DNA of 64,000 bases from Clostridia bacterium (GTDB lineage Bacteria > Bacillota > Clostridia > UMGS1883), in NCBI GenBank assembly GCA_045591265.1, contig JAZNSQ010000014.1, forward strand, positions 69,386 to 133,385, given 5' to 3'. Position 1 is the first letter of the stretch. Each line of letters begins with the position of its first letter. A model generated the notes under the pieces. It searched no databases, was not told where the DNA came from, and saw nothing but the letters and a program-made list of their open reading frames with translations. This document shows positions 1-64,000 of this stretch, piece after piece. The position numbers were made by a program, and so were the translations under genes.

Positions 1-333
1 CATTCCGCCGGTAATTTTACTAAGACTGTTTGCACTTGCTTCATCTGCCTTGCGAAGTGCTTCGTTCACCGCACTTAAAATCATATCCTCAAGCATTTCA
101 ACATCGTCTGGGTCAACAGCATCGGGAGAAAGCTTTATTTCTATAACTTCCTTTTTTCCATTTACCTTAACATTTACTGCGCCGCCGCCAACAGAAGCTT
201 CTATAACCTGCTCCGAAAGCGACTCCTGCGCTTTTAACATTTCCTCCTGCATTTTCTGTGCCTGACGAATCATATTTCCCATATTACCCATATTCATTCC
301 GCCCATATTTCTCGGAAATCCGCCTTTTGCCAT
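1..333 (-). CDS. ybaB: YbaB/EbfC nucleoid-associated protein (3' end runs off window)
   Basis: Hand translation [32 protein letters not shown]...[49 protein letters not shown]; directly downstream of dnaX, the usual synteny; absent from ORF track. Confidence 0.93.
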
Positions 334-335
334 AT

Positions 336-1898
336 TTAATCTTCCTTTCTGTTAGTTATCGGCAACTTTATTATATCATCAAATATATCGTGCATTTCTT
401 CCTGCTTTTCAGAAAAATCACTCTCGAGCCTTACAACAACGTCCACGCTTGCATTTAGCTGGCGCGAAACTGCCTCTTTAATTTCACCTATGCTATCCAT
501 TATAAGTGCGCGCATCTCCTGACCGCCCTTTTCGGGGAAGGTAAGTGCAAGCTTTCCCTTTTCCTCTCGAAGTGACGCATTTTCAAGCGCTGCGTAAAGC
601 ATCAGGCTCTGACTTAACTCCTTCATAACCTCGGGCCATACACCTTTTATTTTTTCTACAAGTTCACTGTCCTTTATTTTTGGCAGTTCTTTTTTTTCTT
701 CCTTCTTTTCTGCCTTTTTTTCAGGCGCGCGAGATGCTTTTTCGGGAATGACCGTTTTTCCTTCAAGCATTCTTTCAAGCTCACCTATTCTTGAAAGGAG
801 TGCGTCTATCGACCCGTCACCACCCTTTATACAAAGCTTAACGAGTGCCGATTCAAAGACCACTCTCGGTTCTGTCATAAACCTTGCAGTCTGCACTGCT
901 TCTGAAAGTAGCTTTATCGCATAAAGAAGCTTTTCTGACGAAAAATATGCACTGTATTTTTTAAGTAATTCGTACTCTTCCCCTTCAAAATCACTTGCCG
1001 AGTCTCCCGTTATGTTTATAACAAGCATATCGCGAAGCGCTTTTATAAGAGATTCTATAAACGGAGAAAGATTTTTTCCCCTCGAGCATACGAAGGAAAC
1101 CGACTCCAAGACAGCTTTTGAGTCACCAATGCCAAGGCTTTCACAAAGCTCAAGCACTGAGGAGTTTTCTGCTCTACCAAGAAGCTCCTCTACAAACTCT
1201 GTCTTTATTTCTTTGCCCTGTGCAAGACACGGCTCAAGCAGGCTAAGCGCATCACGAAGAGACCCCGCCGCAGACGTTGAAATCATTCGAAGTGCCCTCT
1301 CCTCTGCCATAATCCCTTCTGCCGAGCAGATGTAATCAAGGCGCGCATAGATATCATCAGGCGTAATTCTCTTAAAATCAAACCTCTGGCATCTTGAAGA
1401 GATTGTTTCAAGCACCTTATTCGCTTCTGTTGTTGCGAGCACAAATAAAACATGCGCCGGTGGCTCTTCAAGAAGCTTTAAAAGTGCATTAAATGCATCC
1501 TTACTAAGTGCGTGCACCTCATCAATTATATATACCTTCTTACGAGTTACAGCTGCAGTATAGCTCGCCTCCTCGCGAAGTGTCCTTATATTATCAACAC
1601 CGCTGTTACTTGCCGCGTCAATCTCGACAATGTCCATAATGCTTCCGTTTTCAATGCCTTGGCAGGTTGGACATTTATTACACGGATTTCCGTCCTCGGG
1701 GTTTTCGCAGTTTACTGCGCGGCTTAAGATCCTTGCGGTTGAGGTTTTACCCGTACCTCTGCTTCCGCAAAAAAGAAATGCGTGGCCACAGGTATTATTC
1801 TTTATTTCATTTTTGATTGTTTCAGTTACATGGCCTTGCCCTACAACATCATCAAATGTTTTTGGGCGCCATCTTCTGTAAAGTGCCCTATATTCCAC
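336..1898 (-). CDS. dnaX: DNA polymerase III subunit gamma/tau
   Basis: [19 protein letters not shown], Walker [10 protein letters not shown], Zn module [19 protein letters not shown] motif; GTG start at 1898 after GGAGG. Confidence 0.97.
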
Positions 1899-1915
1899 TT
1901 TTTCCTCCACCTTGT

Positions 1916-1940
1916 AAAAAAGCCGCCCTTTGCGGCAGCT
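1916..1940 (-). terminator. Intrinsic terminator of SRP RNA
   Basis: AGCTGCCGC-AAAG-GGCGGCT followed by a T run on the minus strand. Confidence 0.75.
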
Positions 1941-1949
1941 ATATTTATG

Positions 1950-2216
1950 ATGCACACCCCGAAATCGATAAACCTCCATATGCGGAATTCGAATAGTTAG
2001 CTCAAAACAGGCGAACCTGCGGCACACACCCGAAAGTGCTTATCGCTGCTCGGTTCCCCGCCTGACGAGGTTCACACCCCAAGCGTTGCGCAGGACCCAT
2101 TCGTCAACACTACTTTTCCGACCCTGCCATACAGAAAGCCTACCTCAATCGGGGAATCTACCTCCGCTGTAGCGGACTGCGGATTCAGGGAACCGCTACC
2201 TCCCCGGCTGGCACAT
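1950..2216 (-). ncRNA. ffs: Large (Bacillus/Clostridium-type) signal recognition particle RNA
   Basis: Minus strand has Alu-domain GGGGAGGTAGCGGT, GTGTTGACGAATGGGTCCTGCGCAA and domain IV TCAGGCGGGGAACCGAGCAGC; upstream of dnaX as in B. subtilis. Confidence 0.93.
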
Positions 2217-2223
2217 CTATTAA

Positions 2224-2252
2224 AGTATACCATAAACGCCCTTTTTTATCAA
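2224..2252 (-). promoter_or_regulatory. SigA promoter of ffs
   Basis: TTGATA-17bp-TATACT with extended TG. Confidence 0.85.
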
Positions 2253-2287
2253 TAGTTTTTGTTAAAGTTTTAAAAAAGAAAAAAACC

Positions 2288-2316
2288 TTGACATTTTCTT
2301 AAAATAAGTATATAAT
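2288..2316 (+). promoter_or_regulatory. SigA promoter of rpsF-ssb-rpsR
   Basis: Perfect TTGACA-17bp-TATAAT. Confidence 0.9.
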
Positions 2317-2339
2317 TAGTTAGCATTTTATGTAAATGC

Positions 2340-2387
2340 AATCCTTGCTCCCGTTTTGGGGGCCAAAGTCCAGAAGGAGGTGTAAAA
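2340..2387 (+). promoter_or_regulatory. S6:S18 ribosomal protein leader
   Basis: CCTTGCTCCCG...GGGGGC...AAGGAGG hairpin with CCCG motif able to sequester the rpsF SD. Confidence 0.65.
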
Positions 2388-2687
2388 ATGGCTGAAATTA
2401 TTAACAAGTATGAAACCATTTTTGTTCTTGATGCTACACTTGAGGAGGAAGCTATAGGCGCTCTTTCAGAAAAGTTCCAGAAGCTTATTAGTGACAACGG
2501 CACAGTTGAAAGTGTAGACGTTTGGGGAAAGAGAAAGCTTGCTTACCCAATCGATTACAAGACAGAAGGTTACTATGTTCTTGTAAACTTCTCCGCAGCG
2601 CCTGAATTTATTAAGGAGCTTGACAGAGTTTACGGAATTACAGACGGTGTTATGCGTACAATTACAGTTCGCAAAGAAGAAGCGTAA
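2388..2687 (+). CDS. rpsF: 30S ribosomal protein S6
   Basis: KYETIFVL...WGKRKLAYPI...EGYYVLVNF. Confidence 0.98.
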   Translation: MAEIINKYETIFVLDATLEEEAIGALSEKFQKLISDNGTVESVDVWGKRKLAYPIDYKTEGYYVLVNFSAAPEFIKELDRVYGITDGVMRTITVRKEEA

Positions 2688-2699
2688 GGAGGTAAAAAA

Positions 2700-3131
2700 A
2701 TGCTTAACAAGGTTATATTGATGGGCAGATTTACACGCGACCCCGAGCTTCGCAGTACTCCGCAGGGAACAAGCACTTGCTCGTTTTCACTGGCGGTAGA
2801 CCGTAACTTCGCACGTCAGGGTGAAGAGCGTAAGGCAGATTTTATTAACTGCGTGGCTTGGCGCCAGACGGCAGAATTCATTTCGAAATATTTTCAAAAA
2901 GGTAGTCTGGCAGCCGTTGAAGGCAGTATCCAGACTCGCACTTGGGATGACCAGGAGGGTAAGAGACATTACGCTACAGAAGTTTTGGTAAACCAGGTTT
3001 ACTTTGCTGAAAGCAAGCGTGATTCTTCTCCTTCATTTAATGACGGCGGAAGCGATTTTGCGTCAACAGACTTCGGCACGCTTCCTGACCCTATATCACC
3101 CATGGGCACAGATGATGATTTACCATTTTAA
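2700..3131 (+). CDS. ssb: Single-stranded DNA-binding protein
   Basis: MLNKVILMGRFTRDPELR...C-terminal DDDLPF. Confidence 0.98.
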   Translation: MLNKVILMGRFTRDPELRSTPQGTSTCSFSLAVDRNFARQGEERKADFINCVAWRQTAEFISKYFQKGSLAAVEGSIQTRTWDDQEGKRHYATEVLVNQVYFAESKRDSSPSFNDGGSDFASTDFGTLPDPISPMGTDDDLPF

Positions 3132-3149
3132 ATAAGGGAGGTTTTATCT

Positions 3150-3401
3150 ATGATGGAAAAAGAGAAAGCCGAAAGACCTTTCAGAGCTCGCAAGCCTAAA
3201 AAGAAAGTTTGTCAGTTCTGTGCAGATAAGGTTACGGAAATAGATTATAAGGATGTTGCAAAACTTCGCCGCTATGTTTCTGAACGTGCTAAAATTCTTC
3301 CCAGAAGAGTTACAGGCACATGTGCAAAGCATCAGCGTCAGTTGACAAGTGCTATTAAGCGCGCTCGTCACATTGCACTTCTTCCTTTCTCTGCAGAATA
3401 A
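3150..3401 (+). CDS. rpsR: 30S ribosomal protein S18
   Basis: KKKVCQFC...[33 protein letters not shown]. Confidence 0.98.
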
Positions 3402-3444
3402 CACGTGCCCCTTCGGAATAAATATTCCGAGGGGGTATATTTTA

Positions 3445-3819
3445 ATGAAAAAATTTTTTGTTGTATTTATTATATCTGTTCTTTCTATATATTTTATGGG
3501 TTCAACACGTACTGATTACTATGAAATTGTCGAAAATATGGGGTATGAGTGTATTCATAAGCCCTATGAAATTTCAGAAATTGAAATCCCTATGGTTTTC
3601 GGGAAGGTGTATGAAAATTATAACGCTCTTTTAAAAGCGGGCGGGTATGACCTTTCTTTATATAAAGGGAAAAAATGCACTCGCTATACTTATCTTCTTA
3701 AAAGCGGAGAAAGGGCAAATGTGTATGTATACCTCGGCAGAATAATTGGCGGGGATATATCCTCCGTGAGACTTGACGGAATGATGATTCCACTGCTGAA
3801 AAAATACGAAAAGGATTGA
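3445..3819 (+). CDS. DUF4830-like exported protein
   Basis: N-terminal hydrophobic segment; EIEIPMVFGKVYENYNALLKAGGYDLSLYKGKKCTRYTY, IIGGDISS. Confidence 0.7.
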   Translation: MKKFFVVFIISVLSIYFMGSTRTDYYEIVENMGYECIHKPYEISEIEIPMVFGKVYENYNALLKAGGYDLSLYKGKKCTRYTYLLKSGERANVYVYLGRIIGGDISSVRLDGMMIPLLKKYEKD

Positions 3820-3823
3820 TTTT

Positions 3824-4525
3824 ATGCGTCTTGATAAATTAGTTTCAGAAGCAGGTGCGCTTACGCGCAGTGAAGCGCGCAAGGAAATAAAAAAGGGAAA
3901 TGTTACGGTTGACGGCATTATTTTGACCGATATTTCCGCACAGGTGGACGAAAACTCTTCTTTATTCATAAATGATAAAGAATTTACTTATAAAAAATAT
4001 GTTTATCTTATGCTTAACAAGCCCGCAGGCTATGTAAGTGCTACGGAGGATAAATCTAAAAAAACGGTGCTTGATTTAATTGGCGATTCTTATTTCAGAT
4101 ACAATCTCTTCCCTGTGGGGAGACTTGATATAGACACAGTCGGTTTTTTGCTTCTTACAAATGACGGAGACCTCTGTCACAAGCTTTGCGCCCCGTCAAA
4201 AGATTTTGGGAAAACTTATTTTGTTCGTCTGGAAAAAAGTATTTCAGATGAGGATATCTCAAGGCTTGAAGAGGGCGTTTTTATAGGTGATATCAAGACA
4301 AAGCCCGCTAAAGTTGAAAGAATCAGCGAAAACGAAATTCACCTTACTATAACCGAGGGAAAATTCCACCAGATAAAAAGAATGGCAAAGGCAGTTGGTA
4401 ATGAAGTTATTTATCTTAAGCGTCTTTCCTATGGAAATGTTTTTCTTGACGAAACGCTTAAGGAAGGAGAATTCCGTCATCTGACAAGCAAAGAATTAGA
4501 GTCATTATGCAATATACACAAATAA
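3824..4525 (+). CDS. rsuA: RsuA-family pseudouridine synthase
   Basis: S4 domain MRLDK, LNKPAGYV, catalytic GRLD, EGKFHQIKRM. Confidence 0.9.
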   Translation: MRLDKLVSEAGALTRSEARKEIKKGNVTVDGIILTDISAQVDENSSLFINDKEFTYKKYVYLMLNKPAGYVSATEDKSKKTVLDLIGDSYFRYNLFPVGRLDIDTVGFLLLTNDGDLCHKLCAPSKDFGKTYFVRLEKSISDEDISRLEEGVFIGDIKTKPAKVERISENEIHLTITEGKFHQIKRMAKAVGNEVIYLKRLSYGNVFLDETLKEGEFRHLTSKELESLCNIHK

Positions 4526-4625
4526 AATAGCATTTTTTTGTACAATTAGCGTATTTTATTTTGGAAAATTATGTGGTATAATGTTTAAGGTGTAAATTTA
4601 TAATTAAATTTAGGGGGTAGCTGAA

Positions 4626-5732
4626 TTGGCTAGTTTAAGTTTAAAAGGTATTTATAAAAGATATTCTGGTGGAGTAACTGCTGTATCGGATTTTAATCTT
4701 GATATTGCTGATAAGGAGTTTATTGTACTTGTTGGACCTTCAGGTTGCGGTAAGTCTACAACACTTCGTATGATTGCCGGTCTTGAAGAAATCAGTGAGG
4801 GTGAGCTTTACATAGGTGATAAGCTTGTAAATGACATTGCTCCTAAGGACAGAGATATTGCAATGGTTTTCCAGAACTACGCTCTCTATCCTCATATGAC
4901 AGTTTTTGATAATATGGCATTTGGTCTTAAGCTCAGAAAAACTCCGAAGGATGAAATTAAGAAGAGAGTTACTGAAGCTGCTCGTATCCTTGATATTGAG
5001 CATCTCCTCGAGCGTAAGCCTGCTGCACTTTCAGGTGGTCAGCGTCAGCGTGTTGCTCTTGGTCGTGCAATCGTTCGTGAGCCTAAGGTATTCCTTATGG
5101 ACGAACCGCTTTCTAACCTTGATGCAAAGCTTCGTGTTCAGATGAGAACTGAAATTTCAAAGCTTCATCAGCGTCTTCAGACAACATTTATCTATGTTAC
5201 TCATGACCAGACAGAAGCTCTTACAATGGGTTCAAGAATCGTTGTTATGAAGGATGGTCTTGTTCAGCAGGTTGATACTCCGCAGGCACTTTACAACAAT
5301 CCTTGTAACGTTTTCGTTGCAGGCTTTATCGGTTCACCTCAGATGAACTTCTGCGATGCAGTTATTGAAGTTGAAGGTGACGATACATTTATTAAGTTTG
5401 GTTCACACAAAGTTAAGCTTACAGCAGAAAAGGCTGCTAAAGCTAAGGATTACGTAGGAAAGACAGTTACTATGGGTATCCGTCCTGAAGATATGTATGA
5501 TGATGCAGATTCACTTGCAAAATACAAAGATGCTGTATGCAAAGCTAATGTTGAAGTTACAGAGCTTATGGGTGCAGAAACCTACCTCTATATAACAATT
5601 GACGGAATTAACTTTACTGCAAGAGTTAGACCTGACAGCACATCACAGATTAATACTGATATTGATATCTGTCTTGATCCTGAAAAAATTCACATCTTTG
5701 ATAAGGAAACAGAAAAAGTTATTACTAACTAA
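4626..5732 (+). CDS. msmX: Multiple-sugar ABC transporter ATPase (MsmX/MsmK-like)
   Basis: GPSGCGKST, LSGGQRQRVALGRA, DEPLSNLD; TTG start. Confidence 0.9.
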   Translation: MASLSLKGIYKRYSGGVTAVSDFNLDIADKEFIVLVGPSGCGKSTTLRMIAGLEEISEGELYIGDKLVNDIAPKDRDIAMVFQNYALYPHMTVFDNMAFGLKLRKTPKDEIKKRVTEAARILDIEHLLERKPAALSGGQRQRVALGRAIVREPKVFLMDEPLSNLDAKLRVQMRTEISKLHQRLQTTFIYVTHDQTEALTMGSRIVVMKDGLVQQVDTPQALYNNPCNVFVAGFIGSPQMNFCDAVIEVEGDDTFIKFGSHKVKLTAEKAAKAKDYVGKTVTMGIRPEDMYDDADSLAKYKDAVCKANVEVTELMGAETYLYITIDGINFTARVRPDSTSQINTDIDICLDPEKIHIFDKETEKVITN

Positions 5733-5744
5733 TATTAAAATAAT

Positions 5745-5825
5745 CAAACTGCACTGTGCTTGCACAGTGCAGTTTTTTGTATAAAAAAATCCGTTATGAT
5801 GAATTCATCATAACGGATATATTTT
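5745..5825. terminator. Tandem terminators between convergent genes
   Basis: AAACTGCACTGTGC-TT-GCACAGTGCAGTTTT and AATCCGTTATGATGAATTCATCATAACGGAT. Confidence 0.8.
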
Positions 5826-5869
5826 TTGTTTTATATAGGGAAGTTTTTTTAATTCATAAGTTATCAGAA

Positions 5870-6766
5870 TTAACCCTTAAGCGCACCAACCATTACGCCC
5901 TTTACGAAATACTTCTGAAGAAGCGGATAGATGCAAAGGATCGGAACAGTTGCCACAACTATACATGCATATTTAATACTTTCACCAATGCTTTCAGCAT
6001 CTGATGAGTTAGTCGCACCGCCGGTTACACTACCTGTCATGCTATTAGTATCGTTTGCAATAAGTATTTCCTTAAGAACAAGCTGAAGCGGATACTTTGT
6101 CTTATCCTGAAGATAGATACTTGCACTAAACCATGAGTTCCAGTGTGAAACCCCATAATAAAGCACCATAACTGCTATTATAGCCTTTGAAAGCGGAAGT
6201 ATAACGTGCCACAATATCTGCATATGTGTTGCACCGTCAAGATATGCCGCTTCCTCCAAGCTTATCGGAATTGCCTGGAAGTTTGTGCGCATAATGATCA
6301 TATTATATGTGTTTATCGCAGTAGGAATAATAAGTGCCCAAATTGAGTTATAAAGACCAAGGTTATTTATAAGAAGGTATGTAGGAATAAGTCCACCGCC
6401 AAAATACATTGTAAAGAGTACCATTCCCATGATTACGCCCTTGAACATAACATTTCTTCTTGAAAGGAAATATGCAATCAGAGATGTCATAAACAAGTTG
6501 ATAAGTACACCCACTACCAAAATAAAGATGGTATTTTTATAACCTATAAGAATATTGGGATTCTCAATAACTGCTTTGTAGGCGCTTGTATTAAATCCAA
6601 TCGGTTTAAACAAAAGGCCTGCATTTTTCATAAGCTCACCGGAGTCACTGAATGATGCAAACAAAACGTAAAGCATCGGATAAAGACAGATGACCGCGAG
6701 AGCAAGTAATATTATTACGTCAAACGCCAGAAACAGATTTCTGGACATACTATTTTTTCTTTTCAT
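5870..6766 (-). CDS. Carbohydrate ABC transporter permease (LplC-like)
   Basis: Multi-TM; EAA motif LEEAAYLDGA; YFVKGVMVGALKG. Confidence 0.92.
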   Translation of the reverse strand: MKRKNSMSRNLFLAFDVIILLALAVICLYPMLYVLFASFSDSGELMKNAGLLFKPIGFNTSAYKAVIENPNILIGYKNTIFILVVGVLINLFMTSLIAYFLSRRNVMFKGVIMGMVLFTMYFGGGLIPTYLLINNLGLYNSIWALIIPTAINTYNMIIMRTNFQAIPISLEEAAYLDGATHMQILWHVILPLSKAIIAVMVLYYGVSHWNSWFSASIYLQDKTKYPLQLVLKEILIANDTNSMTGSVTGGATNSSDAESIGESIKYACIVVATVPILCIYPLLQKYFVKGVMVGALKG

Positions 6767-6808
6767 AATTCTTTTACCTCTTTCTCAGTATTATTTCTTA
6801 TTAATTAC

Positions 6809-7771
6809 TTACCACAAGCTTGTTTCTGAAACTTTTCTGCTGATAGTGTTAGCAATAAACAAGAACAGAATGTTTACAACTGAGTTGAAAAGGCCAACCG
6901 CTGTTGAGTAACTGAAGTTTGCGTTAATAAGACCTTCTCTGTATGTGTAAGAGGATATAACGTCTGCCGTTTTATAGGTAAGCTCGTTATAAAGAAGAAT
7001 AATCTTTTCGTATCCTACACCTAAGATAGAACCCATTCTCATAATGAGAAGGATAATAATTGTCGGCAATATTCCCGGAAGAGTAATATGCCAAACCTGT
7101 CTTAAGCGGCCACCACCGTCAATCTCACACGCTTCATAAAGCTCCTGATCGATACCCGACAGTGCTGCAAGATAGATGATTGAACCCCAACCAACTTCCT
7201 GCCAGATGTTCGTTCCGACATAAATTCCTGTAAACCATTCAGGCTTAAGAAGAATTGATGTAGTATCTCCCGTAAACTGCGCAAGAAGCTGTGTAATTAT
7301 ACCGTTTGTACTCGTAAAGCTCTTAATGATACCACACATAACAACAAGTGAAATAAAGTGCGGAAGATATGTGATTGTCTGAACTGTCTTAAGGAAATAC
7401 TTATTTGAAAGTTCATTCATTAAAAGCGCGAGAAGTATCGGCGCCGGGAAACCAAAGATAAGTGAAGCACCACTTATTCTTATTGTGTTCCACAAGGTTC
7501 TTAAGAAGTATCTGCTCTTAAAGAATCTTATAAAGTGAGCAAAACCAAAACTGTCTGCCCAAGGGCTGCCTGTAATACCAAAGGCTGGTTTGTAGTCCTT
7601 AAATCCGATTATAATACCATACATCGGTATGTAACAGAAAATTATATAGTATAAAACCGGAAGCAACGCTATAAGATATAAAACCTTATTCTTGGCAAAG
7701 TCCGCACGGACTCTGCCAAGAAAAGAATTGTCTTTCTTATAGAGGCTTGGTGTAATTGTTGTGTCTGACAT
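6809..7771 (-). CDS. Carbohydrate ABC transporter permease (LplB-like)
   Basis: PMYGIIIGFKDY, YLPHFISLVV, LYEACEIDGG. Confidence 0.92.
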   Translation of the reverse strand: MSDTTITPSLYKKDNSFLGRVRADFAKNKVLYLIALLPVLYYIIFCYIPMYGIIIGFKDYKPAFGITGSPWADSFGFAHFIRFFKSRYFLRTLWNTIRISGASLIFGFPAPILLALLMNELSNKYFLKTVQTITYLPHFISLVVMCGIIKSFTSTNGIITQLLAQFTGDTTSILLKPEWFTGIYVGTNIWQEVGWGSIIYLAALSGIDQELYEACEIDGGGRLRQVWHITLPGILPTIIILLIMRMGSILGVGYEKIILLYNELTYKTADVISSYTYREGLINANFSYSTAVGLFNSVVNILFLFIANTISRKVSETSLW

Positions 7772-7808
7772 TCTTATAATGCCCCTTCCCCTATTTTATA
7801 AAGTGTTT

Positions 7809-9383
7809 TTATTTCTTGATATATCTTTCGTATGCTGCCTGATAAATTTCAAGCGCTTCATCGATACCCATTTTCTTAATTTCCTGAACAAACTTACCAT
7901 AGTTCTTCATCGGCTCTCTGCCTGTGATGAAGTTATGGAACATTTCGTTTGCGTATGTACTAATTTCAGTCATAATAGCTGAAGCTGTATCCTTTTCAGC
8001 TGTTGTAAGGTCAACAGGAGGAAGCTTATTATCTGTAAACTTATTAGCTGACCAGTACTTAAGAGCCTCACGCTGCTGATCTGTAGCGTAGAACTGCTCG
8101 ATATATCTCTTATCCTGAGCGAACGGTCCCCATACACCAGCGAGGCAGTGATGTGCAAGCATCTGGCTCATAGATTTTCCTTCAGCGTTATTTGTGATTT
8201 CTTCAACATATGTCGGATAGCCGTCAACCATGTTGTAGCTTTCGCCTTCCTTACCGAAGTTGTATGTCATATGACCTTCTTCTGTGTAGCCATAGTCAAG
8301 GAAACGTGCTGCAAGTGCAGGATTCTTACAATTTGTAGTGATTACTACGCCACCGATACAATGTCTGTAGTCCTTCTGACCAAATTTTGCAGGTTCGCCC
8401 TTCTTTTCTGAAGGATACGGAGCACCTGTAAGGTCAAATGCTTCACCCTTCATTTCCTTAAGGAATGAACCCATTCCGCCGCCACCGGCACCATAGTAAA
8501 TACCAGCTTTGCCGTTAAGAAGGCTAGCACGGAATGTTGTATCGTCTGTTGCAAGATAGTTCTTGTCAATATAACCTTTTTCAAACCATTCATTCAGCTT
8601 TGCTACATAAGCTTCAAAGCTCTTATCGTCTGTCGGACCGTATACAACCTTGCCATCCTTTACATATGTGCCAAAGTATGTACCAAAACCGCTTGAGAAG
8701 TTTGTAAATGCCTGTGTTGCAAAAGGTGTGACTCCACTACGTTTCTTAAATGCCTCAAGCACCTTATCCCAATCCTCGATTGTTTCAGGAACTTCAAGAC
8801 CGTCTTCCTTGAGCCAGTCGCTACGAAGCATTAAACCTGTAGATGTAAGAAGGATTTCATCCTCTCTTACAAATGGGAATGAGTAGTAGTAGCCAGCTTC
8901 TGTTTTTGCCATCTTAGCAACGTCTTCATTTTCATCAAGATATTTCTTGAGGTTAGGAGCGTAGTCCTCTAAAACGTCATTAAGAGCATAGATCTGCTTG
9001 TTATCAATATAGTCCTGCGGTCCAAGGCTGAGCCACTGCTGCTGAATCATATCAGTAGTTTTACCTGAAGCCATCATAAGCTGGAAAGCTTCCTGTGTTG
9101 TACCTGCTGCAGGATGCTGATATTCAATCTCTACACCTGTTTTTTCCATAAGATTTTTTGCAAAATCAGTTTCTGCAAAGTTTGTTACATCTGTTGCGAT
9201 TGAGCCGGGAAGCTCTACCCAATATGTAAGCTTCTCATCTGTATCGATAGGATAGCTTATTTCGCCCTTGGGCATATCGCTTTCAAATCCGAGACCGTTT
9301 GTTTTTTCTTTGTTACATCCTGATGCAAGTGCGACAACCATCACAACTGCAAGAGTGAGGCACAAAATTTTCTTTTTGTTCAT
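7809..9383 (-). CDS. Carbohydrate ABC transporter substrate-binding lipoprotein
   Basis: Lipobox LASGC after MNKKK signal; extracellular solute-binding family features; operon context. Confidence 0.9.
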   Translation of the reverse strand: MNKKKILCLTLAVVMVVALASGCNKEKTNGLGFESDMPKGEISYPIDTDEKLTYWVELPGSIATDVTNFAETDFAKNLMEKTGVEIEYQHPAAGTTQEAFQLMMASGKTTDMIQQQWLSLGPQDYIDNKQIYALNDVLEDYAPNLKKYLDENEDVAKMAKTEAGYYYSFPFVREDEILLTSTGLMLRSDWLKEDGLEVPETIEDWDKVLEAFKKRSGVTPFATQAFTNFSSGFGTYFGTYVKDGKVVYGPTDDKSFEAYVAKLNEWFEKGYIDKNYLATDDTTFRASLLNGKAGIYYGAGGGGMGSFLKEMKGEAFDLTGAPYPSEKKGEPAKFGQKDYRHCIGGVVITTNCKNPALAARFLDYGYTEEGHMTYNFGKEGESYNMVDGYPTYVEEITNNAEGKSMSQMLAHHCLAGVWGPFAQDKRYIEQFYATDQQREALKYWSANKFTDNKLPPVDLTTAEKDTASAIMTEISTYANEMFHNFITGREPMKNYGKFVQEIKKMGIDEALEIYQAAYERYIKK

Positions 9384-9764
9384 TTCTGTTTTCCTTCCTT
9401 TCAAAACTTGTTTTTAAAGCCACTGGTGGCTTTTTTGGTAGCTTGTGCTACATTTCTCAATTCGGATATAATTTTAAAAAACAAATCCTGCATTCATTTT
9501 CCTTAAATTTTCCGATATTGAGGTGATTTTGCGTAATTTACATCATCCTTTATTAAAACCAACCGTTTATTTTCGGCAAAATAACCAAATACACCTAAAG
9601 CGTTTAGTTTCTGGTTTTTTTGGACCTTTTCCTCAAATTTCCAGTTGACTTTATAAGGACTTTTGTGCAAATTACACTATTTTTATTCATTATAGCATAT
9701 AAAACATAAATAGTAAACAGAAATTTGTAAAATTTTTAATTTTTTTTTAAATTTTCTCAAATAA

Positions 9765-9795
9765 AAAACTGCGGTAAAATTTACCGCAGTTTTTA
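9765..9795 (-). terminator. Terminator after rplL
   Basis: AAAAACTGCGGTAAA-A-TTTACCGCAGTTTTT. Confidence 0.85.
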
Positions 9796-9806
9796 TTGAA
9801 ATTGAA

Positions 9807-10181
9807 TTATTTAAGTTCAACTTTTGCGCCAACAGCTTCAAGATCTGCTTTAATCTTTTCAGCGTCTTCCTTAGAAGCGCCTTCTTTAAGAGTTGTGGGT
9901 GCGCCATCAACAGCGTCCTTTGCTTCCTTAAGACCAAGGCCTGTGATTTCACGAACAACCTTGATAACCTTAATCTTTTCAGCGCCTGCATCTGCAAGAA
10001 CTACGTCAAATTCTGTCTTTTCAGCAGCTGCTGCGCCAGCGTCTGCTGCGCCACCTGCTACTACTGCAACGGGAGCTGCAGCACTTACGCCAAATTCTTC
10101 CTCCATAGCCTTTACAAGTTCAGCTACTTCAAGGAGCTTTAATTCCTTAATTTCAGCAATGATGTTTTCAATCTTACTCAT
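9807..10181 (-). CDS. rplL: 50S ribosomal protein L7/L12
   Basis: [13 protein letters not shown]...EKTEFDVVL...[15 protein letters not shown]. Confidence 0.98.
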
Positions 10182-10216
10182 TATTGTTTACCTCCTAAAT
10201 TAAATTAGATAAATTT

Positions 10217-10897
10217 TTATTCTTCAGTATTTGCGTTTTCCTCTGCGGGAGTTTCCTCTGCTACCTCTGCAGGAGCCTCAGCGGGTGCTTCCTCAACTGC
10301 AGGAGCTTCTTCTACAGGAGCCTCTGCTACTGCTTCAGCCGGAGCTTCTGTAGCATTTTCCTCTACGGGAGCCTCTTCCTTTTCTACCTTGATCTCTGAA
10401 GGCTCAACCCCATTATCAACCAATGCCTGCAATGTACGTGCAAGGTTGCTTGCGGGAGCATTCAAGCTACCAAGAAGCTTAGCAAGAAGAACTTCACGAT
10501 TGGGTGTAGCGGCAAGTGTTTTAACTTCATCAAGTGAAATCACTTTACCTTCAAGGAAACCTGCTTTAATTTCAAGCTGTTCATTTGCCTTTGCAAACTC
10601 TGCGATAACCTTAGCGGGTGCAACTTCATCTGTCATGCTGAGAGCAAGAGATGTGGGCCCGTTAAGAATAGGATCAAGTTCATCAAGACCAACTTCCTTA
10701 GCTGCAAAACGTGTAAGAGTATTCTTAATAACTTTGTACTCAACACCTGCTTCACGAAGCTTGTTACGAAGCTGGGTATCCTGTTCAACAGAAAGTCCGC
10801 AATAGTCTACGAGCACGCCTGAAACAGCTGATTTCAACTGTTCTGCGAGATCAGAAACTATCTGTTTCTTTTCTTCGAGAATTTTCTGACTTGGCAT
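10217..10897 (-). CDS. rplJ: 50S ribosomal protein L10 with acidic C-terminal extension
   Basis: VLVDYCGLSV, YKVIKNTL, GPTSLA, LEIKAGFLEG, ATPNREVLLAKLLG. Confidence 0.97.
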   Translation of the reverse strand: MPSQKILEEKKQIVSDLAEQLKSAVSGVLVDYCGLSVEQDTQLRNKLREAGVEYKVIKNTLTRFAAKEVGLDELDPILNGPTSLALSMTDEVAPAKVIAEFAKANEQLEIKAGFLEGKVISLDEVKTLAATPNREVLLAKLLGSLNAPASNLARTLQALVDNGVEPSEIKVEKEEAPVEENATEAPAEAVAEAPVEEAPAVEEAPAEAPAEVAEETPAEENANTEE

Positions 10898-10917
10898 ATT
10901 CTCACCTCACAATAAAT

Positions 10918-11010
10918 AATAAAAAGGGATTCTTTGTCCATAGACACAAAGAATCCCGAGTTTTTTGTAGGAATACTTCCTCGGCAGGTCTTATTTTTAC
11001 GCCTGCTGTC
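10918..11010 (-). promoter_or_regulatory. L10 leader with attenuator terminator
   Basis: AGACAGCAGG...CCTGCCGAGG motif, then GGGATTCTTTGT..ACAAAGAATCCC-TTTTT; promoter TTGACA-17-TATTAT at 11064..11036. Confidence 0.85.
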
Positions 11011-11067
11011 TATGGAAAATTTAACTCACGTGTATATAATACACGATTGTTTTTGATTTGTCAACAA

Positions 11068-11760
11068 TTACATGAGCTTTGCAGAATTAATTTTAATTCC
11101 GGGGCCCATTGTGCTTGCTGTTGAAAGGCTTCTGATGTACTGGCCCTTTGATGTAGCCGGTTTAGCCTTAATGATTGCGCCCATAAGAACATCAAAGTTC
11201 TCTTTAAGCTTTTCAGCACCGAAAGATGCCTTGCCGATAGGACAGTGAATAATGTTTGTCTTATCAAGACGGTATTCAATCTTACCTGCCTTAACATCGT
11301 TTACTGCCTTACCAACTTCCATACTTACTGTACCTGCCTTGGGGTTGGGCATAAGACCTTTCGGTCCGAGAATTCTCGCGATACGACCAACAACGCCCAT
11401 CATGTCAGGTGTTGCGATAACTACATCGAAATCAAGCCAGTTTTCTTTCTGGATTTTTTCAATGTACTCTTCAGCGCCAACGTACTCTGCGCCGGCTGCC
11501 TTTGCTTCTTCTACCTTTTCTCCCTTAGCAAAAACAAGAACGCGAACCTTCTTGCCTGTACCGTGAGGAAGAACTACGGCACCTCTTACCTGTTGATCTG
11601 CGTGACGTGAGTCAACGCCAAGCTTTACGTGTAATTCGATTGTTTCATCAAATTTTGCACTGGCAGTCTTTACAACAAGGTCAAGAGCTTCTGCAGGATC
11701 ATACTGCTTTCCGGATTCAATAAGTGAAGCTCCGGTTAAATATTTCTTACCATGTTTCAT
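11068..11760 (-). CDS. rplA: 50S ribosomal protein L1
   Basis: [43 protein letters not shown]. Confidence 0.98.
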
Positions 11761-11775
11761 TACTGTTACCTCCTT

Positions 11776-11802
11776 GTGGTTAACGGGTTAAAACCCTCCC
11801 AC
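11776..11802 (-). promoter_or_regulatory. L1-binding operator upstream of rplA
   Basis: GTGGGAGG...ACCAC rRNA-mimic hairpin. Confidence 0.7.
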
Positions 11803-11833
11803 GTTTTTGTGGCAGTTTGTCTGCCTTTTTGTT

Positions 11834-12259
11834 TTACTCCTCGACTGTTACGCCCATGCTTCTTGCAGTACCTGCAATCATGCTCATAGCAGCTTCAAGA
11901 CTTGCAGCGTTAAGGTCAGGCATCTTTGTTTCAGCAATCTGCTGAAGATCAGCCTTCTTAAGCTCGGCTACCTTAGTCTTGTTCGGTACCCCACTACCGC
12001 TTTCAATTTTACAAGCCTTCTTAATAAGAACAGCTGCCGGCGGTGTCTTTGTGATAAAGCTAAAGGATCTGTCCGCGTAAACTGTGATAACAACAGGGAT
12101 AATTAAGCCTGCGTCTTTAGCAGTTCTCTCGTTGAATTCCTTTGTGAACTGCACGATATTTACACCGTGCTGACCTAGAGCGGGACCAACCGGCGGTGCC
12201 GGAGTAGCCTTACCTGCGGGGATTTGCAATTTGATATAACTTGTAATTTTCTGTGCCAT
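11834..12259 (-). CDS. rplK: 50S ribosomal protein L11
   Basis: [26 protein letters not shown]...GTARSMG. Confidence 0.98.
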
Positions 12260-12282
12260 GGTTTGCACCTCCTTAGAAAAAT

Positions 12283-12311
12283 GTGGTGTTAGCGGGCATA
12301 AGCCCTCCCAT
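12283..12311 (-). promoter_or_regulatory. L1-binding operator upstream of rplK
   Basis: ATGGGAGGGC...GCTAACACCAC, same motif as before rplA. Confidence 0.7.
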
Positions 12312-12344
12312 CTATCAACAAGCCCGAAGGCCCATTAACCGATA

Positions 12345-12872
12345 TTACTCGAGCGGTTCGATCTGGTAGAATTCAAATTCAACCTGCATTTCTCTTCCGC
12401 CGAACATTGTTACCATAACGCATACCTTGCGTTTTTCCTGATTTATTTCAAGAACCTCGCCGATGAAGCCTTCCATCGTTCCATCTGTAATACGAACAGT
12501 GTCACCGACTTCAACACCAACGTCAACCTTGGTTACTTCAACGCCGAGACGTTCAACCTCTGCTTCAGAAAGCGGGACGGGTTTGCTTCCCGGACCAACA
12601 AAGCCTGTGCAGCCACGGGTGTTGCGAACAACATACCAGCTCTCATCTGTCATTTTCATTTTAACAAATACATATCCCGGATAAATCTTACGAGAAACAG
12701 TTTTCTTAACACCGTTTTCGTTTTCCTCAACAGTCTCTTCCATAGGTATACATACCTCACCGAAAAGCTCACCGAGTCCACGATTTTCAACGGTCTTTAA
12801 AATACTGTCTTTGACTTTGTTTTCATACCCTGAATATGTATGAGCAACATACCATTTTAATTCAGCACTCAT
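12345..12872 (-). CDS. nusG: Transcription termination/antitermination factor NusG
   Basis: WYVAHTYSGYENKVK, IYPGYVFVKM, VRNTRGCTGFVG, KOW domain. Confidence 0.98.
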   Translation of the reverse strand: MSAELKWYVAHTYSGYENKVKDSILKTVENRGLGELFGEVCIPMEETVEENENGVKKTVSRKIYPGYVFVKMKMTDESWYVVRNTRGCTGFVGPGSKPVPLSEAEVERLGVEVTKVDVGVEVGDTVRITDGTMEGFIGEVLEINQEKRKVCVMVTMFGGREMQVEFEFYQIEPLE

Positions 12873-12910
12873 AATACATCAGGCGCAGCGCCCTTCCTCC
12901 TTATCTTAAA

Positions 12911-13123
12911 TTATCCGAGAACAAGTTTGCTGAGCGATATAAAGAGTGAGTCAAGACCAAATATAATGAGTCCGATTATCAACAATGCGATAATAACGAT
13001 TGTTGTGTTATTAAGAAGCTGTTTCTTTGTAGGCCATACAACCTTCTTAAATTCAGATTTTGACGCCTTAATGCTTTTTACAAGGCGTGCAAAGATACCT
13101 TCTTTTTTAACAGTTTCTCCCAT
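12911..13123 (-). CDS. secE: Preprotein translocase SecE
   Basis: SEFKKVVWPTKKQL followed by a TM helix. Confidence 0.95.
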   Translation of the reverse strand: MGETVKKEGIFARLVKSIKASKSEFKKVVWPTKKQLLNNTTIVIIALLIIGLIIFGLDSLFISLSKLVLG

Positions 13124-13137
13124 GTTTTCACCCTCTA

Positions 13138-13287
13138 TTATTTAGATTCTTTATGCACGGTGTGCTTACGGCAGAAAGGACAATACTTGTTCATTTCGAG
13201 TCTGTCGGGGTCATTTTTCTTATTCTTGATAGTATTGTAATTACGCTGTTTGCACTCTGTACATGCTAATGTTATTTTTACTCTCAT
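13138..13287 (-). CDS. rpmG: 50S ribosomal protein L33 (Zn-binding form)
   Basis: [39 protein letters not shown]. Confidence 0.98.
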
Positions 13288-13462
13288 AATTGCGCCTCCT
13301 GAGAAATATTTGCCTTTGCCTGCGCCTCTTTTTTGCACGTAAAAAAAAGCCTGCTCGGCAAGGTAAGAATAATATAACATATTTGCTTTAGTATGTCAAC
13401 AATTTTTTTAATTTTTTTACAATTTATAGATGCGGGCCGAATTATTGGCCCGCATCTATGTT

Positions 13463-14503
13463 TTATCTCTCTCCCATAATAACTCTGTATACCTTTGGAG
13501 TATATCTTTCACACAGTTTGCAGAAGGTGTTTATTATAAGCAAGGTCAACACAACTGTGCCGATAAAGTTTGGTATTGCAAAATACACATTTCTCGGCAT
13601 AATCATATAAAGAAGCCTGCATACCACCGCCTGAACATTTACGTGCATTGCATAAACGGCAAAGGAATAACCATAAAATCTTTTTTCAGAAAGCTTATCT
13701 ATAAACAGATCGCTAAGTCTCCAGAAAGCCAGTGCGTTTACCGTTCTAAATAAAATTTTAAACGGGATCGGATATCTAAACTTATAATAATCAGCCAAGC
13801 ACTCAAATGCCACTGTCAGAAGGAAAATTATCAGCGCCTTAATTGCTGTGGATCTGCTTGACTTTTTGACTATGGAATCAAAATAATGCATTCCTATAAT
13901 TCCGCCAATAATGTAATATATGGACGCTTTAAGGTTGAAAAAGGTTCCTGTGGGGTCATTTATGTATTTTGAAAACGCAATAAAGAGCACACAAAATGCC
14001 AAAGCCACTTTTTTATTCTTTATTACGTAATATATAACGGGCGATACTAAATTTAGTGCCATAAGTTGCAGAATAAACCAGAAAACAGAGTTGCAGCCAT
14101 AGCGGAAAATTCCATCCAATACATTTGGCAGATTAATTACAAATTTTTCTCGCAGTATAAAAAGCTGTGATATTGGTGTGTAGGATGTTACAATTTCAAA
14201 CAACATCCATACTGTATTCCAGATTAAATAAGGGATAAGAAGGGTGTGAATTCTTGATTTTATTTTCTTCAAGTAACCTTTGTGACTGTAGTTTCTGAAA
14301 AAAAGCATACCTGAAACCATAAAAAAGAGTCTTACTGCAAAAATAGGCATATTCCTTACAAGCACGTTATTAACAACTGCATTAGGCAAGAATTGGGTCA
14401 TTCCCCCAAAGGATGAAATATGAACAAAAAAAACAAAAACGCTCATTATATACGCCGTAATAGTTTTTTTCTTCCAGAAATATTCCACTAAAATCCTCTC
14501 CAA
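13463..14503 (-). CDS. Acyltransferase-3 family membrane protein
   Basis: VFFVH, AVRLFFMVSG, LLIPYLIWN, FWFI motifs; multi-TM. Confidence 0.85.
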   Translation of the reverse strand: MERILVEYFWKKKTITAYIMSVFVFFVHISSFGGMTQFLPNAVVNNVLVRNMPIFAVRLFFMVSGMLFFRNYSHKGYLKKIKSRIHTLLIPYLIWNTVWMLFEIVTSYTPISQLFILREKFVINLPNVLDGIFRYGCNSVFWFILQLMALNLVSPVIYYVIKNKKVALAFCVLFIAFSKYINDPTGTFFNLKASIYYIIGGIIGMHYFDSIVKKSSRSTAIKALIIFLLTVAFECLADYYKFRYPIPFKILFRTVNALAFWRLSDLFIDKLSEKRFYGYSFAVYAMHVNVQAVVCRLLYMIMPRNVYFAIPNFIGTVVLTLLIINTFCKLCERYTPKVYRVIMGER

Positions 14504-14633
14504 TCTTTAAATCGACGTAATTATAACATGATTGCCTTTTTCTGTCAATAGTATTGGATTTTAACTTTTTTAAGATAAGGTGTAGAAATATCCCGAAAGG
14601 TATGTTATAATCATAAAAAAACGAGGTGGTATT

Positions 14634-14828
14634 ATGAACAAAAGATTATACAAAATTGAAGATGGGAAAAAGCTTTGTGGTGTGTGCGGGGGTATTGCGG
14701 AGTATTTAAATATTGACCCTACAGTTATAAGACTTTTATGGGTTCTCTTTACGGCTCTTGGAGGAAGCGGAATAATCGCTTATATAATCTGCGCGATAAT
14801 ATTCCCCAATAAGAGTCAGATTATATAA
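14634..14828 (+). CDS. pspC: PspC domain protein
   Basis: KRLYKIEDGKKLCGVCGGIAEYLNIDPTVIRLLW. Confidence 0.93.
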   Translation: MNKRLYKIEDGKKLCGVCGGIAEYLNIDPTVIRLLWVLFTALGGSGIIAYIICAIIFPNKSQII

Positions 14829-14830
14829 AT

Positions 14831-15514
14831 ATGGAAGAATTTTTTAATTTAAAGCCTGTCGCATATATTCATAATGATTTTAAGGAAAAATTTGGCGTTC
14901 CCAGACAAAGCGGACTTATTGGGGAAGCTGAATCGGTAATTGTTTTTGAAAAGGAATTTCAAAACCCTGACTTTTTGCGCGGTATCGAAAATTTTTCTCA
15001 CCTGTGGCTTATCTGGCAGTTTTCTGAAAATAATTCGTTGAAGGTTTCTCCCACGGTGCGCCCGCCAAGACTTGGAGGGAATAAAAGGATGGGCGTTTTT
15101 GCAACGCGCTCACCGTTTAGACCAAACGCGTTGGGGCTTTCCTCCGTAAAACTTCTGGAAGTTTTTAAGACGGAATCTTCAGGACTGGCACTTAGAGTAG
15201 CCGGTGCAGATTTGGTGGATAACACGCCGATATTTGACATAAAGCCTTATCTTTCATATTCTGACAGTCATCCTGACGCTGTGTGCGGATTTACAGACAG
15301 TTTACATCAAGAAAAGCTTGAGGTAAAGTTTCTGTGTGATGCGGAAAATATACTCCCGAAGGATAAGCTTTGCGTTCTTACTAAAATGCTTGAAAATGAC
15401 CCGCGTCCATCTTACCACGATGACGAAAGGACCTACACCTTCTCTTTTGCAGGCTTTGAAGTAAGCTTTTTCGTGGAAAATGATACAGTTAGCGTGACGG
15501 ATATAAAAAGTTGA
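14831..15514 (+). CDS. trmO: tRNA t6A37 N6-methyltransferase TrmO/TsaA
   Basis: FGVPRQSG, HLWLIWQF, GVFATRSPFRPNALGLS, DLVDNTPIFDIKPY. Confidence 0.93.
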   Translation: MEEFFNLKPVAYIHNDFKEKFGVPRQSGLIGEAESVIVFEKEFQNPDFLRGIENFSHLWLIWQFSENNSLKVSPTVRPPRLGGNKRMGVFATRSPFRPNALGLSSVKLLEVFKTESSGLALRVAGADLVDNTPIFDIKPYLSYSDSHPDAVCGFTDSLHQEKLEVKFLCDAENILPKDKLCVLTKMLENDPRPSYHDDERTYTFSFAGFEVSFFVENDTVSVTDIKS

Positions 15515-15607
15515 ACTAAAGGCATCATTATATAGGGAGAAATTCACCCTATATAATGATGCCTAAATCTCTCTTTGTTTCATATATTTATAATGAGAGG
15601 TTTTTTT

Positions 15608-16252
15608 ATGAGAATAATAAAAAAGCGCAAATTTGTGTTTCTTCCTTATATATTAATTGTTTTTCTGGTTTCCTTATTTATATGGTCTTCTTACATTTTT
15701 ACAATAAAGCTTCGTCCCCGCATAATTACCATAACTCAAAGCTATGCAAAAAATGTGGTGTCGCAGGTGGTGGACGAGGAGGTTAAAAAGATTATGCTTG
15801 AGGAGCTTTTTTCCTACGATAATCTTGCCGTTATAAAAAGAGACGCGCAAGGAAGAGTCACAAGCATATCATCAAACACCATTACAATTAACCGCCTTGC
15901 AAACGATTTGGGAATGGCAATCGGCGACAAGCTTGACGAGATTTCGGTAATTAAAAACAAGCTTTATATAACAAGCCTTGTGGGGCTTGACCTTCTTTCT
16001 TCCGTTGGTCCGAGGGTAAGTGTCAGATTTTCTCCAATATCTGTTGCAAACGCTGACATCTTCCACTCTTTTGAAGAGGCGGGAATAAATCAGACACTTC
16101 ACACAGTTAATCTTAAGGTCACTGTTGATATGGCGATTGTGATGCCTCTTGCGCACAGCACTCTTACCATAAATTCAACAATGCCACTTTCCCAGACATT
16201 AATTGTAGGAAGCGTGCCCGATGCTTACCTAAATAAATCCATTTCTCCTTAA
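15608..16252 (+). CDS. yunB: Sporulation protein YunB
   Basis: N-terminal TM; FEEAGINQTLH; QTLIVGSVPDAY. Confidence 0.85.
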   Translation: MRIIKKRKFVFLPYILIVFLVSLFIWSSYIFTIKLRPRIITITQSYAKNVVSQVVDEEVKKIMLEELFSYDNLAVIKRDAQGRVTSISSNTITINRLANDLGMAIGDKLDEISVIKNKLYITSLVGLDLLSSVGPRVSVRFSPISVANADIFHSFEEAGINQTLHTVNLKVTVDMAIVMPLAHSTLTINSTMPLSQTLIVGSVPDAYLNKSISP

Positions 16253-16321
16253 AAAAAATGTTGACTAATTTAAAAAAAGGCTGTATACTATTATCATCAG
16301 TATTGGCTAAGGAGTTTTTTT

Positions 16322-16585
16322 ATGTATTCAAAAGAAATTGTTGTGCAAAATCAAGTTGGCTTGCATGCAAGACCGGCAACATTCTTTATTCAGAAAGCAA
16401 ATGAATTTTCATCGGGAATTTGGATTTCCAAAGATGAGAGAAAAGTTAACGCAAAAAGTCTCCTTGGCGTTTTATCATTAGGGGTTACCCGTGGCACAAG
16501 CATTACAATACTTGCCGAGGGTGCCGATGAAGAGTCAGCCGTTAATGAACTTGCCGACTTGGTTCAGACAAATTTTTTAGAATAA
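16322..16585 (+). CDS. ptsH: HPr phosphocarrier protein
   Basis: GLHARPA (His15), VNAKSLLGVL (Ser46). Confidence 0.93.
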   Translation: MYSKEIVVQNQVGLHARPATFFIQKANEFSSGIWISKDERKVNAKSLLGVLSLGVTRGTSITILAEGADEESAVNELADLVQTNFLE

Positions 16586-16635
16586 GCTTACAAAATGCCT
16601 GACGTCTCGTCAGGCTTTTTTTACAGGAGGACTCT

Positions 16636-17670
16636 ATGAAAAAACTGTTACTGGGGCTTTTGTGTATTTTCCTTACGGCGTGTGTGCCATCTTACACTGC
16701 GCCTGGTGATTTGACCCCTTCTGATATAGAAAGCTACAGAGCGCCCGAAGACATGCTTGAACTTCATTTTATTGATGTGGGGCAAGGGGACTCGACACTT
16801 ATCCGCGCAGGCGAAACCACTCTTTTAATAGATGCGGGAACGGGCGAAAGCGAAGAAAAACTTGTTTCCTATCTTAAAAGCATAGGAGCTACGGAAATTG
16901 ACATTTTCATATCAACCCACCCTCACGAAGATCATCTTGGCGGAGGGGCAAAGCTTCTTCGAGAAACAGATGTAAAGTCTGTTTATATGTCGGAGGAGGC
17001 TTCAAGTTCATACTTTTTTGAAAAATTTGTTGACGCTCTTTTAGAAAGAAACATTACCCCATCACCTGTAGATACGGGATGCGTGTACAAAACGGACGAT
17101 TTTGAGTTTGAATTTTTAACTGACGGCACACAGTTTGAAAACACAAACGATAATTCCCTTGTAATTTTAGTTACATACAGGGAGAAGAAGTTTCTTTTTA
17201 CGGGTGACGCCGAAAAGGCGCCTGAGCTTTTTCTTACCCGGAAGGGAGAAAAGATAAACTCTGACCTTTTAAAAATAGGGCATCATGGAAGTAGGTTCGC
17301 AAGCCAGAACAGTTTTTTAAACGCGGTTTCCCCGTCTGTTGCAATCATCTCCTGCGGGGAGGGAAATTCCTATGGGCATCCGCACGAGGAAACGCTAAAC
17401 AGACTTGATAATTTTAAAATTAAAACCTATAGAACGGATATTTCAGGGGACATAAGAATATATTGTGACGGGAATAAGCTTTATGATGATGAGGGAAACG
17501 TAATTGAAAATTCTTTCTCTGAAATTTCATACATAGGAAACAGAAAATCAAAGAAATTTCATTGGGAGGATTGTGCGGGCAAACCCGCCTCTAAAAATTC
17601 AGTTAGCTTTAAAACAAGGGAGGATGCAATTAGATTTGGCTACTCTCCCTGCAAAACTTGTAATCCCTGA
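16636..17670 (+). CDS. ComEC-like metallo-beta-lactamase lipoprotein with C-terminal Ada-type metal-binding domain
   Basis: Lipobox LTAC, DVGQGD, THPHEDHLGG, GHHGS, KKFHWEDC...PCKTCNP. Confidence 0.88.
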   Translation: MKKLLLGLLCIFLTACVPSYTAPGDLTPSDIESYRAPEDMLELHFIDVGQGDSTLIRAGETTLLIDAGTGESEEKLVSYLKSIGATEIDIFISTHPHEDHLGGGAKLLRETDVKSVYMSEEASSSYFFEKFVDALLERNITPSPVDTGCVYKTDDFEFEFLTDGTQFENTNDNSLVILVTYREKKFLFTGDAEKAPELFLTRKGEKINSDLLKIGHHGSRFASQNSFLNAVSPSVAIISCGEGNSYGHPHEETLNRLDNFKIKTYRTDISGDIRIYCDGNKLYDDEGNVIENSFSEISYIGNRKSKKFHWEDCAGKPASKNSVSFKTREDAIRFGYSPCKTCNP

Positions 17671-17691
17671 TTTTTGGAAAGGAAGATTTGT

Positions 17692-18309
17692 ATGAAGGTT
17701 ATTTTGTTTAACGGCAGTCCCAAGGAAAAAGGGTGCACCCATGCTGCACTTAATATAATAAAGGAAGAGCTTGAGAAAAACGGTGTTAATGCCGAAATTT
17801 TTCATGCAGGCAAAACAACAAAGGGTTGTATGGGGTGCGGATTTTGCGCAAAAAATGGCAAATGCATAACAGACGACTGCGTAAACGAGGCGCTTTTGCT
17901 TTTGGATGATGCTGACGCTTTTGTGTTTGGCTCACCAGTTCATTACGCGTCTATGTCGGGGGCGATGACGTCCTTTCTTGACCGCCTTTTTTATGCAGGC
18001 GGGAAAAAGCTTTGCCAAAAGCCGTGCGCGGTAGTCGCTTCCTGCAGGCGTGCGGGCTCAACTACTACGATAGACCAGCTTCTTAAATATCCTGAATTTA
18101 TGCAGATGCCCATTATAAATGGTCAGTACTGGCCAATGGTGCACGGAAACACGCCCGAGGAAGTTATGAAAGATAGCGAGGGCATTCAGGTAATGCGCAC
18201 AATAGCAAGAAATATGGCATGGATTCTTAAATGCATTGAGGCAGGAAAAAATGCGGGAATAAACCCGCCTGAAACAGAAGAAAAGATAAAGACGAATTAT
18301 ATAAGATAA
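17692..18309 (+). CDS. Flavodoxin family / iron-sulfur flavoprotein
   Basis: NGSP, CMGCGFCAKNGKC, GSPVHY. Confidence 0.88.
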   Translation: MKVILFNGSPKEKGCTHAALNIIKEELEKNGVNAEIFHAGKTTKGCMGCGFCAKNGKCITDDCVNEALLLLDDADAFVFGSPVHYASMSGAMTSFLDRLFYAGGKKLCQKPCAVVASCRRAGSTTTIDQLLKYPEFMQMPIINGQYWPMVHGNTPEEVMKDSEGIQVMRTIARNMAWILKCIEAGKNAGINPPETEEKIKTNYIR

Positions 18310-18321
18310 GGAAGTAATGAC

Positions 18322-19695
18322 GTGTCAAGTAAATTTGAGAGTTTTAAAAAATATGTTTCTGACAAAAATGTTACCGTTGTGGGAATTGGGATCAGTAACC
18401 TCCCCCTTATAAAGCTTTTGTGTGAGTCGGGCGCACGCGTTACGGCTTGCGACAAAAAAAGCGAAGAAGATCTTGGGGAAAAAGCTTCTCAATTAAAGGA
18501 AATGGGCGTCACCCTTAAATGCGGAGAAGATTATCTTGATAACATTCGTGGTGACTTAATTTTCAGAACGCCCGGACTTCGCTTTGACCATCCTGCTCTT
18601 TTAAAAGCAAAGGAAAACGGTAGCATTATAACAAGCGAAATGGAAGTGTTTTTTGAGGTTTGCCCCGCAAAAATAATTGCCGTTACGGGAAGTGACGGGA
18701 AAACCACAACCACGACACTTATAAATGAGATACTTAAGGAAAGCGGTTACACCACTCACCTTGGCGGAAACATCGGAAATCCGCTTCTTTGTGATACAGA
18801 CAAAATCCAAAAGGACGACCTTGCGGTGCTTGAGCTTTCGAGCTTTCAGCTTCATACTATGAAAAAAAGTGCAGATGTTTCTGTGGTCACAAATATTACG
18901 CCAAATCATCTTGACGTTCATAAATCCTATGAAGAATACATAGAGGCGAAGAAAAACATCTATCTTTACCAGGATAGCCAGGGCGTTTTAGTAGTTAATA
19001 ATGAAAACGAACAGTCTTTCGGGTGCGCGCAAGAAGCAAAAGGAGAAGTGCGCACATTTGGTTATGACAAAGCTCTTACGGTTTATGCAGACGACTTTTC
19101 AATTTATGCTTTTAGAGAAAAAGTGCTTGACAGAAAAGATATAAAAATTCCGGGGGAGCACAATGTTCAAAACTATATGGCTGCAATCTGTGCAACGTAC
19201 CCTTATGCTAAAATTGACGCGATAAAAGCTGTGGCAAAAAACTTTGGCGGTGTAAGTCACAGAATTGAATTTGTGCGCGAGCTTGACGGAGTTTTATATT
19301 ACAACAGTTCAATTGATTCAAGCCCCAACAGAACAATAAATACGCTTAATGTTTTTGATAAGGTAATTCTTATTGCAGGCGGTAAGGATAAGGGAATAAG
19401 CTATGACGCAATCGGTGAGGCGATTGCAAAAAAAGTAAAGCACCTTGTTCTTATCGGGAAAACGAGCGATGCAATTAAGGCTTCTCTTGATAATTACGTT
19501 AAAAAAACAGGGGTTGGCGCGGATATTAAAACTGACTTTTGCAAAACATACGAAGAGGCAGTTTTCTCTGCAAGGCGCGCCTCAAGTGCGGGAGATATTA
19601 TTCTTCTTTCAAATGCGAGCACAAGCTTTGATATGTTTAATAACTTTGAAGAAAGAGGCAATCTGTTTAAAAGCATTGTAAACAAACTGAAATAG
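18322..19695 (+). CDS. murD: UDP-N-acetylmuramoyl-L-alanine--D-glutamate ligase
   Basis: GIGISN, AVTGSDGKTTTT, GGNIG, LELSSFQL, HRIEFV. Confidence 0.96.
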   Translation: MSSKFESFKKYVSDKNVTVVGIGISNLPLIKLLCESGARVTACDKKSEEDLGEKASQLKEMGVTLKCGEDYLDNIRGDLIFRTPGLRFDHPALLKAKENGSIITSEMEVFFEVCPAKIIAVTGSDGKTTTTTLINEILKESGYTTHLGGNIGNPLLCDTDKIQKDDLAVLELSSFQLHTMKKSADVSVVTNITPNHLDVHKSYEEYIEAKKNIYLYQDSQGVLVVNNENEQSFGCAQEAKGEVRTFGYDKALTVYADDFSIYAFREKVLDRKDIKIPGEHNVQNYMAAICATYPYAKIDAIKAVAKNFGGVSHRIEFVRELDGVLYYNSSIDSSPNRTINTLNVFDKVILIAGGKDKGISYDAIGEAIAKKVKHLVLIGKTSDAIKASLDNYVKKTGVGADIKTDFCKTYEEAVFSARRASSAGDIILLSNASTSFDMFNNFEERGNLFKSIVNKLK

Positions 19696-19703
19696 GTGAT
19701 TGT

Positions 19704-20735
19704 ATGAAATCATTTGAATATCTTAAACTTCTTGACAGCGAAATAGGAATAAGCGGAAATGAAGACGGCGTGCGAGGCGTTGTCAGAGATTTTTTTAAAA
19801 AGTACTGCGATGAAATAAAAACCGATAAGCTTGGAAATTTAATAGGCAAAATTTCAGGCACAAACCCCGATGCTCCTTCCGTTATGATTGAAGCGCACAT
19901 GGATGAAATCGGGCTTATGGTAAGTAAAATTACGGATGAAGGAAGTCTTAAGTTTATTACCGTTGGCGGATTTGACCCAAAAGTGCTTACAGGAAGCGAA
20001 GTTACCGTTTTCGGAAAAGAAAAGCTTTTTGGGGTAATCGGTGCTACACCTCCCCACCTTTTAAAAGGGAAAAGTGAGGCGCCTTCTTTTGACGAGCTTT
20101 GTGTTGACATTGGCTTTTTTTCAAAGGAAGAGACTGAAAAAAAGGTCAGCGTGGGAGACGTCATATCCATAAACACGTTCTTTACCCCGCTTTTAGGGGA
20201 TATGGTTTCAGGCAGATGCATTGATGACCGCGGATGTCTTGCTATTATCTTTCTCGTTATGGAAGCCATTTCAAAATATAAAATTCAAAATGATATATAC
20301 TTTGTGGCGGCAGTGCAGGAAGAATTAGGCCTTCGCGGGGCAAGGGTTTCGTCTTTTTGGGTTAAGCCTGATATTTCAATTGTGCTTGACGTTTGCCACG
20401 GCGAAAGCCCGGGAGTAACCGAGGATGCTTTCCCATGCGGTAAAGGGCCTGTAATAACGCTTGGACCTAATCTTCACACCAAATTAACAAAAAAACTAAT
20501 TGCGATTGCCAAAGATAATGGTATTGACATTCAAAAAGAAGCGTGTGCATCAAGTACCGGAACGGACGCGTGGGAAATTCAGGTGTCAGGCCTTGGTGTT
20601 AAAACGGCGCTTGTATCGGTTCCGCTCAGGTATATGCATTCAAATTATGAGGTTTGTTCATTAAAAGATATTGAAAGTGCGGCAGAGCTTATCTCGATGT
20701 TTTTAATTAACCTAAAGGCAGGTGAAGATTTATGA
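19704..20735 (+). CDS. M42 family aminopeptidase 1
   Basis: AHMDEIG, DDRG, VQEELG, D, RYMH metal ligands. Confidence 0.92.
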   Translation: MKSFEYLKLLDSEIGISGNEDGVRGVVRDFFKKYCDEIKTDKLGNLIGKISGTNPDAPSVMIEAHMDEIGLMVSKITDEGSLKFITVGGFDPKVLTGSEVTVFGKEKLFGVIGATPPHLLKGKSEAPSFDELCVDIGFFSKEETEKKVSVGDVISINTFFTPLLGDMVSGRCIDDRGCLAIIFLVMEAISKYKIQNDIYFVAAVQEELGLRGARVSSFWVKPDISIVLDVCHGESPGVTEDAFPCGKGPVITLGPNLHTKLTKKLIAIAKDNGIDIQKEACASSTGTDAWEIQVSGLGVKTALVSVPLRYMHSNYEVCSLKDIESAAELISMFLINLKAGEDL

Positions 20736-21739
20736 TGCTTAAGGAGTTGTGTGCTGTGGCATCCCCCTCGGGCTTTGAAGATAGCGTGCGCGAATACATC
20801 ATTAATAATTCACCTGTAAAAGAATATGAAATAGACTCTATTGGAAACCTAATCTTTCATAAAAAAGGAAATGGAATGCGCGTTATGGTCTGTGCCCATA
20901 TGGATGAAGTGGGGCTTTTGATAACGGGTATAACCGAGGACGGATTTTTAAGGTTTGACACGCTTGGCGGTATTGAAACCTCGGTTTTAAACAGTAAAAA
21001 AGTTCTTATTGGAAAAGACCGTCTTCCCGGAATTATAGGAAGCAAGGCAATCCATCTTCAAGGTGCGGAGGAAACAAAAGCGCCGACTAAATTAAAATCC
21101 CTTTATATTGATATTGGCGCTCAAAATAAAGAAGATGCCCAAAAATATGTGGAAATCGGGGACTATGCAGTATTTGACGGGGAGTTTACCTGTTTTGGCG
21201 ATAATCTTATAAAAGGCAAAGCTCTTGATGATAGAGTCGGTTGCGCCGTAATGCTTGAGCTTATGAAAAAAGAATACGAAAACGATATGTATTTTTGTTT
21301 TAGTGTGCAAGAGGAAATCGGAGTCCGCGGGTCAAGAGTTGCAGTGCAAAAAATAAGCCCTGATATCTCACTTGTCTTAGAGGGGACTACCTGCGCGGAT
21401 GTATACAGAAGTGAGCCACACACACAGGTAACAAACCTCGGCAAAGGCGCAGTAATGACATTTATGGATGCTGCAGCAATTTCTGATAAAAAATATTTTG
21501 ACTTTATATTAAATCTTGCACGCGAAAAAGGTATTCCGCTTCAGATTAAGAAAACCACGGCGGGCGGAACGGACGCAAGGAGCATTCAGCTAAACGGCGA
21601 AGGTGTTAAAACGGCTGTTTTGGCGGTGCCGTGCAGATACATTCACTCACCGATAAGCGTGTGCCACAAGGAAGATATTGAGAGTTTATATAATCTTTCT
21701 TATGCACTTCTTACGAATTTAGAAAGGAGCGGGCTTTGA
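20732..21739 (+). CDS. M42 family aminopeptidase 2
   Basis: AHMDEVG, KALDDRVG, VQEEIG, RYIH. Confidence 0.92.
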   Translation: MMLKELCAVASPSGFEDSVREYIINNSPVKEYEIDSIGNLIFHKKGNGMRVMVCAHMDEVGLLITGITEDGFLRFDTLGGIETSVLNSKKVLIGKDRLPGIIGSKAIHLQGAEETKAPTKLKSLYIDIGAQNKEDAQKYVEIGDYAVFDGEFTCFGDNLIKGKALDDRVGCAVMLELMKKEYENDMYFCFSVQEEIGVRGSRVAVQKISPDISLVLEGTTCADVYRSEPHTQVTNLGKGAVMTFMDAAAISDKKYFDFILNLAREKGIPLQIKKTTAGGTDARSIQLNGEGVKTAVLAVPCRYIHSPISVCHKEDIESLYNLSYALLTNLERSGL

Positions 21740-22734
21740 TGGAGCTTTTAAAAAAACTTACGGAGTGTGCCTCACCATCAGGAAGAGAAGACTTGGTAAG
21801 AGATATAATTAAAGAGGCGCTTTCCCCCTTTGCAGATGAGATTTACACCGATAATTTAGGAAGTCTTATCTGCCATAAAAAAGGTAGCGGGAAAAGAATA
21901 ATGCTTGCTTCTCATATGGATGAAATTGGCTTTGCGGTAACCTTTATTGATGAAAAGGGGTTTATCCGTTTTGCGCCCGTTGGAGGGCAAGCTAAAGTAA
22001 ACTGCATAAATAGGAAAGTCCGTTTCACAAACGGAGTTACAGGCACAATTTCTTATGAAAATAGGGAAGACCCCACGAAAATAGGCTTTGACAAAATGTT
22101 TATTGATATAGGCGCAAAAAACAAGGAAGAAGCAGAAAGCCTTGTTAAAATAGGCGATATGGCAGTTTTTTCGGGAGAATGTATCTTCGCCTGCGATAAA
22201 ATTATATCAAAGGCACTTGATGACCGTGCGGGGTGCTACGCGCTTATCTGCGCTTTTCGTGAGATTAAAGATTCCCCTAATGATATCTACGCGGTATTTA
22301 CCGCGCAGGAGGAGGTTGGACTTCGCGGTGCAAGAACTGCCGCAAATAAGATAAATCCTGATGTGGCAGTGGCACTTGACGTTTCAGGCGCAGGTGATAC
22401 GCCTTATTCAAACGAATATAACCTTATATTAGGTGATGGACCTGCAATTAAGTGTATGGATAAATCATTTATAATTCACCCCATAATGAGAAAGCTTCTT
22501 ACAGACTGCGCGCGCGAAATTTCTATCCCCTATCAGATGGAGGCGGCAGGCTACGGCGGAACGGATGCCGGTGCAATCCACCTTACCGGTGCGGGTGTTC
22601 CTTCCGCAACAATTTCCATTCCTACGCGCTATATTCATTCGCCCTGTGAGGTTGTTTCAAAGGACGACTTAAAAAACACCTCTCTTTTAGTAAAAAAGAT
22701 AATGGAAACGGATATAAATAAGTATCTTGACTAA
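21736..22734 (+). CDS. M42 family aminopeptidase 3
   Basis: SHMDEIG, KALDDRAG, AQEEVG, RYIH. Confidence 0.92.
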   Translation: MMELLKKLTECASPSGREDLVRDIIKEALSPFADEIYTDNLGSLICHKKGSGKRIMLASHMDEIGFAVTFIDEKGFIRFAPVGGQAKVNCINRKVRFTNGVTGTISYENREDPTKIGFDKMFIDIGAKNKEEAESLVKIGDMAVFSGECIFACDKIISKALDDRAGCYALICAFREIKDSPNDIYAVFTAQEEVGLRGARTAANKINPDVAVALDVSGAGDTPYSNEYNLILGDGPAIKCMDKSFIIHPIMRKLLTDCAREISIPYQMEAAGYGGTDAGAIHLTGAGVPSATISIPTRYIHSPCEVVSKDDLKNTSLLVKKIMETDINKYLD

Positions 22735-22809
22735 TAAGAAAAGTACAAATTCTTTTGAATTTGTACTTTTTTTCTTTTTCCTTTCATAAAATGCCTTGGG
22801 TGATATTTT

Positions 22810-23289
22810 ATGAAAAATTTAAAGTCACGTATGATTTTGGGTGCAGTTTTTGTTTCTGTATTAGGAACACTTCTTCACTTTGCCTATGAATTTTCGGGCG
22901 AAAACTACTTTGTGGGTCTTTTTACGCCCGTAAACGAATCCGTGTGGGAGCATATGAAGCTTCTTTTCTTCCCTATGCTTGTTTTTTCCTTGTTTTCAAA
23001 GGAAAAGCTTTCTCCCTCATTTATGCTTGGAATTCTCTCGGGCACATTTTTAATCCCTGTGCTTTTTTATACATATACAGGTGTTCTTGGCTTTAACATA
23101 GCAATTATCGACATACTTATTTTCTATATATCTGTTATTTTTGCTTTTTACGTTTCTTATAAAAGCTCTCAAAATAAAAGCTTTGAAAAATATAAGGGTA
23201 TGATTTTTGCCCTGATTTGCATTTTATTTGTTTTATTTATTGTGTTTACAGTTTTTCCGCCCCAGTTGCCTATTTTCATTGCTCCTTAA
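22810..23289 (+). CDS. DUF6512-like membrane protein
   Basis: GTLLHFAYEFSG...PVNESVWEHMKL; multi-TM. Confidence 0.75.
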   Translation: MKNLKSRMILGAVFVSVLGTLLHFAYEFSGENYFVGLFTPVNESVWEHMKLLFFPMLVFSLFSKEKLSPSFMLGILSGTFLIPVLFYTYTGVLGFNIAIIDILIFYISVIFAFYVSYKSSQNKSFEKYKGMIFALICILFVLFIVFTVFPPQLPIFIAP

Positions 23290-23294
23290 AGGGA

Positions 23295-23528
23295 TTAAAA
23301 ATCATGGCGACTGCCTGCATCGATTTTATATTTTTCAAATATGTATACAATTTCTTCTATTGCATCAAAATCGGAATAGTTTTTGTCCATAATTATCTTT
23401 TGTATTTCATTTAAAATTTTTATAGCAGTTGTATCAGCAATTTGAGTTGCATCAATTTCAAAATCTTCAATTTTACATTTTATAAAATCTGTTATGTAAT
23501 CTCTTAAAAGTTCAAGCTTTATGTCCAT
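23295..23528 (-). CDS. Small hypothetical protein (77 aa)
   Basis: GAGG SD then MDIKLELL...DAGSRHDF; the longer 153-aa ORF-track version runs through non-coding leader. Confidence 0.7.
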   Translation of the reverse strand: MDIKLELLRDYITDFIKCKIEDFEIDATQIADTTAIKILNEIQKIIMDKNYSDFDAIEEIVYIFEKYKIDAGSRHDF

Positions 23529-23546
23529 TTGTTTACCTCTCAAATT

Positions 23547-23707
23547 AAAAAAGTGCGCAGCCGAAGCTACGCACGAAAAATGCATAACTCCCATTGTTGC
23601 GACACAAAGTTTTCTCATAACACAAGTATTCGAAAATGGAGCATGCATTTTTACCAAAAGGTAAAAAAACACACCTGTGTTATTGAGATATATTAACTTT
23701 ATGTCGC
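23547..23707 (-). ncRNA. Candidate structured sRNA or leader (about 160 nt)
   Basis: Promoter TTGCAT-17-TGc-TATACT (23742..23714), long internal helices, terminator GTGCGTAGC-TTCG-GCTGCGCAC-T6. Confidence 0.55.
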
Positions 23708-23777
23708 AAATACAGTATAGCATATATACAAATAAAATGCAAGAAAAAACTGCCACAATGTGACAGCTTAGTTTGGT

Positions 23778-24137
23778 TTATTTATCAATATTTCGTTTGG
23801 CAGTGTTGATTGAGGAAATCAACACTCTTTTTATTTCAAGGCATTCTTTGAGCAAAGATTCTCCCTCATCATTTGTAAGTAATTCTGATTTAACAAGTAA
23901 TCTCAACCAGTATTCAGTTTCAGCAGTTTCTTTTAATGAGATATGTAATTTTGATATAAAATCAGCCTTGCTTTGCCCGTAATTGGCTTCATTAATGTTT
24001 GCACCAATACTCGTGCCACTTCTGACTATTTGTTTTGATATAATTGTTTCTTTTTTATCCTTTATTAAATACTTCTGCAATTTTATAATTCTTGCAGCAA
24101 AATCTATTGATTTATCTATTAAAATATTCTCTTTCAT
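23778..24137 (-). CDS. Four-helix-bundle protein (23S rRNA intervening-sequence protein family)
   Basis: KSIDFAARII, KQIVRSGTSIGANINEA, DFISKLHISLKETAETEYWLRLL. Confidence 0.92.
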   Translation of the reverse strand: MKENILIDKSIDFAARIIKLQKYLIKDKKETIISKQIVRSGTSIGANINEANYGQSKADFISKLHISLKETAETEYWLRLLVKSELLTNDEGESLLKECLEIKRVLISSINTAKRNIDK

Positions 24138-24175
24138 ATTCATCACCAAAAGCATTATATCATTATATGCAAAGA

Positions 24176-24290
24176 AATTCAATTATTAATTATTCATTAG
24201 CCGAAGGCGACTTCATCATTCATTATTCATTAAAAAATCCTGTCGGACTTGATGAATGATGAATATTGAATAATGAAAAATGAATAATAC
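24176..24290. repeat. Heptamer-period ATTCATT/AATGAAT repeat arrays in inverted arrangement
   Basis: cttcatc-attcatt-attcatt versus gatgaat-gatgaat-attgaat-aatgaaa-aatgaat, plus gccgaaggc hairpin. Confidence 0.7.
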
Positions 24291-24328
24291 AAAACAAAAA
24301 ATCCTATCTTTCGACAGGATTTTTGTTT

Positions 24329-24372
24329 TGGCACCCCCGACCGGAGTCGAACCGATGACTAGCCCTTAGGAG
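24329..24372 (-). pseudogene. 3' half of tRNA-Arg(CCT); att core of the ICE
   Basis: Minus strand CTCCTAA-GGGCT-AGTC-ATCGG-TTCGACT-CCGGT-CGGGGGTG-CCA; no D-arm or 5' acceptor strand upstream; followed by terminator AAAAATCCTGTC-GAAA-GATAGGATTTTT. Confidence 0.85.
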
Positions 24373-24677
24373 CAAATTGTACCATATTTTCCGTAAGGTT
24401 GTACCGTGTTCGATAAATCCGTGAAATCCGCATAACTACGGGATTTACAGGCGTACCTATTGTTATTTCGTATTATACAATATCGTCTAATTATGTGTGG
24501 TTTTAAGTGCTTCAATTAGCAAGCTATTAGCAAACTCACACAATCATTTTTCAACGATGTACCTATTTTAGCATAAAAAAATTTTGAAGTAAATAGAAAA
24601 ATGGAAATTTGTGGAACATTACTATAACTTTTTGTTTGGTAATGTTCTTTTTATATATATAAATAGAAAAAACGGAG

Positions 24678-25694
24678 GTGAAAACAATGTCAATCGTATT
24701 TGATTACTACTATGGTAGTGAGGCAGAGCAATTTACATTTTACAGAATACCAAAATTGCTTATGACCTCGCCGGAATTTAAGCGTGTGTCTGATAGTGCA
24801 AAATTGTTGTATGGTCTAATGCTTGACCGAATGAGCCTATCCATTAAAAACGGTTGGCTTGATGAACAGCAACGAGCATATATCTACTTCACAACAAATG
24901 ATGTTATAGAACAGATGTGTTGTGGTACAGAAAAGGCTACAAAGCTAATGGCAGAGCTTGACAGCGAAAAAGGTATTGGTCTTATAGAACGAAAAAAACA
25001 AGGGCAAGGCAAACCTACGATTATCTATCTCAAAAACTTTATTATTAACAATACTGAGCATCGAAATTCAAGACTTTCGGAAATCGAAAGTCAAGACTTC
25101 GGGAAATCGAAAGTCAAGACTTTTGATAATCAAAATTCAAGAGTTTCGGAAATCGAAAATGCAGACTTTCGACAATCGAAATGTAGTGATAATAATATAA
25201 GTGATAATAAAGAGAATGAAACTGATTTTAATAAGACTATCCTATCATATCCTATCAAAAATGATAATAGTGTGTGTTCGTCTGCTCCAACACAACCACC
25301 CGATATGATACGATGGATTGAAGAAAGAAATACTTATGAACAGCTAATAAAAAGAAATATTGAGTATGACATAATCGTTAAGGAGTACACGGCAGAATGG
25401 CTTGACGAGATTGTGGAGCTGATGGTTGATGTTGTTTGTAGCAAAGAGCCTTATATCCGTATCAACAAACAAGACTATCCACAGGAAATTGTTAAAAGCA
25501 GATTTTTGAAGATTGACAGTTCACACATTGAATATATCAATTTTGCATTAAAAGAAAACACCTCAAATGTCCGTAATATACGGGCATTTTTAATTACCAC
25601 AATATATCGTTCCTTTGAAACCGCTGATAATTGGTACTCCGCAAAAGTAAAACACGATATGGCACACCCTAAAAAGAATTGGAGCGATAGTTGA
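24678..25694 (+). CDS. repA: Replication initiator RepA_N with DUF6017-like C-terminus
   Basis: FYRIPKLL, AKLLYGLMLDRMSLSIKNGWLDE, YIYFT, QGQGKPTIIY; C-terminal SRFLKIDSSHIEY. Confidence 0.88.
   Translation: MKTMSIVFDYYYGSEAEQFTFYRIPKLLMTSPEFKRVSDSAKLLYGLMLDRMSLSIKNGWLDEQQRAYIYFTTNDVIEQMCCGTEKATKLMAELDSEKGIGLIERKKQGQGKPTIIYLKNFIINNTEHRNSRLSEIESQDFGKSKVKTFDNQNSRVSEIENADFRQSKCSDNNISDNKENETDFNKTILSYPIKNDNSVCSSAPTQPPDMIRWIEERNTYEQLIKRNIEYDIIVKEYTAEWLDEIVELMVDVVCSKEPYIRINKQDYPQEIVKSRFLKIDSSHIEYINFALKENTSNVRNIRAFLITTIYRSFETADNWYSAKVKHDMAHPKKNWSDS
25068..25182 (+). repeat. Five 23-bp iteron-like direct repeats inside repA
   Basis: tcaagactttcggaaatcgaaag-like units at 25068, 25091, 25114, 25137, 25160. 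Confidence 0.85.
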
Positions 25695-25879
25695 TGTATG
25701 AAGAAAATTACGAGAAATTAGCAAATGCGATAATATTGCAAGCGGTGTACGATTTCAGAAAAAGCGGTTGTTATCAAACAAGAAATTCCATAAAGCGTTT
25801 CTTCCGTTCAGATTGGTTTAAGGTGTTGACGAATGTTGACGGCGAAATGCTAATAAAGCGATTGGAACAAGAAAGGTAG
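25691..25879 (+). CDS. Small hypothetical protein
   Basis: YEKLANAIILQAVYDFR...FFRSDWF; overlaps repA stop; ends EQER. Confidence 0.75.
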   Translation: MMYEENYEKLANAIILQAVYDFRKSGCYQTRNSIKRFFRSDWFKVLTNVDGEMLIKRLEQER

Positions 25880-25887
25880 GTAAAAAA

Positions 25888-26706
25888 ATGAGTAAAGTAA
25901 TAGCAATAGCAAATCAAAAAGGCGGTGTTGGTAAAACTACAACAACCGTCAATTTAGGTGTTGGTCTTGCTAACGAGGGTAAGAAAGTTTTGCTTGTGGA
26001 TTGTGATGCACAGGGCAGTTTGACAGAGAGTTTGGGTTATCAAAATCCCGATAAGTTAGACATAACGCTATCTACCCTAATGGAAAAGGTAATGAAAAAA
26101 ATACCTATTGAACAGGACGAGGGCATTTTACATCACAAAGAAGGTGTTGATATAGTTCCGGCAAACATTGAATTGTCGGGATTGGAAACAGCACTTGTAA
26201 ATATTGATGAAAGATATAATGTCCTAAAAAACTACATTGACAGCGTAAAAGATAATTATGATTATGTGCTTATTGATTGCACCCCATCTCTCGGTATGCT
26301 GACAGTAAATTCTTTAACTGCTGCTGATGAAGTTATTATCCCTGTTCAAGCTCACTATCTGTCGTTAAAAGGCTTGGAGCAGCTTGTGGCAACAGTAAAC
26401 AGAACAAAGCGACAGCTTAACCCTAACTTGAAATACGGTGGCATACTTCTAACAATGGTTGACCGCAGAACAAATTACTCTAAATCTGTATCTTCTGTTG
26501 TAAGGCTTAATTATGCTAAGTATTTGAAGATTTACAAGACAGAAATTCCCTTATCGGTAAAAGCTGCTGAAACATCTGCTGTTGGTAAGAGCATATTTGA
26601 ATACGACAAAAAAGGCATAGCAGCAGATGCGTATAGAAATCTGACAAAGGAGGTGCTTGAAGATGGCAAACAACGGAATAAACATAAGTCGGAGTACACT
26701 CGATGA
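25888..26706 (+). CDS. parA: ParA/Soj partition ATPase
   Basis: ANQKGGVGKTTT, DCDAQGSLT, IDCTPSLG. Confidence 0.95.
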   Translation: MSKVIAIANQKGGVGKTTTTVNLGVGLANEGKKVLLVDCDAQGSLTESLGYQNPDKLDITLSTLMEKVMKKIPIEQDEGILHHKEGVDIVPANIELSGLETALVNIDERYNVLKNYIDSVKDNYDYVLIDCTPSLGMLTVNSLTAADEVIIPVQAHYLSLKGLEQLVATVNRTKRQLNPNLKYGGILLTMVDRRTNYSKSVSSVVRLNYAKYLKIYKTEIPLSVKAAETSAVGKSIFEYDKKGIAADAYRNLTKEVLEDGKQRNKHKSEYTR

Positions 26707-27589
26707 GTTATTCAAAACAGATGCAGGACGAAAAACAGAGGAAATCGTACCTTTGAAAATATCAGAGTTAAAACCATACGAACAGCAACCCTTTAAGGTA
26801 TTGCTTGATGAAAGTATGGACGAACTTGTAGAAAGCATAAAAGAAAGCGGTGTGTTATCCCCTGTTGTAGTAAGACCGCATAAAGACGGCGGTTATGAAA
26901 TACTTTCGGGACATAGACGAGTTAAGGCTTGTGAAATTGCAGGAATTGACGAAGTGCCTGTTGTAGTAAAAAATCTTGATGATGATACAGCTACAATTCT
27001 TCTTGTTGACAGTAATCTTCAGCGTGAACACATACTACCGAGTGAAAAGGCTTTTGCCTATCAAATGAAGCTTGAAGCTATGAAAAGAAAGGCAGGCAGA
27101 CCTACACAAGAAAATTCAGAACAAATTGGTCTGAATTTTAACGGCAAGCAATCGGGCGATATTTTAGCAGAGCAAGTTGGAGAAAGTCGTATCCAAATTC
27201 AGAGATATATTCGATTGACAAACCTTATTGACCCAATACTTGAAAAGGTTGATTCTAATGATATAGCGATGAACGCTGCTGTCGAATTATCATATCTAAG
27301 TGCTAAACAGCAGGTAGAAGTTTTACAAACTATGGAGAGCGAAGAAACTTCACCCTCTATCGAACAGGCTAAAAAAATACGCAGATTTTGTGATGAGGGC
27401 AATTTAACACCCGAATCCATATTGGCAATTATGCAGGAGCAAAAACCCGAAAAAATAAAGATAACCTTTGAAGAAGATAAAATCAGAAAGTATTTTCCAA
27501 AGGGATACACAAAACAGCAGATTGAGGACACAATTTTCAAACTGCTTGAAAATATGTATAAGAAAAAACAAAGAGAAATGGAGCGATAA
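26663..27589 (+). CDS. parB: ParB partition protein
   Basis: GVLSPVVVR, YEILSGHRRVKA, DSNLQRE; HTH; SD GGAGG. Confidence 0.93.
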   Translation: MANNGINISRSTLDELFKTDAGRKTEEIVPLKISELKPYEQQPFKVLLDESMDELVESIKESGVLSPVVVRPHKDGGYEILSGHRRVKACEIAGIDEVPVVVKNLDDDTATILLVDSNLQREHILPSEKAFAYQMKLEAMKRKAGRPTQENSEQIGLNFNGKQSGDILAEQVGESRIQIQRYIRLTNLIDPILEKVDSNDIAMNAAVELSYLSAKQQVEVLQTMESEETSPSIEQAKKIRRFCDEGNLTPESILAIMQEQKPEKIKITFEEDKIRKYFPKGYTKQQIEDTIFKLLENMYKKKQREMER

Positions 27590-27592
27590 AAT

Positions 27593-27727
27593 ATGACTTG
27601 GCTATGGATTATATTGGCTTTTATTGCCGGAGGTATTTTCGGTGTCGTAATGATGTGCTGCTTTATTGTAGCCGGACAGGAGGACGAAAGACTTGAAAAA
27701 CTTAATACAGATAATGCCGACATCTAA
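27593..27727 (+). CDS. DUF3789-like small membrane protein (44 aa)
   Basis: Hand translation MTWLWIILAFIAGGIFGVVMMCCFIVAGQEDERLEKLNTDNADI. Confidence 0.7.
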   Translation: MTWLWIILAFIAGGIFGVVMMCCFIVAGQEDERLEKLNTDNADI

Positions 27728-27765
27728 TAAAAAGAGTGTCGGCTTTTTTTATGGAGGTAAACACT

Positions 27766-28023
27766 ATGGATTGGAGATTACACGCAGGATATATAATAAC
27801 AAATCAAATTACAATCGGAAAAACCGAATTTGTACTCGGCGTACATTTAACCGTACCTAATCAATACGCAACTTGGGAATGTGCCGACAGACAAACATAT
27901 ACTGATGAGCGTTTATTCAATGACTTGCTTTTAGCTGAAAAGGACTTTTGTAAACGAGGATATGAAAAAGCTCTTTTTTACGAAAGATACAGAAAGCCAA
28001 AAGAGAAAGAGCCGGAGAGGTGA
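27766..28023 (+). CDS. Hypothetical protein, KEPER tail
   Basis: SD GGAGG; MDWRLHAGYIIT...YATWEC. Confidence 0.8.
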   Translation: MDWRLHAGYIITNQITIGKTEFVLGVHLTVPNQYATWECADRQTYTDERLFNDLLLAEKDFCKRGYEKALFYERYRKPKEKEPER

Positions 28024-28027
28024 TGTT

Positions 28028-28558
28028 ATGCGTTCAATGAAAAAAGAAAAAAATGTTACCTTGTTTTATGAGAAGAACGAAAACAGAGAAGATGTTTACG
28101 GTTTTGAAGAATTTTTTGATATTGTGAAAACTCATAGAGATAAAATCAAGCCGTTATACTTTGAGGAATTTAACACAATTCAGTATGTTATTGTTTCAAA
28201 ACAATCCATAAGAAAAAACATTAACCTGTTTCCCCAAAAATGTAACGAAATTACAAGCAGAATTGTTGAGGACAGATGTTTTCATTGTTCGGGTTGTGGG
28301 TGTCATTATCTGATGTATATGGCATCAACATACAGAGATGTTGACGGCTGTGTTGGAAAAAGTAGCGAATGTTCTTTATGCAGAACTTTATCAACACCAT
28401 ATCGTAACGAGATACGAGAATATTCTCAAAAACACGGAACATTAAATACCTTGATGAAGTTACTTAACGAAGGCGAAATCCCTGCAAAGAATGTAACTAT
28501 ATGGGGTACTGAGGTTGATAAACAAAGCAAAAAGAAAAAGAAAGAGCCGGAGAGGTGA
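28028..28558 (+). CDS. Cys-rich hypothetical protein, KEPER tail
   Basis: SD in preceding repeat; CFHCSGCGC...CSLC. Confidence 0.75.
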   Translation: MRSMKKEKNVTLFYEKNENREDVYGFEEFFDIVKTHRDKIKPLYFEEFNTIQYVIVSKQSIRKNINLFPQKCNEITSRIVEDRCFHCSGCGCHYLMYMASTYRDVDGCVGKSSECSLCRTLSTPYRNEIREYSQKHGTLNTLMKLLNEGEIPAKNVTIWGTEVDKQSKKKKKEPER

Positions 28559-28562
28559 TGTT

Positions 28563-28763
28563 ATGCCAAACACAAAACAACCCGATATGAGATTTAATGA
28601 AAGTGGCTGTAAAGACCTAACGGCATACGAAGCGTTGAAGAATGTTCAGCGTGAAGAAAGACGGCAGCTTATATCGGAGCTGAAAGAGCTTGCATATAAG
28701 CACGGTTATAAAATTGTCAGCACTATCGAATTAAAAGAGATTGAGAGTGATTTTAATGACTAA
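28563..28763 (+). CDS. Hypothetical protein (66 aa)
   Basis: MPNTKQPDMRFNESGCKDLTAYEALKNV; SD present. Confidence 0.7.
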   Translation: MPNTKQPDMRFNESGCKDLTAYEALKNVQREERRQLISELKELAYKHGYKIVSTIELKEIESDFND

Positions 28764-28950
28764 GAGAGATTGTTTTGCTTATAACAAAAATTCCTCTTTG
28801 TGTCGCATACTTAAAAAAAGATATTGTGATAATGAAGAATGTGGATTTTATAAATCCAAAAAGCAGTTTAGCGAGGATATGAAGAAATATCCACCCTATG
28901 ACTATAAGCATTACACCGCAACAGGACAAAAAAGAGATTGTAATATGTGA
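28756..28950 (+). CDS. Small Cys-rich hypothetical protein
   Basis: DCFAY...CRILKKRYCDNEECGFYK. Confidence 0.7.
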   Translation: MTKRDCFAYNKNSSLCRILKKRYCDNEECGFYKSKKQFSEDMKKYPPYDYKHYTATGQKRDCNM

Positions 28951-28961
28951 GGTATAAAACT

Positions 28962-29897
28962 ATGAGCAAAAAGGATATAAGAAAAATCGAAGAATATGAG
29001 GTTACAAACAGCTTCAAAATTGCAAATAAAGAGCTTGTTATGGGTGAAGATATGAAGAATAAAGACGGTAATCACTATATGACTTGCTATGTTGGTAATA
29101 ATGGCTTTTTTGAATATTATGACGAAGCTGTTGTAAGTAATAATTACTTGGAAATTGTAGAAGAATTTGCAAACAGAGTAAAATCAGAGGTTTCAAGAGT
29201 TTCGGAGCTTATGAAAGCAGAAAATCAGCCGTTGAATCTCATTACTGCTGATATGTGTAGCAGAGATTGTTTTGCAGAAAATCTTGAAGATAAAATACTT
29301 GTTGTAAAAGCCGATGTACTTCTCCCCGAATACAGAACAGATACACACCAAATTATCAGATGTACAGGCGGTAACGGAGCAAATCCTAATGCTATGGGAA
29401 ACGCTGTATTTTGCTATCAGCCGTTTAATAAATCAGACCACCGTTTTGAAAGATACGAAATTCTCGGAGAATTAAAGCCGGAGTTTTACCCCGAATGGCT
29501 TGTAGATGTATTACAATGCGAACAGGCTATGAAAAATCCTAATACATTTCAATATGGCGAATATCATTTTTTGCCTGTCGGGAAATTACCTAAGAATGAG
29601 CCTATATATAGAACATCACAATATTGTCATTCTGATAAAAATATAAGAATGTGGACTGAATTATATGAGGGCGTTTACGGTAAGGCAAAGACGATTTATT
29701 CACATAAGGATTTTTATGAAGCATCGAGAAATTCAAAATGTGATGTTTTTAAGTGCCTTGAAAACAGAAAGCTCTACTTACCTGCTGAAAACGAATTGTT
29801 TGAATACACAGGTAAATTTATAGAACATAAAGAGCCGGAAAAAACAGCACAGCAACCTAAGAAGAAAAGCAAATCGCAAAAGGAGCGTGAGCGATAA
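28962..29897 (+). CDS. Multi-domain hypothetical protein, KERER tail
   Basis: Contains KADVLLPEYR..CTGGNGANPNAMGNAVFC module recalled from Firmicute conjugative elements. Confidence 0.8.
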   Translation: MSKKDIRKIEEYEVTNSFKIANKELVMGEDMKNKDGNHYMTCYVGNNGFFEYYDEAVVSNNYLEIVEEFANRVKSEVSRVSELMKAENQPLNLITADMCSRDCFAENLEDKILVVKADVLLPEYRTDTHQIIRCTGGNGANPNAMGNAVFCYQPFNKSDHRFERYEILGELKPEFYPEWLVDVLQCEQAMKNPNTFQYGEYHFLPVGKLPKNEPIYRTSQYCHSDKNIRMWTELYEGVYGKAKTIYSHKDFYEASRNSKCDVFKCLENRKLYLPAENELFEYTGKFIEHKEPEKTAQQPKKKSKSQKERER

Positions 29898-30436
29898 TGC
29901 AAAAAAATCATATTGTATGGTCGGATATGGACTTGGATTTTGAAAAGTGGAAAGATGACCTAATTGAGCAATATCCCGATGCTTCTGAGGACGAACTAAT
30001 CGCTAAGATGTATGAAATCAACAATGATTACTTAGATGATGAACGAATAAATCTTAATATCCAACTTCCGCAGAGTATTATCGTCATAGGCGATTTAGGT
30101 TTATGGAACGGCAGGGCAAACGGATATAAGATGATTGAAAGCGGTAATATCAGAGATTGTTTTCAATCTGAATGTGATATGAATGAATGGTATGTAGATA
30201 AAAACGGGGATTTCCGCTGTACAGCTATACATCACGATGGACGAAACTACTACCTCTATCGCACATTCAAAGACGGTGTTACAGAAAGTCAAATAGAAAG
30301 ATTACAAGAGAAAATCTATGAAGGAACTGCAACAAGACGAGATATAACAAGGGTAACAAGACGGCTCGGTGATGACATAGGAGCTGTCTATGGTTGGAAA
30401 TTCCCCCAAAGAACGCATAAGGAGGTTGAACGCTGA
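29897..30436 (+). CDS. Hypothetical protein, KEVER tail
   Basis: DLGLWNGR...IHHDGRNYYLYR. Confidence 0.8.
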   Translation: MQKNHIVWSDMDLDFEKWKDDLIEQYPDASEDELIAKMYEINNDYLDDERINLNIQLPQSIIVIGDLGLWNGRANGYKMIESGNIRDCFQSECDMNEWYVDKNGDFRCTAIHHDGRNYYLYRTFKDGVTESQIERLQEKIYEGTATRRDITRVTRRLGDDIGAVYGWKFPQRTHKEVER

Positions 30437-31470
30437 TGGATAATAAAGAAATACGCTTTATTGATAGCCGATATAACGAGCTTTTTCGTATTAAGGACGG
30501 CGAAAGCATAACAGTTACGCTTGCAGACGGAGCTAAAACAGATAGAAAATGCACATATCTTGATGACTACCACACGCAAATCGGATTTAATAAATTTCAT
30601 ATATGCGAGTTTGCTGAGATAATGGAGCGTGGTGGCAGTACATATCGCCCGAAAGATGTTCCGTCATATACACTTGAAAAAATAGACCAATCAGAGTTTG
30701 AATATATGTACAAACTTTCTGATGAATCTCAAAACAGAGGTTGTATCTGTTATATAAGAGGATATTTTGATAACTCCATTGATGAACGCTTACAGACAAC
30801 GGCTATGGTTGAAAATAAGGACAACTACAATAAATACAAGACACAAGATTTCAGTATTGAATGTGATAATATTATCAATTATTTACGCTTTCAATCGGAC
30901 ACCCCTGTTTTGCAAAGTAGAATTAAAATGCACAATGTCGCATACGACACCAAAGCGGAGCGTTTTGCAAATGACACGGAAATATCCGGCTATCGTATTA
31001 CAACAAAGGAAAACACATATTACCTACGCTGTGATGCAAGACGAGGACAATATAATTTTTATATGTACTGTTATAATACAAAGGCTCTTGATAAATTCAG
31101 AAACACTCAGTTTGTAGAACAGCATTATGATAAAACAAAGCGTGATGTTTTTCTGAAAACGGACGGCGGTGTTACGGAGATTTATTATAACCCCGATTCC
31201 AATGCCGGAGGACAGCTTGTATATATCGAAAACAGCAAAAACAATATTATCGAAGCTGCAAAAGTCGGTAAAACAGCAGAGGAATTTTTTTCACATCTTG
31301 AAGGTATCGGCAACGGATATTTAGTAGATATTGATACACCCGAATTTCGTAGGTGCTTTGAGGACTTTATGAGCTGCAAAGCAGATTTTGAGGGTTGTAA
31401 CAAAAAGACTATGAACGGCTTGAAAAAACACGCAGGAATTGAGCATAAAAAATCAGAGCCGGAAAGATAA
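30436..31470 (+). CDS. Multi-domain hypothetical protein, KSEPER tail
   Basis: IRFIDSRYNELFRIKDG..HICEFAE module; RGCICYIRG module; YYNPDSNAGGQLV module. Confidence 0.8.
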   Translation: MDNKEIRFIDSRYNELFRIKDGESITVTLADGAKTDRKCTYLDDYHTQIGFNKFHICEFAEIMERGGSTYRPKDVPSYTLEKIDQSEFEYMYKLSDESQNRGCICYIRGYFDNSIDERLQTTAMVENKDNYNKYKTQDFSIECDNIINYLRFQSDTPVLQSRIKMHNVAYDTKAERFANDTEISGYRITTKENTYYLRCDARRGQYNFYMYCYNTKALDKFRNTQFVEQHYDKTKRDVFLKTDGGVTEIYYNPDSNAGGQLVYIENSKNNIIEAAKVGKTAEEFFSHLEGIGNGYLVDIDTPEFRRCFEDFMSCKADFEGCNKKTMNGLKKHAGIEHKKSEPER

Positions 31471-31507
31471 GCGTTACACAAATTTATAATAAGGAGCGTG
31501 ATTATAT

Positions 31508-31882
31508 ATGGTAACTGCAAGTGTACGCTTTCTAACAAATAATCTTGTTGCCGATTTGACTTGTAAAAATGCAGATTTGAAAGCAAATTTAGAAAGTATT
31601 GGTATTCTTACCCCATTGAGTGTAATGCGGTTAGATAATGCACGACTTTTGCAAATAGAGCTTACTCCAAATGATGATGTCGGAGAGCTTATATGCGGAA
31701 TTGTAAACCCTAAAAGCGACACTTTGGGCGATGTTCAAAGATTTTGCAGACATATCCATTGTCTGAATGAACAACATAAGGAAACTATCATAAAGAAACT
31801 TGAAAACGGAGATATAAAATCCGTAAAACAAGGTATAAAAATATGCGACAAAATGCGTGAAGAAAAAAGTATGAGCAGATAA
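31508..31882 (+). CDS. Hypothetical protein
   Basis: SD AAGGAG; 124 aa; ends KSMSR. Confidence 0.7.
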   Translation: MVTASVRFLTNNLVADLTCKNADLKANLESIGILTPLSVMRLDNARLLQIELTPNDDVGELICGIVNPKSDTLGDVQRFCRHIHCLNEQHKETIIKKLENGDIKSVKQGIKICDKMREEKSMSR

Positions 31883-31903
31883 ATTTAATATGGAGGTGGT
31901 ACA

Positions 31904-34900
31904 ATGGCTTCTACTGTTAAAGCCATAACTGCTGTATCGCTTGAAACTATGGAAAGGCTGTCTAATTATGAAAATTGGACGGCTTTTTTAAGTTCAGCAG
32001 CTTGGCAATTCAAATATCCCTTTGCAGACCAAATCCTTATATACGCACAACGACCACACGCAACGGCTTGTGGAACTTTTGAATTTTGGCACGAAAACAA
32101 GAGTTGGTATCGTTGGATAAGAAAAGGTGTTGAGGGTATTGCACTTCTTCGTGAAACAAATAAAGGATATAAATTGGAATATGTATATGATGTTTCAGAT
32201 ACACGAAGTATGGACGGCAAAAGATTTTATCTATGGCAGTATGACAGCCGCTTGGAAGATGCTGTCATAGAAACACTTGAAAATACCTTTGGAGAATTAA
32301 CCGATAAAACTACTCTTGAAGATGCCATAATAAACGCTGCAAGGATAGCTGTTGAGGACAGCAAGGCTGATTACTTGGCAGAGCTGAAATATGCAAAGGA
32401 AAACAGCTTTTTAGAGGACTTGGACGAATTTAATATTGATGTAGAGTTCCAAAGAATAGCTGAAGCATCTGTTGCATTTATGATAATGCAACGATTAAAT
32501 CTGAAACCGCAAGAGATTTTTGAGCGTGAGGATTTTCAAGCTATTGCCGATTTCAATACACCCGAAGTCATAAATGTTTTGGGTAGTGCTGTAAGCAGTA
32601 TTGCAGAACAAGGCATAAGAGAAATATCCAAAACCGTTATTGCGGAAAAAAGAAAATTAAGAGAGCAAGCAAAATTTTTTGCAAAAGAAAATAATCCTGT
32701 ATATAATAATGATAAACAGGAAGACCTTAACGACAATGAAAATATGGAAAGGAATGATGAAAGTGTCAGCACAGATAACCTACACTCAGATAGGAGATTA
32801 CAAGTACCCGAACTTGACAGCTCCGACACACAACAAACCGATAGGCAAATACGGCAGACTTCGGAGAACATATCTGAAAGAGAATCGCCCCTGTCTGTAC
32901 TCGATGATGTTGATAAAGGGACAGATATTACAACATCTGTCGGAGATAGACGAACAAGCGAGAACACAGGTACAGGAATTGATAACAGCGATGGCACAGA
33001 GCAACGGAGTGAACGAGGAACTGAAAGCGAAAGACCCGATGAAATGGACGGGACTTATGAACAATCTTCGCCATTCAGCGGAGGAAATCGTGCTTCGGGA
33101 GTTGGTGTACAGCTAAGTTTTCTGCTCCCCACCGAAGAAGAACAAATAAATAGCCTTGAACAGCGAAAAGCAGAGCGAGATAATCGTTCTGCTTTTTCGC
33201 TTTCACAGGAAGAAATTGATGCTGTTTTACAAGAAGGTAGCGATTTTACACACGGCAAATATCGCATTTATGAGCTTTTTACAGGAATAAGCACATTAAA
33301 AGAACGAGCTGAATTTCTTAAAAAGGAATATGGACACGGCGGTAAAGGTTTTACTTTTGCAGATGGCACAAATGGATATGTAAGCTCTAACGGCAAAGGT
33401 ATTCACATTTCAAAATATAACGATATGCTTCACCCCGATATAATTCTGAATTGGGAAACAGTTGCAAAATACATAGGAAATCTTGTAGCTTATGACCGCT
33501 ACTTATCGCCGGAAGAAAAAGAAAAATATCCTGCATACAAGGAAATGATGGCAGAATATACAGAGCGTAAAGAAATAGCAGATGAAATGAGAGCCATAGT
33601 TCGTGAGTATGACGAAACAAAGGCTGAAAGTTCAGAAGCTATCAATAGGTATGCTTGTATAGGTGCGATAGGAAGATTTCAAGAGGATAGAATCTCCTTT
33701 CACGGAAGAAAAAAAGAGGGCGAAAGTGTTACGGCTATCATTATGGACGGCTTTAATACCATTATTAAAAATGAGCCGGAAAAATATTCAGAGCGTATCG
33801 GACTTGTAATTAAAAGAGCTATACCATACTTGGATATTCCTAATGTTGAAAAGCAGCAAGAGGAATATGACTTGTCTGCTGTTATCGAACAGGCTAAACA
33901 AATTCTTACCAAAGCGGAATATGTTGTTGATGATGAAATTATCAATTATGCAATCGACCATAAACTGAAAAATGACGGTGTTACAGCACCTAACGCAGAA
34001 CAAGTTGCAGAAGCCTATGAGCAAGTGCTGATTGATAATGAAAAAGACAACCTTTCTTCTCTTTCTTCCTACGACAGATACAAACATCTGAAAGAAGAAA
34101 ACCCCGACAGCGTTGTTATAGTGCAGCTTGGAGATTTCTATGAGTTCTATGGCAAAGATGCTGAAATAATTGCAGAGCTTAGAGATTTGCATATTACAGG
34201 CAAAGTTACTGCAAGCGGAGAGCGTGTTTCAATGTGCGGTGTTCCTGCACACGCATTAGAAGCAAATATTGAAGCATTACAGAACAACGGATATGCTGTT
34301 GTTGTAAACAGCATTGATACAGACACAGGCGAAATTACAATAAATCATTATGGCAGTAATGTACAGCAAGAAAAAGAGCCTACTATAAGAGAGATTTTTG
34401 ACGAATACGCTCCGCTTATTGTCAGCAAGGTTTTGAACGATGAAGCCTATGTCAATGCTTGCTATAATTCCGATGAACAAAATGCAAGACTTGAATGTGA
34501 TGAAGCTGTAAAGCGAGCTGTTATGAGCTTACCATTTGAAGAAAACGCATCACTTCATAAGCTGTATTATGATATGGCTGAATTTCATAGACGGCTTGAA
34601 TCACACGCATTTGAGAAAACTTATGAGCTTATCCTGTATGAAAAGGACTTACCTGTTTATGACCGTGAAACAGAAATTATCGGAGATATTCTGTCTGCTA
34701 TCGGAAGAAATGATGTGCAAATGGAATTTGACGATAACGGCATAGTTGGTGTTGCTCCCGATAAGAGAATGGCAGGACAAGAATTTTATCAATTCCTTAT
34801 CAATGAGGTTTTGTTGGATATTGGTGGACTAAATCTGTTCAAGCTCACAGACAAGAATTTGAACGATTTTAAGGATTTAATGTTTCATCACGGTATGGAA

Positions 34901-37900
34901 GATGCCTATAACAAGGCTATTGAAATACGCATACCAAAGGAAATCAGAGATATTGGGAAACCCCAAACTGCTCCCGAAAAACCACAAAGCAACACATACG
35001 AACATAGAAACTATGTTTTACTCAAAAAACTTGCTCCCGAAATACTAAGTAAAGAAAGCAGTTATATTCATTTTGTAGCCGGAAGTGCAATAATGCCCCT
35101 TACTGTTGAACACCTATCGGGAAATCGTATTGCTGTTTCTCATTATTACAAACAAGACGGTGATTCGATTGCAGACCCCGATATGGAGTTTGTTTTCGAT
35201 AATGAAAATGAAACCTTAACGGCGGTGTCGTTTCAACAAGGGAGCTTTTATCAGACAACCGAAACACCAAACGGAATAAATAAAACATTGGAGCGTGAGC
35301 TTAATTCTTTTGCTAATCAATGGTTTAGAAATAATGACAGCTACGGATTTGTAAAAGAAATTCAAAAAGTTAAATGGCAAGACGAAACAATAGAATTAAC
35401 CTTTAATAAGGACGGAGATATTACTTCTATTGTCGGTACACAAGAAACTGTTTCTGACTATGTTGAAACTCATAATTTAGACCTTGTACAGATTTCAACA
35501 GATACTTACGGTATTCTTGCCCCCTCTGCTCCCGAAGAAGAACAAACCGAAGAAATCTCCGAAGCTGAAGCTCACGACAAGCGTAATTTTCATATTGTCA
35601 ACGATAATATCGGACACGGTACAAAAGAAGAAAAATACGAAGCCAATGTTGCTGCTATCAGAACACTAAAACAGATTGAAAGCGAGAACAGATTAGCAAC
35701 ACCCGAAGAACAGGAAATCCTATCCGGCTATGTTGGTTGGGGCGGTTTGGATTCTTGCTTTGATGAAAACAACAAGCATTATGCAGAACTGAAAGAACTT
35801 CTGACCGAAGAAGAATATACATCTGCTAACGCAAGTGTATTGACAGCTTTTTACACACCGCCTGTTATAATGCGTTCAATGTATAAAGCATTGGATAATA
35901 TAGGATTTAAGACAGGAAACATTTTAGACCCCTCTTGTGGTACAGGACATTTTATGGGTACACTTCCCGACAGTATGCAAGACAGTAAAATGTACGGTGT
36001 TGAGCTTGACAGCATAAGCGGTAGAATTGCCCGACAGCTCTATCAGAAAAATAACATTGAGATACGAGGTTATGAGGACAGCACACTTCCTAACAGCTAT
36101 TTTGATGTTGCAATCGGTAATGTACCTTTTGGCGGTTATAAGGTATTTGACAGCGAATATAACAAGTACAATTTTCTCATACACGATTATTTTTTCGCTA
36201 AATCCATTGACAAAGTTCGCTCCGGCGGTGTTATAGCCTTTATAACTACTAACGGCATAGGTGGCGGTACAATGGATAAAGCTGATGACCGTGTACGAAG
36301 ATATATAGCCGAGCGTTGCGACCTTATCGGAGCTGTACGCTTACCGATAAATGCCTTTTCAGAAAATGCAGGAACAAAAACCAATACAGACATTGTTTTT
36401 CTTCAAAAATTGGACTATATCCGAAATCTTGAAGAAGATGCTCCCGATTGGATTGATACAGATGTATTCTATGAAAATGACTACACGGACAACGAGGGTA
36501 ACACAACGCACAATATTCTGACTATCAATAAATACTTCACACAGCACCCCGAAATGGTACTTGGAAATCTTGAAGTTATCTCCGGCCCATACGGTCCGCA
36601 GCTTGTTTGTCAACCGAACAATGACACAAGCCTTGCGGAACAGCTTGGGCGAGCTATCGAAAACCTTGAAGCAGAAATACCCGAATATGATATTGAAAGC
36701 AGTTCAGATTATGAGGTTACATCTATTCCTGCTGACCCCGATGTTAAAAATTTCAGTTATACATTGGTTGAGGGTGAAATTTACTTCCGTGAAAATGGCT
36801 TAATGCACAAGGTTGAGGTAAACAGAACAGCAGCAAGTCGTATTAAAGGATTGATTGAACTTCGTGATTGTACATATAAGCTGATAGATTTACAGCTACA
36901 CGATGCAACTAACGAATCAATCACAGAACAGCAAGCGGAGCTTAACAAGCTGTACGATGCGTATGTGCAAAAATATGACCGTATCAATTCAAGAGGAAAC
37001 GAAATGGCATTTTCTGATGACGGTAGTTATTATCTTCTATGTTCTTTGGAAGTGCTTGATAACAAAGGTAATTTTGAGCGTAAAGCTGATATGTTCACTA
37101 AAAGAACAATTAAAAATTATACCCCTGTTCAATCGGTGGAAACGGCTGTTGAAGCATTAGAGGTGTCTATATCAGAAAGAGCTTTAGTTGATATGGGATT
37201 TATGTCGAGCTTATCCGGCAAAACCTTTGACGAGCTTGAAGAAGATTTGCAAGGTATTATTTTCAGAGATATAAAATGCCCTACAAATGTTGAGGAATTT
37301 GTTGGCGATGATGAAATGCTGCACAAATACCTTTTTGTTACGGCAGACGAATATCTTTCGGGCGATGTAAGACTAAAGCTGAAAATGGCTGAAGCTATGC
37401 GAGAAGCACAACCCGACCATAAAAAGCATTTGGTTGATGCCAACATCGCCGCATTGAAAGAGGTGCAACCGAAAGACCTTGAAGCAAGCGAAATTGCCGT
37501 GCGTTTGGGAACACATTGGATTCCGACAGAGGTTTACAGGCAGTTTATATTTGATTTGCTTGAAACTCCCGAACAATATCAAGATGACATAGATGTTCTG
37601 TATTCTGACATTACAGGCGATTGGAATGTAACAGGAAAAAGTGCTGACAGGAGCGATAATGTAAGAGCAAATGTTACCTATGGAACAAGTCGAGTAAATG
37701 CTTATTGGCTGATTCAAGATTGTTTGAGGTTTAAGAACAGCAAGGTTTATGACAAAGACAGAAACGGAAAACCCATAATAAACGAAACCGAAACGGCTGC
37801 AGCACAGGAACGGCAGGAACTTATCCGTGAAGCCTTTAAGGATTGGATATGGAAAGACCCCGACAGACGAGAAATGCTGACAAAGTTCTATAACGAAACA

Positions 37901-40462
37901 ATGAACAATATCAGACCACGAGAATATGACGGTAGCCATATTAAGTTTGTCGGTATGAATCCCGAAATCAGTTTGCTCCCACATCAGCGTGATGCTGTTG
38001 CAAGAGGTATTTACGGTGGCAATACTCTTTTAGCTCATTGTGTAGGTGCAGGAAAAACATACGAAATGGCAGCTATCGCTATGGAAGCAAAAAGACTTGG
38101 CTTGTGTCAAAAGAGTATGTTTGTAGTTCCTAATGCCCTTGTCGGACAATGGGCAGCAGAAATCTATTCCTTATATCCGGCAGCAAATATCTTGGTTGCA
38201 ACAAAGAAAGACTTTGAAGCTAAAAACCGTAAAAAGTTTTGTGCAAGAATAGCAACAGGCAATTATGATGCCGTAATAATCGGACACAGCCAATTAGTCA
38301 AAATTCCTATTTCCTATGAGCGACAAGTGGCATTACTGCAACACGAAATTCACGAAATTTCTGAGGGTATAAAAAGGTTAAAGATTGAGAAAAATGAGGG
38401 ATTTTCAGTAAAACAGCTTGAAAAGACTAAGAAAAATCTCTTAGACAAATTGAAAAGGCTGACAGAAGCTCCCAAAAAGGATAATGTCGTATCGTTTGAA
38501 CAGCTTGGTGTAGATAAGCTGTTTATTGATGAATCAGACGAGTTCAAAAACCTCTATCTTTATTCCAAAATGACAGATGTTGCCGGAATAACACAGACAG
38601 TAGCACAAAAAGCAACAGACCTTTATATGAAATGCAGATACATTGACGAGCTGACAGATTATAAAGGAAATGTACACGCAACAGGAACACCTATCTCAAA
38701 TTCTATGGTTGAGCTTTACACCATACAGCGATATTTGCAGTATAACGAGCTTGAAAAGCGTGGATTTATTCATTTTGATGCGTGGGCAGCACAATTTGGA
38801 GAAACCGTAACAGCTATGGAGCTTGCCCCCGAAGGAACAGGCTATCGTATGAAAACAAGATTTGCAAAGTTCAATAACATACCCGAACTAATGGCTATGT
38901 TCAAAGAGGTTGCAGATATAAAGACAAGCGATATGCTTAATCTCCCTGTACCCGAAAAGGAGCTTATAAATGTAAAAGTTGTAGCGAGTGATGACCAAAA
39001 AGAATATGTTGCAGACTTAGCTGACCGTGCTGAAGATGTGCGAGATAGAAAAGTTAAGCCGTATGAGGATAATATGCTGAAAATCACAAATGACGGCAGA
39101 AAACTTGCACTCGACCAAAGGCTTGTAAATCCTCTGTACCCCGATGAAGAAATCAGTAAAATAAACACGGCAATAGGAAACATTTTCAGCATTTGGGAAG
39201 AAACAACTGCTGATAGATGTACACAGCTTGTTTTCTGTGATTTATCTACTCCGACACAAGACCATTCATTTAATGTCTATGACGATATTCGTGATAAATT
39301 AGTGAAATTGGGTGTGCCGAGAGAAGAAATCGCATTTATTCACGAAGCAACGACAGAAACTAAAAGAGCTGAATTATTTGCATCTGTAAAATGCGGTGAT
39401 GTTCGTGTGCTTATCGGCTCTACAAAGAAAATGGGAGCCGGTATGAATGTACAGGACAGATTGATTGCTTTACACAATCTTGACTGCCCTTGGCGACCAC
39501 GAGATATGGAACAGCGTATGGGGCGAATTGTACGGCGAGGTAATATGAATAAAAAGGTGCGTTTATATCAGTATGTTACTGAAGATACATTCGACAGCTA
39601 TAACTATCAGATACTTGAAAATAAGCAGCGTTTCATATCACAGATAATGACGAGCAAATCTCCTGCCCGTTCTGCTGATGACATTGATAACGACACATTG
39701 ACCTATGCAGAAGTAAAGGCACTTGCAACAGGAAATCCTTTAATAAAGGAAAAAATGGAGCTTGAAACTATTGTGCAGAAATTAAAGGTTAGTCGTAACA
39801 ACTATGAAAATCAGCATTACCGTCTTGAAGATGCTATTTTGAAGTACATTCCGTCAAAGATAGCAACGGCAAAGGGTAAAATTGCAGTTCATCAAAAAGA
39901 CATTGCTTTTATAACGGAATACAAAGAGAAAACTCCCTTACCCGAAAAAAGTAATTTCTACGGTATGACAATTCAAGATATAAAGTACACAGAAAAAGCA
40001 GATGCCGGAAAAGCATTACTTGAAGCTCTTGATAAGCACCGTTCTCTTGATGAAATATATCTCGGTGAATATATGGGGTTTGCTTTGTACGGTAACAGTT
40101 CTCCTTACCTCTTGACAGAGCATAAGCTGATTTTACGAAAAAACACATCTTATGAGCTTACTTTGGGTGATGATATTTACGGTAACATTCAGAGAATTGA
40201 CAACGCATTGTCGGGCATTACCGATAAAATCGCCTATTGGGAAAACGAGCTTAAAGAAAGTGAAAAGGCACTTGAACAATCTAAAATTGAGTTTGCAAAG
40301 CCGTTTGACCGTGAAGAAGAATATCAAGCTCATACTGCACGATTAGCAGAGCTAAACGCACTTTTAACGGTTAAAAAGGAAAAGCCGATTATTGATACAA
40401 CTATTTCCGAAGAAGATGTATCAGAGCAAGACAAAAAAAGAAATAAAGAATTAGAAAGGTAG
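31904..40462 (+). CDS. Giant DarB-like protein: ArdC-like N-domain, MutS-I-like domain, N6-adenine MTase, SF2 helicase
   Basis: KYPFADQILIYAQRPHAT; QLGDFYEFYGKDA; LDPSCGTGHF and GNVPFG; AHCVGAGKT, FIDESDEF, ATGTPISN, QRMGRIVRRGN. Confidence 0.92.
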   Translation: MASTVKAITAVSLETMERLSNYENWTAFLSSAAWQFKYPFADQILIYAQRPHATACGTFEFWHENKSWYRWIRKGVEGIALLRETNKGYKLEYVYDVSDTRSMDGKRFYLWQYDSRLEDAVIETLENTFGELTDKTTLEDAIINAARIAVEDSKADYLAELKYAKENSFLEDLDEFNIDVEFQRIAEASVAFMIMQRLNLKPQEIFEREDFQAIADFNTPEVINVLGSAVSSIAEQGIREISKTVIAEKRKLREQAKFFAKENNPVYNNDKQEDLNDNENMERNDESVSTDNLHSDRRLQVPELDSSDTQQTDRQIRQTSENISERESPLSVLDDVDKGTDITTSVGDRRTSENTGTGIDNSDGTEQRSERGTESERPDEMDGTYEQSSPFSGGNRASGVGVQLSFLLPTEEEQINSLEQRKAERDNRSAFSLSQEEIDAVLQEGSDFTHGKYRIYELFTGISTLKERAEFLKKEYGHGGKGFTFADGTNGYVSSNGKGIHISKYNDMLHPDIILNWETVAKYIGNLVAYDRYLSPEEKEKYPAYKEMMAEYTERKEIADEMRAIVREYDETKAESSEAINRYACIGAIGRFQEDRISFHGRKKEGESVTAIIMDGFNTIIKNEPEKYSERIGLVIKRAIPYLDIPNVEKQQEEYDLSAVIEQAKQILTKAEYVVDDEIINYAIDHKLKNDGVTAPNAEQVAEAYEQVLIDNEKDNLSSLSSYDRYKHLKEENPDSVVIVQLGDFYEFYGKDAEIIAELRDLHITGKVTASGERVSMCGVPAHALEANIEALQNNGYAVVVNSIDTDTGEITINHYGSNVQQEKEPTIREIFDEYAPLIVSKVLNDEAYVNACYNSDEQNARLECDEAVKRAVMSLPFEENASLHKLYYDMAEFHRRLESHAFEKTYELILYEKDLPVYDRETEIIGDILSAIGRNDVQMEFDDNGIVGVAPDKRMAGQEFYQFLINEVLLDIGGLNLFKLTDKNLNDFKDLMFHHGMEDAYNKAIEIRIPKEIRDIGKPQTAPEKPQSNTYEHRNYVLLKKLAPEILSKESSYIHFVAGSAIMPLTVEHLSGNRIAVSHYYKQDGDSIADPDMEFVFDNENETLTAVSFQQGSFYQTTETPNGINKTLERELNSFANQWFRNNDSYGFVKEIQKVKWQDETIELTFNKDGDITSIVGTQETVSDYVETHNLDLVQISTDTYGILAPSAPEEEQTEEISEAEAHDKRNFHIVNDNIGHGTKEEKYEANVAAIRTLKQIESENRLATPEEQEILSGYVGWGGLDSCFDENNKHYAELKELLTEEEYTSANASVLTAFYTPPVIMRSMYKALDNIGFKTGNILDPSCGTGHFMGTLPDSMQDSKMYGVELDSISGRIARQLYQKNNIEIRGYEDSTLPNSYFDVAIGNVPFGGYKVFDSEYNKYNFLIHDYFFAKSIDKVRSGGVIAFITTNGIGGGTMDKADDRVRRYIAERCDLIGAVRLPINAFSENAGTKTNTDIVFLQKLDYIRNLEEDAPDWIDTDVFYENDYTDNEGNTTHNILTINKYFTQHPEMVLGNLEVISGPYGPQLVCQPNNDTSLAEQLGRAIENLEAEIPEYDIESSSDYEVTSIPADPDVKNFSYTLVEGEIYFRENGLMHKVEVNRTAASRIKGLIELRDCTYKLIDLQLHDATNESITEQQAELNKLYDAYVQKYDRINSRGNEMAFSDDGSYYLLCSLEVLDNKGNFERKADMFTKRTIKNYTPVQSVETAVEALEVSISERALVDMGFMSSLSGKTFDELEEDLQGIIFRDIKCPTNVEEFVGDDEMLHKYLFVTADEYLSGDVRLKLKMAEAMREAQPDHKKHLVDANIAALKEVQPKDLEASEIAVRLGTHWIPTEVYRQFIFDLLETPEQYQDDIDVLYSDITGDWNVTGKSADRSDNVRANVTYGTSRVNAYWLIQDCLRFKNSKVYDKDRNGKPIINETETAAAQERQELIREAFKDWIWKDPDRREMLTKFYNETMNNIRPREYDGSHIKFVGMNPEISLLPHQRDAVARGIYGGNTLLAHCVGAGKTYEMAAIAMEAKRLGLCQKSMFVVPNALVGQWAAEIYSLYPAANILVATKKDFEAKNRKKFCARIATGNYDAVIIGHSQLVKIPISYERQVALLQHEIHEISEGIKRLKIEKNEGFSVKQLEKTKKNLLDKLKRLTEAPKKDNVVSFEQLGVDKLFIDESDEFKNLYLYSKMTDVAGITQTVAQKATDLYMKCRYIDELTDYKGNVHATGTPISNSMVELYTIQRYLQYNELEKRGFIHFDAWAAQFGETVTAMELAPEGTGYRMKTRFAKFNNIPELMAMFKEVADIKTSDMLNLPVPEKELINVKVVASDDQKEYVADLADRAEDVRDRKVKPYEDNMLKITNDGRKLALDQRLVNPLYPDEEISKINTAIGNIFSIWEETTADRCTQLVFCDLSTPTQDHSFNVYDDIRDKLVKLGVPREEIAFIHEATTETKRAELFASVKCGDVRVLIGSTKKMGAGMNVQDRLIALHNLDCPWRPRDMEQRMGRIVRRGNMNKKVRLYQYVTEDTFDSYNYQILENKQRFISQIMTSKSPARSADDIDNDTLTYAEVKALATGNPLIKEKMELETIVQKLKVSRNNYENQHYRLEDAILKYIPSKIATAKGKIAVHQKDIAFITEYKEKTPLPEKSNFYGMTIQDIKYTEKADAGKALLEALDKHRSLDEIYLGEYMGFALYGNSSPYLLTEHKLILRKNTSYELTLGDDIYGNIQRIDNALSGITDKIAYWENELKESEKALEQSKIEFAKPFDREEEYQAHTARLAELNALLTVKKEKPIIDTTISEEDVSEQDKKRNKELER
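32679..32707 (+). promoter_or_regulatory. Intragenic SigA promoter for nested TnpV
   Basis: TTGCAA(32679)-17bp-TATAAT(32702). Confidence 0.75.
32763..33116 (+). CDS. tnpV: TnpV-family protein nested in +1 frame of the giant gene
   Basis: ITYTQIGDYKYPNL...IGKYGRLRRTYLKENRP..LY...HLSEIDEQA...GVNEELKAKDPMKWTGLMNNLRHSAEEIVLRELVY; SD AAAGGA 9 nt before GTG. Confidence 0.88.
   Translation: MSAQITYTQIGDYKYPNLTAPTHNKPIGKYGRLRRTYLKENRPCLYSMMLIKGQILQHLSEIDEQARTQVQELITAMAQSNGVNEELKAKDPMKWTGLMNNLRHSAEEIVLRELVYS
33163..33203 (+). terminator. Intragenic intrinsic terminator after tnpV
   Basis: AAAAGCAGAGCGA-GATAA-TCGTTCTGC-TTTTTCGCTTT. Confidence 0.75.
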
Positions 40463-40807
40463 ATGTATATGAAATTTGAAGAAAAATATCCTGTTTTAAT
40501 AGGACACGCTGATGACGGTAGCACAGCAAGACTTCACAGCATAAAGGAAGTTGCAGCATACATCTGTAATAAAGGCTTATATGGTGATGTTCGTATTTTT
40601 CAGGAAAACGGAACACCGTTCCTTGACACCTTTGGAATTTATATTAACAGAATATCCGATATGCAATATCGTGAAGAACTGTTGAAGCAACTTATTCCAA
40701 TGCAACAGGAACTTGACGGAACGGCAGAGATTTTAGGAGATAAATCTTCTGAAATTTCACCACAAAAAGAACAAAATAAAAAGAAAAACAAAGAATATGA
40801 AAGGTAG
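40463..40807 (+). CDS. Hypothetical protein, KEYER tail
   Basis: GTPFLDTFGIYINRISDMQYREELLKQLIPMQ. Confidence 0.8.
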   Translation: MYMKFEEKYPVLIGHADDGSTARLHSIKEVAAYICNKGLYGDVRIFQENGTPFLDTFGIYINRISDMQYREELLKQLIPMQQELDGTAEILGDKSSEISPQKEQNKKKNKEYER

Positions 40808-40815
40808 GATATTTT

Positions 40816-41295
40816 ATGGTTAAATATGAAATTCACCCCGACTATCAGACAACAGGAAATGTTATTAAGTTCTGTCGTGAAGTTTACGGACTTACTCAAA
40901 AAGAACTTGGACTTATGCTTGGTTTCAGCGAAAGCACAGCAGATGTTCGCATAGCTCAGTATGAAGCTAATGTCAGAACACCCAATCCCGAACTAATACG
41001 GAAAATGGCACAGGTATTCAATATAAGCAGACACGCACTTGAAAGACCGTCTTTGACTTCCGAAACGGCAACCGTGCATACCATTTATAAAATGGATTCC
41101 ATATACGGATTGAATGTTGCACGGGACGGCAACGATTATTACATATCGTTACCTAATAATCATACACAGTTTCACGGAGCAATCGCTACTCTTTATGAAT
41201 TAAGAGAGCAAGTGTTAAAAGGCGAACTGCACCCCTACGAATATCAGTTAATCAAATACACCTACGGCGGTTGTTATGATTCACTTCAACGCTGA
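40816..41295 (+). CDS. XRE/Cro-type HTH transcriptional regulator
   Basis: GNVIKFCREVYGLTQKELGLMLGFSESTADVRIAQYEANVRTP; terminator at 41297-41328. Confidence 0.88.
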   Translation: MVKYEIHPDYQTTGNVIKFCREVYGLTQKELGLMLGFSESTADVRIAQYEANVRTPNPELIRKMAQVFNISRHALERPSLTSETATVHTIYKMDSIYGLNVARDGNDYYISLPNNHTQFHGAIATLYELREQVLKGELHPYEYQLIKYTYGGCYDSLQR

Positions 41296-41357
41296 GAAAG
41301 TCTGCTGAAAACGGCAGACTTTTTCTTATGCAAAAAAATATTTTTTTACGAGGTCAG

Positions 41358-41382
41358 ATTTGGGAGTACAAATTGCTACAAT
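41358..41382 (+). promoter_or_regulatory. Extended -10 promoter overlapping an inverted, nick-less oriT copy
   Basis: ATTTGGGAGTACAAAT-TGC-TACAAT. Confidence 0.55.
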
Positions 41383-41428
41383 GAAATTACAAGGACAACT
41401 TGTAAATAATTTTTTGGAGGTGTTTCCG

Positions 41429-41773
41429 ATGAAGCAATATGAAGTTCAAATCTCTCTTACCTATTCCAAACAGGAGCTTGTAGAAGCTGATAGCTTAGAA
41501 GAAGCTGTCAGAAAAAAAGCAAAAGAGATTTCTGAAAAATATGCAAGTGGAGATAATTTCGGAAATGTTGTTTACATCATAGTTGATGCAAGCGAAAAGT
41601 TCCCCGATGGGAACACAACAAATGTGCGAACAATGTTGAGTTCTTTTAATGATTTCAGTTGCGATAACATTGAAATTCGTACTTGGAAAGCAACAGAAAA
41701 GAAAAAGAAAGAACTCCCCGAAGAATGTAAAAACTGTCCCGAAAAAGACAGTTGCGAGTGTATCGCAGACTAA
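41429..41773 (+). CDS. Hypothetical protein with C-terminal CxxC-x4-CxC
   Basis: SD GGAGG; ECKNCPEKDSCEC. Confidence 0.75.
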   Translation: MKQYEVQISLTYSKQELVEADSLEEAVRKKAKEISEKYASGDNFGNVVYIIVDASEKFPDGNTTNVRTMLSSFNDFSCDNIEIRTWKATEKKKKELPEECKNCPEKDSCECIAD

Positions 41774-41778
41774 GGTGT

Positions 41779-41875
41779 TAAGGGGTACACAAATGCACCG
41801 CATTTGTTGTAGCAAGCACGGCATTTGTACTCCCAAATGCCCCTTGTTAGGTGCTTCGCCCCTAATACCCCTTAC
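41779..41875 (-). other. Putative oriT (MOB-P type)
   Basis: Minus strand GGCATTTG-GGAGTA-CAAATGCC inverted repeat immediately followed by GTGCTTGC nic-like motif; second hairpin CAAATGC-ACC-GCATTTG; outer TAAGGGGTA/TACCCCTTA; upstream of mobC-relaxase. Confidence 0.65.
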
Positions 41876-41907
41876 CATACGGCATTATGAAATGAGGTGC
41901 ATCAAAG

Positions 41908-42504
41908 ATGATTGTTGTAAATTTGTTTGGTGTTCCGGGTGCAGGAAAATCCACAGGAGCAGCTTACATATTTTCCAATCTCAAAATGCGTGGCATTAAC
42001 GCAGAGCTTGTAACAGAGTTTGCAAAGGATATGGTATGGGAAAACAACACAGAGGTATTCAAAAATCAAGCCTATATTTTCGGTACGCAGAGTTTCCGCA
42101 TAAGCCGATGTCAAGATAAGGTTGATGTAATTGTTACCGATTGCCCGTTATTCCTTACCGCCTTTTATAACAAAAGTCCGATACTCGGAAAGCAATTCAA
42201 TGATGTTGTTTTCAATGTCTTTAACTCATATAACAATGTCAATTATTTCATTGACAGAGTAAAAGATTACAACCCTATCGGAAGATTGCAAACCGAAAAA
42301 GAAGCACAGGCATTAAGAGAGCCAATGCTGAAAATGCTGAAAGATTACAATGTAGATTTCACAACAATAGACGGTACTTTCAAAGGCTACGATTTAATTG
42401 TTGATGAAATCAGCGAAAAAGCAAAGGAAAATATGAAAAACGAACACAGCACTCGGAACTCAAACGCACAGAGAAAAAAGCGTGATACAGCTTATGAACG
42501 ATAA
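41908..42504 (+). CDS. P-loop kinase-like protein (AAA_28/NadR-like), TAYER tail
   Basis: NLFGVPGAGKSTGAA, ELVTEFAKDMVWE, IVTDCPL. Confidence 0.8.
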   Translation: MIVVNLFGVPGAGKSTGAAYIFSNLKMRGINAELVTEFAKDMVWENNTEVFKNQAYIFGTQSFRISRCQDKVDVIVTDCPLFLTAFYNKSPILGKQFNDVVFNVFNSYNNVNYFIDRVKDYNPIGRLQTEKEAQALREPMLKMLKDYNVDFTTIDGTFKGYDLIVDEISEKAKENMKNEHSTRNSNAQRKKRDTAYER

Positions 42505-42517
42505 GGAGGTGTTTGAA

Positions 42518-42826
42518 ATGAGATACCGAAACAGGCGATTTAGCTTGTGGCTGAATGATGAAGAATTTGAGCATCTGACAAAACAGGCTAAAATCGCCGG
42601 ACTAAAAAAAGAGCCGTTTATACGAAAGTTAATCAACGGTGAAACGATAAGGGCAAGACCGCCCGACACATATTATAAGCTCTTGCAAGAGATAAATGCT
42701 ATCGGAGTTAATATAAATCAGATTGCTCATATAGCAAACGCAGAGCGAACAATAACAAACGACAGGATTGAATACGCTGTCGAACTTGTTGACGATATTA
42801 TGGAGAAGATTCGTGATTTGGAATAA
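42518..42826 (+). CDS. mobC: MobC relaxosome accessory protein
   Basis: RHH-like N-terminus, LLQEINAIGVNINQIAHIAN. Confidence 0.92.
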   Translation: MRYRNRRFSLWLNDEEFEHLTKQAKIAGLKKEPFIRKLINGETIRARPPDTYYKLLQEINAIGVNINQIAHIANAERTITNDRIEYAVELVDDIMEKIRDLE

Positions 42827-44184
42827 TGGCTATCACGAAAATATGGAGCATTAAAACCCGACTTGATTCAAGTCTTAATTATATTGTCAACCCCGAAAAA
42901 ACAAAATATCACCTTGATATGGAGGCTGCCGAAGATGTAGAAAAATATATCCGAAATGATGACAAGACCGAACAAGGCTTATATGTCAAATCATTCAACT
43001 GCCGGAAAGACGCATATAAGCGTATGCTGAAAACTCAAAAGAAGTTCGGAAAGCATAACCGAAAAAACGGTGTTATTGCATATCACATAGTACAATCTTT
43101 CAAAGATTTTGAAACAACCCCCGAAATTGCACATCAAGCAGGACTTGAATTTGCTCAAAGGCTTTTTGCCGACAATTATGAGGTCGTTGTAGCTACACAT
43201 TTAGACCACGACCACTATCATAATCACATCATTATAAATTCTGTTTCATTTAAGAGTGGTAAAAAATACAGAAACAGCTTTAAGGACTACTTTGGGGATA
43301 TACGAGGTATTTCAGATGATATTTGCAGAAAGCATTGTTTATCGGTTATAGAAAATCCGAAGCACAGAGGAATGAAGTACGCTGAAGCTATGGCAGAAAA
43401 ACAGGGCGATTCTATTCGCTGTCAAGTACGGCGAGATATTGATGAGATTATCAAATCGTCATACACAATGAAGGACTTTTGGAGAAATCTTGAAAAGCGT
43501 GGTTTCGTGATGAAACGCTTTGGTGCTAAATACAAATTTACATCATTCGTTCCACCTTACGGAGATAGAGCTATCCGACTTGACAAACTCGGAAAGCATT
43601 ATACCGAAGAAGCAATACAGGAGCGAATTATAGCAGCAAGGAATGGTATTCAAATGGCTTCTCCCTCTGATATGTACAAAGGCGGTTTTGATTTTGATAG
43701 TCAATACAAACATTATGAATCGAAAAAGCTCAAAGGCTTTGTTGCTTTATATTATCACTATCTGTATCTGTTCGGAAAAATTAAAAAGAAACAAGTTCCG
43801 CAAAGGGTGTCTTTCTATTTGCGTGATGAAATCGTCAAACTTGAACGATACCAAAAACAATTCAAATTCCTATACAACAATAACATTGAAACGGTGGCTG
43901 ACCTTACGGCACATCACCGAAAAGCAGAAGCAAGAATTGACGAGCTTACAACGCAGAGAAAACAGCTTTACTCGGAACGGACAGAAGAAAACGCAGACGA
44001 GATAAAAAATAAAGCAAAAGAAATCAATACAGAGCTTACTACTCTACGGAGCGAACTTCGTATGTGTAAAGCAATCTATTCAGATGTTGAAAAAATAACG
44101 CAGAAAAAGCAGCAAGCCGACAGCTTGCAGCAACAGGCAGAAATGGAGGTAATGCAAAATGAACACAAGCGGAGAAGTCGCTGA
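42826..44184 (+). CDS. MOB-P relaxase
   Basis: MAITKIW..LNYIVNPEKT, AYHIVQSF, THLDHDHYHNHIIINSVS. Confidence 0.93.
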   Translation: MAITKIWSIKTRLDSSLNYIVNPEKTKYHLDMEAAEDVEKYIRNDDKTEQGLYVKSFNCRKDAYKRMLKTQKKFGKHNRKNGVIAYHIVQSFKDFETTPEIAHQAGLEFAQRLFADNYEVVVATHLDHDHYHNHIIINSVSFKSGKKYRNSFKDYFGDIRGISDDICRKHCLSVIENPKHRGMKYAEAMAEKQGDSIRCQVRRDIDEIIKSSYTMKDFWRNLEKRGFVMKRFGAKYKFTSFVPPYGDRAIRLDKLGKHYTEEAIQERIIAARNGIQMASPSDMYKGGFDFDSQYKHYESKKLKGFVALYYHYLYLFGKIKKKQVPQRVSFYLRDEIVKLERYQKQFKFLYNNNIETVADLTAHHRKAEARIDELTTQRKQLYSERTEENADEIKNKAKEINTELTTLRSELRMCKAIYSDVEKITQKKQQADSLQQQAEMEVMQNEHKRRSR

Positions 44185-44851
44185 TTTAATGGTAAAAGAA
44201 GGCTTGATGATTACAGAAGAAGTTGTCAAGTTGACCGGACTTGGAGCTAAAAACCTTGCAGCTATCATTATCGCTCTACTCAAAGAGGATAACAAGACAC
44301 AAGGCAAAACCAATATGAAGAAACTGCTCCAATCCAACAAGCCTTTATGTATTCTTCAGATTAAAGAAAGCGACCTTAAACAGTTCAATAAAGAAGCTAA
44401 TAAATACGGTGTTCTCTTTACTCCCATTAAGGACGAGAACAACAATACAGGACTTTGCGATATTATCGCAAAACAGGACGATGTTCCGCAGATAAACCGT
44501 ATCTTGGAAATTATGGGATATAACAAGCCGGAAATCGAAGCAGAGATTGAGCCGGAGAAAGACGGTGAAAATAAAGATGCTCCCGACAAGGCACAGGAGG
44601 AACACTCAAAAAACTCCAATCCCCGCATAAGAGAAAATCAGCAAGAGCGAGAATCTACGAAATGCGGGGATACGGAAAAAGAGGGCAACCCCTCTAATGG
44701 GAAACCATCTGTAAAGAAAAAGGTTGAGGAAATTAAGGAACAGCAAAAACAGCAGAAAGCTGATAAAGCTCCCGAAAAAGCTAAGACTCAGCAACATACT
44801 CAGCCTAACAAGAAAAAGAAGAAAAACAAAAAGAAAGGTAAAAACCGATAA
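44159..44851 (+). CDS. PcfB-like (DUF3801) protein
   Basis: MNTSGEVADLMVKEG..GAKNLAA..GKTNMKKLL..ANKYGVLF. Confidence 0.85.
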   Translation: MNTSGEVADLMVKEGLMITEEVVKLTGLGAKNLAAIIIALLKEDNKTQGKTNMKKLLQSNKPLCILQIKESDLKQFNKEANKYGVLFTPIKDENNNTGLCDIIAKQDDVPQINRILEIMGYNKPEIEAEIEPEKDGENKDAPDKAQEEHSKNSNPRIRENQQERESTKCGDTEKEGNPSNGKPSVKKKVEEIKEQQKQQKADKAPEKAKTQQHTQPNKKKKKNKKKGKNR

Positions 44852-44946
44852 TGTATTTACTGCACAGGCTCTTTGAGCCGCCTTAAATGAATTAAACGCT
44901 TCTACCCACAAAATAAACTATTATATGAAATCGGAGGAATTTTTAT

Positions 44947-64000: not shown

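What the first reader, a model, noticed from the sequence alone, without database searches (positions are those of the whole stretch)
32679..33203. Complete TnpV transcription unit nested inside the giant helicase-methylase ORF (dual coding)
Seen: the 2852-aa ORF stays open while its +1 frame holds a full-length TnpV-family CDS (32763-33116). This CDS has its own promoter (TTGCAA-17-TATAAT, 32679-32707), an SD (AAAGGA, 9 nt before GTG) and an intrinsic terminator 47 nt after its stop (33163-33203). The host frame reads the cassette as a low-complexity linker between the ArdC-like domain and the rest. Established: TnpV (Tn4451) is of unknown function, and B. subtilis-type Firmicutes uncouple transcription from translation, so intragenic terminators can act. 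Inference: the cassette is a domesticated insertion whose terminator attenuates the downstream 7 kb. That would separate ArdC-domain and TnpV expression from methylase-helicase expression, with TnpV a possible regulator or antiterminator.
Basis: partly seen in the sequence, partly recalled or inferred. Interest (0 to 1): 0.85.

Follow-up and report, generated by a model that had tools for sequence, protein, structure and literature searches.

The report
TnpV gene nested inside giant ORF
A complete, conserved small gene (tnpV) with its own ribosome-binding site, a likely promoter and a terminator-like hairpin is written in a second reading frame inside the flexible linker of a 2,852-residue conjugative-element protein. 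The same double coding recurs in every related element examined, so it is a selected arrangement that standard annotation gets wrong.

Summary
Window 32763-33116 is a full-length TnpV gene (Pfam E 6.5e-41) in the +1 frame of the 31904-40462 ORF.

The double coding is not chance. Synonymous resampling of TnpV predicts 11 host-frame stops (0 of 20,000 samples have none). Standalone tnpV genes carry a mean of 7.8 stops in that frame. In contrast, 57 of 80 TnpV loci from different species, and 80 of 80 loci retrieved through the N-terminal domain alone, have both frames intact.

TnpV is the frame under protein selection. The host frame is only kept stop-free and hydrophilic, and AlphaFold models it as disordered exactly over the cassette.

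- **Ribosome-binding site:** GAAAGGAG, 7-9 nt before the start, is present in all 56 nested genome loci where it was looked for and in 75 of 80 metagenome loci.
- **Hairpin:** a GC-rich hairpin plus T-run follows TnpV in about 75% of loci, against 5% of background windows, with compensatory and synonymous covariation.
- **Promoter:** TTGnnn-17-TATnnT is conserved in about half of the loci, including this window's clade.

No usable RNA data exist, so promoter and terminator activity and any attenuation of the downstream 7 kb remain inference. I found no published description. I class it as a new variant of same-strand nested genes combined with the internal terminators of Gram-positive conjugation operons.

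The parts
31904..40462 (+). Giant host ORF (2852 aa): N-terminal ArdC-like domain, disordered linker, folded module, MutS_I, DUF6908, Eco57I-type N6-adenine methylase, SNF2/ResIII helicase with Helicase_C
   Evidence: Lies in a conjugative element with RepA_N, ParA/ParB, relaxase, T4 coupling protein and a VirB4-like ATPase.
31904..32695 (+). Host residues 1-264: confidently folded N-terminal domain, ArdC-like by fold
   Evidence: AF2 pLDDT about 90. Best PDB match is ArdC of R388, 6sna_A, E 0.012, prob 1.0, TM 0.39 on the target. No Pfam or PDB sequence hit.
32679..32707 (+). Sigma-A-type promoter-like site TTGCAA-17-TATAAT (-35 at 32679-32684, -10 at 32702-32707); predicted transcription start near 32714
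   Evidence: TTGnnn-17-TATnnT is positionally conserved in 24 of 58 nested genome loci, always in the same host frame. The sixth T is kept although the encoded residue varies (N, A, D, S, P, H) and T3 usage is only 15-25% in the higher-GC loci. 47 of 80 metagenome loci have TTGnnn-17-TAnnnT.
32696..33130 (+). Host residues 265-409: disordered acidic and Gly-rich linker, which is the host-frame reading of the tnpV cassette
   Evidence: pLDDT about 30 exactly over this span. Host-frame amino-acid identity between relatives (0.36) is no higher than in the non-coding third frame (0.38). Hydrophobic residues are 20.6%, against 32.2% in the same frame of standalone genes.
32747..32753 (+). Shine-Dalgarno GAAAGGA for tnpV (read as Glu-Arg in the host frame)
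   Evidence: GAAAGG(A/G), mostly GAAAGGAG, lies 7-9 nt before the start in all 56 nested genome loci examined (L028 excluded) and in 75 of 80 metagenome loci.
32763..33116 (+). tnpV CDS, +1 frame, 117 aa, GTG start (alternative in-frame ATGs at 32754 and 32757)
   Evidence: Pfam PF14198, E 6.5e-41, full length. PHROG 24764. AF2 pLDDT 86.5, a beta-hairpin plus five helices. Codon-position entropy 0.83/0.68/1.17 matches the pattern of standalone genes.
33163..33203 (+). Intrinsic-terminator-like element: A-run, 9-bp GC-rich stem 33170-33178 / 33184-33192, 5-nt loop, T5 at 33193-33197
   Evidence: Family-wide enrichment is 44 of 58 against 108 of 2117 background windows, and 59 of 80 in the second set. 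Covariation: 34 compensatory cells against 9.1+-2.3 in shuffles, 0 of 500. More stable than synonymous resamples in 33 of 33 distinct hairpins.
33134..33583 (+). Host residues 411-560: folded module that resumes just after tnpV (LPTEEEQI..AE..SAFS..IDxVL..GKYRIY..)
   Evidence: pLDDT 84-91. Conserved in alignment A1.

Best explanation
tnpV is a genuine same-strand nested gene. Its whole coding sequence lies in the +1 frame of the interdomain linker of the conjugative element's giant multidomain (polyvalent-type) protein.

Shown:
- TnpV is the frame under amino-acid selection.
- The host frame is selected only to stay free of stops and to be hydrophilic. It therefore yields a disordered tether between the ArdC-like N-domain and the rest of the protein.

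Strongly inferred: TnpV is translated by independent internal initiation at a conserved SD, GAAAGGAG-N7-9-ATG/GTG.

Inferred:
- In this window and in about half of the family, a sigma-A promoter at the end of the N-domain coding region starts a short transcript.
- A conserved hairpin plus U-run 12-115 nt after the tnpV stop ends that transcript. tnpV can thus be expressed as its own small unit, independently of the 8.6-kb gene.
- Polymerases coming from upstream must read through this hairpin to make the giant protein, either by partial read-through or by an antitermination-competent state, as in pLS20-type conjugation operons. The hairpin would then insulate or attenuate the downstream 7 kb.

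Origin (inferred): an ancestral free-standing tnpV, of the kind found next to TnpX-type recombinases, was engulfed when translation of the upstream gene came to run through its -1 frame into the downstream gene.
For: Dual coding:
-. Zero host-frame stops in 59 of 59 nested copies, against a mean of 7.8 in standalone copies. Resampling gives no stop-free sample in 20,000.
- 80 of 80 loci retrieved by N-domain peptide patterns alone carry an intact full-length TnpV.

Selection on the TnpV frame:
- the codon-position pattern equals that of standalone genes. Identity is 0.56 in the TnpV frame, 0.36 in the host frame and 0.38 in the third frame.
- confident fold.
- against the closest relative, 19 of 37 differences fall on TnpV third positions.

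Linker: pLDDT about 30 over residues 265-409 only; composition.

SD.

Promoter.

Hairpin: (76% against 5%). The hairpin stays with tnpV even where the downstream host module is different (L036, L063, L068).

Precedent: internal terminators, a gene-specific weak promoter and antitermination in Gram-positive conjugation operons (PMC8955417, PMC8191782, PMC11658703). The window's element has further terminator-like hairpins along its co-directional gene array.
Against: - There is no transcript or protein evidence. The RNA runs available are low-depth assembled contigs.
- In 'organism K' a single RNA contig crosses tnpV and the hairpin, so termination is at most partial, or DNA is present in the library.
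- The promoter motif is absent from a large clade that still has the hairpin. The hairpin is absent or different in about a quarter of loci.
- Termination inside an ORF would produce stop-less mRNAs for the host frame, which is costly.
- No antitermination factor or RNA was detected.
- The 80 metagenome loci were ranked with a query that included the linker, so relatives without it may have ranked lower.
Confidence: 0.8

Rival explanations
1. There is no real giant protein. The locus is three genes (N-domain gene, tnpV, helicase-methylase gene), as NCBI's pipeline draws it, and the open host frame across tnpV is incidental.
For: PGAP-annotated relatives call TnpV, start the large protein inside the 3' end of tnpV and leave the N-domain unannotated. 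A host-frame ATG or GTG is forced by TnpV's conserved Lys-Trp (inferred by reading the sequence, and alignments A1/A2).
Against: The host frame has no stop after the N-domain in any of 139 nested loci, while the same frame of standalone tnpV has 1-12 stops. P(0 stops) is below 5e-5 for this gene. The composition of that frame is shifted towards a hydrophilic linker.
Confidence: 0.04
2. The TnpV frame is reached by programmed +1 ribosomal frameshifting from the host frame, with the SD-like GAAAGGAG as stimulator. This would give an N-domain-TnpV fusion rather than free TnpV.
For: An in-frame N-domain-TnpV fusion protein exists on one metagenome contig (P0213). Internal SD-like sequences stimulate frameshifting in prfB and dnaX (own knowledge).
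Against: An ATG or GTG sits at the canonical 7-9 nt after the SD in essentially all loci. Several nested loci have a stop in the TnpV frame within about 30-40 nt upstream of that start (for example L006, L007, L027, L034, L062). No conserved slippery site was seen. P0213 is a single short contig.
Confidence: 0.04
3. The conserved hairpin is not a transcription terminator. It would serve another RNA or DNA role: a 3'-end stabiliser after processing, a ribosome pause site for folding of the giant protein, or a structure used in single-stranded DNA during transfer.
For: - No 3'-end data exist, and RNA contigs cross the hairpin.
- Some loci have weak T-runs, for example TTCTTCC in L055 and TTCCGTC in L020.
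- Loops are often long.
- The hairpin persists in clades without an evident internal promoter.
Against: - The T-run immediately 3' of the stem is present in about 75% of loci and is orientation-specific.
- The stem is GC-rich with dG -12 to -28 kcal/mol.
- The position tracks the tnpV stop, not a particular host module.
- 'Escaped' standalone copies L039 and L040 carry a strong hairpin plus T-run 6 nt after the stop.
Confidence: 0.2
4. The nested TnpV ORF is an unexpressed relic or a chance ORF.
For: Gene callers based on the longest ORF do not call it. The window's own TnpV sequence did not appear among the database hits.
Against: - Full-length Pfam match.
- Intact in 139 loci at 45-60% pairwise identity, with a normal coding signature.
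- Conserved SD and start codon.
- Confident predicted fold.
Confidence: 0.01

Closest known systems
comS inside srfAB of Bacillus subtilis (own knowledge)
   Same: A small gene lies wholly inside a very large gene on the same strand in a shifted frame, and is translated from its own SD and start codon.
   Different: comS is a 46-aa lineage-specific peptide without a promoter or terminator of its own. Here the nested gene is a 117-aa member of a widespread Pfam family, conserved over hundreds of species, with a likely promoter and a terminator-like hairpin. The overlapped host segment is a disordered linker, not an enzymatic domain.
Rz1 inside Rz of phage lambda, and genes B, K and E of phiX174 (own knowledge)
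   Same: Complete same-strand nesting in an alternative frame, with both products functional.
   Different: Those are phage genes under genome-size pressure and have no internal transcription unit. Here the host is an 8.6-kb gene of a conjugative element, and only one of the two frames is under amino-acid selection.
pLS20-type conjugation operons with internal terminators, gene-specific weak promoters and conAn processive antitermination (PMC8955417, PMC8191782); Tn916 termination and antitermination (PMC11658703)
   Same: A long co-directional conjugation gene array carries intrinsic terminators. A gene inside the operon has its own weak promoter, and its transcripts stop at the next terminator, while main-promoter transcripts read through.
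   Different: In the descriptions I read, those signals belong to separate genes within the operon; those papers were not checked for signals lying inside coding sequence. Here promoter, gene and terminator all lie inside one ORF. No conAn-like factor was detected in the window.
TnpV of Tn4451/Tn4453 and Tn6104-type elements (PMC3158075)
   Same: Same protein family (PF14198). Mobile-element context. Function unknown; once proposed to be Xis-like.
   Different: Those copies are free-standing genes next to TnpX-type large serine recombinases, as in standalone loci L021 and L045. Their -1 frame is full of stops.
Polyvalent proteins of conjugative elements (PMC5512222)
   Same: A giant multidomain protein with an ArdC-N-like domain, a methylase and an SNF2 helicase in a conjugative element.
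   Different: A term search of that paper found no mention of TnpV, overlapping, frameshift, linker or low-complexity. The recurrent 'linker motif' of these proteins is shown here to be the shadow of tnpV in another frame.

Membership tests
TnpV (Pfam PF14198) | Full-length match above the gathering score | tested here: met
   139.2 bits against a cutoff of 27, profile 1-111 of 111.
TnpV (Pfam PF14198) | Family-invariant residues kept (Y9, P18, G30, L61, E87, K90, W97, G99, N102, A108-E110 in the numbering of A2) | tested here: met
   Alignment A2 with 23 annotated or called TnpV proteins.
Same-strand overlapping (overprinted) gene pair | Both frames open over the whole overlap, beyond chance | tested here: met
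Same-strand overlapping (overprinted) gene pair | Both frames kept intact in divergent homologues | tested here: met
   57 of 80 TnpV-retrieved loci and 80 of 80 N-domain-retrieved loci.
Same-strand overlapping (overprinted) gene pair | Nested gene has its own translation-initiation signals | tested here: met
   Conserved GAAAGGAG-N7-9-ATG/GTG.
Same-strand overlapping (overprinted) gene pair | Both products detected (Ribo-seq or proteomics) | not testable with these tools
   No such data are reachable.
Intrinsic (Rho-independent) terminator | GC-rich stem-loop immediately followed by a U-run | tested here: met
   9-bp stem (5 G-C pairs), 5-nt loop, T5. Not listed by the consensus scan; probably its stem extension consumes the T-run (not tested).
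Intrinsic (Rho-independent) terminator | Structure conserved by compensatory change | tested here: met
   8 of 10 pairs have double changes, and 0 of 500 shuffles reach the observed value. Median synonymous-resampling z is -2.8.
Intrinsic (Rho-independent) terminator | RNA 3' ends or a coverage drop at the U-run | tested here: inconclusive
   Only assembled RNA contigs are available. There is a twofold depth step near the hairpin in X53, but a through-contig in X41, X44 and X45.
Sigma-A (sigma-70-type) promoter | -35 and -10 hexamers with 17-nt spacing | tested here: met
   TTGCAA-17-TATAAT, 10 of 12 matches.
Sigma-A (sigma-70-type) promoter | Conserved beyond coding constraints | tested here: inconclusive
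   Conserved at the same position in 24 of 58 genome loci and about 47 of 80 metagenome loci, with T kept at variable-codon third positions. Absent in a large clade.
Sigma-A (sigma-70-type) promoter | Mapped transcription start | not testable with these tools
   No 5'-end data.
ArdC N-terminal domain (host residues 1-264) | Sequence match to the family model | tested here: not met
   No Pfam hit even at E 10. No PDB sequence hit with profile A1.
ArdC N-terminal domain (host residues 1-264) | Fold similarity to solved ArdC | tested here: inconclusive
   Top Foldseek hit is 6sna_A (ArdC of R388), E 0.012, prob 1.00, TM 0.39 on the target.
Polyvalent protein of conjugative elements | Several unrelated effector domains in one polypeptide, encoded in a conjugative element | tested here: met
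   MutS_I, DUF6908, Eco57I-type methylase, SNF2/ResIII and Helicase_C. Element genes.

The most novel reading that the evidence does not exclude
The cassette is a complete, selectively insulated transcription unit inside an ORF.

- Transcripts from the internal promoter, translated only in the TnpV frame, stop at the hairpin.
- Polymerases from the element's main promoter pass it because they are antitermination-modified, or because they are shielded by ribosomes reading the host frame.
- One stretch of DNA would thus give constitutive TnpV and tightly gated giant protein. TnpV might itself feed back on read-through or on handling of the giant protein.
- As a corollary, the 'conserved linker' of a whole class of polyvalent proteins would exist because of a gene in another frame.
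Probability: 0.3. Interest if true: 0.85.

Novelty: new variant of a known kind. Interest (0 to 1): 0.72.

Why it matters
1. It is one of the best-supported bacterial examples of a long (118-codon) same-strand nested gene. It is kept in all 139 nested loci examined, from dozens of species' genomes and gut and other metagenomes, at 45-60% TnpV identity.

2. Promoter-like, SD and terminator-like signals are maintained inside a coding sequence through synonymous and variable sites. That makes testable the question of how intragenic terminators are tolerated or exploited in Firmicutes, where transcription and translation may be uncoupled.

3. It explains a recurrent 'linker motif' in giant conjugative-element proteins as the shadow of another gene.

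4. It exposes a systematic annotation error. Longest-ORF callers drop tnpV, while NCBI's pipeline keeps tnpV and truncates or drops the giant gene.

5. It ties TnpV, of unknown function since Tn4451, physically to the anti-restriction, methylase and helicase protein. That gives a concrete lead for functional tests.

Tried and rejected
- **RNA evidence.** Only Logan contigs of low depth or flat depth were available. The three raw-read runs laid (X60, X62, X63, same species label) held none of the element. No boundaries could be read.
- **Function of TnpV.** Foldseek against the PDB gave nothing below E 1. NCBIfam gave no hit. PHROGs gave only a family of unknown function.
- **Antitermination factor or RNA in the window.** Rfam found only SRP RNA and an L10 leader. 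Pfam scans of the small neighbouring ORFs gave nothing relevant.
- **ArdC by sequence.** No Pfam or PDB-profile hit.
- **Antisense ORF 32536-32997.** Rejected as a third gene. That frame is stop-free in only 42% of nested loci.
- **Chance or compositional openness of the host frame.** Rejected.
- **Host-linker conservation as protein-level selection.** Rejected, because identity is no higher than in the non-coding frame.
- **Strongly suppressed variation in the overlap.** Not seen. Against the closest relative the overlap is more divergent than its flanks, probably through recombination.
- **Literature.** Searches for TnpV, for polyvalent proteins and for overlapping genes in conjugative elements found no description of the nesting.
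Full report
**1. What is in the window**

The + strand carries one 2852-codon ORF, 31904-40462. Pfam finds MutS_I, DUF6908, an Eco57I-type methylase and an SNF2/ResIII helicase with Helicase_C in it.

The ORF sits in a conjugative element. Its neighbours are RepA_N, ParA, ParB, a NikA/MobC-like protein, a relaxase, an SLH surface protein, a type IV coupling protein, a VirB4-like ATPase and an NlpC/P60 hydrolase.

In the +1 frame, 32679-33116 is open. From GTG 32763 it encodes 117 residues that match Pfam TnpV over the whole profile (E 6.5e-41).

- TTGCAA-17-TATAAT at 32679-32707 is the best promoter-like site in a 10.5-kb scan.
- GAAAGGA lies 9 nt before the GTG.
- A hairpin at 33170-33192 is followed by TTTTT. 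It folds at -27.7 kcal/mol with z -6.2.

The consensus terminator scan did not list the hairpin. My reading, not tested, is that its gap-free stem extension pairs the upstream A-run with the T-run and so leaves no tail.

**2. Is the double coding more than chance?**

I kept the TnpV protein fixed and resampled its synonymous codons with the ORF's own codon usage. This gives a mean of 11.3 stops in the host frame, and no stop-free sample in 20,000.

I then fetched 80 TnpV loci from different species' genomes.
- In 57 of them the frame -1 to TnpV has no stop. Where the contig allows, that frame belongs to an ORF of 1,800-3,300 codons that starts about 750-870 nt upstream.
- In the other 23 loci, tnpV stands alone and the same frame has 1-12 stops.
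- Over defined coding sequences, nested copies have 0 stops in 59 of 59. Standalone copies have a mean of 7.8 and none of 21 is stop-free.

The reverse test gave the same answer. I retrieved 80 metagenome loci through two peptide patterns of the N-terminal domain only. All 80 carry a full-length intact TnpV in the +1 frame and no host-frame stop. One caveat applies: ranking used a query that included the linker.

**3. Which frame is selected?**

Codon-position entropy in nested copies is 0.83 / 0.68 / 1.17. That is the same order as in standalone copies (0.86 / 0.66 / 1.41), with only the third position somewhat damped.

Pairwise amino-acid identity is 0.56 in the TnpV frame. It is 0.36 in the host frame, no better than the 0.38 of the non-coding third frame.

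So the recognisable 'linker motif' seen across giant-protein homologues (alignment A1) is the shadow of TnpV. The host frame is selected to stay open and to be hydrophilic: 20.6% hydrophobic residues, against 32.2% in that frame of standalone genes, although GC content also differs.

AlphaFold with A1 gives this picture:
- Residues 1-264 have pLDDT about 90.
- Residues 265-409 have pLDDT about 30. This span is nt 32696-33130, exactly the cassette.
- Residues 411-560 have pLDDT about 87.

TnpV itself models confidently (pLDDT 86.5) as a beta-hairpin plus five helices. It has no PDB neighbour.

The N-domain's best PDB match is ArdC of R388 (6sna, E 0.012, prob 1.0). It has no sequence-level hit. 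'ArdC-like' is therefore plausible but weak.

**4. Expression signals**

*Ribosome-binding site.* All 56 nested genome loci examined (L028 excluded) have GAAAGG(A/G), mostly GAAAGGAG, 7-9 nt before an in-frame ATG. Window, L001 and L070 use GTG at the homologous place. In the metagenome set 75 of 80 have it. In the host frame this is the nearly invariant Glu-Arg of the linker.

*Promoter.* TTGnnn-17-TATnnT lies 25-52 nt before the start in 24 of 58 genome loci, always in the same register. Tyr is always TAT, and the next codon always ends in T although its amino acid varies (N, A, D, S, P, H). T-ending codons make up only 15-25% in the higher-GC loci. In the metagenome set 47 of 80 have TTGnnn-17-TAnnnT. 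A large clade with a different upstream segment lacks the motif.

*Hairpin.*
- A stem of dG -12 kcal/mol or lower, followed by a T-run, lies within 170 nt after the tnpV stop in 44 of 58 genome loci. The figure for equal-sized windows elsewhere in the same giant ORFs is 108 of 2117, or 5%. In the metagenome set it is 59 of 80.
- Stems differ in sequence but keep pairing. One class of change is purely synonymous: Ala GCG or GCA covaries with Ser TCC or TCT.
- RNAalifold on 23 distinct sequences finds 10 pairs, 8 of them with double changes.
- The pair count gives 91.7% of cells paired and 34 compensatory cells, against 9.1+-2.3 in shuffles (0 of 500). All slid registers are far lower.
- All 33 distinct hairpins are more stable than synonymous resamples of the same host peptide, with median z -2.8. 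This test has some ascertainment bias.
- The hairpin follows tnpV even where the downstream host module is different (L036, L063, L068).

**5. What could not be shown**

The public RNA data that hold this or related elements are assembled contigs.
- For the window, two of four metatranscriptomes cover the tnpV segment better than its flanks. Depths are below 8 and the contig ends do not match the predicted boundaries.
- For a common human-gut relative (L103), one run shows a contig from just before the ORF start to 25 nt past the T-run at depth 18.6, followed by contigs at 5-13. Three other runs give one contig straight through.
- The three raw-read runs laid, which carry the same species label, do not contain the element.

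Promoter activity, termination and attenuation therefore remain inference. Read-through clearly can occur, or DNA is present in those libraries.

**6. Mechanism proposed**

Shown: dual coding with selection on TnpV and openness-only selection on the host linker.

Strongly inferred: independent initiation of TnpV at its SD.

Inferred: a short tnpV transcript from the internal promoter, ended by the hairpin.

The hairpin would also act on polymerases arriving from upstream, which must read through it to make the giant protein. Gram-positive conjugation operons are known to contain many internal intrinsic terminators. They also contain genes with their own weak promoter whose transcripts stop at the next terminator, while main-promoter transcripts pass through processive antitermination (PMC8955417, PMC8191782, PMC11658703). 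The window's element carries further terminator-like hairpins along its gene array. No antitermination factor was recognised.

An alternative route to read-through is shielding of the hairpin by ribosomes in the host frame. A ribosome in the TnpV frame stops 54 nt upstream and would leave the hairpin free.

**7. Origin**

Standalone tnpV genes sit next to TnpX-type large serine recombinases, DUF6809 genes or relaxases, as in Tn4451 and Tn6104 (PMC3158075).

In a neighbour-joining tree, most nested copies form one large group, with a few standalone copies inside it. One of these, L040, has only one host-frame stop and looks recently released. The window clade branches separately. The tree is short and weakly resolved.

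TnpV is folded and selected, while the host reading is disordered and unselected. The host reading is therefore most likely the younger, overprinting frame. A one-step 'insertion' of a ready cassette is unlikely, since a free tnpV carries about eight stops in that frame.

**8. Known or new?**

A full-text search finds TnpV only as a gene name in element descriptions. A term search of the polyvalent-protein survey found no mention of TnpV, overlapping, frameshift, linker or low-complexity. Searches on overlapping or overprinted genes in conjugative elements found nothing relevant.

Annotation practice shows the conflict. PGAP calls TnpV, starts the large protein inside tnpV's 3' end and leaves the N-domain blank, or lists no large gene at all. 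ORF-length callers give the long protein, and the window's own TnpV sequence was not among the TnpV hits in that database.

I class it as a new variant of known kinds: same-strand nested genes such as comS in srfAB or Rz1 in Rz, and internal terminators of conjugation operons.

**9. Verdict**

Dual coding, SD, promoter in this clade, terminator-like hairpin and disordered linker are supported. Attenuation, a regulatory role for TnpV and origin by insertion are unproven.
- Confidence in the core explanation is 0.8.
- For the separate steps: internal initiation about 0.85, promoter active in this window about 0.6, hairpin acts as a terminator about 0.6, attenuation of the giant gene about 0.4.

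Noticed in passing
P0213 (metagenome protein; aligned in A1): A 402-aa protein in which the N-terminal domain is fused in frame to a full TnpV, from one 2.2-kb contig. It is either a frameshift variant or a sequencing error. Its TnpV part equals P0018.
   Followed up: partly
L028:9590-10354: Rearranged copy. The sequence upstream of the TnpV ATG is replaced, there is no SD, and the TnpV frame stays open 410 nt further upstream. The giant frame opens only 22 nt before tnpV.
   Followed up: partly
window 32536-32997 (- strand): A 153-aa antisense ORF lies across tnpV. That antisense frame is stop-free in only 42% of nested loci (5% of standalone loci), so it looks like a by-product of avoiding stops in two sense frames.
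   Followed up: yes
window 32837-33066 compared with L001: Against the closest relative the tnpV segment differs at 10.5% of bases, while both flanks of the giant ORF differ at about 2%. This suggests a recombination patch confined to the cassette.
   Followed up: partly
L026 (giant ORF +3299) and L034 (giant ORF +2298); window 31956-31984: There are further strong hairpin plus T-run sites inside giant ORFs. The L026 and L034 pair (CGCCGCCGAGGG..CCCTCAGCGGCG) differs by compensatory changes. In the window, a -13.9 kcal/mol site lies 50 nt into the ORF.
   Followed up: no
window 23799-61851 (+ strand): Terminator-like hairpins follow ParB (27713-27746), the HTH gene (41297-41322), the SLH protein (50392-50413) and the NlpC/P60 gene (61807-61851). 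Several more lie inside genes, for example 51303, 55923 and 58317. This fits an operon with many internal terminators.
   Followed up: no
L163 (NZ_OY725736.1, Monoglobus pectinilyticus), L001, L002: RefSeq/PGAP annotation keeps 'TnpV protein' and either starts the large protein inside tnpV or lists no large gene. In L163 the giant frame is also broken near 14.9 kb.
   Followed up: partly
L103:2484-2512 (RNA run X41): Contig depth steps from 10.7 to 43 about 500 nt upstream of the giant ORF start. This is a possible operon promoter in a cultured carrier ('organism K').
   Followed up: no
window 1950-2216 (-) and 10912-11033 (-): SRP RNA and an L10 leader lie here, so the left part of the window is ordinary chromosome. 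The conjugative element begins further right; its first recognised gene is RepA_N at 24678.
   Followed up: no
L039:6527-6883, L040:1829-2206: These standalone tnpV genes branch inside the nested clade. L040 has a single stop in the former host frame, and both have a strong hairpin plus T-run 6 nt after the stop. They look like copies released from a giant ORF.
   Followed up: partly
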